A stretch of 64,000 bases of DNA, from assembly GCA_050115495.1 (NCBI GenBank), contig JASFQK010000019.1, forward strand, positions 57,924 through 121,923, read 5' to 3'. The position numbers were made by a program, and so were the translations under genes. Positions 1-64,000 of this stretch are shown piece after piece. The DNA is from Phycisphaerae bacterium (lineage in GTDB: Bacteria > Planctomycetota > Phycisphaerae > UBA1845 > Fen-1342). The notes beneath the pieces are model-generated. The model ran no database searches, had not been told where the DNA came from, and saw only the letters and a list, made by a program, of their open reading frames with translations. The first letter of the stretch is position 1. Every line of letters starts with the position of its first letter.

Positions 1-41
1 CGATGCGTGCAGCGTCGTGGCGCGGGAGCGGAGCTGGACGG

Positions 42-872
42 CTAGACAGCAGGCTTCCACTGCGGCCCCATCACCAGCAGTGGATTGGGCAGCGTGGACT
101 GGACCTTCTCCAGGTTGCTGCCGAAGACCAGTTCCTGAATCAGCCGGTGGCCGGCGGCGCCGATCACGACCAGCGCATCGTGCGGCACGGCCCACAGATT
201 CTCTTCGAGCGTCCCATGTTCGAATTGCGTCCAGTGCACGTCGGGGCCGCCCACGCGGTCGGCGAGGCCGGCGTCCGCCAGCGACTTCTCGCACTCGGCC
301 CGCGTTGTACCGTGCAACTGCGTGAAGACCGTGCACGGCACCCTGGCTTGGTCGGCGACGGACAGCGCCAGCTTGATCGCGTTCGCTCCCAGCGGCGACC
401 CGCCGAAGAACGCGGCCACGCTCTTCCACCGCTTGCAGGTCATGCTCGGAATCAGCACTGGGAACGGCGCATGCTTCACAATGCTGCGCACCTTGGGCCC
501 AATGTGCCCCAGCCCGATGCGCCCGGACTGCGCACTAACCACGCGCGGACAGCCCATGAACTGGAAGTCCGGCGGCAGCTCCGGCAGATCCCGGGCGGCG
601 CACACCGCCGGCGTCACGAACTCGTATTTCACTCCCGTACCGTCGAGCACCTCTGCGGCGTGAGCGCGGGCTGTATCGGGACTGAACAGATACGACTGGT
701 CCAGAAACACGATGACCTCGGTGGTCCCGAACCGCAGATTGAAGCGCGGGTGCATGGGAACGTAGACCGCCAGTGACAGCCCGGTATGCTGCTGGCAGAA
801 GTACGCCGACTGCAGGAGCGTCTCCCGCCCGAACGGGGTGTTCCGAAAAACATGAAGCATCTGATTCAGCAT
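42..872 (-). CDS. Universal stress protein family protein (tandem USP-like domains)
   Basis: ORF 42..887, likely start ATG 872 after GGGAG. USP-like motifs 'IGPKVRSIVKHAPFPVLI' and 'LVVIGAAGHRLIQELVFGSNLEKVQSTLPNPLLVM'. Confidence 0.75.
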   Translation of the reverse strand: MLNQMLHVFRNTPFGRETLLQSAYFCQQHTGLSLAVYVPMHPRFNLRFGTTEVIVFLDQSYLFSPDTARAHAAEVLDGTGVKYEFVTPAVCAARDLPELPPDFQFMGCPRVVSAQSGRIGLGHIGPKVRSIVKHAPFPVLIPSMTCKRWKSVAAFFGGSPLGANAIKLALSVADQARVPCTVFTQLHGTTRAECEKSLADAGLADRVGGPDVHWTQFEHGTLEENLWAVPHDALVVIGAAGHRLIQELVFGSNLEKVQSTLPNPLLVMGPQWKPAV

Positions 873-1185
873 CGCAGCTCCCTGCATAAGCGTGGAACTT
901 GTGGATCGGCGCGGGCTGCGCGCGCCGAACTCCGCCCGGCGTGAGCGGGTCGAAGCCGCCGTACATGGCGAGCCACCAACCTAGTATAGCTGCGGCCCGT
1001 GGGCGCGCCACGTTCGTCACGCCGCGGGCCCGGGCGCGACGCCGGTGCCGTGCTGGCCGCCCGGCGCCCGTGTGGGTACCCTGTTAGACCGCACGATCGG
1101 GTCCGACGTTGTGGACGAAATCGTCGGAATGGATCGGCGGCGAGCGTATCCGCGCCCCACTGAGCTTTGCCTGACCAGACCCCTG

Positions 1186-3297
1186 ATGCGTACTGCCCGG
1201 ATCGGCACATTCCGACTGCCGCGATCAGCAACCCACTGGGCGCGCATGTTCGCACTGGCCGCCCTGGTCGGCATCGGCGGCGGAGCGGCGGCGGCGGGGC
1301 TCGAATGGGGGCTGCACCACGGCTCGGAGCTGCTGGTCGGGCGGTTCACCTATCTCGGCGGCCCCGGGACCTTCCATTTCGAGTGGGGCGTCCTGCTGCT
1401 GCCGGCGGCGGGCGGACTGCTGTCCGGCTTGGTCGTACTTTGCCTCTGCCCGGGCGCGAAAGGCCACGGCACCGACGTCGTGACGCGGGCCTTCCACCGC
1501 AACCTGGGGGCCCTGCCGCTGCGAGCGCCGCTCGTGAAGGCGGCGGCCTCGGTGGGCGTCATTTCGTGCGGTGGATCCGCGGGCCCGGAAGGACCGATCG
1601 CAGCCCTCGGCGCCGCGCTGGGATCGACGGTCGGCCACCTCTTCGGCGTCACGCCTCGCGAACGGCGCCTGCTGCTGGTCGCCGGCTGCGCCGCGGGCAT
1701 CGGCGCGATCTTCCGGTGTCCGCTCGGCGGTGCGTTATTCGCCGCCGCGATCCTCTATCGCGAGCCGGAATTCGAGTCGGAAGCCATCGTCCCTGGCTTC
1801 ATCGCCTCGGTCGTCGGGTACTCGACGTTCATGGCCTTCCAGGGCTTCGGTACGCACCTGCTGCCGGATGCGGACCGGCTCGCCTTCGCCACACCCGTCG
1901 AGCTGGCTCCGTACGCCCTGCTCGGCCTGGCCTGCGGCGGACTGAGCATCTTCTTCTACATGTGCTTCCGCGGCGTGGAGCGACTGGTGCCGCTGTCGCG
2001 GCTGCCGGTCTGGCTGGCACCGGCTGTCGGCGGACTGGCGACGGGGGCACTGGCCTGCGTGCTGCCGCAGATCATGGACGGCCGCTACCTGTTCGTCCGC
2101 AACGCCATGGACGGCTCTCTGTTCAGCGCGGGCCCGACGCACGATTGGTGGTGGTGGGCGCGCTTGTTCGCGGCCGTGGCCCTGTTCAAGTGCATGGCGA
2201 CGGCATTCACCGTGGGCAGCGGTGCTTCCGGCGGCATGCTGGGACCGGGTGTGTTCATCGGGGGCGTGGTGGGCGCTTGCGTCGGCGCAGCTCTCGAGGC
2301 GCTGTACCCGGGCACGTTTCCCGAGTCGCTGCGCAAGTCGCTCATTCCGGTCGGGATGGGCGGCGTGCTGGCGGCCAGCATGCGCACGCCGCTGGCCGCG
2401 ATCGTCATGGCCACCGAGATGGCCGGCAGCTACGGGCTGATCGTGCCGTCGATGCTGGTGTGCATCGTCGCCTACGTGATCGGCCGGCGATGGGGACTGA
2501 ATCGCGAGCAGGTGCGCAGCGTGACCGAGTCTCCGGCACACGCCAGCGACGCCATCGTGCACGTGCTCGAATCACGCAGCGTGACCAGCGCGATGGAGAA
2601 GCACTGGTCGCTCGTCGTGCCGCCCAATGCCACGCTGAGCGAGATGGTCCGGCGGATGCTGCCCGGAACGCGGCCGGTCTTCGCCGTCGTGCGCGACCGG
2701 CGGCTGGAGGGCCTGATCCGCGTCCCCGATCTCGACCGCTTCATGCGTGAGCCCAACCTCGGCGAAGCCGTCATCGCCGCCGACATGATGGCCCCCGCAC
2801 GAACGGCCGTGCACCCGGACGACGATCTGTATCACGCGATGCACGTCTTTCGCCGACATCCGTTCGACGTGATCCCCGTCGTGTCGCGGGATAACCAGAG
2901 CCAGTGGCTCGGCATGCTCTCGCGGCAGCGGGTTTTCGAGATCGTCGAGCGACACATCAACGATCTGTATCGCTCGGCGCTGGCGGAGCACAGCGGACTG
3001 GCCGCCATCGAACAGGAAGGGCAGCTCGCGCAACTGCTCATGGGCCTGCAAGCGGCACCGCGCGATCGCATCCAGCGGCTGCCCGTGCCGCCCGAGGTGG
3101 TCGGGCAGTCGTTGCGACAGGCCGATTTCGCCCAGCGCTTCGGCGCCCAGGTCATCGCCATCGAGAACCCCGATGGAGCCGTGCGCTCGCCGCCAGACCT
3201 CGATGCACCGCTGGCGGGCGACCAGACGCTGGTGGCCATCGTGCGGGATTCGGCCGAACCGGCGGAGGTCGAGCCTTCGCTGCAGCCCCCGCAGTGA
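1186..3297 (+). CDS. ClC-family chloride channel/antiporter with CBS pair and C-terminal TrkA-C-like domain
   Basis: Many TM segments; ClC motifs GHGTD, GSAGPEGP, GAIFRCPLGGALF, GASGGMLGP; CBS repeats; C-terminal 'VVGQSLRQADFAQRFGAQVIAI'. Start uncertain (ORF from 1045). Confidence 0.9.
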   Translation: MRTARIGTFRLPRSATHWARMFALAALVGIGGGAAAAGLEWGLHHGSELLVGRFTYLGGPGTFHFEWGVLLLPAAGGLLSGLVVLCLCPGAKGHGTDVVTRAFHRNLGALPLRAPLVKAAASVGVISCGGSAGPEGPIAALGAALGSTVGHLFGVTPRERRLLLVAGCAAGIGAIFRCPLGGALFAAAILYREPEFESEAIVPGFIASVVGYSTFMAFQGFGTHLLPDADRLAFATPVELAPYALLGLACGGLSIFFYMCFRGVERLVPLSRLPVWLAPAVGGLATGALACVLPQIMDGRYLFVRNAMDGSLFSAGPTHDWWWWARLFAAVALFKCMATAFTVGSGASGGMLGPGVFIGGVVGACVGAALEALYPGTFPESLRKSLIPVGMGGVLAASMRTPLAAIVMATEMAGSYGLIVPSMLVCIVAYVIGRRWGLNREQVRSVTESPAHASDAIVHVLESRSVTSAMEKHWSLVVPPNATLSEMVRRMLPGTRPVFAVVRDRRLEGLIRVPDLDRFMREPNLGEAVIAADMMAPARTAVHPDDDLYHAMHVFRRHPFDVIPVVSRDNQSQWLGMLSRQRVFEIVERHINDLYRSALAEHSGLAAIEQEGQLAQLLMGLQAAPRDRIQRLPVPPEVVGQSLRQADFAQRFGAQVIAIENPDGAVRSPPDLDAPLAGDQTLVAIVRDSAEPAEVEPSLQPPQ

Positions 3298-3976
3298 AGA
3301 CATCAGATCTAAACCCTTGTCAGCAAAGCACTTAGCGGCAGCTCGCACGGGCGTCGATCGCGGCGTTTTGCGCAGCTCACCCGCGCTGACCGTGCCACCC
3401 GGGCACATTTTCGCGTTTTGTTGCCAATTATGGCGCATATTTTTGTGAATCTGCGGTGTCGCTCGACGCCGCCAGCTCGAGTGGAAGTGGAGCGGCCCGT
3501 GGCAGGTATCGAGAACCCGCGCCGGTGGCCGGGGCGAGTGAGGGCATTGCACCACCGGCGCCAGGCCGGGGAGGCGGGTCGCGATCGCTTGCAACCGCGG
3601 GCTGCCCGGACGGCGACCGTGCGTTTTCGTGCAAATTCCCGCGGCGCCGATGTCTTTCGGGCACTACCGCCCGTGGTCAACTCAGGCGGTTTAGCACCTG
3701 CTGTCCCACGGGGCCGCTACCGCGGTGCGCGCCGAGACTAGAGGGATTGGCAGAGTGAATGGACACACGGGCGCGTGGCCAGACCCCTCCGGCGGATGCT
3801 CGCTGGACGGACTGGGTCCCGGTGCGCTAAAATACGCACTGGGCGCCGGGGGGGCCGGGCAACACGCGCTCATGCTATGATGGAGGACGGAAAAAAGCTT
3901 CCGCGCGCTCGCGGAAGCATTGCCCTAGTCGCCGCCCGGGGCAGACGGCAATGCAGTATCGGAAGGCGGGTGTTGC

Positions 3977-4606
3977 GTGACTCCTCAGGAACTGCAGGCA
4001 GCGCTGCTGCGACGTGCCGAGTCTCTGCATTACTACATCGAAAGCAGAATCCCGAAGCGGTACCGCAGCATCGTCAGTCCCGAGGATGTGCTCCAGGAAG
4101 TCTGGATCACGGCATACCAGACGTTCTCCGGAGACATCCGGGATGTCGATCGCTGGCTGACTACCGTTGCGAATTCCAAGGTCATTGATGCGCTGCGTAC
4201 CGTTCTGGCGGTCAAACGCGGCGGCGGGCGGGCGGAGATATCGGAGCGCCCTGGCCGCACCTCGTCTTCAGACAGCCTCTTCGCTCGCGTGCACGGCGAC
4301 GCCCTGACGCCCAGCCGCGACGTATCGACCCAGGAGGCACGCCACGCCGTGCAGGTGGCCCTGGCCAGCCTGCCGCACGATGCGCGTCGTGCCGTGCAAC
4401 TGCGATACATCGAAGGACTGTCGCACCAGGCCATCGCCAAGCTCATGCGCCGGAGCAAACCCGCAGTCAACAGCCTCCTCTTCCGCGGACTCCGGGAGCT
4501 GCGGGGGCGAATCGGACAGGCGACACTTTTCTTCAGTGACGCGCGATCATCGGACGAGCCAGGTCAGAACACTGCGACCGCCTCTCAACCGGAGGACAGC
4601 AGATGA
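3977..4606 (+). CDS. ECF RNA polymerase sigma-70 factor (planctomycete kinase-associated type)
   Basis: Region 2 'SPEDVLQEVWITAY...RWLTTVANSKVIDALR'; region 4 'LPHDARRAVQLRYIEGLSHQAIAKLMRRSKPAVNSLLFRGLRELR'. ATGA overlap with the kinase gene. Confidence 0.9.
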   Translation: MTPQELQAALLRRAESLHYYIESRIPKRYRSIVSPEDVLQEVWITAYQTFSGDIRDVDRWLTTVANSKVIDALRTVLAVKRGGGRAEISERPGRTSSSDSLFARVHGDALTPSRDVSTQEARHAVQVALASLPHDARRAVQLRYIEGLSHQAIAKLMRRSKPAVNSLLFRGLRELRGRIGQATLFFSDARSSDEPGQNTATASQPEDSR

Positions 4607-7452
4607 GACGCGACGGACCAGGCAACACCGCCACCTGTCATCACAGGCTCGACGCGGCTGAACCCCAGGTCGACCGTGCCGCCCGGCGTGATGTGGCCGG
4701 GAGGCCGCCGAGCGTCAAGCGACGCCTCCAGCAACGCCGCGAGCGCCCGCTCGAGGTGACCAGCGGCTTGCAAGCCCTCCGCGCCATTCAGGCCGCCCAG
4801 CGTGAAGCCGCCCGGCGAGCCCACGCGCTGGGCAGCGCCGTCCGACCGGCCGCGGACAACAGCCGGGAAGACCTGGCCTTTCTCCGGGCAGCGCTGACCG
4901 ACTACGCGATTCTCGAGCCGATCCGCTACGGTGGGCAGGGCGCCGTCTATCGTGCCCGGCACCTGCTGACCAAGCGCGTGGTCGCCATCAAGATCCTGCG
5001 CGACGGCCCCCTGGCCACGGACCGCCAGCGGGCCCGCTTCGAACGCGAGGCGGAGCTCACGTCGCGTCTGCAGCACCCCAACATCGTCACGCTGTACGAA
5101 TACGGTTTCTGCCACGGTCGGCCGTTTCTGGCGCTCGAGTGCATCGAGGGGCTACCGATCAACGACTACGTGCTGTTGAACGATCTGTCGCCCCGGCAGG
5201 TCGCCGCCATGTACGTGAAAGTCTGCCGCGCGGTGCACCATGCGCACCAGCACGGCATCATCCACCGCGACCTGAGCCCGGCCAACATCCTCGTGGACGA
5301 GAGCGGGGAGCCCCACATTCTCGACCTGGGCCTGGCCCAGGATACGTGGGCAGACGACGGCTCCAGCAGGATCTCCGGAATCGGGCAGATCGTCGGCACG
5401 CTGCCCTACCTCAGTCCGGAGCAGGTGGATGGGCTCGACAGTCTCGTCGACGTCCGCTCCGACGTGTACGCCCTCGGCGTCGTGCTGTACGAACTGCTGG
5501 TCGGCCGCCTCCCGTACACCGTCACCGGGAGCTGGGCGGCGGCGCGAAACACGATCTCCTCGGTCGAGCCGGTGCCTCTGCGGCAGGCGCTGAAGCAGGA
5601 GTCCCCGGACCGCCTGCCGGATTCGGGCAGCATCAACCGGGACCTGGAGATCGTCCTGCAGAAGGCCCTTGCGAAGAGTGCCGCCGAACGGTACCAGTCC
5701 GCGGCCGACCTCGCCGACGACGTGCAGCGTTATGCCGCTGGCGAAGCTGTGTCCGCGCGGGCCGGCCATCACCTGTACATGCTCCGCAAGTCTCTCCGCC
5801 GCTATCGCGTCGCGGTCTTCGTGGTGTGCAGTCTGACGCTGGTGCTCATGGTGTCGAGCGCGGCGATCTGGCATGCCTGGCTGGTCGCCGTGGCGCAGCG
5901 TGATCGGGCACGCGAGGCAACCAGCGTCGCCTACAACCTGTTCGAGCACGCCCTCGAGGCGGATACGAACATGGGTCCGCTGGCCGGCAGCACGGCCTTC
6001 CGTGATCACCTTCTCGGCAGCCTCTCTCAGGCTGTGCCGCAACTCGCCACGCTGGTCGATGATGAGTCGTTGCGGATGAGCGTGACGGAGCGCCAGGGCG
6101 ATCTGGCGCTCGAACAGGGGCAACGGGCCGCCGCGGCGGGCTTTTACCGCGCGTTCCTGGACACCACACAGCGCCAGTATGACGCCGACCCGACCAACCC
6201 GGAGAGCCAGCTCCGCCTGCTGCGCGCCCATCGTAAGCTCGCGTCGGTGTCCGATAATCCCGAACTGTTGTACCGTTGCGGCATCGACCTGGGCGAACGG
6301 CTCGTCGCCCGCGAACTCGCGGATGACGACCTGCGTCAGGCGCTGGGGGAGCTACACATCAATCTGGGCGAGTCTCTGTTCCAGGCCGGCGATTATGTGC
6401 CGGCCCTCGAGCACTTCGAGCGCGTGTTCGACTACGCGCCGCTCGGCGTGCAGGATCCGGCGAAGAGCCTGTCCTCCGCTCGGTTGCAGGCGCAGGCGGC
6501 CAGCCGCCAGGGGCAGATCCAGCTCAAGCTCGGCGATCACGAGCAAGGACGCGAGTCGCTGCTGCGCTCGTTGCGGATGCGCGAGCAACTCGTCCAGGAC
6601 TACCCGGCCCACACCGGCGTTCGGCACGAATTGATGCTCGCCTACATGTACGTTTCGTCGTACCAGCGCGACACCGACCGATCCGGAGAGGCTGTCGAGC
6701 TGCTGCGCAGCGCCATTGCCACGGGCCAGCTCCTGTGCGACCTGGATCCCACCGTCGTGGCATGGAAGCAGAATCTCTGCTCCACACGCCACCGCCTCGC
6801 GCGGATCTACCTAGATCAGCGGCAGGCCGACGAGAGTCTGGAGCAGTGTGACCTGACCGTGGCTCTGGCCGACGAACTGGCCCAGATGACGCACGAAACA
6901 CCCGAGGCGCTCACCACATTGGCACTCGCCCTGGTTTTGCAGGGGCGGGCACACCTGGCCCGTAGCACACTGGACGAAGCCTATGCGTCTTTCCGCCAAT
7001 CCGCAGACATTTGTGAGACGCTGGTTGCGGCCAATCCCTCGACCAACAACGTGGATTATCTGGCCAGCAGCTATACTTGGCTGGCTTCCGCCCGACTGAA
7101 GCAGGGCAAGGTGGATGAGGCTATAGCTCACCGCGAACGAGCAATGGAACTGCGCGATCAACTCGCTGCGCAGAATCCAGAGGTCGTCGAGTTGGAACTC
7201 GACGCCATCGAGACACGCGTGAACCTCGGCGTCGCGTACCAGCAAAAACACCAGCCCCAGACCGACAGCGCTGCCGAACGCGCCTTCACGATGGCGGATA
7301 ATCGCCTTGCAGTGCTTTGGGCGAGCGGACGCCTGGCTGGCTACGAACGCCGATACCAAGTTGCGCGGAAGGCGATCGAACACAACCGCGGCCTGCTGCC
7401 CGGGCGATCCCTCACCGTCGACAGCGTGACGCAGGCGCTCACGTCCGATTAG
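4603..7452 (+). CDS. Hanks-type Ser/Thr protein kinase with one TM segment and C-terminal TPR-like repeats
   Basis: GGQGAVY, VAIK, HRDLSPANIL, DLG, GTLPYLSPE, DVYALG; hydrophobic segment; helical repeats. Confidence 0.92.
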   Translation: MRRDGPGNTATCHHRLDAAEPQVDRAARRDVAGRPPSVKRRLQQRRERPLEVTSGLQALRAIQAAQREAARRAHALGSAVRPAADNSREDLAFLRAALTDYAILEPIRYGGQGAVYRARHLLTKRVVAIKILRDGPLATDRQRARFEREAELTSRLQHPNIVTLYEYGFCHGRPFLALECIEGLPINDYVLLNDLSPRQVAAMYVKVCRAVHHAHQHGIIHRDLSPANILVDESGEPHILDLGLAQDTWADDGSSRISGIGQIVGTLPYLSPEQVDGLDSLVDVRSDVYALGVVLYELLVGRLPYTVTGSWAAARNTISSVEPVPLRQALKQESPDRLPDSGSINRDLEIVLQKALAKSAAERYQSAADLADDVQRYAAGEAVSARAGHHLYMLRKSLRRYRVAVFVVCSLTLVLMVSSAAIWHAWLVAVAQRDRAREATSVAYNLFEHALEADTNMGPLAGSTAFRDHLLGSLSQAVPQLATLVDDESLRMSVTERQGDLALEQGQRAAAAGFYRAFLDTTQRQYDADPTNPESQLRLLRAHRKLASVSDNPELLYRCGIDLGERLVARELADDDLRQALGELHINLGESLFQAGDYVPALEHFERVFDYAPLGVQDPAKSLSSARLQAQAASRQGQIQLKLGDHEQGRESLLRSLRMREQLVQDYPAHTGVRHELMLAYMYVSSYQRDTDRSGEAVELLRSAIATGQLLCDLDPTVVAWKQNLCSTRHRLARIYLDQRQADESLEQCDLTVALADELAQMTHETPEALTTLALALVLQGRAHLARSTLDEAYASFRQSADICETLVAANPSTNNVDYLASSYTWLASARLKQGKVDEAIAHRERAMELRDQLAAQNPEVVELELDAIETRVNLGVAYQQKHQPQTDSAAERAFTMADNRLAVLWASGRLAGYERRYQVARKAIEHNRGLLPGRSLTVDSVTQALTSD

Positions 7453-7499
7453 TCACTGAACGCCGCCACACCAAGACCCCGGCGGCCTGGCCCCGCCGA

Positions 7500-8084
7500 T
7501 CAACCCTGGGTGCCGGGAGGATCCGGTTCGTCGGGGATTTCCACCGGCTCGTCCTGGCCGTTGGTCACCGGGTCGGGATCGCCGTCGTACGCCACGTAGA
7601 AATCCATCTTGGTGGTAACGGCATACGGCGCTTCGATGAGCGGCACGCTCCCCGGACCGTCGAAGGCATACTCGATGTCCTCGTTCAGCGATTCGAGTGC
7701 CTCGCCAACGCCCCAGAACATCGGCAATTGGTAGAACTCCGACCGCTGCGGGTACAGCATGTCGGCGTGCGACACCCACCACAGTCCGTCCGGCGTGTCC
7801 ACAACGGGCGCGCTATCCGCCCACACCAGGTCGTCACCGCCGCCCGTGCCGGGCTGGCGCAGCTCGACGCTGGCGATCTTCCAACCGACGCTGCTGTCGT
7901 AGCTGGCGACGGCCTGGAGGGACAACGTGACGCTGAACGCCACGGGGCTCTCGGGATCCCCGGGCTGTTCGTGGATCCAGTAAGCGACGTACGTATCAGC
8001 CGGGAGTGTCTGTGCCACGGCCCCTGCTGACAGACCCAACAGGATGATGGCTGCGACCGCCATTGGCGCTAACGTGGTTTTCAT
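7500..8084 (-). CDS. Exported acidic hypothetical protein
   Basis: GGAGGA RBS, then signal peptide 'MKTTLAPMAVAAIILLGLSAGAVA'; composition is protein-like. Confidence 0.7.
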   Translation of the reverse strand: MKTTLAPMAVAAIILLGLSAGAVAQTLPADTYVAYWIHEQPGDPESPVAFSVTLSLQAVASYDSSVGWKIASVELRQPGTGGGDDLVWADSAPVVDTPDGLWWVSHADMLYPQRSEFYQLPMFWGVGEALESLNEDIEYAFDGPGSVPLIEAPYAVTTKMDFYVAYDGDPDPVTNGQDEPVEIPDEPDPPGTQG

Positions 8085-9116
8085 GGCATTCCTCCGCGCA
8101 GACGGCGTGGCAATGACCCCTGTCACCGGCGCGCACCCTGAGCCGGCCTGCAGCGTCGCTGCGCGGCTGGTAGAGGGAGCGCCGGGCCCCGCCGACTACG
8201 CTCGTAGGTAGGGACCGCCCGCCGCCGGGCATCGCACTGATGCGCCCATCGCCGCGGGGACGTCCAGAGTGTGTGACGAAACGCGGACTCGGCGCGCTCC
8301 GCAGGGTCCGTGATAAAGTAGACTGCGCGCGCACATGTCAGCACTGCGCGCTACGCCAGCGCTTTTCCGCGGCGAACGTGCGGCGTGCCAATCGGCGTCT
8401 TCATCTAGGGTGTTTACCGGAGGCGCGGCTGCGCCAGGACCTTCGGCCGAAGACCGTTGTCTTGTATCAGCAATCGCCGGCCGCTGCCCACAAACGGGCG
8501 AGATGGCATCCGCAGGCACGCATTCCTTCATGAAACACCTTCCTATCGGACGCTGCCGGCTAGCCCTTCTGCGGGGTTCTATGCCGCCCGTGGTGGAAAC
8601 TTCAAGGTCCTCGTTTTTGTCTAGACATTGTAGGATCCGTCTCGTCGCCCGTTCGGGACTCTCTACACCTTGGTGGCAGGGAATCTCTGGTGTGTGGCAG
8701 GCGGGTTCGTTCCGGGAAACACCAACACCAGAATGAGGCCGTCCGTCCCATAATGCCGGGCAAGACGATCTCTCCAATCACATCCTGGTCGCCGGTGCTA
8801 CCGAGTTCGCTGCCCCCGGTGCTGGCGAGACATGAAGCCGAACCGCGCGAAACCGGACTCAGGCTCCGGGCGGGACGGGGCGCCGCGGCAGCCGACCTGG
8901 TGCCGCCGCAAGCTGAGCTAATATGTCGGTTTTGTGGAAATCAGCGGCCCGGACGTGAATGGCTGCCGGCTCGATACCCCTTCGATCGTCCAACCGAGCC
9001 AATGCCCGTGCGAGCACGCCGCCGGACGACCGCAGCGTTGCTCGCTCCCCGGACACAACCCCCCTCCCCCCACCCCTCCCCACACGGGAATATCTAACGA
9101 CCGCCCCGGTCCGCAG

Positions 9117-9362
9117 TCACCACCGTCCGATGTCGTAGTGCCTTGCCCATCGGATCAGTGTCGCTCGATCAGCGGTTCCCAGCATGCTGTAGATCGACTC
9201 GCAGTGAGCCTCGATGGCCTCACGTTGCACGGCAAGTGCCGCGGCGATCGAGTCGGGCGAGCAGCCGGCGGCCAACAACTTTGCGACTCGCAATTCTTCT
9301 GCCGACAGCATGTCCGGCGAGATTTGCGGCATGCGCGTCTCAGATTTCCAATCGTTCATCAC
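9117..9362 (-). CDS. Stand-alone LuxR/GerE-type HTH protein
   Basis: 'LSAEELRVAKLLAAGCSPDSIAAALAVQREAIEAHCESIYSMLG' fits the LuxR C-terminal HTH pattern. Start may be 9332. Confidence 0.7.
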   Translation of the reverse strand: MMNDWKSETRMPQISPDMLSAEELRVAKLLAAGCSPDSIAAALAVQREAIEAHCESIYSMLGTADRATLIRWARHYDIGRW

Positions 9363-9976
9363 CGCCGCTTAACTACTGCGGACCACAGGTACCACGCCGA
9401 CGCGCGGTGCCCGCCGCACGCACGGCCATCAGCGCCACATACTCCGCAGGCGGCGCGGATTCTGCCGGCGCAATCCCAATCAATCACCGGGCCGCGGCTC
9501 ACCCTGCGCATACGCGCCGACGGCGCCAGTTCTCATAGGACTTAAGACGGGATTCCCGGTCCGCGCGCTCTGGAAAAGAAAAATAAGATCCGCGAAAAAC
9601 CGCCGGCGCGCAGGCCCCGCCCGCGACACGGCAGGTCGCGTCTGCGCCGACGAGTCACCTCACCCCTTCCTCGCCAACCTGGAGACCGGCCAATGCCCGC
9701 CGCAAACAAAGCCGCGGTCGGGAGTGGCCGATGCCTGCAAGGGCGAGCCCGTCGCGCCGCGAGCAGAAGCAATCGGACTCAACGTATCCAAAGGCTCGCC
9801 CAAATGGGCCAACGCTCATGCTGCACGGGTGGTGTCTGGCGGCATGGGAGTTGTGGGAGTGTCGGGCCGCGGACACGTTGTTCGCCTCTTCGCAGACCAC
9901 CAGCACCCTGCAACTCGGTGACCGTGCCATCGCACTTGCCGCCCCGTCCCGAGCGCACGCCCGGAGAGTGCCAGCG

Positions 9977-10465
9977 ATGCAACCCACCATTCTGATCGTC
10001 GACGACGATCCCGCCCAGCTGGCCGCGATTGCGCGGGTCCTGAGGCGTTCACGGTATGAGGTGGTTACGGCCAGGAGCGGTCGAATCGGACTGCGCATGG
10101 CGGTGAAGAGCCCTCCCGCCCTGATTCTGCTGGACATTTCGATGCCGACCATGTCGGGACACGAATTCCTGCGCCGGCTGCGTCGGCTGGAGGCCGCCGG
10201 CCGGCTGGCCAAGCAGCCTGGGGATAACTGCCCCGGGCGAATGGACATTCCGGTGATCTTCGTGACGGCGCTGGCTGCACCTCGACAACGCGTCGACGGT
10301 CTCGACGCCGGCGCGGTCGACTACATCGTCAAGCCGTTCCATCCGGACGAGTTGCGGGCGAGAGTGCGCCGGCAGTTGCGACTCGCCGCCCGGCAGCACC
10401 AGGCCCTGTCGACGCTGCAAGCGGAGTTGCGGCACGCGGCACCGCGACGCCGCCGGAGGAGATAA
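9977..10465 (+). CDS. Response regulator receiver protein
   Basis: ILIVDDD, LILLDISMP, IPVIFVTA, DYIVKPF. Confidence 0.9.
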   Translation: MQPTILIVDDDPAQLAAIARVLRRSRYEVVTARSGRIGLRMAVKSPPALILLDISMPTMSGHEFLRRLRRLEAAGRLAKQPGDNCPGRMDIPVIFVTALAAPRQRVDGLDAGAVDYIVKPFHPDELRARVRRQLRLAARQHQALSTLQAELRHAAPRRRRRR

Positions 10466-10469
10466 CCGC

Positions 10470-10985
10470 ATGAACGAATCCAGTGGATTGGACGAGCGCC
10501 CCACCATTCTGTGCGTCGACGATGAGCCGAACGTGCTGCACGCGTTGGAGCGACTCTTGCGCGTCGACGGCTGGCGCGTGTTGCTGGCCACCGACGGCCG
10601 GGCGGCGCTCGACACGCTGCAGCGCGAGCACGTCGACGTCCTGATCTGCGACCAGGCCATGCCCGGCCTGTCCGGCACGGAGGTTTTGCGGCAGGCCAAG
10701 GCGGCGTCGCCAGAGACGGTGCGGATCCTGCTCACGGCGCATTGGAGCGAAGGAGAGGTGGTGCTGCCGGCGATCAACGAGGCCGAAGTGTTCCGGGTGT
10801 TTCCCAAGCCCTGGCACGACGAGCAGGTACGCGGCGCCGCGGTCGAGGCGTTGGGGGCGGACCCGCGCACCTGGGCCGGATTGCGCCGTCGGCTGCTGGA
10901 CCGGATGCGAGGCGAGTCAGGGCCGTGCCCAGACGGCCTGACGCCGGCGGCGCCAGGCGAGCGGGCCGGTGATCCGACGGAGTAG
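10470..10985 (+). CDS. Response regulator receiver protein
   Basis: ILCVDDE, LICDQAMP, RILLTA, FPKPW. Confidence 0.9.
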   Translation: MNESSGLDERPTILCVDDEPNVLHALERLLRVDGWRVLLATDGRAALDTLQREHVDVLICDQAMPGLSGTEVLRQAKAASPETVRILLTAHWSEGEVVLPAINEAEVFRVFPKPWHDEQVRGAAVEALGADPRTWAGLRRRLLDRMRGESGPCPDGLTPAAPGERAGDPTE

Positions 10986-10988
10986 GTT

Positions 10989-13900
10989 GTGGTGCGGAAC
11001 GAGGATCAGCCGAAGACCGCTGCCGCCGGGCACGCTGCCACCTCACGCGGCGGGCGCATGGGTCCTTATTTCGTAGGGGCCCTGACGCTGTTCGCAGGCC
11101 TGGTGATCACGGCCTCGGCGTTCGTCTGGGTGCGGAATTGGGAGTCCGTGCGGATCTCGGCGGACTTTCAGCGCGACGCCGCGAGCATGATCGTCAGTCT
11201 CCGCACCGAACTCCGCAGCCACCTGGAAACGCTTCACTTTCTGCGCGAGTTTTACGCCAGAGTCCCGCGCGTCGAGCGGGCCGACTTCGAGACCTTCGTC
11301 AGTGGCGCGCTGCGCCGGCACCACGGCTTCCAGGCGATAGAGTGGATACCGCGCGTTCCCGCTGGGCAGCGCGAGGCGTTTGAGCGGGCCGTTCGTGCAG
11401 ACGGCTTCCCGGACTTCCGCATCCATCCGCCAACGAATCGAGACGAGTGCTTCCCGGTTAACTTCGTCGTTCCATTCGCGGGAAACGAAAAGGCGCACGG
11501 CTACGACGTGGCCTCCCAGCCGCAGCGTCTGGCGGCGCTTGAGACGGCTCGTGCTTCGGGGGAGATGACGGCGACGGCGCCGATCCGTCTGATCCAGGAG
11601 GCCGGCGAGCAGGCGGGCTTTCTGGCCTTCATGCCCATTTACGCGGGAGGCGAGTTCCCGGCCACGGTCGAGCAGCGGCGCGAACGCCTGGCCGGCTTCG
11701 TCCTGGGTGTCTTTCGGGCCGGCGATTTGATCGACGGTTCTGTTCAAGGGCTGGACACGGAGGGAATCGCCTACTCCGTCGACGACGTGACCGATCCGCA
11801 GCAGGCGGCCGCCATCTATCGCCATCCGGCCGAGGTCGCCGGCACCGAGGCGGCGGCGACAGCCGGCGAACCCGGCGCGCTCCGTTTCGACGATACGCTG
11901 GAAGTGGCCGGACGCCGGTGGATGCTGGTGTGTCAGCCCATCGCCGGTCACGCGGCCTTTCGAGTGTCGCGGCTGCCCTACGTAGTGCTGGCCGGGGGCG
12001 CGTTGTTCTCGTTTCTGCTGGCCGGTTACCTCAGGGCCATCGTCGGCCGGTCGGCCCGCACAGCCCGCGACGTGCGGGAGCGCACAGCCGAGCTGTCTGC
12101 GACCAACGCGCAATTGAAGAAGGAGGCGCGGGAGCGCCAGCTGGCCGATGAGCTGCTCCAACGGAACCTCGCCCGGCAGGTGCGTCTGAACCGCCTGCTC
12201 CAGGACGATTTGCCGCGTGCACCGGAGCTGGAGGACAAGCTGCAGAGGATCACGGACGCGATCGCCGAGATCTTCCACACAGATCTCTGCCGCATCTGGT
12301 TCATCGCGGCCGGCGACCGCTGCGACTCCGGCTGCGTGCACGGGAGCGCGGTGGACGGGCGGCAGGTGTGCCAACGCCGCGACCGGTGCTTGCACCTGGT
12401 CGCCAACGCCGGCCATGGGGCCCACGCCGACCGTGGCATGCAGGATCGCGTGCCGTTCGGCCAGTGTCGGATTGGTAAGGTTGCGGCGACGGAGGAAGCC
12501 AAGTTCCTTACGAATGACCTGCAACACGATCCGTGCATGCCCAAACAGGGCTGGGCAAGCGACCTGGGCCTGATGTCCTTCGCCGGCTACCGGCTGTGCG
12601 CCGCCGACGGTGAGTCGATCGGCGTCCTGGCGGTCTTCTCGCAGCGAGCGCTCGCCCCGGATGAGGACAGCCTGCTCGAGGCCATGGCCACCCACGCCAG
12701 CCACATCATCCAGGCGTCCCGCGCCGAGGACGAGCTGAAGCGGGCGCGCGACGGGCTGGAGAGCCGGGTCGAACAGCGTACGGCGGATCTGGCGCAGGCC
12801 AACCGCGCGCTGGCCAAGGAGATCGAGAGCCACTCGCGTGCCGAAGAAGCGCTGCGGGAGAGCGAGACCAAGTATCGCCAGCTCTTCGAGAGCCTCAACG
12901 ATGCGGCGTTCCTGGCGGACGTGGAGACCGGGCGTATCCTCGAAACGAACCGGTGCGGCGAGGAGTTGCTGGGGCGCACCCGTGACGAGATTATCGGGAT
13001 GCACCAACGCGACCTGCACCCGCCGGAGCTGGCAGCCGATTACGAAGTCACATTCGCGTCGCACTTCGCCCAGGGCAAGGTGGTCGACTACGACGGTGAG
13101 ATCGGCCGGGCGGACGGCACGGTCGTCCCCGTACGTATCAGCGCTGCGCCGCTCACGCTGAACGGGCGGCCTGCCCTGCTGGGACTCTTCCACAACATCG
13201 CCGAGCAGAAGCGCGCGGACGAAACCGCCCTGGCCTTCAGCCGACAGCAGAGCGTGGTGGATGCGCTCCTACGGATGGGGCTGGAGGATACTCCGCTGGA
13301 CGAGGTCCTGGAGCATTGCCTGAGTGAGATTGTCTTCAACACCTGGATGGACCTGGTGCCTCAGGGGGCGATCTACCTGGTGGAGGACGAGCCGGGTGTG
13401 CTCGTGCTGCGTGCGCGGGCCGCCGCGGGCCCCACGGAAACGGCCTGGCACCGCCGTATCCCGGCTGGACAGGGTCTGTGCGGGGAGGCGGTGACGTCGG
13501 GCGAGACACAGTTTTCCGACGGCACGGAGGCGTCTGACACGACCGGGGCGATCAGCTCCGAGGAACCGCCGCCGCACGGCCACTACTGCGTGCCGCTGCG
13601 GTCGATGCAGGGTCCGCTGGGCATGCTGGTGCTCGGCACGCCGCCGGGCTACGAGCGTTCGGTCGTGCAGGAGGACTGTCTTGATGCCGTGTCGGTGACC
13701 ATCGGCGACATCATCCAGCGCAAGCGGATGGAGGAGAAGCTGCGCGAGTCGGAGGCCCGTCACCGGGCGATCACGGAGGCGGCCCAGGACGCCATCATCA
13801 CCGCCGACGCCAACGGCCGCATTCGCTTCTGGAATCCCGCGGCGGAGAGGATCTTCGGATTCACCGCCGACGAGATCGTCGGCCAACCCGTGATCGAAGC

Positions 13901-14990
13901 GCTCGTGTCGCCCCAGGCCCGAGAGGACCGGCGACGTGATCTGGACCGGCGGGCCCGCGAGGGCGCGTCCCCCGGTCGCACGCTGGAGTTCAACGGACTG
14001 CGAAAGGACGGCGCCGAGTTCCCGATGCAGGTCTCCCTCTCCGGTTATACCGATCACGAAGGTCCCGTGACCGTAGCCCTGGTGAAGGACATCACGGACC
14101 GCAAGCGGGCTGAAGTGGAGCTGGAAACCGCCAATCGCGAATTGCAGGATGCCTCCCGGCGGGCCGGGATGGCCGAGGTAGCCTCCGGCGTGCTCCACAA
14201 CGTGGGCAACGTGCTGAACACGGCGAACGTCTCGGCGCAACTGGCCACCGACCGCGCTCGCCAGTTGCAGGTGGCCAAGCTGACCCGGGTCGTGCCGTTG
14301 CTGGAAGAGCAGGCTGCGGCCGATGAAGCGTCGCCAGCCGCCGCCAAGAACCGTCAGATCGCGCTGTATCTGCGCCAGTTGGCGGAACATCTCACCGATG
14401 AGCAGGCGAACATGCTCCAGGAACTCGGCGCCCTGCAGGGCAGCATCCGGCACGTCGCCGACATTGTGAGCATGCAGCAGACGTACGCGCGAGATTCGGG
14501 CGTGGTCGAGACCTTCTCGGTCAACAGCGTGATCAGGGACGCCCTGCGCATGAGCGCGACGTCGTTCGAGCAGCTCGGCATCGCCGTGGTTGTGCAGTGC
14601 CCCGAGCGGCTGAAGCTGACGACCGATCGGCAGAAGCTCCTGCAGATCCTGGTCAACCTGATTCGCAATGCCAACCACGCCCTGCAGGAGCGGGACGAGC
14701 CCGGCCGGCAACTGACCGTCGCCGCGACGCAGACCGACGGCGGTCGCGTACGGACCGCGGTGATCGACAACGGCGTGGGTATCGCCCCGGAACACGTGGC
14801 CCGCCTGTTCGCCTTCGGGTTCACGACCAAGAAAGACGGCCACGGGTTCGGGCTGCACAGCAGTGCGCTGGCGGTGAAGGCCATGGGCGGTTCGCTGACA
14901 GCGCACAGTGACGGACGCGGTCACGGAGCGACCTTCACGCTGGAATTGCCGGCGGAGCCAGAGAGGACGGACGATGCAAACGGCGATTGA
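10989..14990 (+). CDS. Membrane sensor histidine kinase: CHASE-GAF-PAS-GAF-PAS-HisKA-HATPase
   Basis: TM-flanked CHASE ('GYDVASQPQRLAALETARASGEMTATAPIRLIQE'); two GAF and two PAS domains; H-box 'GVLHNVGNVLN', N-box 'QILVNLIRNA', DNGVG, 'GFTTKKDGHGFGL'. Confidence 0.93.
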   Translation: MVRNEDQPKTAAAGHAATSRGGRMGPYFVGALTLFAGLVITASAFVWVRNWESVRISADFQRDAASMIVSLRTELRSHLETLHFLREFYARVPRVERADFETFVSGALRRHHGFQAIEWIPRVPAGQREAFERAVRADGFPDFRIHPPTNRDECFPVNFVVPFAGNEKAHGYDVASQPQRLAALETARASGEMTATAPIRLIQEAGEQAGFLAFMPIYAGGEFPATVEQRRERLAGFVLGVFRAGDLIDGSVQGLDTEGIAYSVDDVTDPQQAAAIYRHPAEVAGTEAAATAGEPGALRFDDTLEVAGRRWMLVCQPIAGHAAFRVSRLPYVVLAGGALFSFLLAGYLRAIVGRSARTARDVRERTAELSATNAQLKKEARERQLADELLQRNLARQVRLNRLLQDDLPRAPELEDKLQRITDAIAEIFHTDLCRIWFIAAGDRCDSGCVHGSAVDGRQVCQRRDRCLHLVANAGHGAHADRGMQDRVPFGQCRIGKVAATEEAKFLTNDLQHDPCMPKQGWASDLGLMSFAGYRLCAADGESIGVLAVFSQRALAPDEDSLLEAMATHASHIIQASRAEDELKRARDGLESRVEQRTADLAQANRALAKEIESHSRAEEALRESETKYRQLFESLNDAAFLADVETGRILETNRCGEELLGRTRDEIIGMHQRDLHPPELAADYEVTFASHFAQGKVVDYDGEIGRADGTVVPVRISAAPLTLNGRPALLGLFHNIAEQKRADETALAFSRQQSVVDALLRMGLEDTPLDEVLEHCLSEIVFNTWMDLVPQGAIYLVEDEPGVLVLRARAAAGPTETAWHRRIPAGQGLCGEAVTSGETQFSDGTEASDTTGAISSEEPPPHGHYCVPLRSMQGPLGMLVLGTPPGYERSVVQEDCLDAVSVTIGDIIQRKRMEEKLRESEARHRAITEAAQDAIITADANGRIRFWNPAAERIFGFTADEIVGQPVIEALVSPQAREDRRRDLDRRAREGASPGRTLEFNGLRKDGAEFPMQVSLSGYTDHEGPVTVALVKDITDRKRAEVELETANRELQDASRRAGMAEVASGVLHNVGNVLNTANVSAQLATDRARQLQVAKLTRVVPLLEEQAAADEASPAAAKNRQIALYLRQLAEHLTDEQANMLQELGALQGSIRHVADIVSMQQTYARDSGVVETFSVNSVIRDALRMSATSFEQLGIAVVVQCPERLKLTTDRQKLLQILVNLIRNANHALQERDEPGRQLTVAATQTDGGRVRTAVIDNGVGIAPEHVARLFAFGFTTKKDGHGFGLHSSALAVKAMGGSLTAHSDGRGHGATFTLELPAEPERTDDANGD

Positions 14991-16428
14991 AGTAGAAATC
15001 GGACGGATTCTGGTCATCGACGACCTGCCGACGATCCACGAGGACTTTCGCAAGATCCTCATTCCCGAGCGTGGCACAGCCGCCGCCCTGGCGGAGACGG
15101 AGGCGGCCCTCTTCGGCTCGGCATCGGACCAGTCGAGCACCGAGGTGCCGTGCCAGGTCGATTCGGCGGGGCAGGGACAGGAGGGGCTGGAGTACGTGCA
15201 GCGCGCCGTCGCCAACGGGCGGCCCTACTCCGTCGCCTTCGTCGACGTCCGCATGCCGCCGGGCTGGGACGGCATCGAGACCACGCAGCGTTTGTGGCAG
15301 GCCGATCCGCAGTTGCAGATCGTGATCTGCACGGCGCACTCGGACTACTCGTGGGAGGACATGGTCGCCCGGCTCGGCCGGACCGATCAATTGCTGATCC
15401 TCAAGAAGCCGTTCGACACGATGGAGGTCCGGCAGCTCGTCGCCGCTCTCATGTCCAAGTGGACGCTCGCCCAGCAGGCCCGACAACGCCTGGAGGACCT
15501 GGAACGGCGGGTGGCCGAACGCACCGACGAGTTGCAGCGGCGGAAGGACTCCCTCGAAGACGCCCTGGCCCGCCTGCAGGAAGCCCATGCCCAGCTCTTG
15601 CAGGCCGACAAGATGGCCAGCATCGGCCAGTTGGCCGCGGGCGTGGCCCACGAGATCAACAATCCGATCGGGTTCATCTCCAGCAACCTGAACTCCCTGG
15701 GGCGCTACGTCGCCGATCTGACCCGCGTCCTGAAGGCGGATGATGAGCTGGTGCAGGTGGCGCTGCAGGGCGCACCCGCCATCCAGGAGCAGGCGGTGAA
15801 GCTCCAGACGCTGCGCGAGGAGGTGGACGTGGCCTACCTGCTCACGGACATCGAGGCGCTGATCGGCGAATCGGTGGAGGGCACACAGCGCGTCCGGCAG
15901 ATCGTGTCGGACCTGCGTGACTTCTCGCACATCGACAGCCCCGATCTGACGGACGAGGACATCAACCACCTGCTGGACAAAACGATCAACGTTTGCTGGA
16001 ACGAGCTGAAGTACAAGACGGAGGTTGTCCGCGAATATGGCACGCTCCCGATCACGCGTTGCTACGGCGGCAAGCTCGGCCAGGTCTTCCTGAACCTCCT
16101 CGTCAACGCCGCCCAGGCCATCGCCGAGCGCGGCAAGATCACCGTACGAACCGGTCACGAAGGCCAGCGGGTCTGGGTCGAGATCGCCGACACCGGGTGC
16201 GGTATACGGCCCGAGAACCTCAAGCGCATCTTCGAACCGTTCTTCACCACGAAGGACGTCGGTAAGGGGACCGGGATGGGTCTACACCTGGCCTACAAGA
16301 TCGTCGAGGCGCACGACGGCAACATCCACGTCGACAGCAAGATCGGCGAGGGCACCACGTTCCGCGTCGAGCTTCCGGTGGCCGGACCGGAAGACGTCAA
16401 GGAGTTCCTCGATGAGCGCATCGCCTGA
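14974..16428 (+). CDS. Hybrid receiver-histidine kinase (NtrB-like)
   Basis: Receiver ([19 protein letters not shown]), H-box 'AHEINNP', '[10 protein letters not shown]', DTGCG, '[15 protein letters not shown]'. Confidence 0.93.
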
Positions 16429-17323
16429 GACCACACCGGCCGCATCGACGGCGGCCATGGGCCGCGATGCGTCCGCGATGCCATGGGCCGCCGGCGCCTG
16501 CTCGACAAGCGTCGGCCCGCCCTGGCGCGTGCTCATCGTGGACGACGAGGAGAATGTGCTGTCGTCCCTGCGGCGTCTGCTGCGCCGGGAGCCCTATGAG
16601 ATCGTCACTGCCGACTCGGCCGAGGAGGGTCTGCGCAACCTCGCCGCGCAGCCGGCCCAACTGGTGATTTCCGACGAGCGCATGCCGGACATGACCGGCA
16701 CGGTGTTCCTGCGCGAGGTGCGACGGCGCTGGCCGAACACGATCCGCATCATCCTGAGCGGCTACTCGGCGGTCGACACGATTCTCGCGGCGATCAACGA
16801 AGGCGCCGTGTACAAGTTCCTGACCAAGCCGTGGAACGACGAGGAGCTCAAGCTCAACATCCGCCGGGCACTCGAGCAGTACGCACTCGAGGCGGAAAAC
16901 CGGCGGATGGCCTGCGAAATCGCCGAGCAGAACGCCCTGCTGTCCGAGCTCAATGCCGAGCTCGCCCAGCGGGCCGACGATGCGGTGATCGGTCTGGACA
17001 TCGCCCAGGAGCTGCTCGACTTCGCCGACGTCGGCATCCTGGCGATGGATGAGTCCGGATTGATGGTCGGCGCCAACCGCCGGGCGCGGGAGAGCTTTGC
17101 CACGACCGCCGGGTGCGTACTGGGTCTTTCGGCGGCCGAGGTTCTTCCGCCGGAGCTTCATGCCGCGGTCTGCGGCCCCGCCTCGACCGGGAGTCCGGCA
17201 CGCGCCGGTGAACTGCGGCTTGGGGATCGAGTGCTGCAATGGCGGGCGCGCCCGGTGAGAGCGCGGGCATCGAGGGGCAGTGGCCGGGGAATGATTGTCA
17301 CTATCTGGGAGGTCATCGTGTGA
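16412..17323 (+). CDS. Response regulator receiver with C-terminal PAS-like domain
   Basis: VLIVDDE, VISDERMP, FLTKPW; C-terminal 'GILAMDESGLMVGANRRA'. Confidence 0.85.
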   Translation: MSASPETTPAASTAAMGRDASAMPWAAGACSTSVGPPWRVLIVDDEENVLSSLRRLLRREPYEIVTADSAEEGLRNLAAQPAQLVISDERMPDMTGTVFLREVRRRWPNTIRIILSGYSAVDTILAAINEGAVYKFLTKPWNDEELKLNIRRALEQYALEAENRRMACEIAEQNALLSELNAELAQRADDAVIGLDIAQELLDFADVGILAMDESGLMVGANRRARESFATTAGCVLGLSAAEVLPPELHAAVCGPASTGSPARAGELRLGDRVLQWRARPVRARASRGSGRGMIVTIWEVIV

Positions 17324-18555
17324 GCGCGACAACGGTCACCAGTTTCCTCGACCATCTGGAGGCCCTGCCGCCCATGCCCGTGGCGGCACAACGCATCCTG
17401 GCCATCAGCGGGGCGCCGAACACCTCGGCCCAGGACGTGGGCCGCACCCTCAGCCAGGACCCCGCCATCGCGGCGCGCATTCTGCGGATCGCCAACTCGC
17501 CGTTCTACGGCGTGAGTCGGGAAATCGCCCAGGTCAGCCGCGCTGTCGTCATCCTCGGCAGCCGCGCCGTACGCAGCTTCGTGGTGGCGATCTGCGCGCG
17601 GCAGGCCCTGATGGACAAGGGACCGACCACGCCCGAACACACCGCGGCCTGGAACCACGCCCTGGCGGTCGCCACGGCTTCCGAGCTGATCGCCCGGCAC
17701 GTGGGGTACAAGCCCCTGGAAGAGGCCTTCGTCGCCGGCCTGCTGCATGACGTCGGGCAACTGGCCATGATCGGCTTCAAGCCCGCCCTCATGCGCGACG
17801 TGCTGCGCGGAAGACCGAGCGAAGCCTGCCGCCTGCAACGGGAACGGGACAACTTCGGCCTGGATCATACCGAAGCCGGCTTTCGCATCCTGGCGGCGTG
17901 GAAGTTGCCCGAGGCCCTCTGCGAGGCCGCCCGATGCCATCACCACCCGCCGGAGCGATTCCAGACGGAGACCGAGCGGCTTTGCGGCGTCACGCTGATC
18001 GCCAATATCTTCGCCCACCTGCTGGGGATCGGTTTCGACATCCCCGCTGGTGAGGCCGGTCATCTGGCGGAGACCGCCAAGGGGTTGGGCCTGTCCGATG
18101 CCGACCAGATGCGCGTTCTGGCGACACTGGAGCACCGTCTGGCCGAAACCCGCGAGGCCATGGAGTGCATCAGCGGCGACTCCGCGGACGGCGACGCCAC
18201 GCCCGCCAGAATGGTGGCGCTCTGGATCGGCAGCGCCCACGGCCACGAACCCCAACCGGGACGGTTCCTGCTCGAACGGGCCGGCTACGACGTCGAACAG
18301 GTTCCGGCCGGCCGGGAGTGCGACCCCCAGCGATACAGTCTCGTCGTCGCCGACTGCGGCACGGCATCTCGCGCCGACGCCGAGCGCCGCGCCGCCGATC
18401 TGGTCAGCGGGGGCTGCCGACGGCTGATCATCCTGCACGAACCGCCCGAGGGCACACACGGTCGCGAGTACGACTCCGCCATGGGCGTCTGTTTCCTTTC
18501 CCCGTTGTTCACGGCCCTGGATCTCGAGTGGGCCCGGCGACACCTGGAGCCATGA
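17320..18555 (+). CDS. HDOD domain signalling protein
   Basis: 'LPPMP', 'QDPAIAARILRIANSPFYG', 'AFVAGLLHDVGQL', 'DHTEAG..ILAAWKLP..HH'. GTGA overlap with the upstream gene. Confidence 0.9.
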   Translation: MSATTVTSFLDHLEALPPMPVAAQRILAISGAPNTSAQDVGRTLSQDPAIAARILRIANSPFYGVSREIAQVSRAVVILGSRAVRSFVVAICARQALMDKGPTTPEHTAAWNHALAVATASELIARHVGYKPLEEAFVAGLLHDVGQLAMIGFKPALMRDVLRGRPSEACRLQRERDNFGLDHTEAGFRILAAWKLPEALCEAARCHHHPPERFQTETERLCGVTLIANIFAHLLGIGFDIPAGEAGHLAETAKGLGLSDADQMRVLATLEHRLAETREAMECISGDSADGDATPARMVALWIGSAHGHEPQPGRFLLERAGYDVEQVPAGRECDPQRYSLVVADCGTASRADAERRAADLVSGGCRRLIILHEPPEGTHGREYDSAMGVCFLSPLFTALDLEWARRHLEP

Positions 18556-20318
18556 ACCCGGCGATTCTCATCATCGACGACGAGCCGCACATCACTGCGG
18601 CGATTCAACGCCTCCTGCGGCCGCAGGAGTACGAGCTGTTCGTCGCTCACGACGGCCCGTCGGGTCTGAGTATCCTGGCGGAGAAGGACGTCGCCGTGGT
18701 GGTGTGTGACCAGCGCATGCCCGGCATGACGGGCGCGGAGGTGCTGGCCCAGGCGGCGCAGAGGCGTCCGGACACCTACCGGATCACCCTAACCGGGTAC
18801 ACCGACGTGCAGTCGCTGCAGGCCTCGGTCAACGAGGGGCATGTGCAACGCCTGCTGCTCAAGCCGTGGGATGATGAGCAGTTGCGGGAGGCGGTTCAGG
18901 AGGGGGTCCGGCAGTATGAGCTGCTGCGGGAGAATCGCCGCCTGCTGGAGCTGACTCAGAAACAGGCCGCCGAACTGGCGGAGTGGAACGAACGACTCAC
19001 CGGCGAGGTCGAGCAGCGCACGCAGGAGCTCGCCCTCCGAAACCGGGAGCTGCTCCAGGCGCAGCATCGCGTCGCGGAATCACTGCACGACGTCGTCGGT
19101 GTGCTGTCGTCGCTGATCGAAGCCAGCGTGCCGAACGTGGCCCTGCACTCGAAGCGCGTGACCCACCTGGCCCGCATGCTCGGCGAGCGGCTGGAGCTCG
19201 ATCCCGACGTCCTGCGCGACATCGAGTACACCGCCCGCCTGCACGAGATCGGCGGCATCGTGCGACACGCTCCCGCCCACGGTTATGGCCGGCCTGTGCC
19301 CCACTCGCAGCGCGCCGATACGGACCGGCGGCGCGCCGAGGCCGGTTGCGCCATCGTGAGCCGCGTCCGCGGCTTCGAGCAAGTCGCTCACGCGGTGCAA
19401 TGCCAATGCGAACACTACGACGGCACCGGCGTGCCCCAGGGCCTGCGCGCTGAGGATATCCCGCTCGCGGCACGCATCGTCACCATCGCGAACGCCTACG
19501 ACGCAGCCGCCCACGCCGACGGGCCGGCGGCACGGGTTTCCGACGAAGCGGGCCGCCGCGCCCTGATCAACGGCATGAGCCGCGTGTATGACCCGCTGCT
19601 CGTGAGGGAGTTCCTGGAGGGCCTCGACGCGCTCGGCAGCGCCAACACCGACGACCAGGAGGTCGAACTGCCCCCCGAGCAGGTCCGGCCGGGCATGGTG
19701 CTGTCGCGCGACCTGCGTAACGTCCACGGCGTCCTCGTCCTGCGACGCGCCACCCGCCTCACCGAGGAGCAGGTCGGCCACATTCGCGACATGAGCGCCG
19801 CCGACCCCCTGCTGTCCGGCGTGTTCGTGAGGTGCGAGACCGAAGCGGCGGCCGAGCACCCGTCGCGACCAGCCAAGCTCCCGCCGGCGACTCCGCCCCC
19901 GCCGCCGCCGCGGCAGTCCGCCATGTCGGCGCGGATACTGGTCGTCGATGACGATGATCTCGTGCGCCGTGCCCTGGCGCGCGAGCTGCGCAGCATGGGC
20001 TGGCAGGTGACGTACGCCCGGGACGGCCGGGAAGCCCAGGACATTCTGGAAGACAACGAGTTCGACATGCTCATCGTGGACGTGGCGATGCCCGTCATGA
20101 CCGGCCCGGCCCTGGTGGCCCACGTCCAGCAGTGCTGGCCGGACCAGCCGTGCCTGGTCCTCACCGGCCATGCCACCCGCGAGCAGCTCGAACGGCTCAC
20201 CCAGGCCACCAACGTCATTGGGATCCTGGCCAAGCCCTGGGATCACGACCGACTGGTCAAGCTGATTCGCGAAGGCATCGCCCAGAGTAAACGCAAAGCC
20301 GGCGGGGACACAGACTGA
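18552..20318 (+). CDS. REC - degenerate HD-GYP - REC protein
   Basis: N- and C-terminal receiver domains. Central HD-GYP-like region (HSKRV, LHEIGG, EHYDGTGVP, IPLAARIVTIANAYDA) with substituted metal ligands. Confidence 0.85.
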   Translation: MNPAILIIDDEPHITAAIQRLLRPQEYELFVAHDGPSGLSILAEKDVAVVVCDQRMPGMTGAEVLAQAAQRRPDTYRITLTGYTDVQSLQASVNEGHVQRLLLKPWDDEQLREAVQEGVRQYELLRENRRLLELTQKQAAELAEWNERLTGEVEQRTQELALRNRELLQAQHRVAESLHDVVGVLSSLIEASVPNVALHSKRVTHLARMLGERLELDPDVLRDIEYTARLHEIGGIVRHAPAHGYGRPVPHSQRADTDRRRAEAGCAIVSRVRGFEQVAHAVQCQCEHYDGTGVPQGLRAEDIPLAARIVTIANAYDAAAHADGPAARVSDEAGRRALINGMSRVYDPLLVREFLEGLDALGSANTDDQEVELPPEQVRPGMVLSRDLRNVHGVLVLRRATRLTEEQVGHIRDMSAADPLLSGVFVRCETEAAAEHPSRPAKLPPATPPPPPPRQSAMSARILVVDDDDLVRRALARELRSMGWQVTYARDGREAQDILEDNEFDMLIVDVAMPVMTGPALVAHVQQCWPDQPCLVLTGHATREQLERLTQATNVIGILAKPWDHDRLVKLIREGIAQSKRKAGGDTD

Positions 20319-21286
20319 CCGCGACCAGCGGTCCACCCGCATCCATGTCGTGCGCCGGTCGGCCGCACACGTGCTCCACACGGACCGGACCGGCTGCACC
20401 GTTACCGGCGCGCGTCTGGAAGTGCACATGAAGCACACTGTCACCTCTGCCAGGCACATTCATCAGGGGACCCGTCATAGCGTCCGAACGCCTGTCCCTC
20501 CGCCGGTTGATACATGGATTGGGGCCGGCCCGCGTGGTCTCTTCACTACACTGTCTGCCAGCTGCATCCTCAGACGAACCACGTTGTGATTCTGTATACA
20601 CCGACGTCGGTCCGCCATTGTCGTCGGGCTCGCGCGCGTATTCGTCGTTCAGTTTCTTCTGGCACACACTGCTGTTGCGCAAACACAAAATCACCAAGTA
20701 CAGATAACCGCTGGATTGTGTCGATGCGCATATCACCATGCGAAGGCGAGAGATATGAGATGCGTCTCCGAGCCACGTGGTTCGGCGCCGCATTTCCCGC
20801 TTGACACCTTCCGTGGCGTGAGTTACTTACTCTAATAAGGAGTCCCACTCGAGGGGATCGGTGTGGGTCGCGTTTGCTGCAGTAGCTAATACGTATATCC
20901 GTGCCTTGGACGGGTCTCGTACATTTCCAGGGAGGTAGAGGTGTGCGCTGTCCAGGAACGATGTTCTTTCTGCGCCTGTCTCGCCACGCGCCGATCAGAT
21001 CGCTGGCATTGTGTGTTCTGCTAGCGCTATCTGGGGCAGGAACGTTACCTGCGGCGCACACTAATCTCTCTCTAAGCTGGGTGGCTCCACCTGCGGATGT
21101 GAATGGAGCGTACGTGCGGATCGACGGGGACCTTCGGTCGGCCGCACACGCACGTTCGCTGGATTGTGATGCACTGTCCTTGAAGCAACATACGGCCGGC
21201 ATTGCGCTTTCCCCGCCGGCTGTTACGGGGATACGCATATACACGGGTTCGCACGATCGTCATCTGTACTGCCTGTGAGGTCAAAC

Positions 21287-22597
21287 ATGAAGCCTGCAAC
21301 CACAACAAAGCGAAGTGCGGCGTTCGTTGCCATCGTGCATGGCATCCTCGGTCTCGGGCTGGCCCTGAGTGGTCTCGCCGCTCCAGCCAGTGCCAACGTT
21401 CGCGACCTATGGAACTCCGCCAATCATGGGGCGGCCATTGTTCTGTCGGCCGGTGAACGCGTGCTGGTCGATCTATTCCTGACCAACGATGCTGACGGTC
21501 CGGAACAGGTGCCCGGCCCGACCGCAGACCAGGTGAGCTCCCCGCTCAGCACGACGGGCGCGTGCTGCGTTGATGGTGTCTGTTACGACAACCTAACAGA
21601 GGCCCAGTGCATCGCGCTTTGTGGGTCGTGGCGAGGTGCTGGGACATTCTGCAGGAATCTGCCCTTGGGTTGTCCCCAGCACATCAGCGGCGAGTGCTGC
21701 ATTCTGGGTGTGTGCTACGACACGTATGACGGGCCGGATTCCTGCAGGTGTGCCGGCGGGCACTGGGTGCCACTGCCGATCGGAGGAGAGTGCGACGAGA
21801 CCAACTGCCCGCCGGTGGGGGCCTGCTGCGTCGATGGCGTCTGCTACGACGACCTGACCGAGGCGGAATGCCTGGATCTCTGCGGTTCGTGGCAAGGCGC
21901 CTGGACACGCTGCGTGGACCTGCCCTTGGGTTGCCCACTTCACCTTAGCGGTGAGTGCTGCATCCTCGGCGTGTGCTATGACACGTATGATGGCCCAGAC
22001 TCGTGCAGGTGTGCCGGCGGTCACTGGGTACCACTGCCGATCGGCGGAGAATGCGACGAGACCAACTGCCCGCCGGTGGGGGCCTGCTGCGTTGATGGCG
22101 TCTGCTACGACGACCTGACGGAGGCGGAATGCCTGGATCTCTGCGGGTCATGGCAAGGCGCCTGGACACGCTGCGTGGACCTGCCCTTGGGCTGCCCAGC
22201 TTTCATCAGCGGCGAGTGCTGCATCCTCGGTGTGTGCTACGACACGTTCGCGGGTCCGGACTCGTGCGCGTGTGCCGGTGGCTACTGGGTGCAACTGGGC
22301 ATTGGTCAGGAATGTGATGAGACCAATTGCCCGCCGGTGGGCGCCTGCTGTATCGATGGCCTGTGCTACGACGATCTGACGGAGGCGGAATGCGTCGAGC
22401 TGTGCGGGTCGTGGCAAGGGGCCTGGACACATTGTGATGATCCGTTCCTGGATTGCCCGGATTACCTCTACGGCAGGTGCTGCATCGAGGGTATCTGCTA
22501 CGACACGTACGCTGGCCCGAATTCGTGTGGGTGTGACGGCGGCACCTGGATCCCGCTGCTGCCGGGACAAACCTGCCTGGACGTGACGTGCCCGTAA
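21287..22597 (+). CDS. Exported cysteine-rich tandem-repeat protein (GACC/GECC modules)
   Basis: GAGGT RBS and signal peptide, then four ~87-aa units each with two G(A/E/R)CC modules and about 14 Cys. Confidence 0.85.
   Translation: MKPATTTKRSAAFVAIVHGILGLGLALSGLAAPASANVRDLWNSANHGAAIVLSAGERVLVDLFLTNDADGPEQVPGPTADQVSSPLSTTGACCVDGVCYDNLTEAQCIALCGSWRGAGTFCRNLPLGCPQHISGECCILGVCYDTYDGPDSCRCAGGHWVPLPIGGECDETNCPPVGACCVDGVCYDDLTEAECLDLCGSWQGAWTRCVDLPLGCPLHLSGECCILGVCYDTYDGPDSCRCAGGHWVPLPIGGECDETNCPPVGACCVDGVCYDDLTEAECLDLCGSWQGAWTRCVDLPLGCPAFISGECCILGVCYDTFAGPDSCACAGGYWVQLGIGQECDETNCPPVGACCIDGLCYDDLTEAECVELCGSWQGAWTHCDDPFLDCPDYLYGRCCIEGICYDTYAGPNSCGCDGGTWIPLLPGQTCLDVTCP
21557..22594 (+). repeat. 261-bp in-frame tandem repeat, 4 copies (starts 21557, 21818, 22079, 22340)
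   Basis: GGN GCN TGC TGY recurs at an exact 261-bp period; copies 2 and 3 are nearly identical. Confidence 0.95.
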
Positions 22598-22694
22598 AGG
22601 CAGGAGTATCGCTCCGTCTGCTGACCGCAGCGGTCCGGACAACGTCGTTTGGTAACTGATCGCTCTGGACCACTGTGTTGATGGCCGCCGTGGC

Positions 22695-22880
22695 GAGGGT
22701 ATCCCGCCGGTGGCGCGCATCGTCGCGAACGCCTGCGACGCTGCCGCTCACGCCCTCGCCGCGGCGGTCCGCTTTGTCACCGTGGATGGTCGTCGTAGCT
22801 GACGATGATCTCGTGCGTCATGCCCCGACACGCGAACTGCGCAGCATGGGTGGGCAAACCGCGCGGGTGACGGCCGAGAC
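22695..22880 (+). pseudogene. Decayed, internally deleted copy of the REC-HD-GYP-REC gene
   Basis: 22695-22754 aligns to 19452-19517; 22757-22857 aligns to 19906-20006. Confidence 0.8.
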
Positions 22881-22949
22881 GTTCGCCCGCCGCCGCTCTT
22901 AACAGGGCGGCCCCCCTGGCCGAGGTGCGGAAGATTGGCAAATCAACGC

Positions 22950-22978
22950 TTGACAATCGAGACGACCGGTCTAATAAT
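22950..22978 (+). promoter_or_regulatory. Sigma70 promoter with TetR/NemR-type operator in the spacer
   Basis: TTGACA-N17-AATAAT enclosing GAGACGACCGGTCTA (22959-22973); similar to the NemR box TAGACC-N4-GGTCTA. Confidence 0.75.
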
Positions 22979-22986
22979 TGGGCGCA

Positions 22987-23577
22987 GTGATTGAGACCAG
23001 TCGAGACACAAAGGAACGCATCCTCGAAGCCGGGTTGGCGACCATCGCGGCCAAGAGCTTCCACGGCTGCGGCCTGACCGAGATCCTCAAACAGGCCGGC
23101 GTACCGAAAGGGTCGTTCTATCACCACTTCCAGTCGAAGGAAGACCTCGGCGTAGCCGTAATCGAACGGGCAGCGGAGGCGCACGTCACGTTCATGCGCG
23201 AACACCTGGGCAACCGGGAGCTCTCCCCCCTGACCCGCGTCAAGCGGTTGTTCCGCGCCATGCGAGATCGTTACGCGGGCAGCGGGACAACGCCGGAATG
23301 TATCGTCGCCAAGCTCGCCCTCGAGGTCGCCCAACTGAGCGAACCGATGCGCTCGACGATCAAATACGCGTACGATCACTGGTCATCTGTGCTGGCGCGA
23401 ACGCTGCGTGAGGCCCGCGCTGCGGGTGAACTGGGGGATGATCAGGACCCGGATGAGATGGCGGACTTCATGATCGCTGCCTGGGAAGGAGTCGCCGTGC
23501 GAATGCGGATCGATCGCACGATCAGGCCGTTGGACCAATACCTGGACCGCATGAACCGGATGCTGCCGGGAACCTAG
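22987..23577 (+). CDS. TetR family transcriptional regulator (NemR-like)
   Basis: 'TKERILEAG...GLTEILKQAGVPKGSFYHHFQSKEDLG'; Cys in the N- and C-terminal domains. Confidence 0.9.
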   Translation: MIETSRDTKERILEAGLATIAAKSFHGCGLTEILKQAGVPKGSFYHHFQSKEDLGVAVIERAAEAHVTFMREHLGNRELSPLTRVKRLFRAMRDRYAGSGTTPECIVAKLALEVAQLSEPMRSTIKYAYDHWSSVLARTLREARAAGELGDDQDPDEMADFMIAAWEGVAVRMRIDRTIRPLDQYLDRMNRMLPGT

Positions 23578-23592
23578 GTGAGCTTCTCTTTT

Positions 23593-23619
23593 TTGACATC
23601 GGTAGAGACGACCGGTCTA
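23593..23619 (+). promoter_or_regulatory. Second identical operator upstream of the efflux genes
   Basis: TTGACA at 23593 and an exact copy of GAGACGACCGGTCTA at 23605-23619. Confidence 0.75.
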
Positions 23620-23637
23620 CTTAACAGGAGCGGTGCG

Positions 23638-24762
23638 ATGAGAACGAAGATCGCCATTCTTGCCACGCTCGCCGCGGTTGGTGTCGCCGCTACGGCGGTC
23701 TGGTTGGGGGCGGCACACAAGGAGGCCAGCGCCGACGAGCTGGCGGCCCCCGCGCAGCCGACGTCGCGCCCGGTGCCGACGGCCGTCGTCCGGCGGTTGT
23801 CGGGTGACCGGGTCTACACGTTCCCCGGAACCGTACGGGCGACGCGGCGTGTGCAGTTGGCGTTCTCGGTTGCCGGCTTGCTGGTCGAGCTGCACGCGCA
23901 AGAGGGGTTGAAGCTGCGCCAAGGTGAGGTGCTGGCCAGGCTGGACCCGCGTGACTACCAGCACGCGCGGGACGCGGCCGCGGCGAGGTACGCCGACAGC
24001 AAGCAGGACTTCCGCCGACTGAAGGCGCTGCGCGATCAAAAGGCTGCCGCCGAGGCGGAGTATGACGAGGCCGAGGCGGCCCACGCGGTCGCCGAGGCTG
24101 AACTCCGCGTCTGCGAGAAGGCGCTGGACGACACCGTGCTATTGGCTCCGTTCGACGGCATCGTCGCCAGGCGGTACGTCGAAAACTACGAGCACGTCGC
24201 CGCCAAGCAACCCGTCCTTTCCTTTCAGGATATCTCCGTGCTGGAGGTAGTCGTAGCCGTACCGGAGCGGCTGATCGCTCGCGGCGGCGTGGCAGCGCTC
24301 GGTGAGCTCCACGTTCGCTTCGACGCGGATGAAGAGCGGTGGCTGGACGCCGACATTCGCGAGTTCAGCGTGCAATCCGACCCCGTCACGCGGACATTCG
24401 ACGTGGTGGTCGGGCTGACTCCGCCGGCGAACATGGAAGTCCTGCCTGGCATGACCGCCACAGTACGGGCGCGGACCCCGGGTGACGTGGGCGAGTGCGA
24501 CGCCGGAGCGCAGCGTGCACTGGTGCCCGTCGAGGCAATCGTCCGCGGTCCTGACGGGGCGTCCTATGTCTGGGTGATCGAGCCGGCGGGCGGAACGCCA
24601 TACAGGCAGTCGGTCGAGCTCGGCATCCTGCACGAGGACGGCGTCGAGATTGTCGGCGGTTTGCGGCCGGGGCAGCACGTCGCGGTCGCCGGACTGCACA
24701 CGTTGCGGGAAGACATGCATGCCCGCCCGATGGCCGAAGGTGGCGAGGGGCTGGACGGATGA
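23638..24762 (+). CDS. RND efflux periplasmic adaptor (MFP)
   Basis: N-terminal anchor, 'LAFSVAG', lipoyl halves, 'LLAPFDG', 'LPGMTATV'. AGGAG RBS. Confidence 0.93.
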   Translation: MRTKIAILATLAAVGVAATAVWLGAAHKEASADELAAPAQPTSRPVPTAVVRRLSGDRVYTFPGTVRATRRVQLAFSVAGLLVELHAQEGLKLRQGEVLARLDPRDYQHARDAAAARYADSKQDFRRLKALRDQKAAAEAEYDEAEAAHAVAEAELRVCEKALDDTVLLAPFDGIVARRYVENYEHVAAKQPVLSFQDISVLEVVVAVPERLIARGGVAALGELHVRFDADEERWLDADIREFSVQSDPVTRTFDVVVGLTPPANMEVLPGMTATVRARTPGDVGECDAGAQRALVPVEAIVRGPDGASYVWVIEPAGGTPYRQSVELGILHEDGVEIVGGLRPGQHVAVAGLHTLREDMHARPMAEGGEGLDG

Positions 24763-27700
24763 ACCTGGCTGGCTACGCCATTCGTCACAAGGCCGTGACC
24801 CTGGTCTTCACGCTGGCGCTCGCCCTCGGCGGCGTGCTGGCGTATGGCTGGCTGGGGCGTCTGGAGGATCCGGAGTTCACCATTAAGGAAGCGGTGATCT
24901 TCACGAACTACCCCGGAGCGACCGCCGAGGAAGTCGAACTCGAAGTGACCGAACCACTGGAGACCGCCATTCAACAGCTCAAGCAGTTGAAGGAGGTGCG
25001 GTCTATCTCGCGTGCCGGCGTTTCGATCGTCTTCGCCGAGATGCAGGAAGTCTACGACAAGCACACACTGCCGCAGATCTGGGACGAACTGCGGCGCAAA
25101 GTCGCCGCAGCGGCGAGCGAGTTGCCGCCCGGTTGCCAGCCGCCGCAGGTCAACGACGACTTCGGCGACGTGTATGGCGTCTTCTACGCACTGACGGGCG
25201 ACGGCTACTCCCAGCACGACCTGAAGGAAGTCGCCGAGGATCTCCGCCGCGAGCTGCTGCTGTGCGAGGACGTGGGACGCATCGACTTCTGGGGGTTGCA
25301 GCCGGAACGAATCTATATCGAGATCGATCGCGCCAAGCTGGCCCGCCTCGGCCTGCAGCCCACAGCCATCTTCAACACACTCAGCCAACAGAACACGGTC
25401 ACGGAAGCCGGCGCCGTCCGGGTGGGCACGGAGTACGTTCGCGTACGTGTGACGGGGGATTACGCCTGCGTCGAGGATCTGGGCGAGCAGTTGATCGAGG
25501 GTAGCGCGGAACGTCGCCTGATCCGCCTCAAGGACGTCGCATGTATCGAACGCGGATATCTCGATCCGCCGGTGGAGATGCTGGGCTGGAACGGACGCCC
25601 GGCCGTCGGCCTCGGCATCTCCACGATCGCCGGCGGCAACGTCATCGCCATGGGGCACTCCTTGAAGGAGCGGCTGGCGCAATTGGAAGCGCGCATTCCC
25701 GTCGGCATCGAGGTTGAGGCGATAACGGACCAGGCCGCGACCGTGCAAACCGCGGTGCGCGGCTTCGTCATGAACCTGGGCGCAGCCGTGGCCATCGTGA
25801 TCCTACTGCTGGTGATTTTCATGGGATTGCGGGAAGGCTTCATCATCGCGGCGGTGCTCGTGCTCACCATCGCGGGCACGTTCATGTGCATGCAGATTCT
25901 TGGCATCACGTTGCAGCGCATCTCGCTCGGCGCCCTGATCATTTCCCTCGGGATGCTCGTGGACAATGCGATCGTCGTGGCCGAGGGCATCGTCGTCCAC
26001 ACGCACCGGGGCCTGTCTCGCGCGGAGGCCGCCGAGCGAACGGTGCGCGAGACGCAGTGGCCACTGCTGGGTGCGACCGGTATTGCGATACTCGCGTTCG
26101 CGGCCATCACCCTGTCCAAGGACATGACCGGAGAATGGCTGAAGAGCCTGTTTCAGGTGATCTGTCTGTCGCTCGGCCTAAGCTGGGTGCTGGCCATCAC
26201 GGTGGCGCCTTATCTGTGCGTGGCCCTCCTGCCGGAGAAACATGGTGGTCAGAAGCCGTCGCACACCAATCGGTTCTTCCGCCTGTACCGCAACCTGGTC
26301 GGAGCGTGCATCGATCATCGCCGCATCTTTCTGGCCGCGATCGCCGTCGTGCTCGGCGTGGCCCTGTGGGGCTTCAGCTTCGTGAAGCAGGACTTCATGC
26401 CGGACATGAACCGCCCGCAGTTCACCGTCGACGTGTGGCTGCCGGAAGGCACACACATCGAGGACACGTCGCGGGAGATGGCCGCCATCGAGCAACACAT
26501 CCGCGAACTGGACGGTGTCACCACCGTGGCGAGCTTCGTCGGCAGCGGGCCACTGCGGTTCCTGCTGATCTACGAACCCGAGATGCCCAACCCCGCCTAC
26601 GGCCAACTCCTGGTGAATGTAGATGATTTCCGGCGGCTCAGGACCCTGATCCCGACACTCCGCAACTACCTGGAAACGCACCACACCAACGCCGTCACCA
26701 GCGTCGATGCGTTCAAGCTCGGTCCCGGCGGCGGAGCGGTCGAGGTGCGATTGAGCGGGCCCGATCCCGGCGTCCTGCGTGAGATGGCTGAGCGCGTAAA
26801 GGCTGTCATGTGGAGGCACGACAACACGCGCAGCATCCGCACAGACTGGGGTGAACCGGTGAAGACCGACTGCGTGCGCATGGCCAACGCCCGGGCACGC
26901 GAGGTGGGCGTCACCCGGCCTGAGATCGCCCAATCGCTGGCCATGAACCTCTCCGGTGCGATTGCCGGGCTGTACCGTCACGGTGACGATCTGCTGCCGG
27001 TGGTGCTGCGCCCGCCTGCGGCGCAGCGACTGGGCATCGACAACCGCGACAACGTTCAGGTGTGGAGTGCGGCGTGCGCCCGTTGGATTCCCCTGCAACA
27101 GGTCACCGATGGGGTCACCACGCAGTGGGAAGACCCGGCGATCCACCGGCTGAATCGCATCCGCACGCTGTCGGTCTCATGCAAGCAGAAGACCGGCACG
27201 ACGGATGCGCTCTACCGGCAGTTGTGCGAACCCATCGACCGCGTCGCGGTACCGGAGGGATACGCCCTCGAATGGGGCGGGGAGCACGAGGAGCAGGTCG
27301 AGGCCAATCAGAAGCTCATGTCGAACGTGCCCATCGCATTCACCGCGATGTTCCTCATCACGGTGCTGCTCTTCAACACGTTACGCCACCCGTTGATTAT
27401 CTTCCTCGGACTACCCCTCGCTGTCGTCGGCGTGTCCTGCGGCATGCTTCTGGCGGACAAGCCCTTCGGCTTCATGGCCATGCTCGGATTCCTCAGCCTG
27501 TTCGGCATGCTGATGAAGAACGAAATCGTCCTGCTCGATCAGATCAACATCGAGCTGGCGGCAGGAAAAAGGCCCTTCGAAGCGGTCGTCGATTCGGCGG
27601 TCAGTCGCGTGCGTCCGGTCACCATGGCCGCCTTCACCACCGTGCTCGGCATGACGCCCCTGCTCTGGGACGCCTTCTTCTCGCCGATGGCGGTGACCAT

Positions 27701-27806
27701 CATGGGCGGCCTCACCTTCGCCACCGTGCTCACGCTGGTCGTCGTCCCAGTGCTCTACAGCACGCTCTTCGGCGTGCGTCGGGAGGATCGCTGCAACTCG
27801 AACTGA
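24759..27806 (+). CDS. RND efflux permease (AcrB/AcrD/AcrF family)
   Basis: 1015 aa; 'YPGATAEEVELEVTEPLE', 'GMLVDNAIVVAE', 'RVRPVTMAAFTTVLGMTPL'. Confidence 0.95.
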   Translation: MNLAGYAIRHKAVTLVFTLALALGGVLAYGWLGRLEDPEFTIKEAVIFTNYPGATAEEVELEVTEPLETAIQQLKQLKEVRSISRAGVSIVFAEMQEVYDKHTLPQIWDELRRKVAAAASELPPGCQPPQVNDDFGDVYGVFYALTGDGYSQHDLKEVAEDLRRELLLCEDVGRIDFWGLQPERIYIEIDRAKLARLGLQPTAIFNTLSQQNTVTEAGAVRVGTEYVRVRVTGDYACVEDLGEQLIEGSAERRLIRLKDVACIERGYLDPPVEMLGWNGRPAVGLGISTIAGGNVIAMGHSLKERLAQLEARIPVGIEVEAITDQAATVQTAVRGFVMNLGAAVAIVILLLVIFMGLREGFIIAAVLVLTIAGTFMCMQILGITLQRISLGALIISLGMLVDNAIVVAEGIVVHTHRGLSRAEAAERTVRETQWPLLGATGIAILAFAAITLSKDMTGEWLKSLFQVICLSLGLSWVLAITVAPYLCVALLPEKHGGQKPSHTNRFFRLYRNLVGACIDHRRIFLAAIAVVLGVALWGFSFVKQDFMPDMNRPQFTVDVWLPEGTHIEDTSREMAAIEQHIRELDGVTTVASFVGSGPLRFLLIYEPEMPNPAYGQLLVNVDDFRRLRTLIPTLRNYLETHHTNAVTSVDAFKLGPGGGAVEVRLSGPDPGVLREMAERVKAVMWRHDNTRSIRTDWGEPVKTDCVRMANARAREVGVTRPEIAQSLAMNLSGAIAGLYRHGDDLLPVVLRPPAAQRLGIDNRDNVQVWSAACARWIPLQQVTDGVTTQWEDPAIHRLNRIRTLSVSCKQKTGTTDALYRQLCEPIDRVAVPEGYALEWGGEHEEQVEANQKLMSNVPIAFTAMFLITVLLFNTLRHPLIIFLGLPLAVVGVSCGMLLADKPFGFMAMLGFLSLFGMLMKNEIVLLDQINIELAAGKRPFEAVVDSAVSRVRPVTMAAFTTVLGMTPLLWDAFFSPMAVTIMGGLTFATVLTLVVVPVLYSTLFGVRREDRCNSN

Positions 27807-27841
27807 CGCTCTCGGGGACGACTGACCGACCTGAGTTCGTG

Positions 27842-28993
27842 TCAGACCTCTTCGAGCACAACAAGCTTGCCCCGCCGGCGGAGCTTCTCCGCGAGCAGCG
27901 GCATCACCGAGGTACGTTGCAGAATGCCCTGCTGGCGAAAACTGATGTCACCTGAGGCCGGGTTCGGCGCCTTCCCGAGGAAGATGTTCACGCGGTCCGC
28001 GTCACGCAGCAACTCGCACAACTGCGTCACGCCGGATTGTTCCTCATAACCGGCGGGGTCCTCATCGAGGATGTTGTACGCCTGGTTCAGCGTAACGGCA
28101 CCTTCGGTGACGAGATCGATGCCCTGCAACCGATACGCCGGCGGCGCGATCAGGCTCGTGGTCTGCTCGACCTGCACGACTGATCCGTTGTACCGGCCGA
28201 CGATCTTCGCCGTCGTCGCCCCGCACACGACCTTCACACCGTCGTTGCGCAGGAAACGGGCGATCACCGCGCGGTCATGCTCGCGGCTGGCCGGCGGACC
28301 GCTGAGGATGTTCACCGTGCGTCCCGGCCGGCAACTCGCGACGATCGCCGTGCAGTCATCGCCGGCCTGACGTCGCCATAGCCGGCGAGCCCGATCGTGC
28401 ACTTCGTCCGCCAGTGCCGGGACCGCGACGCCGTCCGAGAGCAGGTCGTTCACGTACTGGCACACGCCCGCCGCCTCCCAGCCCAGGGCGAGGCCGGCCC
28501 CGAGTCCCGCCTGTGTGATCCCGTCGGAGCAGATCAGCAACCCCTCGCCCGTCTCCAGGTGACACTGCGCCTCCCCCACCACGGCCCGTTCCAGGTTCAG
28601 CGTTCGCTGGTTCAGCACCTGCGCCCGCCGCCGGCCCACGAAGATCGGCGGCGGCGATTCGTATGAGAGCACGGTCGTGCGGCCGTCCGCGTGGATGCGG
28701 GCCACGTTGAACGCGACAAAGGGCAGGTCCGAACCCATGGCCGCCGTCATCGTCCGCGCCACCGCCGCGAACGCCTCGCGCAAGCTGAATTCGCATTCCA
28801 ATAGCTCGAACAGGCGCGCGACACACATGACGGCCGCGACGTTCGCCTTCACGCCGGAGCCGATGCCGTCCGCGCAGATGACGGTCGTCGCCAGCGGGCT
28901 GCGGTCGTGGCGGAAGAAGTCGCCGCAGGGATCGCCGGCGTGTTTCGAGCTCTGTGCGCTCGCTATTTCGACGTGTAGGTATCCTGGAGCCAA
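27842..28993 (-). CDS. SpoIIE/PP2C-like Ser/Thr phosphatase (hydrogenase-associated, HfsC-like)
   Basis: 'CGDFF', 'ICADGIGSG', 'ICSDGITQAG', 'GDDCTAIV'; C-terminal 'IDLVTEGAVTL' extension typical of this context. Confidence 0.88.
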   Translation of the reverse strand: MAPGYLHVEIASAQSSKHAGDPCGDFFRHDRSPLATTVICADGIGSGVKANVAAVMCVARLFELLECEFSLREAFAAVARTMTAAMGSDLPFVAFNVARIHADGRTTVLSYESPPPIFVGRRRAQVLNQRTLNLERAVVGEAQCHLETGEGLLICSDGITQAGLGAGLALGWEAAGVCQYVNDLLSDGVAVPALADEVHDRARRLWRRQAGDDCTAIVASCRPGRTVNILSGPPASREHDRAVIARFLRNDGVKVVCGATTAKIVGRYNGSVVQVEQTTSLIAPPAYRLQGIDLVTEGAVTLNQAYNILDEDPAGYEEQSGVTQLCELLRDADRVNIFLGKAPNPASGDISFRQQGILQRTSVMPLLAEKLRRRGKLVVLEEV

Positions 28994-30738
28994 TCCGGTC
29001 CCTTGTCGTTGTGCTGAGCCCCCGCGAGCCTGAGCAGTGAGCGAACGAGCGCCTCGCCGCGGGCCGTCGTTTCGCCCAGCAGCTTGGCGATCTGCTGGGA
29101 CATGTCGACCTGGTGCTCCATCAACTCCTTGGCCTGGGCCTGCGTCTGGGCCCGCAGGTCGGCGAGCTGCTTTGCGTTATCCGTGGTCGACGTGATGTTC
29201 GCGAAGATGCCGACGTACTGCCGGTCCTCGGGCAGCGCGTACAACATCTGATGGCAGACGAGGTTGTAGTTCGGATGCCGCGCCACCGTGTCGATCGTCT
29301 CGCCGCCGGCCGCCAAACGCTCGAACGGCTCGGGGTCCATCAGGTACGAGATCGGCTTGCCTAGAATCGCCTCGGAGCACACGAACATCCGCCGGAAGGA
29401 CGGGTTCATGCCGATGATGCGCAGCTCGTGATCGAGGGTCACGATGCCGTTCGGGCTGGTTTCGATGATGCGATCGGTTCGCCGTTCGGCGAGCAGACGC
29501 ATGTACGGAATGCACATGTCCGGCTCGGCCATGCCGCGCAGGACGGCGATGGCGTTGTCCCGGCAGCTCGCGTACCCGCAGGCACCGCAGTTGAGCTGAT
29601 CGGCGGGATCGGCGCGGCCGGTCCGCTGGAGCGTCGCCCGGATCTGCTCTTCCGTGAAAGTTGCGTCACCGTTCACGGGCCGGGCTGCGAACGTCGTCCC
29701 CATTTCGGCTAGGCGGGCCGGCGTTGGATCGTCAATCGGCTCGGCAGCGGATGCGGTGTGCTCGGCGGCGTACTTCAGCAGCGCCGCCCGCAGCGTGAAC
29801 GTGTTCGTGTGCTCTGCGGGCATCCCAGGACCGCGGATACAACCCTCGGCACAGAACAGCGGTTCGAACACCGCACCCGATCCGCCGGCCGGAACGTAGT
29901 CGAGCAAGGCGGCCAGCGCCTCATGGCCGTCGATCGCCTGGCACGTGCGGTTCAACACGTCTGTTTCGAGGCCGGCAGTGCGGGCCAGCCCGCCAGGAAC
30001 CGGGAAGTACCGCGCGGCCGGCGGCGGGGCCTCGTCGAATTCGCTCTCTTCGAGGCGGGCCATGTCGACCTTCTCGCGCCGCAGCCACTCCTGGAGTTCC
30101 GCGAAAGTCAGCGCGCAGTAAACGAGGCTGGCGTGTTCCGGGCGATCGGCCTCCGCCTTCTTCGCGACGCACGGGCCGATGAAGATCGTCTTCACATGCG
30201 GACCGAGCTTCGCCCGGATGTGCTGGGCATGGGCCAGCATCGGCGAAACCACGGGCACGAGGGCGTCCACGTGCTGCGGCTGGTATTGCTCGACGTAGTT
30301 CACGACCGCCGGACAGGCGGTACAGATGTGCACCTTGTCCGGGTCGCGCTGGACGCAGGCGGCGGTGGCCTTCGCGACCTCGAACGCTCCGATCGCCGTC
30401 TCCGCCACGTAGTTGAAGCCCAGCTTGCGCAGCGCGGACGGCAACCGCCGGCGTTCCCACTCGCCGAACACCGCGGCGAACGACGGGGCCACGGACGCGG
30501 CGACGACGTAGCCGTCGCGGATGACGGCCATGGCCCGCTCGAGGTCGTTGCGATAGGACTTGGCATGCTGCGGGCATTCGCGGATGCACGTGCCACACGC
30601 GATGCAGCGCTCGGCCACAACGCGCGCCTGCCCATCGTGCAACTCGATCGCCTTCACCGGGCAGACGCGCAGGCAGCGGTAACAGTCCCGGCAACGAGCC
30701 TTGTCCGTGAAAACGACCTGGGTGAGCTTGTCCGTCAT
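28963..30738 (-). CDS. hydS: Putative sensory [FeFe]-hydrogenase (group C, HydS/HfsB-like) with ferredoxin, FeS and PAS domains
   Basis: 2x[4Fe-4S] N-terminus; variant H-cluster motifs TACP, GPCVAKKAE, EPLFCAEGCIRG; 'NCGACGYASC' FeS motif; C-terminal PAS. Confidence 0.85.
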   Translation of the reverse strand: MTDKLTQVVFTDKARCRDCYRCLRVCPVKAIELHDGQARVVAERCIACGTCIRECPQHAKSYRNDLERAMAVIRDGYVVAASVAPSFAAVFGEWERRRLPSALRKLGFNYVAETAIGAFEVAKATAACVQRDPDKVHICTACPAVVNYVEQYQPQHVDALVPVVSPMLAHAQHIRAKLGPHVKTIFIGPCVAKKAEADRPEHASLVYCALTFAELQEWLRREKVDMARLEESEFDEAPPPAARYFPVPGGLARTAGLETDVLNRTCQAIDGHEALAALLDYVPAGGSGAVFEPLFCAEGCIRGPGMPAEHTNTFTLRAALLKYAAEHTASAAEPIDDPTPARLAEMGTTFAARPVNGDATFTEEQIRATLQRTGRADPADQLNCGACGYASCRDNAIAVLRGMAEPDMCIPYMRLLAERRTDRIIETSPNGIVTLDHELRIIGMNPSFRRMFVCSEAILGKPISYLMDPEPFERLAAGGETIDTVARHPNYNLVCHQMLYALPEDRQYVGIFANITSTTDNAKQLADLRAQTQAQAKELMEHQVDMSQQIAKLLGETTARGEALVRSLLRLAGAQHNDKGPDWLQDTYTSK

Positions 30739-30762
30739 CGGATCATCCCGGGCGATACCGCC

Positions 30763-32811
30763 CTACTCCGTCCCGCTCGCCACGCCGGCCGCCGTCTCGT
30801 CCGGCCGGAGCGTGTCCAGCTTCTGCCGCAAGGCGGCGATGGCCTGTTCCGGCGTGCAGCGGTTGATCGGCACGTCGCCGATCGTCACCGTCGGGCCGCG
30901 GTCGCATTGCTCGAAGCAGAACGTGGCCTGCACGTCGACCGCGTCCTGCAGGTTGTGCTCGTTCACGTACCGCAGCACGTGCTGCAAGAGCTTCTGTGAG
31001 CCGCGGACGTGGCAGTTCGTGCCGACGCACACCTGTATCGCCAGCTTGCCGTCATTCGGGCCGCCGAGCACGGGCAGTGGCAGACCGTGGATGCGCCGGC
31101 GACTCTCGTAATGCCGGTGCAGCAGGTGGTGCGCCTTCTCGCCGCCCACCTCGCCGATGCACTGTTCGTAGCAGCGGGTGACGATGTGGTTGTCCTGCGA
31201 CTTGTGGAGCTGGGACGTCTTGTCCGCCTCGTAGAGGCCACGGGCCCGCTGCTGGCGGACGACGGGATCGCGCGTGACCGGCTGGCCGGCGCCGCCGACG
31301 CAACCGCCGGGGCAGGCCATCACTTCGATCAGATCGTAGTGAGCTTCGCCTGCGCGAACCTTGCGCACCAGCTCCTTCGCGTTGCGCAGGCCGTGGACGA
31401 TGGCGAGTTTCACTTCGGTCCCGTTGACGCGGTACGACGCGCTGCGGATGCCCTCCTCGCCGCGCACCTCCTTGAAGTCGACGCTGTCGAGCTTCACGCC
31501 GCTGAGCTTCTCGACGGCGTACCGCAGCACCGCCTCGCTGACACCGCCGGACGCGCCGAAGATGATGCCCGCACCGGTCTTGAAACCGAGCGGCAGATCG
31601 AGGCTGTCCGGCTGGAGTTCGTGGAAGCAGATACCGGCCTGGTTGATCATCCGCACCAGCTCCTGCGTCGTGAGGACGAAGTCGACGTCGCGCCGGCCGT
31701 GCTCGGTGAAGTCCGGCTGCGCGGCTTCGACCTTCTTCGCAACGCAGGGCATGATCGACACGACGACCAGGTTGTCGCGGTCAACGTCCAATTCGCGGGG
31801 CAACATGCTCTTCGCTACCGCGCCGAACATCTGCTGCGGCGAGCGACACGACGACAGGTTCGGCAGCAGATCGGCACAGTACTGCTCGGCGTAGCGCACC
31901 CACGCCGGGCAGCAGGACGTGAACTGCGGTAGCCGCTCGCCCTTCTGCTTTCGCTGTATGAACTCGGTCGCTTCCTCGATAACCGTCATGTCGGCGGAGA
32001 AGCACGTGTCGTAGACCTTGCGAAAACCCATCAGGCGCAGGGCCGCGACGATCTGGCCGGTCGTCACCGCGCCCGGCGGCAGGCCGAACGCCTCACCCAG
32101 GGCGACGCGCACCGCCGGGGCGATCTGCGCGACGACGACCTCCTTCTTGTCATCGAGCGCCTTCCAGACGCCTTCGACCTCGCTACGGACCGTGAGTGCA
32201 CCGGTCGGGCAGACGCGCACGCACTGCCCGCAGTGCACGCATTCCACCTGGCCGAGGTCCTTGCCGAACGCCGGCATGACGGCGGCCTTCGCGCCGCGGT
32301 GGACGAAGTCGATCGCGCCGATGCCCTGAATCTCGCGGCATGCCCGCACGCAATCGCCGCAGAGCACGCACTTGTTCGGGTCGCGTACCAGCGCCGCCGA
32401 TGAGCGATCAACCGGGAAGTGTGGCTGTGTGGCCTTGAAACGCACGTGGTCGATGCCGAGCTGCCGCGCGATGCGCTGCAGCTGGCACGTTTCGCTGCGC
32501 GGACAGGTCGGGCAGCTCTGGTCGTGGCTCGCCAGCAGCAACTCGATGGCGATCCGGCGGATCTCGCGGATCTCCTCGGTCTGCGTGCGAACCTTCAGGC
32601 CCGGCTCGCACGGTGTGGAGCACGCCCCCACGATGCCGCGGCCTTCCACCTCCACGATGCACAGCCGGCACGCGCCGTACACGCTGAGTTCCGAATGGTA
32701 GCAGAACGTGGGCAGCTCGATGCCGGCCTTGCGCACCAGCTCCAGCAGGTTGCGCTCGCCGTTGATCTCGACCGTACGCCCGTCAATCGTCAGAGTATTC
32801 ATTGCAGACAT
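30763..32811 (-). CDS. hydA: Electron-bifurcating [FeFe]-hydrogenase catalytic subunit with C-terminal thioredoxin-like [2Fe-2S] domain
   Basis: NuoG-like N-terminal FeS domains; H-cluster motifs TSCCPAW, MPCVAKKVE, EVMACPGGCVGGAGQP; C-terminal 'CVGTNC...CFEQC'. Confidence 0.95.
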   Translation of the reverse strand: MSAMNTLTIDGRTVEINGERNLLELVRKAGIELPTFCYHSELSVYGACRLCIVEVEGRGIVGACSTPCEPGLKVRTQTEEIREIRRIAIELLLASHDQSCPTCPRSETCQLQRIARQLGIDHVRFKATQPHFPVDRSSAALVRDPNKCVLCGDCVRACREIQGIGAIDFVHRGAKAAVMPAFGKDLGQVECVHCGQCVRVCPTGALTVRSEVEGVWKALDDKKEVVVAQIAPAVRVALGEAFGLPPGAVTTGQIVAALRLMGFRKVYDTCFSADMTVIEEATEFIQRKQKGERLPQFTSCCPAWVRYAEQYCADLLPNLSSCRSPQQMFGAVAKSMLPRELDVDRDNLVVVSIMPCVAKKVEAAQPDFTEHGRRDVDFVLTTQELVRMINQAGICFHELQPDSLDLPLGFKTGAGIIFGASGGVSEAVLRYAVEKLSGVKLDSVDFKEVRGEEGIRSASYRVNGTEVKLAIVHGLRNAKELVRKVRAGEAHYDLIEVMACPGGCVGGAGQPVTRDPVVRQQRARGLYEADKTSQLHKSQDNHIVTRCYEQCIGEVGGEKAHHLLHRHYESRRRIHGLPLPVLGGPNDGKLAIQVCVGTNCHVRGSQKLLQHVLRYVNEHNLQDAVDVQATFCFEQCDRGPTVTIGDVPINRCTPEQAIAALRQKLDTLRPDETAAGVASGTE

Positions 32812-32829
32812 CGTCTGGTATTCCTCGCA

Positions 32830-34734
32830 CTAGAACCCGACCACCGCACCGAGCCGGCACACCTTCACGCACTCGCCGCACTTGATGCACTTCTCCTCGT
32901 CGATGACGTGCACCTGCTTGCGCTCGCCCGTAATCGCCTGCACGGGGCACACCTTAGCGCACATCGTGCAACCCTTGCAGCGGGCCGGGTCGATCTCCGG
33001 CCGGGCCAGGGCCTTGCAGCGGTGCGTCGGGCAGCGCTTCTGGAAGACGTGGGCTTCGTACTCATCGCGGAAGTGCAGCATCGTGCTGAGCACAGGGTTG
33101 GGGGCGGTCTTGCCCAGACCGCAGAGCGAGGCTTTCTGCACGGCGCGCGCCAGACGCTCCAGCAGTTCGAGCGTCTCCGCCGTGCCGCGGCCCTCGATCA
33201 CGTCGTCGAGCAGGGCGAGCAGTTGCTTCGTGCCTTCGCGGCACAGCACACACTTGCCGCACGACTCGTTCTGCGTGAACTGCATAAAGAAGCGGGCGAC
33301 GCTGACCATGCAGGTCTGCTGGTTCATGACGACCAGCCCGCCGGAGCCGACCATCGCCCCGACGCCTTTCAGGCTGTCGAAGTCGAGCGGCAGATCGAGG
33401 TGCTCCTGCGTGAGGCAGCCGCCGGAGGGACCGCCGATCTGCACGGCTTTGAACAACTCGCCGGTCGGCTCGCCCGTATCGTCGATGACGCCGCCGCCGA
33501 TGTTCATGACGATCTCACGGAGCGTCGTGCCGAAGGGCACTTCGATCAGGCCGGTGTTGGCCACGTGGCCGGTCAGGGCGAACGTCTTGGTGCCGGGCGA
33601 GTTCTGCGTGCCGATGCCGCGGAAGTGCCGCGCACCCTTCGCGATCACGAGCGGAACCGTGCCGAGCGTTTCCACGTTGTTGATGACGGTTGGGTGGCCC
33701 CAGAGGCCGGACTGGGCCGGGAACGGCGGCTTCGGCATGGGCATGCCGCGCTGGCCCTGGATCGACGCGATCATCGCGGTCTCTTCGCCGCAGACGAACG
33801 CGCCGGCCCCTTCCATCACTTCCAGCGTCAGGCGGGTGCCGCTGCCGAGCGCGTTCGGCCCGAGGATGCTCATCGCGGTCGCGTCCTCGACCGCTTTCCG
33901 CATCCGCCGAACGGCCAGCGGGTACTCGGCCCGCACGTAGATGACGCCTTCATCCGCGCCGATCGCCCGGGCGGCGATCATCATGCCTTCGATGACGCGG
34001 TGCGGATCGCCTTCCATGAGGCTGCGGTCCATGAACGCGCCGGGGTCACCCTCATCGCCGTTGCAGATGATGTACTTCTTGTTGCTCTGCTGCTTGCGGG
34101 CCACGTCCCACTTACGCCCCGTCGGGAATCCGCCGCCGCCGCGGCCACGCAGACCCGACAGCGTGACCTCTTCGCATACGGTCTCCGACGACAGGTCAAA
34201 GAACGCCGTCCGCGCTGCGCTGTAGCCGCCGCGGGCGATGTACTCGTGGATGTTCTCCGGATCGATCAGGCCGCACTCGGCGAGCACGGTGCGGGCCTGA
34301 CGCTGGTAGAACGGAATCTCGCGCGGGCCCCGGCAATGCTTGCCGGATTGCGGCTCCTGGTATTGCAGGCGCTCGATCGGTTGCCCGCCGATGAGCGTCG
34401 TCTCGATGATCTCCTGCACGTCGGCGGGCCGCACGCGGCGGTACAGCAGGCCCTCGGGCTCGATCGTCACGAGCGGTCCCTGCTGGCAGAAGCCCTGGCA
34501 GCCACTTTTCGAGACGAGCGTCGCCCCCTCGTTCTCGCCCGCTTCCGGCCGCAGTTCGACTTCGACCGCGATCCCGCGCTGCCGGCAGCCTTCCACCAGG
34601 GCCGCGTGCACCGCGAGGGCGCCGTTCGCGACGCAGCCGGTGCCGGCACAGATCACGACGCGCCGGGCGAGCTTCGCCGATGCGGCGTTGTAGTCCTGAG
34701 CGATCGCGTCCAGGTTGGTGGCGGTAGTGGTCAT
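32830..34734 (-). CDS. hydB: [FeFe]-hydrogenase NADH/FMN-binding subunit (NuoF-like)
   Basis: GLRGRGGGGFPTG, CNGDEGDPGAFMDR, GAFVCGEET, ESCGKCVLCR; C-terminal 2x[4Fe-4S]. Confidence 0.95.
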   Translation of the reverse strand: MTTTATNLDAIAQDYNAASAKLARRVVICAGTGCVANGALAVHAALVEGCRQRGIAVEVELRPEAGENEGATLVSKSGCQGFCQQGPLVTIEPEGLLYRRVRPADVQEIIETTLIGGQPIERLQYQEPQSGKHCRGPREIPFYQRQARTVLAECGLIDPENIHEYIARGGYSAARTAFFDLSSETVCEEVTLSGLRGRGGGGFPTGRKWDVARKQQSNKKYIICNGDEGDPGAFMDRSLMEGDPHRVIEGMMIAARAIGADEGVIYVRAEYPLAVRRMRKAVEDATAMSILGPNALGSGTRLTLEVMEGAGAFVCGEETAMIASIQGQRGMPMPKPPFPAQSGLWGHPTVINNVETLGTVPLVIAKGARHFRGIGTQNSPGTKTFALTGHVANTGLIEVPFGTTLREIVMNIGGGVIDDTGEPTGELFKAVQIGGPSGGCLTQEHLDLPLDFDSLKGVGAMVGSGGLVVMNQQTCMVSVARFFMQFTQNESCGKCVLCREGTKQLLALLDDVIEGRGTAETLELLERLARAVQKASLCGLGKTAPNPVLSTMLHFRDEYEAHVFQKRCPTHRCKALARPEIDPARCKGCTMCAKVCPVQAITGERKQVHVIDEEKCIKCGECVKVCRLGAVVGF

Positions 34735-35243
34735 GCCGGCACCTCCCTCGCGGCGATCTCATCGACCACGGCGACCGCCTTCTCCGGCGTCATCTGGCCG
34801 TACACCTGCTCGTTGACCACCATCACCGGCGCCAGGCCGCACGCGCCGAGACACGAAACGGTCTCGACGGTGAACAGCATGTCCGGCGTCGTCTTCCGCT
34901 CTTCTGTCACGTTCAACCGCTTGCGCAGCGCTTCGAGAATCGGGATCGACTGCCGTACGTGGCAGGCCGTCCCGTCGCAAAGCCGAACGACGTACTTGCC
35001 CTTCGGCTCCAGCGCGAAGTGCGCGTAGAAGCTCGCCACGCCGAACACGTGGGCCGGCGGCAGATCGAGCGCTGTGGCCACGAAGGACAGCACCTCTTCG
35101 GGGAGGTAGCGATACTCCTCCTGCACGGCCTGAAGCACCGGGATCAGCCGGGCCGAATCGTGGCCGTGACGTTCCAGGATTTCGCAGACGCGTTCGAAGC
35201 GACGCGCCGTGTTCGAGGCAGGACCTGATACAACCGTGGACAT
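34731..35243 (-). CDS. hydC: [FeFe]-hydrogenase [2Fe-2S] subunit (NuoE-like)
   Basis: 'CDGTACH', 'CLGACGLAP'. ATGA overlap with hydB. Confidence 0.93.
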   Translation of the reverse strand: MSTVVSGPASNTARRFERVCEILERHGHDSARLIPVLQAVQEEYRYLPEEVLSFVATALDLPPAHVFGVASFYAHFALEPKGKYVVRLCDGTACHVRQSIPILEALRKRLNVTEERKTTPDMLFTVETVSCLGACGLAPVMVVNEQVYGQMTPEKAVAVVDEIAAREVPA

Positions 35244-35271
35244 TACTACTGAGACTCCGTGCTGTACGTGC

Positions 35272-35964
35272 CTATTCCGAGTCCAACGCCTGGGCCAGCC
35301 GACCAGACAGGCTGCCGGCGTGATCTGAGAGAGCGGCGATGCGGTTCGAGAGCACCGCCAGCCCCGGATAGAAATCTTCGTTCTGAACGATGATGCCCTC
35401 GGGCACCTTGAGGGTCGCCGGCGCGAAGTTCCAGATGGCCTTGATGCCGCTGTCGACGAGGAGGTCGGCGACGGACTGGGCGGCGGGCGCGGGCACCGTG
35501 ATGATGCCCACGTGGACGTTCATGCGCCAGGCGAGGTCGGTGAGCTTCTCCATGTCGAAGACGCGTTTGCCGTGGACTTCGGTGCCGACCTTCGCCGGGT
35601 CGGAATCAAAGGCGGCGAGAATGTTGATCCCGCAGTTGGCGATCTGCTCGTAGCCGAGCAAAGCCGAGCCCATATGTCCGACGCCGATGAGGAACGCGTC
35701 TTTGTGGTTGTTCCACCCGAGGAAGGTCACGATGGCGTCGAGGAGCTCGTGCAGGTTGTAGCCGACCTTGGGCCGCCCCACGATGCCGGTGGCCGCCAGG
35801 TCCTTCCGGACTTGCGTGGGGTCGAGCTGGAGGGCACGTCCGATATGGCTGCACGAGACGACGTCCCGCCCACGCTCCCGCAGGGCGCGGAGGAAGTGGA
35901 AGTACGCCGGCAAGCGCCGTAAGGTTGGCTCTGACACTGGCTTAGGGATGCGTTTGTCTGTCAT
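35272..35964 (-). CDS. rex: Redox-sensing transcriptional repressor Rex
   Basis: 'PTLRRLPAY', 'QVRKDLA..G..GRPKVGY', Rossmann 'IGVGHMGSAL', 'IWNFAP'. Confidence 0.93.
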   Translation of the reverse strand: MTDKRIPKPVSEPTLRRLPAYFHFLRALRERGRDVVSCSHIGRALQLDPTQVRKDLAATGIVGRPKVGYNLHELLDAIVTFLGWNNHKDAFLIGVGHMGSALLGYEQIANCGINILAAFDSDPAKVGTEVHGKRVFDMEKLTDLAWRMNVHVGIITVPAPAAQSVADLLVDSGIKAIWNFAPATLKVPEGIIVQNEDFYPGLAVLSNRIAALSDHAGSLSGRLAQALDSE

Positions 35965-35982
35965 GTGTCACCTGCCGCCGAA

Positions 35983-36059
35983 TCGAGAAGGTTTTATCGA
36001 GACATTTTTACGGAGAAATCTTTCTCTATTAGTATGCGTCAGGTTCCAGCCCGGGTCAA
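35983..36059 (-). promoter_or_regulatory. rex-hyd operon promoter with two palindromic Rex-like operators
   Basis: Minus-strand TTGACC-N17-CATACT. Palindromes TCGAGAA-GGTT-TTATCGA (35983-36000) and CGGAGAA-ATCT-TTCTCTA (36011-36028). Confidence 0.55.
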
Positions 36060-36362
36060 GAAACGGGCAGGAAAACAGTGCTGCTAACTGCGAACAGGCG
36101 GCGTCAGAGATGCCCCCGCACCGGCGTCGGACGCCGAGAGATGGGGCAGGAAGTGACTTAACGTGGGCCGCATGCCACTCGGGCCGGGCCGAGCCGCGGT
36201 CCTGCCAGGAAGACCCGATCGTAACGGCGTAAGCGTGCCGCCGACGAAGCCGGGAAGGACGGTGGCTACACCGCGCCTAGCCTGCGCCGATCCGTCAACG
36301 CCGGGCCAGACGCGAGCGTAGCCACAGATGCCCGCGGGTCGGGCTGAAGTACTCGACGTGGG

Positions 36363-37508
36363 TTAACGGCGTCTGAGAACCAGCACGCTAAGCCCCAGCA
36401 GCGTAAGCGAAGCGGGTTCCGGCAGGCGAATGATGAATCCGTCAGGAATGAAGCTGCCCTCGGCACGCCCCCAGCCCGCGATCGTCATTCCGTCTGCCGA
36501 AATGCTCAGCGGGAGCGCCAGCGTATACCCGGACGGCAACGGCACGCCGGCCTCCAGGGCGTACTCAGTCAGATTCACCATCGTACCGTCCCGCCACAAG
36601 AACCCGTCGCCCCCAACCGGGCCGAACCAGCTGACCGGCGGGCGCTCGTAACCCACGATCGTATGTCCATCCGCGCTCACGCCGGTTGCACCCTGCTCGG
36701 TAATGTACTCCGGCGTGCCTGGCGTGAGCGTGCCGAGCAGCTCCGCGCCGCCGTCCTCCGTCCAGCGCCAAGCGCACCGGATATTGTCGACCATCGTTGA
36801 CCAGCCCCCGTATCCGGCCACGACGGAGCCATCGCCGCTGATCACGTTTCCCTCTCCCAGCGGCTGGCCGTCGTAGTACAGCAGGGTCTCTGCGCCGCCA
36901 CTCCAGATCGCGGCCTGGCGCGTCCCCCCGGGGCAGTCCTGCCAACCAACAATGGTCGAACCGTCGTGACTGACGGCGTTGGCGCGAGATGACCGGTCCT
37001 CGTGCAACGAACCGAGATCAACCAGGCCCGTCTCCGCCGTCCACTTGGTGGCGTGCACCTTGGTGACATCCACCCACGCGCTCCCGACAAGCGTCCCGCC
37101 GTCGCCCGAAATCCCCCAGGAGTTGCTCGCCTCCGACCCCGGTGCCCCGCCAGACCACAGGCAACCAACCGGCGTCCAGGAACCGGCGACGACATCGTAG
37201 TAGGCCATCTCGCTCAGATCCGAGTTCGGATTCGTCGCATTGCCGCAGATGACGGTGCCATCGGCGGAGACCGCCGTAGAGCCGCCGTACCCCGAGCCGA
37301 AGTTGCCACCGATACTGACAAGCCCGTCGGACTCCGTCCACGTGAAGAACCCAGACCCAGAGAGCCTGGCTGCGACCATACCGCCGTCGGCGGAAATGCC
37401 CGACGGTGTGACATTCGTCCCCAGGCTGTAGAACGCGGGACCGCTGTAGGCCTGCAGGACACACAAGCCGAGCACCGCGACAACACTGACCAGTTTCGTG
37501 CTTCTCAT
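36363..37508 (-). CDS. PEP-CTERM exported protein with HAF-like 'ISADG' repeats
   Basis: Signal peptide; repeated (G/A)(I/V)SxDGxxI/VxG; C-terminal 'LPEPASLTLLGLSVLVLRRR'. Confidence 0.88.
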   Translation of the reverse strand: MRSTKLVSVVAVLGLCVLQAYSGPAFYSLGTNVTPSGISADGGMVAARLSGSGFFTWTESDGLVSIGGNFGSGYGGSTAVSADGTVICGNATNPNSDLSEMAYYDVVAGSWTPVGCLWSGGAPGSEASNSWGISGDGGTLVGSAWVDVTKVHATKWTAETGLVDLGSLHEDRSSRANAVSHDGSTIVGWQDCPGGTRQAAIWSGGAETLLYYDGQPLGEGNVISGDGSVVAGYGGWSTMVDNIRCAWRWTEDGGAELLGTLTPGTPEYITEQGATGVSADGHTIVGYERPPVSWFGPVGGDGFLWRDGTMVNLTEYALEAGVPLPSGYTLALPLSISADGMTIAGWGRAEGSFIPDGFIIRLPEPASLTLLGLSVLVLRRR

Positions 37509-37687
37509 GAGTTTCTCCTCATCCTCTCGAGAACCGCGCGAACTAACGCGGACCTGACTCTCCAGTGTATCGTCCGCGGATCTTTATTCAAGTATTTCCC
37601 TGGGGAAGATTGTGAATCACTTTACAGGGGGACACCTCATCGGCTAGACTGCGGTTGGTAGAGGTAATCACGAGACTTGGACTGGCG

Positions 37688-38929
37688 ATGGCACGTACGA
37701 AGAAAGCACCGCAATCCAGCACGCCGGCGCGGGCTCAGTCCTTCGAGGCTCAGTTGGCCGCCGCCTTTCAGCAGTTCCGCGGGGCACTGACGGAGCTTCT
37801 GACCGCTGTCCATGCCGACCCGGATCGCCCGCAGGACGTCGCACGTAAGTTCAAGCTGGATAAGAACCTTACGTGGAAAGTCAGCCGGATTGTGAACACG
37901 CCGGACAGCTTCTCCGCCGTACAGCACATGCCCGGTACGAATGGCTTGAACATCCTTCTGCACGCCTTCGAAGCCAACGGCGCCCCGGCCGCCACCGTTG
38001 CGCGTGCGCGCACGAGTTTCGGCACCGTTCACCAGATGGTCACCAAGCACCTCGGCGACCGTGGCACGCTCGAGATCGCTCTCGACGGGCTGTCGCCCGG
38101 GCCCGATAACGAACGCCTGGAACTCAGTCGGAAGTTGGCCTTCCGCGGGAACAGCGGCATCTGGGGCGTACAGGCTCGCGTGCGGGCCGCCGTCGGACTG
38201 CTGGCTCCGACCGCCGACAGCGATGATCTGGTGGACGTGGCGCTCGTGTCCGGCTGGGTGGACTTTCGGCGGTTGCGGCCCGACGCTCGCTGGCGTCTGT
38301 TCACCGCCCGGGCCTACCACGATGACGGCACCAGCGCCGACCGAACCGAGGTGCCGATCGAGGACGACAGCAACCGGCGTGGGAAGCTGATGCTGATACC
38401 CTCGTTCTGCACGGAGACGATGCCGCCCATCCTCGAGACGCGCGAGCGTGATGCGGTCGTGTATGAGCTGGGCGAGGGCCCCGTTGGGAACTCGGGCGCG
38501 TTCACCTGCTTCTGCGGCGCGATCAACCGCGGGTTCGCCTCACGCTATCGCGACGAGCACAACACGAGGGGCGAGTTCACGACGCATATCACCGCGCCGG
38601 CGGAGACACTCCTGTTTGACGTGCTGGTACACCGGGACCTGCCGTTCGCGATGCGTCCCGCCTTCAGCCTCTACGGCATGCTCCTGGCGAATCCAACAGA
38701 ATACCGCGACAGCGACAAGCTGCCCATCGCCGAGAAGATCGTGGAGATCGGCGCCTATCCCCCCGTGGTCGCCACGGCGCTCGTACCGCGCTACACGGAA
38801 CTGGTAAACGCGATCTATCATCGCGGAAACTGGGATCCTCGGGACTTCGTCGGCCTGCGGTTCATGCTGAAGTACCCGCCGTTCCCCTCGACCGCGGTTC
38901 TCGCTTTCCCGCTGCTGGAGCGCGCGTAG
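37688..38929 (+). CDS. Hypothetical protein with putative N-terminal HTH (possible regulator)
   Basis: Long ORF with normal codon usage; 'PQDVARKFKLDKNLTWKVSRIV' is HTH-like; divergent from the PEP-CTERM gene. Confidence 0.65.
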   Translation: MARTKKAPQSSTPARAQSFEAQLAAAFQQFRGALTELLTAVHADPDRPQDVARKFKLDKNLTWKVSRIVNTPDSFSAVQHMPGTNGLNILLHAFEANGAPAATVARARTSFGTVHQMVTKHLGDRGTLEIALDGLSPGPDNERLELSRKLAFRGNSGIWGVQARVRAAVGLLAPTADSDDLVDVALVSGWVDFRRLRPDARWRLFTARAYHDDGTSADRTEVPIEDDSNRRGKLMLIPSFCTETMPPILETRERDAVVYELGEGPVGNSGAFTCFCGAINRGFASRYRDEHNTRGEFTTHITAPAETLLFDVLVHRDLPFAMRPAFSLYGMLLANPTEYRDSDKLPIAEKIVEIGAYPPVVATALVPRYTELVNAIYHRGNWDPRDFVGLRFMLKYPPFPSTAVLAFPLLERA

Positions 38930-38992
38930 CGCGACAGGACGACGGCGGCACCCGGTCGCTCGTACCGGCGCGCGCGGGGCCGGAGCAGCGAG

Positions 38993-40012
38993 CTACCGGC
39001 GAACGCGGACCACGCAGCCGGGCGGGGACTCGCGGTCGATCTCGAACTCCACGTCGAGGAAGGCCTTGATGACCTCGATGTTCGTCTGGGCGTGTCGCGA
39101 CAGCCCGAGCGTGCGAAACGCGCCGCCGCCGGCCAGAGCCAGCGGGATCAGCAGTTGGTCCGTCAGGTACTCGCCGACGGCGGCACCCTTGGCCAGGTAA
39201 CGCCGGGCGGCGTCCACGGCCTTGTCGGCCACCGTCTCCGCCGGGATCTGCTTCTCGCCGAAGCCGGTGAAGACTTCGGTCAGGTGCTCGCACTCCACCT
39301 CGATGGTCACGATGTTTCCCGGGCCGAGCGAGCCGCGCACCTCCTCGACGACGAGGTTCTCTTCGGCCACGCTGAGCCGGTGGGCGATGACACCCAATTC
39401 GCGAACGGCGATGTAGCGGTTCAGGTGGGCCACCTTGGCCGTGGCCCGCAGGCATTTCGTCTCACCGCGCTCGAGCAGCTCGATCGGAGTCAACCTGGCG
39501 GCCGGCGAGATCGTCACGTGGAACTCACCGCCGCCGGCAGGGTAGAACCCGGGGCGAACGAGCGTGGCGTTGACCGTCGGCCCCATGCGATTGACCAGCG
39601 GCAGGAACGCCTTCGCCAGGAAGTCGAACGGCGGTGCCCACGGGTTGTGCGTCCCGCCTTCGAGCCGGAGCGTCGACGGTCCGGATGCGCACAGCAGCGC
39701 GGGCAGGATGGTTTGCAGCACCAGCGTCGCACTGCCGGCGGTCCCGATCGCGAAGTGATACTCGCCGGGGCGCAGCTCGCCGGGCTCGAACGTCAGTCCG
39801 GTGCTGTGCAGCACGGCGCCGGTCACCTTGGCCCGGCCGACCTCGGTGGCCGCGTTGACGGCGGTGAGGTGCTGCCGCATCAACCCGGGCTTCTTCCGCC
39901 CGGCCCGGATATTCGTGATCGTGAATGGCTTGCCGGTAACGAGCGACAACGCCAGCGACGACCGCAGAATCTGCCCGCCGCCTTCGCCTTGTGAGCCGTC
40001 GATCCTAATCAC
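38993..40012 (-). CDS. rtcA: RNA 3'-terminal phosphate cyclase
   Basis: 'IDGSQGEGGGQILRSSLALS', 'RKKPGLMRQH', 'GGTHNPWAP', 'RPGFYPAGGG', 'HAQTN'. GTG start overlaps the upstream stop. Confidence 0.95.
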   Translation of the reverse strand: MIRIDGSQGEGGGQILRSSLALSLVTGKPFTITNIRAGRKKPGLMRQHLTAVNAATEVGRAKVTGAVLHSTGLTFEPGELRPGEYHFAIGTAGSATLVLQTILPALLCASGPSTLRLEGGTHNPWAPPFDFLAKAFLPLVNRMGPTVNATLVRPGFYPAGGGEFHVTISPAARLTPIELLERGETKCLRATAKVAHLNRYIAVRELGVIAHRLSVAEENLVVEEVRGSLGPGNIVTIEVECEHLTEVFTGFGEKQIPAETVADKAVDAARRYLAKGAAVGEYLTDQLLIPLALAGGGAFRTLGLSRHAQTNIEVIKAFLDVEFEIDRESPPGCVVRVRR

Positions 40013-41333
40013 CACCGATGTCCCGTGATTCGTCCTCGGTGCGACTATGTCCATCGATATTCCCAACTGCTTCCTCAGCTTGGTCCGCAGCATCTTGCAG
40101 TTCATCATCGAGAAGCCTCATGACTTCGCACATTGCGATGCTGTCTACGTTCGGTTCGATCGTCATCAGCGCTGCGGTGACCATCGCCAGGGACTTCGCA
40201 GTAGACTGGGCGGGTCCAGACAACCCGCAATTGAGCGCATCGTCAACCACGCAGTCATGTCCCTCCGTGTCGCGGTAGTACAGTGTGCGTGACGATGCGT
40301 GCACGTCGTCGCAAGCCAGCTTGTAGTAAACCCTCCACTGCTTCATGTCGAGGCTCGCCTCCAATTCTGCAAACGTGGGCCTCGTCTTCCTCAGTTCCTC
40401 GGCCGCCCAGCCGTAATCCGATTCGAAGCCAGCGCCGTACTTCTGTATCGCCGCATCTCGCGCGCGTCTGAGACTGTCCAGCTCGGTCGTCTCGATGGGA
40501 GATCCACCAATGGCAACGTGGGCCCTCTGGTACTCCTGTGCACGAAAGTACTCCTGCACAACAGCGTGGCCCAGGTACCTTTCCGCAAGATCCTTGCGTC
40601 GTTCGACGAGGAACATTGCAACCACGGCCAGTTCATGAAGAGAACGCCACCGTGCATTTGCCCCGTCAGCGTAGCCCGCGGCCAGCAGGACGGAGATTTC
40701 TTTGGCCGTCCTGCACGCACGCACGTGCAAGCCTACCACCGCTTCCCACAGGTAAGCCTCGGGTGGGAGTTCCGCAGCAACTTCTTCGTCGGTGACTTCG
40801 AGAGCGTCTGCCTGCAATACCTCTGCAACGTCCTCCGGGTCCAGCTCGCATGTGAACTCGTTCCGCGATTGCTGAGCGACCAGGATCATCGTATCCAGTA
40901 GATCCAGTACAGCGTGCCATTGCTCTTGGAGCCCTGCGCGGAATTCGCGGACAGCGTTCCGGTATGAGCTGAGTTCCTTCGGCGAGCTTCTTCTGACGGC
41001 ATTCCGCAAGAGCGGAACAGCGGACTTGACTGCACCCGAGATCAGGGAGCTGTGGAGTACCGCTGTGTCTCGCGCGAAGTCCTCGATGGCCCTCTTGAAA
41101 TCGTCCTCCGTCAGCTCGATTGAGACGTCCGGCCCGGGGGTGTCGAAGGTGACCAAGATGCACGATTCATTATCAGCAGCACGCAGCAACTTCCGGGCCG
41201 CATACTTCCGCTGTGCCTCGGTCAGCTTAACGCCCTTTCGTTCAAGGATGTGCCTCAGCACTTCTCCAGCGACGTACTCATCTGTGAACTTGGCCTTAAC
41301 CACTTCATCGCACATTTGCTGGAGGCTGCCCAT
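40005..41333 (-). CDS. DUF5677-like all-helical protein (possibly HEPN-related)
   Basis: 'GYADGANARWRSLHELAV', 'DYGWAA', 'YYKLACDDVHAS' match my recollection of DUF5677; visibly lower GC than neighbours. Confidence 0.65.
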   Translation of the reverse strand: MGSLQQMCDEVVKAKFTDEYVAGEVLRHILERKGVKLTEAQRKYAARKLLRAADNESCILVTFDTPGPDVSIELTEDDFKRAIEDFARDTAVLHSSLISGAVKSAVPLLRNAVRRSSPKELSSYRNAVREFRAGLQEQWHAVLDLLDTMILVAQQSRNEFTCELDPEDVAEVLQADALEVTDEEVAAELPPEAYLWEAVVGLHVRACRTAKEISVLLAAGYADGANARWRSLHELAVVAMFLVERRKDLAERYLGHAVVQEYFRAQEYQRAHVAIGGSPIETTELDSLRRARDAAIQKYGAGFESDYGWAAEELRKTRPTFAELEASLDMKQWRVYYKLACDDVHASSRTLYYRDTEGHDCVVDDALNCGLSGPAQSTAKSLAMVTAALMTIEPNVDSIAMCEVMRLLDDELQDAADQAEEAVGNIDGHSRTEDESRDIGGD

Positions 41334-41392
41334 TCGCTTTCTCTCTACACGTGTTTGGGCCAGTGTGCTCCTGACCGCGCATCAGGCTCGCG

Positions 41393-42898
41393 CTAGTCAT
41401 CCGCCTTATCCGCGTCCTTGATCACGAACCGCGCTCGCAGCTTCGCGACGGTCGTGGCGAGTCCCGCCAGTTCCACCGAGTTTACCACTTCGGTGAAGTT
41501 CTTGTACGCCGCCGGAGCCTCGTCCCGCGGGTAGTTGCGGCAGTTGGTCAGGATGTCCTCGGCGTCGAACTCGTCGTTCACGGCCCGCTGGTCCAGGCAG
41601 CGGATCGCCTGTTTGCGGCCCATCTGCCGGCCGGCGCCGTGGTTGATGCTGTAGCAGCTCCGCTCCGCCCCCGGCTCCGCCACCATGACCCGCGAGCCGG
41701 CGGTCGGATTGCCCGGCAGCAGGATCGGGTGGCCCGTGGTGTAGAACGGCGTACCCTTCAGGGCGTGGTGCTCGGCGGGGAAGGCACGCGTCGCACCCTT
41801 GCGGTGCACCCACACCCTGCGGTTATCGACGATCTCCTGGCGGGCGATGTTGTGGCTGATGAAGTACACGAGCGTGCCCGTCGTGCCCGGCAGGACTTCC
41901 TGGAACGCCTCCAGCACCAGCGCGTTGATCAGCAAGTGATTCACCGTCGCGAAATTGGCGCCGAGGGCCATGTCGTCCAGATACGCGTCGGCTTCAGGCG
42001 TTCCGAGCGGGGCGTGGACCAGGTAACGATCGCCCGCCGGGAACGGGATGCCCCACTTGTCGAACGTCTCCTGCAAGGCGCGGAACTGGCCGGTCGCCAG
42101 GTGATGCCCGAATCCGCGCGATCCGCAGTGCGAAAGAAAGGCGACGTGCCCGTCCAACAGACCGAAGGCTCGCGCACAGGTCTGCGCGCGGTCGGTGTCG
42201 GATACGTGCACGATTTCGCACTCGCCGAAGTGATTGCCGCCGCCGTACGAGCCGAGCTGGCGGATCTTCTCGTCGAACTTGTCGAACCCGCCGCCGTTCA
42301 GGAGCCGATCGAGCCGGACGGCCAGCGCGTCATGCGTCCCGTCGTGGCCTTTGTGGAAGGGGTCCTCGCAGCGCTCCGACCACGCCGGCGGGATACCCAG
42401 GGCTTCGCAGACGCCCGATGAGGCGCCCTCCACGACCGCCCGGCGACCGAGGGCGTCGAAGACCGGCCGTGACTTCGGCACGCTGCGCTGCCCGCGGCCG
42501 GCTCCGGTCGGCGTGCGCTCGCAGATGGCGTTGATGAGGGCGCGACGGGTCGACTTGTCGTCGACCACGTCGGCCGGCACGTCGAGCTGGAGCAGGCTCA
42601 TCGAGCACTTCATGTCCACGCCCACCGGGCCGGGGTAGATGTGCGTCGGCGACACCAGCACGCAACCGATCGGGGCGCCGTAGCCGACGTGCGCGTCGGG
42701 GTTGAGCACCACCTGCGTCACGCCGGGAGCAGCCGCTGTATTGCGGACCTGTTGGAGGCATTCATCGTCGAACGTCTCGCGAATGGCGGGCGTGCCGATG
42801 ACGGTCACCGGCCGGCACTTCCCGCCCCGCACGGGAAGGATGCCGATCGCGTCTCCGGTCGGGATGATTTCGTCGGTGTTCCGCTGCTCGGCCATCAT
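41393..42898 (-). CDS. rtcB: RtcB-family RNA 2',3'-cyclic phosphate/5'-OH ligase
   Basis: PDAHVGYGAPIG, GVDMKC, GGGNHFGE, HCGSRG, SHN, HRKGAT, HGAGR, DEAPAAYK. Confidence 0.93.
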   Translation of the reverse strand: MMAEQRNTDEIIPTGDAIGILPVRGGKCRPVTVIGTPAIRETFDDECLQQVRNTAAAPGVTQVVLNPDAHVGYGAPIGCVLVSPTHIYPGPVGVDMKCSMSLLQLDVPADVVDDKSTRRALINAICERTPTGAGRGQRSVPKSRPVFDALGRRAVVEGASSGVCEALGIPPAWSERCEDPFHKGHDGTHDALAVRLDRLLNGGGFDKFDEKIRQLGSYGGGNHFGECEIVHVSDTDRAQTCARAFGLLDGHVAFLSHCGSRGFGHHLATGQFRALQETFDKWGIPFPAGDRYLVHAPLGTPEADAYLDDMALGANFATVNHLLINALVLEAFQEVLPGTTGTLVYFISHNIARQEIVDNRRVWVHRKGATRAFPAEHHALKGTPFYTTGHPILLPGNPTAGSRVMVAEPGAERSCYSINHGAGRQMGRKQAIRCLDQRAVNDEFDAEDILTNCRNYPRDEAPAAYKNFTEVVNSVELAGLATTVAKLRARFVIKDADKADD

Positions 42899-42923
42899 GA
42901 TACAACTCCACAGGGCTGAGAAA

Positions 42924-43052
42924 GGGGCGCGGCGACAAGGTGTTGAGAAACGATTGCCGGATGCTCTATCCTGAGCTACCGCCGAAGCGGCCCGGGACTT
43001 TCACCCGGGGTCCATCAGGAGAATGTAGTTCCTCAGGCATTCGCCGCGCTCC
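42924..43052 (-). ncRNA. Y RNA (Y5): YrlA-like, with variant T-loop
   Basis: Stem GGAGCGCGGCGA/UCGCCGCGCCCC with GAAUGCC...CUUGUC; T-like arm CCCGGG-UGAAAGU-CCCGGG; capped acceptor CCGC-UUCG-GCGG; D arm UAGCUCAGGAUAGAGC. Confidence 0.85.
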
Positions 43053-43062
43053 GATTCAAGCT

Positions 43063-43180
43063 GGATGACGACAAAAGTTGGTGAGACTCGCACGCTCTGT
43101 CCATTGAGCTACGGATCGGCAAACGGATCCGCCGGGACTCGAACCCGGAACCTATGTAGTCCCACCGGCATTCGTCATCC
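43063..43180 (-). ncRNA. yrlA: Y RNA (Y4): canonical YrlA-type tRNA mimic
   Basis: GGAUGACGAAUGCC...UUGUCGUCAUCC; T arm CCGGG-UUCGAGU-CCCGG; loop-closed acceptor CGGAUC/GAUCCG; D arm UAGCUCAAUGGACAGAGC (T-acceptor-D permuted order). Confidence 0.9.
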
Positions 43181-43201
43181 GAGACATTCTCGCAAAACAA
43201 G

Positions 43202-43357
43202 GACCATGCGGCGACAAGGTGTTGGCGAAACGTTACGTGCTCTATCCCCTGAGCTACGGGCCCGCTGCAGAACTTCTCCAATGGACCCGACGGGACTCGA
43301 ACCCGCGACCTCGGGATTTGTAATCCATGTAGTTCCACCGGCATTCGCCGCACGGTC
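43202..43357 (-). ncRNA. yrlA: Y RNA (Y3): YrlA-type with extra anticodon-like hairpin
   Basis: GACCGUGCGGCGAAUGCC...CUUGUCGCCGCAUGGUC; GGA-UUACAAA-UCC hairpin; T arm GCGGG-UUCGAGU-CCCGU; acceptor CGGGUCC/GGGCCCG with long loop; D arm UAGCUCAGGGGAUAGAGC. Confidence 0.9.
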
Positions 43358-43368
43358 TTCAAACATTC

Positions 43369-43477
43369 TGGAGCGACAAGGAGTTGGCGGGACTCCGCCT
43401 TTCGGCGTCCGGGGCTCGAACCCGGTTGCACTGCGTTGCAGCGCGTTACCATGTAGTCTCGCCAGGCATTCGCTCCA
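43369..43477 (-). ncRNA. Y RNA (Y2): T arm plus GAAA-capped stem, no 3' D arm
   Basis: UGGAGCGAAUGCC...CUUGUCGCUCCA; hairpin GCGCUGC/GCAGUGC; T arm CCGGG-UUCGAGC-CCCGG; CGCC-GAAA-GGCG. Confidence 0.85.
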
Positions 43478-43549
43478 CGACCCCACCAGGACTCGAACCT
43501 GGAACAAGAGCTTCGTAGGCTCCCATGATTTTCATTTCACCACGGGGTC
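43478..43549 (-). tRNA. tRNA-Arg(ACG)-like gene, atypical D loop, CCA not encoded
   Basis: GACCCCG-UG-GUGA(AAUGAAAA)UCAU-G-GGAGC(CUACGAA)GCUCU-UGUU-CCAGG(UUCGAGU)CCUGG-UGGGGUC-G folds as a full cloverleaf. Confidence 0.8.
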
Positions 43550-43574
43550 ATCCGTGTTCGCTTCGTACCACCGC

Positions 43575-43655
43575 CCGGGCCGGGACTGACAAGTTGGTGC
43601 CGAGACGTCATACATTGGTCAAATGTAGTCCCGGCGGCATTCAGCCCCGGCCCGG
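43575..43655 (-). ncRNA. Y RNA (Y1): minimal, no tRNA-like domain
   Basis: CCGGGCCGGGGCUGAAUGCC...CUUGUCAGUCCCGGCCCGG; inner helix GCCGGGAC/GUCUCGGC; single hairpin UACAUU-UGACC-AAUGUA. Begins 8 nt after the rsr stop. Confidence 0.8.
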
Positions 43656-43662
43656 TCCGCCA

Positions 43663-45231
43663 CTACAGCTCGACCGCACGAATGCGGCCGACCCAGTGAT
43701 CCGCGCCGAGTTCACCCTTCGCGAAGGCGGCGATGACCTCGAAAACCTGGTCGGAGAAGCCGCCGATGTTCAGGATGTCCGGACGTTCCTTCGCCTGCGT
43801 GGTTCCGTACGGCTGGATGTCGATACAGACCATCCGTGCCGCCGGATTGCGACGCTTGAACGCCGCCCACTCGTTCACAGTAGCCGTACGGCCACCCCCC
43901 CAATGGCCGTACCGGGGGCCATCAACCCACGATTCGTTGTCCGAAACGTAGATCAGCAGATCGCCGTGCGCCCTGCGCTCGTTCAGCAGCCGCAGCGGTG
44001 CGCTGCAGTTCGTTCCGCCGCGCGGACGCGAAGCCAGCGTCTGTGCGTTCGTCATCACGCTGTCGCGGGGGTTCAGAGGAATCTTGATGACGTCGCTTTC
44101 GAACGGCAGCACTTCCGCATCGCGGTTGCGGCGCAACACGGACGCGGCGATCAGGGCGGCGACGTCGATACAGCGGACCTTCGACGAGCTACCCTTGCGC
44201 TGCCCCGTGATCGGCGAGTGCATCGACCCGGAGATGTCCGGGAACACGTACACCTTGCCGTCGATCTGCGGGACGTTCTCGATCGCGGTCTCCATCGCGT
44301 CCTGCAGGGCGTCGCGGACCTCGCGCGGGATGTCGTCGCCGGTCGCCAGGTAGGCCGCCAGCAACTGGTACGGGTACGCGCGGGCCTTGGCAATCGCCGC
44401 CGGATCGCGCAGACGATTCGCGACCATCTGCACGCAGTCACGCTCGTGGAAGACGCCGTGCCGCGAGAACGTGTTCAGGTTCATGCGCGTCATCTGCCAC
44501 GGCGCCCGGCGGGCGATGTCGGTCCAGGCGCCCTTGTCCAACTCGAGCGACGTAAGCATCTGGAACGGCACGTCCGGAACCTCATCGGACCGGTGCGACT
44601 TGAAGGCCTCGTATTCCTGCACCAGCGCCGGCAGCGCTTCGGCGTTGCAGTCGCGGCCGATCATGTAGCCGTAGAGTGCCTCGCGCTGCGGCGTAGCCGG
44701 CTTCGGGTGGACCATCTTCACGATGTCCGCCACGGACGGAGCCTGCCCGACCGACGCACGGAGCAGCACATCATCCGAACGCGCCTCCAGCCAACGGCGG
44801 ATCAGGCGCTTTGGGCGCGAGCCGAGCGACTTGCGCCCCACGACGCCGCTGCGGATGACCTGCACGAAGTTGCGGAGCATCCGGGCGTTGTCGATCACGC
44901 GGTCGAAGATCTTCTCCAGCAGGTCCGGAGCGTGGACCGAGAGGAACGCACACAGCACCGCCGGCGTGTCCTTCATGAAGCCACGTTCGCGGCAGAAGAC
45001 CGCCACACGCGCGGTGAACTCGGGATCGACGTGGTTGGCCAGCGCGAGCAGCTTGTCGAGCTGCTCATCCGCGGACGCGTAGAACGTCGTGTTCAGGCAG
45101 CCGGTCATCGCGTACTGCGCCAACGCGTGTTCCGGCGTGAAGGCGTACGCCGGCGACCGCTCTTCATTGACCGCGTCGGCCGGCGGCATGAAGCACCCGA
45201 TGATCGACCGAAACAGCGACTTGTTTGCCAT
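43663..45231 (-). CDS. rsr: Ro60 ortholog (TROVE + vWA domain), Rsr
   Basis: 'HALAQYAMTGCLNTTFYA', 'RERGFMKDTPA', 'WQMTRMNLNTFSRHG', vWA 'FPDISGSM', 'GGTNCSAPL', 'VSDNESW', 'IGGFSD'. GGAGG RBS. Confidence 0.93.
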   Translation of the reverse strand: MANKSLFRSIIGCFMPPADAVNEERSPAYAFTPEHALAQYAMTGCLNTTFYASADEQLDKLLALANHVDPEFTARVAVFCRERGFMKDTPAVLCAFLSVHAPDLLEKIFDRVIDNARMLRNFVQVIRSGVVGRKSLGSRPKRLIRRWLEARSDDVLLRASVGQAPSVADIVKMVHPKPATPQREALYGYMIGRDCNAEALPALVQEYEAFKSHRSDEVPDVPFQMLTSLELDKGAWTDIARRAPWQMTRMNLNTFSRHGVFHERDCVQMVANRLRDPAAIAKARAYPYQLLAAYLATGDDIPREVRDALQDAMETAIENVPQIDGKVYVFPDISGSMHSPITGQRKGSSSKVRCIDVAALIAASVLRRNRDAEVLPFESDVIKIPLNPRDSVMTNAQTLASRPRGGTNCSAPLRLLNERRAHGDLLIYVSDNESWVDGPRYGHWGGGRTATVNEWAAFKRRNPAARMVCIDIQPYGTTQAKERPDILNIGGFSDQVFEVIAAFAKGELGADHWVGRIRAVEL

Positions 45232-45282
45232 GATCGCACCTCCGCCGGACAAAGAGTTCCGTGGTTGGTCGTGGGGAGGTAG

Positions 45283-45299
45283 TTCACGAGGTGTGCCAG
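45283..45299 (-). promoter_or_regulatory. Putative sigma54 (-24/-12) promoter of the rsr-Y RNA-rtcB-rtcA operon
   Basis: CTGGCACACCTCGTGAA, i.e. TGGCAC with GG-N10-GA (variant -12), ~50 nt upstream of rsr and divergent from rtcR. Confidence 0.65.
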
Positions 45300-45434
45300 T
45301 TGGGTGGTCCCGGCTGGTTATTATTATAAGCACTTACGGACAAAGACTTTGCAATTATTCCCCCGTTGGCGGCCGGCTAGAGAAGCGGGCTACTGGCCCG
45401 TGGTTGCTATACCTTGTGCGAGTATCTTATAATT

Positions 45435-47048
<1,614 letters not shown>

Positions 47049-47103
47049 ACGAGCACTTCTCCTCCCAACACGCGCGAGGCGGCGTACTCAGAGTCACCGT
47101 GTC

Positions 47104-49248
47104 TCAGCGGCGGCGTTTGCGCACGAGCCCGACGACCGACAGACCAAGCGCCAGCGCACTGATGCTCGGGCACAGGGCACCCGCGTGCGGACACCCGTTG
47201 GCATCGACGCCCTCGCCCGGCGGTGTGTCGGGGCAGAGGTCGGCGCTGTCCGGAACGCCGTCGCCGTCCGAGTCGGCGTCCGCGGTCGAGAAGGACCAGA
47301 CCGGCCCGAGGGTCGTACCGTTGGCGTTGCGAGCGGTAATCTGCCAGTAGTACGTCTGCCCTGGCGCGAGCGCATCGGGTTGCCAGGTGCTGGCAGTCGT
47401 GGTCGTCGCCAGGGCCGGCGGGTCTGTTTCACCGAAGCATACGTCGTAGGAACTGGCCCAGGCTGAGTCGTACCAATCGACGACGCTGTCGAACGCCACG
47501 TCGGCGGCGCCGTTCTCTGGGAACGGTGCGATCAGCATCCCGGGCCGCGGGCTCTTCAACCCCAGGCTCTGCCCACCGGCCGCGGCGATGGCGGTGAACC
47601 CGCTGTTGGGCGTCGGCAGGTCACATTGGTGACGGCTGTTGTCGCCCCAGGCCACCAACGAGCCGTCAGCTTTGAGCCCCACACTGAAACTGGCGCCGCT
47701 GGCCGCGGCGATGAAACCGGTGTTGGGCTCCGGCACGTCGCACTGGCCATCGTCGTTCAGACCCCAAGCCAGAATCGAGCCATCGGCTTTCACACCCAGG
47801 CAGTGGTAGGTGCCCGCCCCGACAGCGATGTACCCGCTGTTTGGGATGGGGACTGGAACGTAGGTGTGGCTCCCGCCGCCGGCAGTCCACCAACGACCCC
47901 AAGTTCGGATCGAGCCGTCGGACGAAAGGGCCATGCTGTGCTGCCGTCCCGCCGCGACGGCGACGAAGACCTGCCCGCTGAGGGGTGCTGGGACGTCGCA
48001 CTGGCCGGTATCGTTGCGGCCCCACGCCCGGAGCGAGCCGTCCGCCATGAGCGCGACACAGTGGTAGTCACCTCCGGCCAGCGCGACGATGTCCGTGCTG
48101 TTCAGGCCCGGCACGCCCTCGGGAAAGTCGCCCCAAACCGCGATCGAGCCGTCGGATTTCAGGCCCAGACCGTAGGACCACCCGGCGGCGACCGCGAAGA
48201 AGTCGGTGTTCGGTTCCGGCACGTCGCAAACGCCGCCCACGGAACTCCCCCAGGCGATGATCGAGCCGTCGACGTTCAGACCCAGGCTGAACCCACTGCC
48301 CGCCGCCATGCCGACGAAGCCTGTTTGCTCCACGGTGCGGTAAGCTCCGTCGTCCCAGGCAACGACGGAGCCGTCAACCTTGAGGCCTATGCAGTCGGCT
48401 CCGATGGCGATGAAGCCGCTGTTGGGCTCAGGTCCAGCAAGCCGCTCTGCCGATCCGCCGCCCCATACGACGATCGAGCCGTCGGCCTTGAGACCGAGGC
48501 TGTAGTTGTAGCCGGCCGCCACCGCAACGAAGTCGGCGTTGGGCGCCGGTACGTCGCACTCGCCGGACGTGTTGCGACCCCAGGCCTCGACTGTCCCATC
48601 GGCGCGCAGGCCGAGGCTGTGCGCCTCACTGCCGGCCATCGCGACGAAACCGGTGTTCGGTTCCGGGACATCGCACTGACCGTATCTGTCGCTCCCCCAG
48701 GCGACGATCGAGCCGTCTTCTTTCAGGCCCATGCTGTGGTACCAGCCGGCCGCGACTCCGACGAACGCGCTGTTGGGTGCAGGAACGTCGCATTGACCGC
48801 TGGGGTTGAAGCCCCAGGCGACGACGGAACCGTCGCCCTTCAGTCCGAGACTATGGAGGAAACCCGCCGCGATCGCGACGAACCCGCTGTTCGGCGCCGG
48901 CACGTCGCACTGACCCCACTGGTTGTAGCCCCAGGCCACGAGCGAGCCATCCTCCTTGCGGGCCAGACTGTGCGACCCGCCACCAGCGATCTCCACGAAA
49001 CCACCGTTCGGCGCGGGGATCAGGCACTGCCCTTGACCATTGCTCCCCCAGGCGACGAGCGATCCGTCCGACCGGAGCCCGAGGTCATGCCCCGCGCCGG
49101 AGTTGATGGCAACCAAGCCGGCGATTTCCGCCGGCGGCACGACTACCTGGTCGCCCCAACCCACGATCACGCCGGTGTCCTGAGCCGGCGCCGGTCCGAC
49201 CAGCAGAACGACTGCGAAAACCCCCGTCACCAGACGCGCCTTCACCAT
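47104..49248 (-). CDS. Surface protein with ~14 RCC1/BLIP-II repeats, FN3-like domain, DxDGDG Ca-binding motif and C-terminal anchor
   Basis: Signal peptide; ~40-aa repeats 'CDVPxPNxGFVAxAAGxxHSLGLKxDGSIVAWG'; 'TYYWQITARN'; 'DSDGDGVPDSADLCPDTP'; TM plus RKRRR. Confidence 0.88.
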   Translation of the reverse strand: MVKARLVTGVFAVVLLVGPAPAQDTGVIVGWGDQVVVPPAEIAGLVAINSGAGHDLGLRSDGSLVAWGSNGQGQCLIPAPNGGFVEIAGGGSHSLARKEDGSLVAWGYNQWGQCDVPAPNSGFVAIAAGFLHSLGLKGDGSVVAWGFNPSGQCDVPAPNSAFVGVAAGWYHSMGLKEDGSIVAWGSDRYGQCDVPEPNTGFVAMAGSEAHSLGLRADGTVEAWGRNTSGECDVPAPNADFVAVAAGYNYSLGLKADGSIVVWGGGSAERLAGPEPNSGFIAIGADCIGLKVDGSVVAWDDGAYRTVEQTGFVGMAAGSGFSLGLNVDGSIIAWGSSVGGVCDVPEPNTDFFAVAAGWSYGLGLKSDGSIAVWGDFPEGVPGLNSTDIVALAGGDYHCVALMADGSLRAWGRNDTGQCDVPAPLSGQVFVAVAAGRQHSMALSSDGSIRTWGRWWTAGGGSHTYVPVPIPNSGYIAVGAGTYHCLGVKADGSILAWGLNDDGQCDVPEPNTGFIAAASGASFSVGLKADGSLVAWGDNSRHQCDLPTPNSGFTAIAAAGGQSLGLKSPRPGMLIAPFPENGAADVAFDSVVDWYDSAWASSYDVCFGETDPPALATTTTASTWQPDALAPGQTYYWQITARNANGTTLGPVWSFSTADADSDGDGVPDSADLCPDTPPGEGVDANGCPHAGALCPSISALALGLSVVGLVRKRRR

Positions 49249-49752
49249 GACTGCACCTCCCGCTGTTGTTCCCTCACCCGCCTCGCACGAACCTGAGGCC
49301 GGAACAGCGGCACGCCCCGAAGGTGCACCCCGCCGGTGCGGTCCTGCTCCTGCGCCGATTGCTCGTGCAAGAGCGTTGTCAACAAGTCTATAGGACAAAC
49401 GGTGTGTCCGTCAACGCCGGCACATGATCCGGACGTTTGCACTTACTCACAGGGGCATGTGCGTCTTCCCCCGTGCAGGCGACACGCGGTCTGAATTGGA
49501 TGCGCGGAACACAGCCCAGGCCCAAGATACCGGTCGCTTCCTGGATCGCCCCGAGACAACGAGGCACTCAGACAAACGGGCGGGCGGCGGCGGGGGGCGG
49601 ATCGGCTCCCGATGGACGCCACTCCCACCGCCAAACCGACGACCGATCCGGTGCAGGCTGGTCTGCGTTCCGAACCGTGTCGGCTCTTTACCCGCGAAGA
49701 CAGTGGGCCGCGCCGCCCGCAGCGTGGGCGCGTGGTCCCACTTAGCCGGTGG

Positions 49753-50939
49753 TCACGCCACGGGAACGCGCGCCGGCCGATCCTCGCCGGCGAAGACCGC
49801 CGCACTCAACGGCTGGCCGGCCGCAACGGTCCGCGCGAAAGAGGCCAGCACGTGGCCGGCGTCGTGCGGTCCGGGGTTGGCCTCCGGGTGGAACTGGACG
49901 GCGGCGATGCCGTGCCCGGCGTGCACGAAGCCCTCGAGGCTGTCATCGTTCAGGTTCACGTGCGTCGGTGTCCCGCCGACGCGCTCCAGCGAAGCCGCGT
50001 CCACCGCGAAGCCGTGGTTCTGGCTGGTGATCTCCACGCAGCCGGTCAACCGGTTCAGCACCGGCACGTTCACGCCGTGATGGCCGAACCGCAGCTTGTA
50101 CGTGCTCGCCCCGAGCGCGAGCGCGAGGAGCTGATGCCCCAGGCAAATGCCGAATATGGGCAGGCGGCCCAGTAGCCGGCGAAGCATCTCGATCACGGCC
50201 GTCACCGCGGCGGGATCGCCCGGCCCGTTGCCGATGAGCAGCGCATCCGGTCGCAGGTCGCCGATGTCCGCCGTGCTGGCGTTGGCCGGCACCACGGTCA
50301 GCCGGCATCCCTGCTCCGCCAGGTGACGCAGGATGTTGTGCTTGATGCCGCAATCCAGGACGACGATATGACGCGATGCGTGTGCCACCTCTGTCGGCCC
50401 CCTGCCGTCCAACGCGTGTAACCGCTCCGACCACGGCCGCGCCGCCGACGGCGTCACGTCGGCGACCAGATTCGCCCCGCTCATCGGCGTAGCCGCACGC
50501 GCCTGCCGCACCAGTTCGAGGTCGTCGAGCACCTCCGTGGACAAGACGCCCCGCAGCGCCCCGCAGACGCGGATGTGCCGCGTGACCGCCCGTGTGTCGA
50601 CACCCGTCACGGCCATGAGCTGGTGCCGCTCGAAGAACTCCGCGAGCGACGCCGACGCCCGACAGTTGCTCGGCCGCCGTGGCAGCTCCTTCAGCACGAC
50701 TCCAGCCGCGTATGGTCGAGCCGCCTCGAAGTCCTCCGCATTGACGCCGTAGTTGCCGAGCAGCGGGAAGGTCATGGTCACGATCTGCCCGCAGTACGAC
50801 GGGTCGGTGAACACCTCCTGGTACCCGGTCATGCCCGTGTTGAACACGACTTCGCCGGCGCGCGTGCCATCCACGCCCACCGCAGTACCGGTGAACACCG
50901 TGCCGTCCTCGAGGGCCAGCTTGGCCGGTCGGTCTGTGC

Positions 50940-50943
<4 letters not shown>
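49753..50943 (-). CDS. carA: Carbamoyl-phosphate synthase small subunit
   Basis: '[10 protein letters not shown]', '[14 protein letters not shown]', GNGPGDP, GICLGHQ, QNHGF, QFHPE. ATGA overlap with carB. Confidence 0.95.
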
Positions 50944-54626
<3,683 letters not shown>

Positions 54627-54629
54627 CTA

Positions 54630-56003
54630 TCACTCCTCGACGCAATCGGTCGGCAACAGCGCAGCTTCCGCCGCTCGTACATGCTCGCGCCGCTCGCGCG
54701 CCTGGTCCCTCAGCGTGACGAACTCCGCGCGGAAGGCGGCGAGCACGTCCGCCGGCAACCGACCGTCCGTGCTGCGCCACTGCGGTAACTCCGGCGGGGC
54801 GAAAGTCCCCGCGCGAATCTCGGCGGCGACTTCGCGGTAGGCCGTCCGGAAAGGCGTTCCCGTCGCCGCCCGGGCCAGCGCCGCGTGCGCAGCATACAAC
54901 TCCGGGCGCATGGCCGCCGCGAGCCGTTCCGCACGGAGCAGGAAACCATCGATCACGCGTGTCGCCATCTCCAGGAGCTGCGTCGTGGCGAGCGCCACAC
55001 GAATCGCGGGTTCCTTCGTTAACTGCAAGTCCCGGTGATAGCCGGACGGCAGCTTCCCCGCGACGCGCTCGATCTCGGTAACCCGGGAGCGCAGTCGGGC
55101 GGCGCCGCCGCGGAGCAACTCCAGCACGTCGGGGTTGTGCTTGTTGGGCATGATCGACGAACCGGTCGACAGCGCCTCGGGGAGCGCGCAGAAGCCGAAC
55201 TCCGCCGTGCAGAACAGCAGCAGGTCCGAGGCGAGCTTCTCCACAACGCCGCCGACGTCCGCACCGACGCGGGCGAAGTAGCACTCCATGCGCCCCCGGC
55301 TGTTCTGCACGTCGAGCGGGCTGCGCTGGATGCCGCTGAAGCCGAGCAACCCGGCGGCGTACATCCGGTCCAGCGCCAGCGGCACGCCGTAGCCGGCGCC
55401 GGTGTGCAGCGGACACGCATCGAGCCGGTTCAACAGATCGTACGCGGCGCGCATCTGCTCCAGCGCGGCCTCGCCGTGGGCATGCAGCCAGAGCCCGACG
55501 CTCGAAGGCATGGCCTGCTGGAGATGCGTGTACCCGGGCATCGGCGTGGTTCCATCCCGCTCGATGCGTTCCAGCAACGTGCCGATGAAGTCGGCGATGT
55601 CGTCCAGCCACAGCATCGTGTGGTGCCGCAGGAACAGCCGCAGCGCCGTCGCGACCTGGTCGTTGCGGGAACGGCACGCGTGGATCTTCTCGCCGGCGAT
55701 GCCGCAGTGTCGCACCAGTTCCGCCTCGAGGGCGGTGTGACCGTCCTCCAGCTCCGGCGGAATGTCGAACTCGCCCCGCTGCGCCCGCCGGTCGGCGGCC
55801 GCCAACGCACCCAGCAAAGCCGCCAACTCGTCCTCACTAAGCAAACCGACCCGAACCAGCGTTCGGGCGTGGGCCGCCGTTCCCAGGCAATCCCAGTGCA
55901 GGAGGTAGCGATCCCAGGTCGGATCGTCTCCCACCGTGAAGCGATGAACCGCCACGTCCAACGGCTCGCCTTTCTCCCACAGCCGCGGCGGCGAGAGGTT
56001 CAT
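54630..56003 (-). CDS. argH: Argininosuccinate lyase
   Basis: 'RSRNDQVAT', 'MPGYTHLQQA', 'STGSSIMPNKHNPDVLE', 'SGYHRDLQ'. Confidence 0.95.
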   Translation of the reverse strand: MNLSPPRLWEKGEPLDVAVHRFTVGDDPTWDRYLLHWDCLGTAAHARTLVRVGLLSEDELAALLGALAAADRRAQRGEFDIPPELEDGHTALEAELVRHCGIAGEKIHACRSRNDQVATALRLFLRHHTMLWLDDIADFIGTLLERIERDGTTPMPGYTHLQQAMPSSVGLWLHAHGEAALEQMRAAYDLLNRLDACPLHTGAGYGVPLALDRMYAAGLLGFSGIQRSPLDVQNSRGRMECYFARVGADVGGVVEKLASDLLLFCTAEFGFCALPEALSTGSSIMPNKHNPDVLELLRGGAARLRSRVTEIERVAGKLPSGYHRDLQLTKEPAIRVALATTQLLEMATRVIDGFLLRAERLAAAMRPELYAAHAALARAATGTPFRTAYREVAAEIRAGTFAPPELPQWRSTDGRLPADVLAAFRAEFVTLRDQARERREHVRAAEAALLPTDCVEE

Positions 56004-57076
56004 GGCTGCTCTCCAGTCAGTGCGAAGTACTCGCGAACGACTTGCAGATAGGTCGCGAAGCCCTGCTCCAGCTCGTCCGCGGTGATGAACTCATCGGGCG
56101 TGTGGGAGCGGGCCGATTGCCCCGGACCGAGCTTCACCGCCGGAACTCCGGCGAGGAACACCATGTCACTCATGGCCGCGCTCCCGGCGGGCGATACGCC
56201 AGGCCGTGCGCGGCACGCTGCCCTGACGATCGCTGCGTCGGACGCCGTTTCGACCGGCACGAGTCGCTCGCTGTGGACGCAGAGTTCGCTACGGAAAGCC
56301 GCGCGGAGCCGTTCGTACAGCGCCCCATGCGTTTCGCCGGGCGTCGTGCGCACGTCGAGCATGAACTCGCACGTGTCCGGAACGACGTTATTGGCGACGC
56401 CGCCGTAGATCCGCGTCGGATGTGCGTGGCAGCGGCCCAGGAGCGGATGCTCCGGGCCCCAGTCGAACGCAGCCAGCGTGTCCAGGTCGCGTGCCGCGAC
56501 CGCGATCGCATTATCCGCACTCCCCGGCGGCGTGTTGGCCGGGTGGCCGCTCCGGCCGCGAGCCACGCCGCGCAGCACGAGCAAGCCGCGCTGGGCGATC
56601 ATCGGAACGAGACCGGTGGGCTCGCCGACGATGGCCGCGTCCAGCGGCGACAGCTCCGGCAGAATCGTCGCGAGCCCCTGTCCGTTGATTTCCTCTTCTG
56701 CGGTCAACGCCAGCACGACCGTGCCCCCCAGGCGTTCGCCGCGATTCAGCAGTTCCCGCAGGCGCAGCACGGTCGTCAACAGGGCGACGACGCAGCCCTT
56801 CGCATCGTTGGCACCCAACCCGCTGAGACGGCCGTCGTGTACCTGCGGCTGCCACGGATCGTGCGACCAACCCTGTCCCGGCGGCACTGTGTCCAGATGT
56901 GAATTGAGCAGCAGTCGCGGCCGCGGCGCATCGCCCAGTTCGCACAGCAGGTTGTTCGCCTGACGCCGCGCGCGCAGCCCCGCCTCGGCCAGATCCGCCT
57001 CGATGGCGTCGGCGAGCGCCGCCTCCTGGCCCGAGACACTGCGTATGGCCACGTAGCGGGCGAGCGACTCGATCAC
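56000..57076 (-). CDS. argE: M20-family N-acyl-ornithine/citrulline deacylase
   Basis: 'LNSHLDTVP', 'GLGANDAKG', 'AEEE', 'VGEPT', 'SHTPDE'. GTGA overlap with argB. Confidence 0.88.
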   Translation of the reverse strand: MIESLARYVAIRSVSGQEAALADAIEADLAEAGLRARRQANNLLCELGDAPRPRLLLNSHLDTVPPGQGWSHDPWQPQVHDGRLSGLGANDAKGCVVALLTTVLRLRELLNRGERLGGTVVLALTAEEEINGQGLATILPELSPLDAAIVGEPTGLVPMIAQRGLLVLRGVARGRSGHPANTPPGSADNAIAVAARDLDTLAAFDWGPEHPLLGRCHAHPTRIYGGVANNVVPDTCEFMLDVRTTPGETHGALYERLRAAFRSELCVHSERLVPVETASDAAIVRAACRARPGVSPAGSAAMSDMVFLAGVPAVKLGPGQSARSHTPDEFITADELEQGFATYLQVVREYFALTGEQP

Positions 57077-58005
57077 GTTCCGCCCCCCTGTGTGCCGTTG
57101 TTCTTCGCGTTGCGCTTCGCCACGATGAGCGTGCCGCAGCCCTCGTTCGTGAACACTTCGCCGAGCAGCGTATCGGGGATCAGCCCGTTGATGATGTGCA
57201 CGCGCGGCACGCCAGCCATTAGCGCCGCCCGGCACGCGGCCAGCTTGGGCAGCATTCCGCCGCTGATCACGCCCGACTCAACCAGCGCGGCGGCCTGATC
57301 CAGGTCGAGGTACGTCTGCAACGTGCGTGCATCGGACTTGTCCTGCAGCACGCCATCCACCGTTGTGACGAGGAAGAGCTTCGCGGCCTCGATCGCCCCG
57401 GCCAGCGACGCCGCAACCGTGTCGGCGTTGACGTTGTACACCTGCCCGGCCGCGTCCGCCGCCAGGCAGCCGACGACCGGCACACAATCGCCCGCCAGCA
57501 AGTGGCGCAGCGGCGCGGCGTTCACCGCCACCACGTCCCCGACGAAACCGAAGTCCACCTCGCGAGTGCGGTTCGTTTCCGCATCATGCAGCGTTTGCAC
57601 GGGACGTCGTTGCGCTTCGATGAGACCCGCGTCCACGCCGCTGACGCCGACGGCGGCCACGCCCGCCTTGCGGAAGGCGGCCACGATATTGGTGTTCACG
57701 ACGCCGGCGAGCGTCATCTTGGCGATTTCGAGCACGGGCGCAGTGGTAACCCGGCGGCCGCCGATGATCTCCGGCTCAACGCCCAGGCGCGTGCTGAGAT
57801 CGCTCATCTGCTCGCCGCCACCGTGCACGACGACCAAGCCGATACCGAGGCCGTGCAGGTGCGCGAGCTGATCCACGAGGTTGTCCATCGCTCGGCCGGG
57901 TGCGCACAAGCGACCGCCCAGCTTGATCACGAACACGCGGCCCTTGTAGGCACGGATGTAGGGGATCGCCGTGCGGAGGGCGTCGAGCTTCACCTGCAAC
58001 TGCAT
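57073..58005 (-). CDS. argB: N-acylglutamate kinase
   Basis: 'VIKLGG', 'VVHGGG', 'GRRVT', 'YNVNADTVA', 'GGMLPKL'. Confidence 0.93.
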   Translation of the reverse strand: MQLQVKLDALRTAIPYIRAYKGRVFVIKLGGRLCAPGRAMDNLVDQLAHLHGLGIGLVVVHGGGEQMSDLSTRLGVEPEIIGGRRVTTAPVLEIAKMTLAGVVNTNIVAAFRKAGVAAVGVSGVDAGLIEAQRRPVQTLHDAETNRTREVDFGFVGDVVAVNAAPLRHLLAGDCVPVVGCLAADAAGQVYNVNADTVAASLAGAIEAAKLFLVTTVDGVLQDKSDARTLQTYLDLDQAAALVESGVISGGMLPKLAACRAALMAGVPRVHIINGLIPDTLLGEVFTNEGCGTLIVAKRNAKNNGTQGGGT

Positions 58006-59036
58006 GACTGGACCTCCTCGGCACACCCGGCCTCGCGCTGCGTCAGCAGCGCCGTCAGAATCGCCACCTGCGACCAGAGGCGGTTCTCCGCCTGGTCCAC
58101 TACGACGCTCCGCGGGTCATCGAGTGCCTCGTCCGCGATGACCACGTTCCGCCGAACCGGCAGGCAGTGCAGCAGCCGCGTCTGCGGCCCGAGATGGGCC
58201 GGCGTAACCATCCAGTCGGCGTGGCGACGGAAGTCGGCCCGTTGTTCTTCCTGTTGGCCGTACAGCGCCGGGCTGCCCCAGCTCTTCACGTACACGACGT
58301 CGGCACCGCGGGTTGCCGCCGTCTGGTCGGCCGTGAGCATGAACTCGGCGCCCGCGGCTGCACACCACGCCCCCGCCCGGTCCAGTATCGCCGCGTTCAG
58401 CTCGTAGCCGGGAGGATGGGCCACGGTGACGTTCATCCCGGCCGCCGCGGCCGCCAGCATCGCCGAATGCGGCACCGCCATCGGCAGCGCCTTGACCTGC
58501 GGCGCCCACGTGAGCACGAAACGTCGGCCGCGTGGCTCGCCGAGCTGCTCCGCCATCGTCTGCCAGTCCGCGAGACCCTGACACGGATGCTCGACCGCGG
58601 ATTCCATATTGATCACCGGCACCGTCGCGAAGCGGGCGAACGCGCAAATGACGTGGTCGGCCGCGTCCTCCGCCGCATCACGCAGACCGGCGAACGTCCG
58701 CACGGCCAGCAGGTCGCCATACCGGCTGAGCACCGGCGCCGCCTCGCGAATGTGCTCGGCCGCCTCGCCGTCCATCACCGTGCCATCACGGTGTTCGAGC
58801 TTCCAGGCATCGCCGCCGACATTCAGACAGACGGCGTGTCCGCCGTAGCGGAGCATCGCCGCCTCGAAGGAAACACGCGTCCGCAGCGATGGATTGAAGA
58901 AGACGAGCGTCAGAATGCGTTCACGCAACTTGGCGGTTACCACCTCGCCCTGCCCCGCCTTGCAGCGGCGTGCCAGCGCGACCAACTCGGCCAGTTCCGC
59001 GGGTTCGTAGTCCAGCATGCTCAGCCAGTGACGCAT
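57990..59036 (-). CDS. argF: N-acyl-ornithine carbamoyltransferase (ArgF' type; succinyl-type signature)
   Basis: 'FFNPSLRTR', 'WKLE..DGTVMDGEAAEH', 'HPCQGLAD', 'HCLPVRRN' are typical of AOTCase/SOTCase rather than OTCase. Confidence 0.9.
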   Translation of the reverse strand: MRHWLSMLDYEPAELAELVALARRCKAGQGEVVTAKLRERILTLVFFNPSLRTRVSFEAAMLRYGGHAVCLNVGGDAWKLEHRDGTVMDGEAAEHIREAAPVLSRYGDLLAVRTFAGLRDAAEDAADHVICAFARFATVPVINMESAVEHPCQGLADWQTMAEQLGEPRGRRFVLTWAPQVKALPMAVPHSAMLAAAAAGMNVTVAHPPGYELNAAILDRAGAWCAAAGAEFMLTADQTAATRGADVVYVKSWGSPALYGQQEEQRADFRRHADWMVTPAHLGPQTRLLHCLPVRRNVVIADEALDDPRSVVVDQAENRLWSQVAILTALLTQREAGCAEEVQSCSCR

Positions 59037-59111
59037 CGCTCAGTTCTCCCGGTTCGGCCAATGCGGCGGCCGGACACGCAGCGCGGCCACCCGCCGGGCA
59101 CGGCCTCGCCT

Positions 59112-60176
59112 CTATACCGGGCGCAACGCCGGGACCCACAAACCGGCGGTCTCCGGCAGTCCGCACATGAGGTTCAGGTTCTGCACCGCCGTGCCCGCCA
59201 TACCTTTCACCAGGTTGTCCAGGGCGGTCATGACGATCACGTGTCGTTCACGGCACGCCAACCCGATATCGCAGAAGTTCGAGCCGACCACGTTCTGCAA
59301 GGCCGGCGATTCGTCCACGATCCGCACAAAGGGCCGACCGGCGTAGAACGCCTCGTACTTTCGCCGCAACGATTCCACATCCGTCGGCTCAGCCAGTGTG
59401 GCGTGCGCCGTGACGAAGATGCCGCGGGCGACGTCCAGGCTCTGCGCGACGAAGCTCATGGCCAGCCGCTGACCGTACGGGTCGCCCAGCGCTTGCAGAA
59501 TCTCCGGCTCGTGTCGGTGCGCCAGCGGCTTGTACGCGCGAAAATCAGCGTGGCGCGTCGGATGGTGCGTCCCGTCCTTGAGCTGCCGGCCGGAGCCGGA
59601 CGAACCGGTTTTTGCGTCGACGGCGAGCGGCCCGCTGAGTTTCACGCCGGCCAGCGGCGCGAGGGCCAGGATCGCCGCCGTCGCCAGGCAGCCGGGATTC
59701 GCGACACATCGCGCGGCCTGCACGCGCTCCGGCCACAGTTCCGGCTGGCCATACACGAACGCCGACCGAAGCTCGGGCAGCAGCGGTGATTCCGGATAGT
59801 GACGTGCATGCAGCCCGGCGTCGCTGAGTCGGAAATCGCCGGACAGGTCGATCACGTGTACCGCCCGACCCTGCGGGTGCTGGCTCAATTCGTCCAGCAG
59901 CGCGGCGATCGCCTGGGCGCTGGCTCCGTGCGGCAGTGCCGAGATGACAACGGCGTGCTCACCGGCGAGAAGCCGCGTGGCATCGACGCCGGACGTCAGA
60001 CGCAAGTCATAGAACCCGCGCAGGTGCGGATGCACGTCGGCGACCGCAGCGCCCGCGGCAGAGCGTGACGTAGCACTGATGACCTCAACGGCCGGATGCT
60101 GCGTGAACAGGCGCAGCAACTCACCCGCGCCGTAGCCGGTCGCACCGAGAACCGCCACGTGCACGGGCCGACTCAC
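59112..60176 (-). CDS. argC: N-acyl-gamma-glutamyl-phosphate reductase
   Basis: 'GATGYGAGEL', 'IDLSGDFRL', 'VANPGCLAT', 'HRHEPEI', 'DNLVKGMAG'. Confidence 0.95.
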   Translation of the reverse strand: MSRPVHVAVLGATGYGAGELLRLFTQHPAVEVISATSRSAAGAAVADVHPHLRGFYDLRLTSGVDATRLLAGEHAVVISALPHGASAQAIAALLDELSQHPQGRAVHVIDLSGDFRLSDAGLHARHYPESPLLPELRSAFVYGQPELWPERVQAARCVANPGCLATAAILALAPLAGVKLSGPLAVDAKTGSSGSGRQLKDGTHHPTRHADFRAYKPLAHRHEPEILQALGDPYGQRLAMSFVAQSLDVARGIFVTAHATLAEPTDVESLRRKYEAFYAGRPFVRIVDESPALQNVVGSNFCDIGLACRERHVIVMTALDNLVKGMAGTAVQNLNLMCGLPETAGLWVPALRPV

Positions 60177-61234
60177 GCGTGGCCTCCCTGAACCGGCTGA
60201 GCGAGCTGTTCGATCACTGCGTTGCCCAGCTCGACCCCTTGCGTCCGAGCGTTCAGGGCCGCCAGCCCAAGCTGCTCGCGGACGTAGCGTGTGCCGACCG
60301 CATTGTCGGTCGCCGGACCGCTGACGACATCGATGCTCAGCCCAAACCGATCCGCCAGGATCCGTTGCGCGCCCCAGGCCCCGACCGGATCGTTCGCGCA
60401 GAGCACCAGCACGCGGATGCAGCGGCGAAGCTCAACATCGGCGAGGATCTCGGCTACGCCGTACTCCCCCAGCAAACCATCGCCCAACTCGGCGACGATC
60501 ACGTCAGCGCCGGCGTGCGCCAGGTGTTCCAGCAGCGTCCGCGCCACGGCAACCGCACTGGCCGCCGTCGTCGAGACCACGCCCGCATCGGTAAACGAGA
60601 CCGCCCAACGAGCCCCGTAGTCACGCATGTGCAGCACGTCGCGCCGCAGTGAGACGCCCGTCAACTTGCAGGCACCCACAGCCCTGCCATGCTTGGCGAG
60701 CTGCCGCACGAGCTGGCAGGCGGCGGACGTCTTGCCGCTGTTCATGCACGTGCCGGCGACGAACACCACCGGAACAGCCGGCGTCGGTTCGGGCGAGACC
60801 TTGAGCGCGTTCATCCCGATGTGGGCCGGCACGCCCTGGCGGTCCTCGAAATCGGGGAACACCAGCACGGCACCGAGCACCTCGAACGCGAAGGGCGGAC
60901 CGACGTCCGGGTTCTCCGACGTGCAACGACCGATGACGCCGCCCAGGTTGAGCACGTGCAGCGTGTCGCCGACCGCCAGCGTGTCCGGCACGTAGCCCGA
61001 GTAGCCGTGCAGCGCGCTCCGCGGGCCGAGGACGCCGGCGATCACGTCGCCTTCGTGCAACGTCACCATCCGTCCGTGCAGGTCCTCGAGTTGGTTGTAC
61101 GCGGTCTTCTCGCCATGAATGCGACCGGCCAGGATGTAGGATTCGCGCGCGATAATCTCCGGCGTGACCCGGACGTCGCGACGTAGCGGCACGTTCGCCG
61201 TCGCAGAGGCGAGCTTGTCAATCCACAGCCGCAT
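60173..61234 (-). CDS. DUF1611/DgcN-like P-loop protein embedded in the arg operon
   Basis: 'FVAGTCMNSGKT', 'KLTG', 'FTDAG..ST', 'VAELGDG'; overlaps both argG and argC. Confidence 0.7.
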   Translation of the reverse strand: MRLWIDKLASATANVPLRRDVRVTPEIIARESYILAGRIHGEKTAYNQLEDLHGRMVTLHEGDVIAGVLGPRSALHGYSGYVPDTLAVGDTLHVLNLGGVIGRCTSENPDVGPPFAFEVLGAVLVFPDFEDRQGVPAHIGMNALKVSPEPTPAVPVVFVAGTCMNSGKTSAACQLVRQLAKHGRAVGACKLTGVSLRRDVLHMRDYGARWAVSFTDAGVVSTTAASAVAVARTLLEHLAHAGADVIVAELGDGLLGEYGVAEILADVELRRCIRVLVLCANDPVGAWGAQRILADRFGLSIDVVSGPATDNAVGTRYVREQLGLAALNARTQGVELGNAVIEQLAQPVQGGHA

Positions 61235-62435
61235 GGTTCGCCTCTGCCTGCCGCGCCACCTGCGCCGCCAACTCATCCTGCAACCCGTAGAGCCGGCTGA
61301 ACGCGGCGGCGTCCGCACCGTTCCACAACGCAGCGGTCTCGCCATACCGCGCCCCGCAGCCCAGCAGTGAATACGGACTGGTCGCGCCCAGCACCTCCGC
61401 TCGTCCGGCGTGCAGGCGCACCCGCGCCTGTCCGTGCACGCGCTGCTGCGACGACATCAGAAACGCCTCCAGGTCGCGCATGAGCGGGTCAAAGAACCGC
61501 GCCTCATGCAGGCCGCTGGCGTAGAGGTCGCCGAGCGTGCGCTTCCACAGCAGTTGCTGCCGCGAGAGCACCAACTTCTCCAGCTCTCGATGCGCCGTGA
61601 TCAGCACGGTCGCGGCGGGGGCTTCGAATGCCACGCGGCCCTTGATGCCGAGGATCGTGTCGCCCACGTGCATGCCGCGCCCGACACCGTGTCGGCCAGC
61701 CCGCTCAGTCAGTTCGTCGATCAGCCGCACTGGGTCCAACCGCTCGTCATCCAGCGCCACCGGCACGCCGGCTTCGAACGAGATCCGGACGTCCTCAGCC
61801 GCCGTCGGCCATTGCCCCGCTGAGCGCGTGAGCACGTACGCCTCTTCCGGCAACGCACCTTCACCGGCGTGCGTCTCTGCCCCGCCGATCGTCGCACCCC
61901 ACAACCCGCGGTTGATCGAGTACGTCGCGATCTTTGCCGGAACCTCTACGCCGCGTTCCGCCAGATACGCCACTTCCTGCTCGCGCGTCAGACCCAACGC
62001 CCGAACCGGCGTCGCGATCTCGACCGCGGGGGCGAACACACGGAAGGCCACATCGAACCGAACCTGGTCGTTTCCCGCCGCCGTCGAGCCGTGAGCCAGC
62101 GCGGTGGCCCCGATCTCAACGGCGTGCAGGGCGCAGCGTTTGGCCTGAACGACGCGCTCGGCCGAGACGCACAGCGGATACACGTCGCCGCGCAAGGCAC
62201 CTGCGAAAATCAGATAGCGCAGGTAGTCATTGAACAACTCGCCGCGGGCGTCGATCGTGCGGTGATCCGCGACGCCGAGCGCTCGCGCCCGCCGTTCGAT
62301 CGCCGCCAACTCGTCGGTCGCGCTGTCCGTCTGCACGGTGACGGTGTGGACCTCGTAGCCCTGCTCGGCCAGCCAGACCGCGCAAAAGGACGTATCCAGA
62401 CCGCCAGAGAACGCTAAAACCGCCTTGCGCTTCAC
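61218..62435 (-). CDS. argG: Argininosuccinate synthase
   Basis: 'VLAFSGGLDTS', 'HGSTAAGNDQVRF', 'YSINRGLWG', 'GIKGRVAFEAP'. Confidence 0.95.
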   Translation of the reverse strand: MKRKAVLAFSGGLDTSFCAVWLAEQGYEVHTVTVQTDSATDELAAIERRARALGVADHRTIDARGELFNDYLRYLIFAGALRGDVYPLCVSAERVVQAKRCALHAVEIGATALAHGSTAAGNDQVRFDVAFRVFAPAVEIATPVRALGLTREQEVAYLAERGVEVPAKIATYSINRGLWGATIGGAETHAGEGALPEEAYVLTRSAGQWPTAAEDVRISFEAGVPVALDDERLDPVRLIDELTERAGRHGVGRGMHVGDTILGIKGRVAFEAPAATVLITAHRELEKLVLSRQQLLWKRTLGDLYASGLHEARFFDPLMRDLEAFLMSSQQRVHGQARVRLHAGRAEVLGATSPYSLLGCGARYGETAALWNGADAAAFSRLYGLQDELAAQVARQAEANHAAVD

Positions 62436-62475
62436 GGTCGCACCTTTGCTTGCCCCCGGTTCCGCCGACCGCCGG

Positions 62476-62961
62476 TCATTGGCCGGCCGCTCCGACATCC
62501 GGCCCGTCGCCGTCCGCCGGCGGCGGCGCCTTGAGCTGGGCCAACACGCGGCCCTGGGCCACACGGCTGCGGACAGCCACGAAGATCGTGTCATCGCCGG
62601 CCACCGTCCCCGCCATCTCCGGCACCTTCCTGCTGTCGAGTTCTACGGCCACGGTGGCCGCCGCTCCCGGCGGCGTCTTGACCACGATGAGGTTCGCCCC
62701 GACGGCCTCCGCAGAAACGATTAATTCATTGTAGAGCGAAGCCGCCCCGGGTGCCGACCGATCGACGCCGACCCGTGCCGCGGGCACGTACCGGCCGTCC
62801 ACCCGCACCAGGCCCAACTCGCGCACGTCGCGACTGACGCTTGCCTGAGTAACGTGAAATCCACGTTTCTCCAGCAACTGCACCATTTCCTCCTGGCTGG
62901 CCACCGGCCGTTGCCGTACCAGCTTCAGGAGCGTCGCCTGCCGCGTTCGTTGCTCTCTCAC
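62476..62961 (-). CDS. argR: Arginine repressor
   Basis: 'SQEE', 'TQASVSRDVREL', 'KTPPG', 'GTVAGDDTIFV'. Confidence 0.95.
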   Translation of the reverse strand: MREQRTRQATLLKLVRQRPVASQEEMVQLLEKRGFHVTQASVSRDVRELGLVRVDGRYVPAARVGVDRSAPGAASLYNELIVSAEAVGANLIVVKTPPGAAATVAVELDSRKVPEMAGTVAGDDTIFVAVRSRVAQGRVLAQLKAPPPADGDGPDVGAAGQ

Positions 62962-62974
62962 GGACCACCTCGAT

Positions 62975-63027
62975 TATGAATAAATCATCGGCCGTGCAAA
63001 TATATACAGTTGACCCCAACCGTCAAG
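62975..63027 (-). promoter_or_regulatory. arg operon promoter overlapping tandem ARG boxes
   Basis: Minus-strand TTGACG-N16-TATATT. ARG-box-like CGTGCAAATATATACAGT (62993-63010) and adjacent TATGAATAAATCATCGGC (62975-62992). Confidence 0.7.
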
Positions 63028-63428
63028 AGGACGCGCTGTGGCTTTTTCGGGAAGACCGATAACATGGCTCGCCCGCCGGCCAGGCCGCGCCGCCGGCGGC
63101 CGACTGAAGTGGAAAAGTTGGATCTGCGAACCTGCACAGGATTGGAGGCCGGGGGGGGATTCGACTCTCTGGGCTACCCTCGACACACGGCTGTTACACC
63201 GCAAGACGTCACACACGTGCTCTGCGCAGTGTGGAGCCTCGCGAGAGAACCGCGCGGAGTGCAGGCCGCGAATCGAGTGTTCCCCGGAGAGGGGCGGCCG
63301 GGAGAGGCCGCGGCCTCCAGGCATATTCACCTTTTGTTCGGACGCCGGTGGAAATCGAGTTTCCGCTATAGTCCCCGTAATGCGGGGCCGGCGGGATATA
63401 AGCACTTGTCAATAAAGCACTTCATGAT

Positions 63429-63451
63429 TGGAGGCGGGGGGAATCGAACCC
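63429..63451 (-). mobile_element. att-like tmRNA/tRNA 3'-end fragment (T arm plus acceptor strand)
   Basis: Reverse complement GGGTTCGATTCCCCCCGCCTCCA with no 5' half; degenerate second copy at 63143-63167. Confidence 0.6.
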
Positions 63452-64000
63452 TATCAAGCCTCCGCTTGTAACTCGTTTCTCGAACAGTACTTGGAACATA
63501 ACCCATGGCAGATGCCGCGTTTGCGACCAGACCGAAGCCGACCACTCTTGACCGCCAGGGCCGATCGCAGACCGTATTTGCTGGGAACCCATCGGGGACG
63601 AAGTCAGCCCTGAGCTGATTCCGTGTGAGATCCTAACCCACCCCTGTAAAGCGGTTTACGAGAGGGGGGCGATTCCCCCCGCCCCGTTTCTCGGCGCGAA
63701 AGCCAAGCTTGCAGGGGGCGCACCGCCGGGTGAGATGCGCCACGAATGCCAGCTTGGGAATTCGGTGCTCGGCGCGCAAACGCTTGTGAGACAGGCACTT
63801 ACATCGCGTTTTTCGGCCAACAACGAGGATTACAACTGAGTCGCAAGTCACTGAGAACTCACTAACAAGTCACCGAGCTATAACCGAATTTCGTTGATGG
63901 CGGGATGAAAAAAGGCGGCGTACTCTCGGGATCAAGATTGGTTCCGAGCCGCCCACGCTGGGCAGAGGAGTACGCCGATGCACGAGAGTAACGACGCGAC

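Follow-up and report, generated by a model that had tools for sequence, protein, structure and literature searches.

The window analysed here, a 64,000-nucleotide stretch of DNA from a Phycisphaerae bacterium, carries on its minus strand an arginine operon that runs from argR to carA. Between argG and argC lies an open reading frame that we call X. The features of the locus are:

62973..63026, (-) strand: sigma-70-like promoter matches with an overlapping AT-rich ARG-box-like sequence (sequence match)
62476..62961, (-) strand: argR, arginine repressor (Pfam/NCBIfam match)
61218..62441, (-) strand: argG, argininosuccinate synthase, start approximate (Pfam/NCBIfam match)
60173..61234, (-) strand: gene X (353 aa), predicted to form N-succinylglutamate as the first enzyme of arginine synthesis
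60794..61234, (-) strand: residues 1-147 of X, an all-beta N-terminal domain, strongly conserved and without clear structural match
60176..60793, (-) strand: residues 148-353 of X, a C-terminal P-loop domain of BioD/DUF1611-like type, with Walker A G161-T169, K190, D199 and presumed Walker B E249
59112..60176, (-) strand: argC, N-acylglutamyl-phosphate reductase (TIGR01850 above cut-off)
57990..59036, (-) strand: argF', N-acylornithine carbamoyltransferase of the succinyl type (Ala at the Xanthomonas Glu92 position)
57073..58005, (-) strand: argB, N-acylglutamate kinase without a GNAT domain (Pfam/NCBIfam match)
56000..57076, (-) strand: argE-like M20 deacylase, likely N-acylcitrulline hydrolase (ArgE/DapE type, below the listed cut-offs)
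54630..56003, (-) strand: argH, argininosuccinate lyase (Pfam/NCBIfam match)
50940..54626, (-) strand: carB, carbamoyl-phosphate synthase large subunit (translation)
49753..50943, (-) strand: carA, carbamoyl-phosphate synthase small subunit (translation; ATGA overlap with the carB stop)

The match of argF' to NF003384 (NCBIfam) reached 394.8 bits against a cut-off of 288, and the argH-type lyase match (NCBIfam) scored 262 bits, under its cut-off of 279.5. The names carB and carA follow from features of the translations that we take to be characteristic of these subunits, and the box at 62973..63026 is putative, the consensus used being one that we assume for ARG boxes.

The reading frame of X comprises 353 codons on the minus strand, from an ATG at 61234 to a TGA at 60173. 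It starts 17 nt within the 3' end of argG (whose stop is at 61218-61220) and meets argC in a GTGA overlap, and thus overlaps both neighbours, as an earlier note on this DNA had described. The motifs which that note read in X were likewise all found: GTCMNSGKT (161-169), KLTG (190-193) and ELGDG (249-253). Since 5471 of 8000 scored candidates proved homologous to X and its structure model, built from 67 sequences, reached a mean pLDDT of 96.5, we take X to be a real gene and no chance frame. Within the operon we saw no argA, argJ or GNAT gene. Absent from the earlier note is that argD is missing as well, argF' following directly after argC; a class III aminotransferase lies between these two genes in 46 of the 61 related loci that hold both, and in the other 15 there is none.

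First-step enzymes and the distribution of X

X itself had no GNAT or ArgJ family match in Pfam or NCBIfam at E up to 0.1; it likely acts at the same pathway step as the GNAT-type ArgA and ArgJ, with no sequence or fold relation to either found. We found no canonical argA or argJ above cut-off elsewhere in the genome, an occurrence that the earlier note, in combination with a lack of acyltransferase activity or complementation, had named as counting against its proposal, in an assembly that is 92.2% complete. An ArgJ profile search gave no match, with 10 of 14 controls matched, while the argA model had no match beyond argB, lysZ and a single weak GNAT, each of them under cut-off, and two short GNAT-type synthase models stayed far under theirs. 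A PF04768 profile search is uninformative here, as not even its controls matched. The genome may hold a very divergent short GNAT synthase, or a synthase gene in its unassembled part. Two candidates were set aside: the weak GNAT (G000:C14, 155 aa), which scored far below all synthase cut-offs and adjoins ftsY and a methyltransferase-like gene, and an argD match above cut-off, which is the lysJ gene belonging to a LysW cluster.

When species genomes were scanned, 199 out of 466 candidate stretches proved to be relatives, and the best 80 of these, at 50-77% identity, were kept. Arg genes were present at 80 of 80 of these loci (best 80 of 199 relatives), with argC at 74, argG at 69, argF' at 61, argR at 55, argB at 52, argH at 40 and argE at 37, many of the loci being truncated at contig ends. 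Wherever a locus held both genes, argC lay directly 3' of X (74/74). Scores against the X family profile form two bands, with orthologs above 380 bits and paralogs at about 205-245 bits. In a sample of 151 genomes of the class, an X ortholog was found in 5 and argJ in 122, with an overlap of 0; one argJ genome has an X paralog. The pattern recurred in a sample of 121 genomes of the order, with X in 26, argJ in 38 and both in 0, although the compared genomes are kin and such X and argJ counts therefore overstate the number of independent events. ArgF' scored above cut-off in 24 of the 121 order genomes, and X was present in 24 of these 24; the two X genomes without ArgF' are assemblies of about 260 and 810 contigs.

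The gene argG was found in 95 of the 121 order genomes, 32 of which lack both X and argJ. The argG locus was inspected in 10 of the 32, and in each (10/10) argR, argG and argH were the only arg genes, which suggests that X tracks the ornithine-making module and not argG and argH. In one of those 10 genomes carB adjoins the argG locus. A GNAT substitute in the slot of X was looked for in relatives without X, where the entire de novo module was gone instead. Woeseiaceae homologues are 50-53% identical to X, and in the gammaproteobacterial order around a Woeseiaceae genome X was present in 67 of 101 genomes and argA or argJ in 0 of 101. Five X-carrier genomes from different lineages also gave no argA or argJ above cut-off. 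Together, synteny, exclusion of argJ, co-occurrence with ArgF' and joint absence with the de novo module support the proposal of the earlier note that X is a non-orthologous replacement for ArgA; the anticorrelation with argJ and the recurrence in arg operons that it anticipated are borne out by the 121 order genomes and the 80 best loci. We consider it highly probable that X supplies the missing first step of arginine synthesis.

The paralogs of X keep other company. By tblastn, none of 13 paralog loci holds arg genes, and among 16 paralog loci, these 13 and three more covered by their ORF listings, 6 adjoin an ABC exporter and 6 an M20 peptidase, one of the M20-linked loci having a gamma-glutamyltranspeptidase and a GCS2 ligase nearby. 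In each of the five paralogs inspected (5/5), GK[T/S] is intact, as are the second Lys, the Asp and the Glu. A quick tree built from 31 chosen rows sets the arg, ABC-linked and M20-linked groups apart with SH-aLRT of 97-100, its deeper order being unsure (two long branches), and the 18 arg-linked rows make up one side of a branch with SH-aLRT of 97. Homologues without arg genes nearby, which would have weakened the proposed role, do exist, but with the tree splitting these three groups they are confined to separate paralog clades, and the best 80 loci are all arg-linked.

Predicted fold and putative nucleotide site of X

Against DUF1611 (PF07755) X scored 13.5 bits (cut-off 25), in a match limited to the P-loop. 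A true DUF1611 gene on another contig of the same genome scored 238 bits, and its protein found 2OBN, 7XRJ and 2G0T in the PDB at E 1e-47 or better; a single-sequence PDB search with X returned nothing at E up to 10. Profile comparison of X with this DUF1611 protein aligned 35 columns with a probability of 10%. The structural matches of X residues 148-350 were led by 2G0T (Z 17.4), 2OBN (16.1), BioD (15.8; rmsd 3.2 over 179 residues) and ApbC (15.3), and further included CTP synthase (15.1), DgcN 7XRJ (14.7), HypB (14.5), UreG (13.9) and formyl-THF synthetase (13.6). The matches to 2G0T, 2OBN and 7XRJ had rmsd values of 2.9-3.3 with 181-182 residues aligned at 13-16% identity. The Foldseek matches listed for X included SRP GTPases, BioD and HypB (E 1e-6 to 1e-4) but no DUF1611 entry. 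Two observations on these structural matches speak against a ligase: the top ones are DUF1611 proteins, with DgcN, the nearest characterised relative, cited as an acyltransferase, and non-ligase GTPases and ATPases (ApbC 15.3, HypB 14.5, UreG 13.9) match almost as well.

Residues 1-147 of X are almost all beta and, folded alone, reached a pLDDT of 93.8. Compared alone with 48,161 representatives, this domain had no clear match (best Z 3.0), which is no proof of a new fold. The N-terminal domain of the DUF1611 family is alpha/beta and Rossmann-like. Automatic 'DUF1611 domain-containing' names occur in the ESM Atlas, where DUF1611 is assigned to 11% of one cluster's members, which we treat as no more than a lead. 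The comparison set came from the phylum of X, where 47 of 151 genomes gave 48 DUF1611 matches; the best 30 were used, and all 30 of these family loci carry the signature GK(M/K/R), TGQ and EGQ. X lacks TGQ and EGQG, and together with its 80 orthologs has GKT, K-x-(T/S)G and ExGDG. What survives of the description of X as 'DUF1611/DgcN-like' is thus the common C-terminal P-loop fold; family membership does not, X being below the Pfam cut-off and without the signature residues, and having an all-beta N-domain. Given the sub-cut-off score, the lack of a PDB sequence match and the almost all-beta N-domain, we regard X as a structural cousin of DUF1611 and not a member.

G167, K168, T169, K190, G193, D199, E249, D252, D282, T309, D310 and N328 are invariant in the 80 X orthologs, and among 67 wide homologues K168, T169, K190, D199 and E249 are kept in 67, 66, 67, 65 and 67, respectively. 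Dethiobiotin synthetase aligns with the X family profile at the P-loop, K190 and D199 (E 2e-4), and X shares with BioD the fold, a P-loop of equal length, the second Lys, the Asp and a Glu-type Walker B. We take E249 to be the Walker B Glu from its hydrophobic strand and from the arrangement presumed for BioD, and the roles that we assign to BioD K37 and to the Mg-binding Asp are mostly assumed as well. X is not a BioD, scoring 14.7 bits against TIGR00347 (cut-off 83.3). CTP synthase, formyltetrahydrofolate synthetase and cyclic 2,3-diphosphoglycerate synthetase are related ATP/GTP-dependent P-loop ligases that group with BioD; unlike these BioD-type ligases, X carries an additional beta domain of 147 residues and lies in an arginine context. 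In the part of 10.1101/2022.06.23.497301 available to us, the Walker A Ser/Thr is described as a ligand of Mg, whereas Glu at Walker B is said to be rare and, in BioD, to go with gamma-phosphate transfer to a carboxy group.

In the 30 DUF1611 loci (best 30 of 48) the Walker A Lys is followed by M in 26, K in 2 and R in 2, and the K190 position is V, I, R or L. Because the Walker A Thr and the second Lys are absent in 30 of 30, X retains a nucleotide site that has been lost in the DgcN family; ATP turnover does not follow from the Walker A Lys and the Glu by themselves, since the DgcN family keeps both. DgcN is reportedly a D-glutamate N-acetyltransferase. DgcN and the DUF1611 proteins (7XRJ, 2OBN, 2G0T) resemble X in the P-loop fold, the Walker A Lys, the Walker B Glu and probably in glutamate acylation, but are without its GKT, K190 and D199, and the context of X is that of biosynthetic L-glutamate. 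Modelled as two copies together with ATP and Mg, X scored 0.28, below the mark of 0.42, and we draw nothing from this model.

The published prediction and the acyl group

The earlier note had called X novel, which we cannot uphold: X is a member of a family with a role predicted in 2024-2026. In the part of GapMind 2026 (PMC13759103) available to us, the same prediction is made for what reads as the same family, Steroidobacter ACG33_RS14135 (A0A127FCT3) being listed as a predicted, not a confirmed, N-succinylglutamate synthase. The grounds given there are arg operon context, exclusion of the Pseudomonas-type ArgA, the ArgF' residue and a weak resemblance to 7XRJ in Foldseek; plasmid pALF12 holds the Steroidobacter gene (357 codons), and the complementation table, in that same part, has no strain bearing it. 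Read by eye, the Steroidobacter protein resembles X in having AGTCM, GKT, TGVSLRRD, ELGDGLLG, CANDPV and GPATDNAVG in equal order, and as far as the system is described in that part it resembles X also in operon setting, ArgA exclusion, succinyl-type ArgF' and remote likeness to 7XRJ. The X copy differs in lying in a Phycisphaerae genome, whose genes have homologues bearing Phycisphaerae names, and in an operon without argD. A homologue search from a gammaproteobacterial ortholog gave no Steroidobacter-named protein among the 120 matches listed. The sections of PMC13759103 on the prediction, as available to us, make no mention of ATP, P-loop residues, the N-terminal domain, argJ exclusion or paralog clades, and a reading of the X family as ATP ligases was not found in those portions of the literature that were searched. 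Such a reading would be a mechanistic addition to the published prediction.

The ArgF' of the operon aligned best with the E92A mutant of the Xanthomonas N-acetylornithine carbamoyltransferase and has Ala at site 92. Among 61 X-linked ArgF' proteins the equivalent residue is A in 41, Q in 6, P in 5, S in 4, V in 3 and T in 2, with Glu in 0, so that 53 of 61 have A, P, S or V. By a residue rule cited in PMC13759103, in the part available to us, A, P, S or V at this position goes with succinylated intermediates, which the Ala at site 92 therefore indicates for this operon. Judging from these residues, and given that X does the first step, its product is very probably succinylated rather than acetylated.

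Proposed mechanism, alternatives and significance

The conserved residues of X suggest ATP use at least as much as acyl-CoA use, and if X does the first step we lean slightly towards ATP as read from these residues. X may accordingly be pictured as an ATP-dependent succinate:L-glutamate ligase, to which we give a probability of roughly 45%. Mg-ATP would be bound at Walker A (K168, T169), D199 and E249, and the gamma-phosphate would be moved to succinate to form succinyl phosphate, which K168 and K190 would hold in place. L-Glutamate would then attack this intermediate through its amino group, giving N-succinyl-L-glutamate, ADP and phosphate. More speculatively, the N-terminal beta domain might help to bind glutamate or the inhibitor arginine. 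The pathway would be completed by ArgB, ArgC, an aminotransferase encoded elsewhere, ArgF', ArgE, ArgG and ArgH.

The acyl donor is where a different answer comes closest. ArgA and ArgJ, the enzymes known for the first step, both transfer an acyl group that is already activated, and X is structurally akin to DgcN and DUF1611 proteins, both of which favour X as a succinyl-CoA:L-glutamate N-succinyltransferase with its P-loop reused for CoA phosphates or a substrate carboxylate. The genomic evidence for such a transferase equals that for a ligase, and this DgcN-based reading is the one held by GapMind 2026 and by the earlier note. We find it plausible and yet doubtful, as X has the Walker A Thr and second Lys that are absent in 30 of 30 DUF1611 proteins, lacks TGQ and EGQG, and aligns with the DUF1611 profile of its own genome over those 35 columns only. 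By either chemistry the product might instead be N-acetylglutamate: NCBIfam names the neighbours of X as acetyl-pathway enzymes, and the linked ArgF' proteins with Gln (6/61) or Thr (2/61) carry residues beyond the tested set. The Ala found here at the position-92 equivalent, and Glu in 0 of 61, make an acetyl product improbable.

X could also be an accessory NTPase, for example one that loads metal into the M20 deacylase or activates ArgC, with N-acylglutamate made by another, unrecognised gene. Its fold is common to HypB, UreG, MobB and ApbC, its paralogs adjoin M20 peptidases at 6 of 10 gammaproteobacterial loci, and X precedes argC wherever a locus holds both. Against this, an argE-like gene is present at 37 of 80 loci (some of which end early) compared with argC at 74, to our knowledge ArgC needs no such partner elsewhere, and no gene would remain for the first step in any of the 26 + 67 carrier genomes; we therefore hold an accessory role to be unlikely. 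A lysW-lysX-lysY-lysZ-lysJ cluster at G000:C4 raises the further thought that this LysW carrier route supplies ornithine and that X is dispensable for arginine. However, the cluster ligase scores as LysX above cut-off and has an EFKNS motif that is presumably of the lysine type, ArgF' needs N-acylornithine, and the operon carries its own argB and argC, which leaves this route very little room.

If X is a CoA-independent ligase, a DTNB assay with acyl-CoA, as the earlier note had suggested, would give a false negative, and with a succinyl product complementation of E. coli delta-argA could fail, since the enzymes of E. coli work on acetyl intermediates and its AstE breaks down N-succinylglutamate by hydrolysis. 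Returning to the ligase, we tentatively suggest that X represents the first CoA-independent small-acyl-protection entry to arginine synthesis, through a BioD-type P-loop ligase whose N-terminal beta domain resembles none of the solved folds found here. The paralog clades beside M20 hydrolases and ABC exporters would then make the family a widespread and unrecognised class of amino-acid N-acyl ligases, with DgcN-type transferases diverging from it.

X is likely the missing first enzyme of the succinyl-type arginine pathway, and a well-supported candidate for it. If its first-step role is right, an annotation gap closes for thousands of proteins, and succinyl-type arginine synthesis reaches beyond Bacteroidota, the carriers including Planctomycetota, Gammaproteobacteria (Woeseiaceae), Myxococcota, Armatimonadota, Bdellovibrionota, Acidobacteriota, Elusimicrobiota and others. 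If X is moreover an ATP-dependent ligase, it would bring new chemistry to a textbook step.

Boundaries of the arg operon and its missing argD

Upstream of argR we found two sigma-70-like promoter matches (window 62973-63026), where 0.1 would be expected in shuffled sequence, and both overlap an AT-rich stretch that is putatively ARG-box-like. At the other end of the operon the gene order is carB then carA, and carB (50940-54626) encodes a long CarB of 1228 aa with several apparent insertions. Two plus-strand genes lie downstream, and from their sequence features we presume them to be the following:

45414-47048 (+), RtcR-like sigma-54 activator
47104-49398 (+), 764-aa protein with RCC1-like repeats and a C-terminal membrane anchor

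The operon lacks argD, with argC and argF' meeting at 59036-59112, in contrast to 46 of the 61 related loci that hold argC and argF' among the best 80 relatives of X. The missing aminotransferase may be replaced by lysJ on contig C4 of the same genome, or by the class III enzymes of this kind that contigs C25 and C8 encode.

DUF1611 and LysW genes elsewhere in the genome

This Phycisphaerae-like genome also holds two loci on other contigs:

L004 1072-2112 (G000:C57), true DUF1611/DgcN-family gene
L093 9254-14006 (G000:C4), lysW-lysX-lysY-lysZ-lysJ LysW carrier cluster

Within a 3.6 kb stretch around the DUF1611 gene, no ORF was evidently a dgcA-like racemase gene. No lysK was in view at the LysW cluster; the gene between its lysY and lysZ encodes a 213-aa protein resembling class II glutamine amidotransferases and, speculatively, might serve as a substitute LysW-releasing hydrolase.

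Paralogs of X and relatives without it

In one clade of X paralogs (L138, L139, L141, L142, L144, L145), the paralog comes after genes for an M20 peptidase and a flavin-reductase-like protein, with a gamma-glutamyltranspeptidase and a GCS2 ligase also nearby in L141; these loci possibly represent an uncharacterised module for amino-acid acylation and hydrolysis. A second clade lies immediately upstream of an ABC exporter (L085, L087, L094, L136, L137, L140) and occurs in Planctomycetota as well as Gammaproteobacteria. Six distant full-length homologs in alignment A1 (P0182, P0204, P0217, P0223, P0256, P0267; 27-32% identity) retain the P-loop set, while positions C163 and R198 are variable among them.

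Relatives without X (argG loci L097-L106) keep a distinct argR-argG-argH unit, with only ~28-37% identity to the window's genes. This suggests that these relatives draw on imported citrulline for arginine synthesis, and that the X operon had an origin separate from that of their unit.
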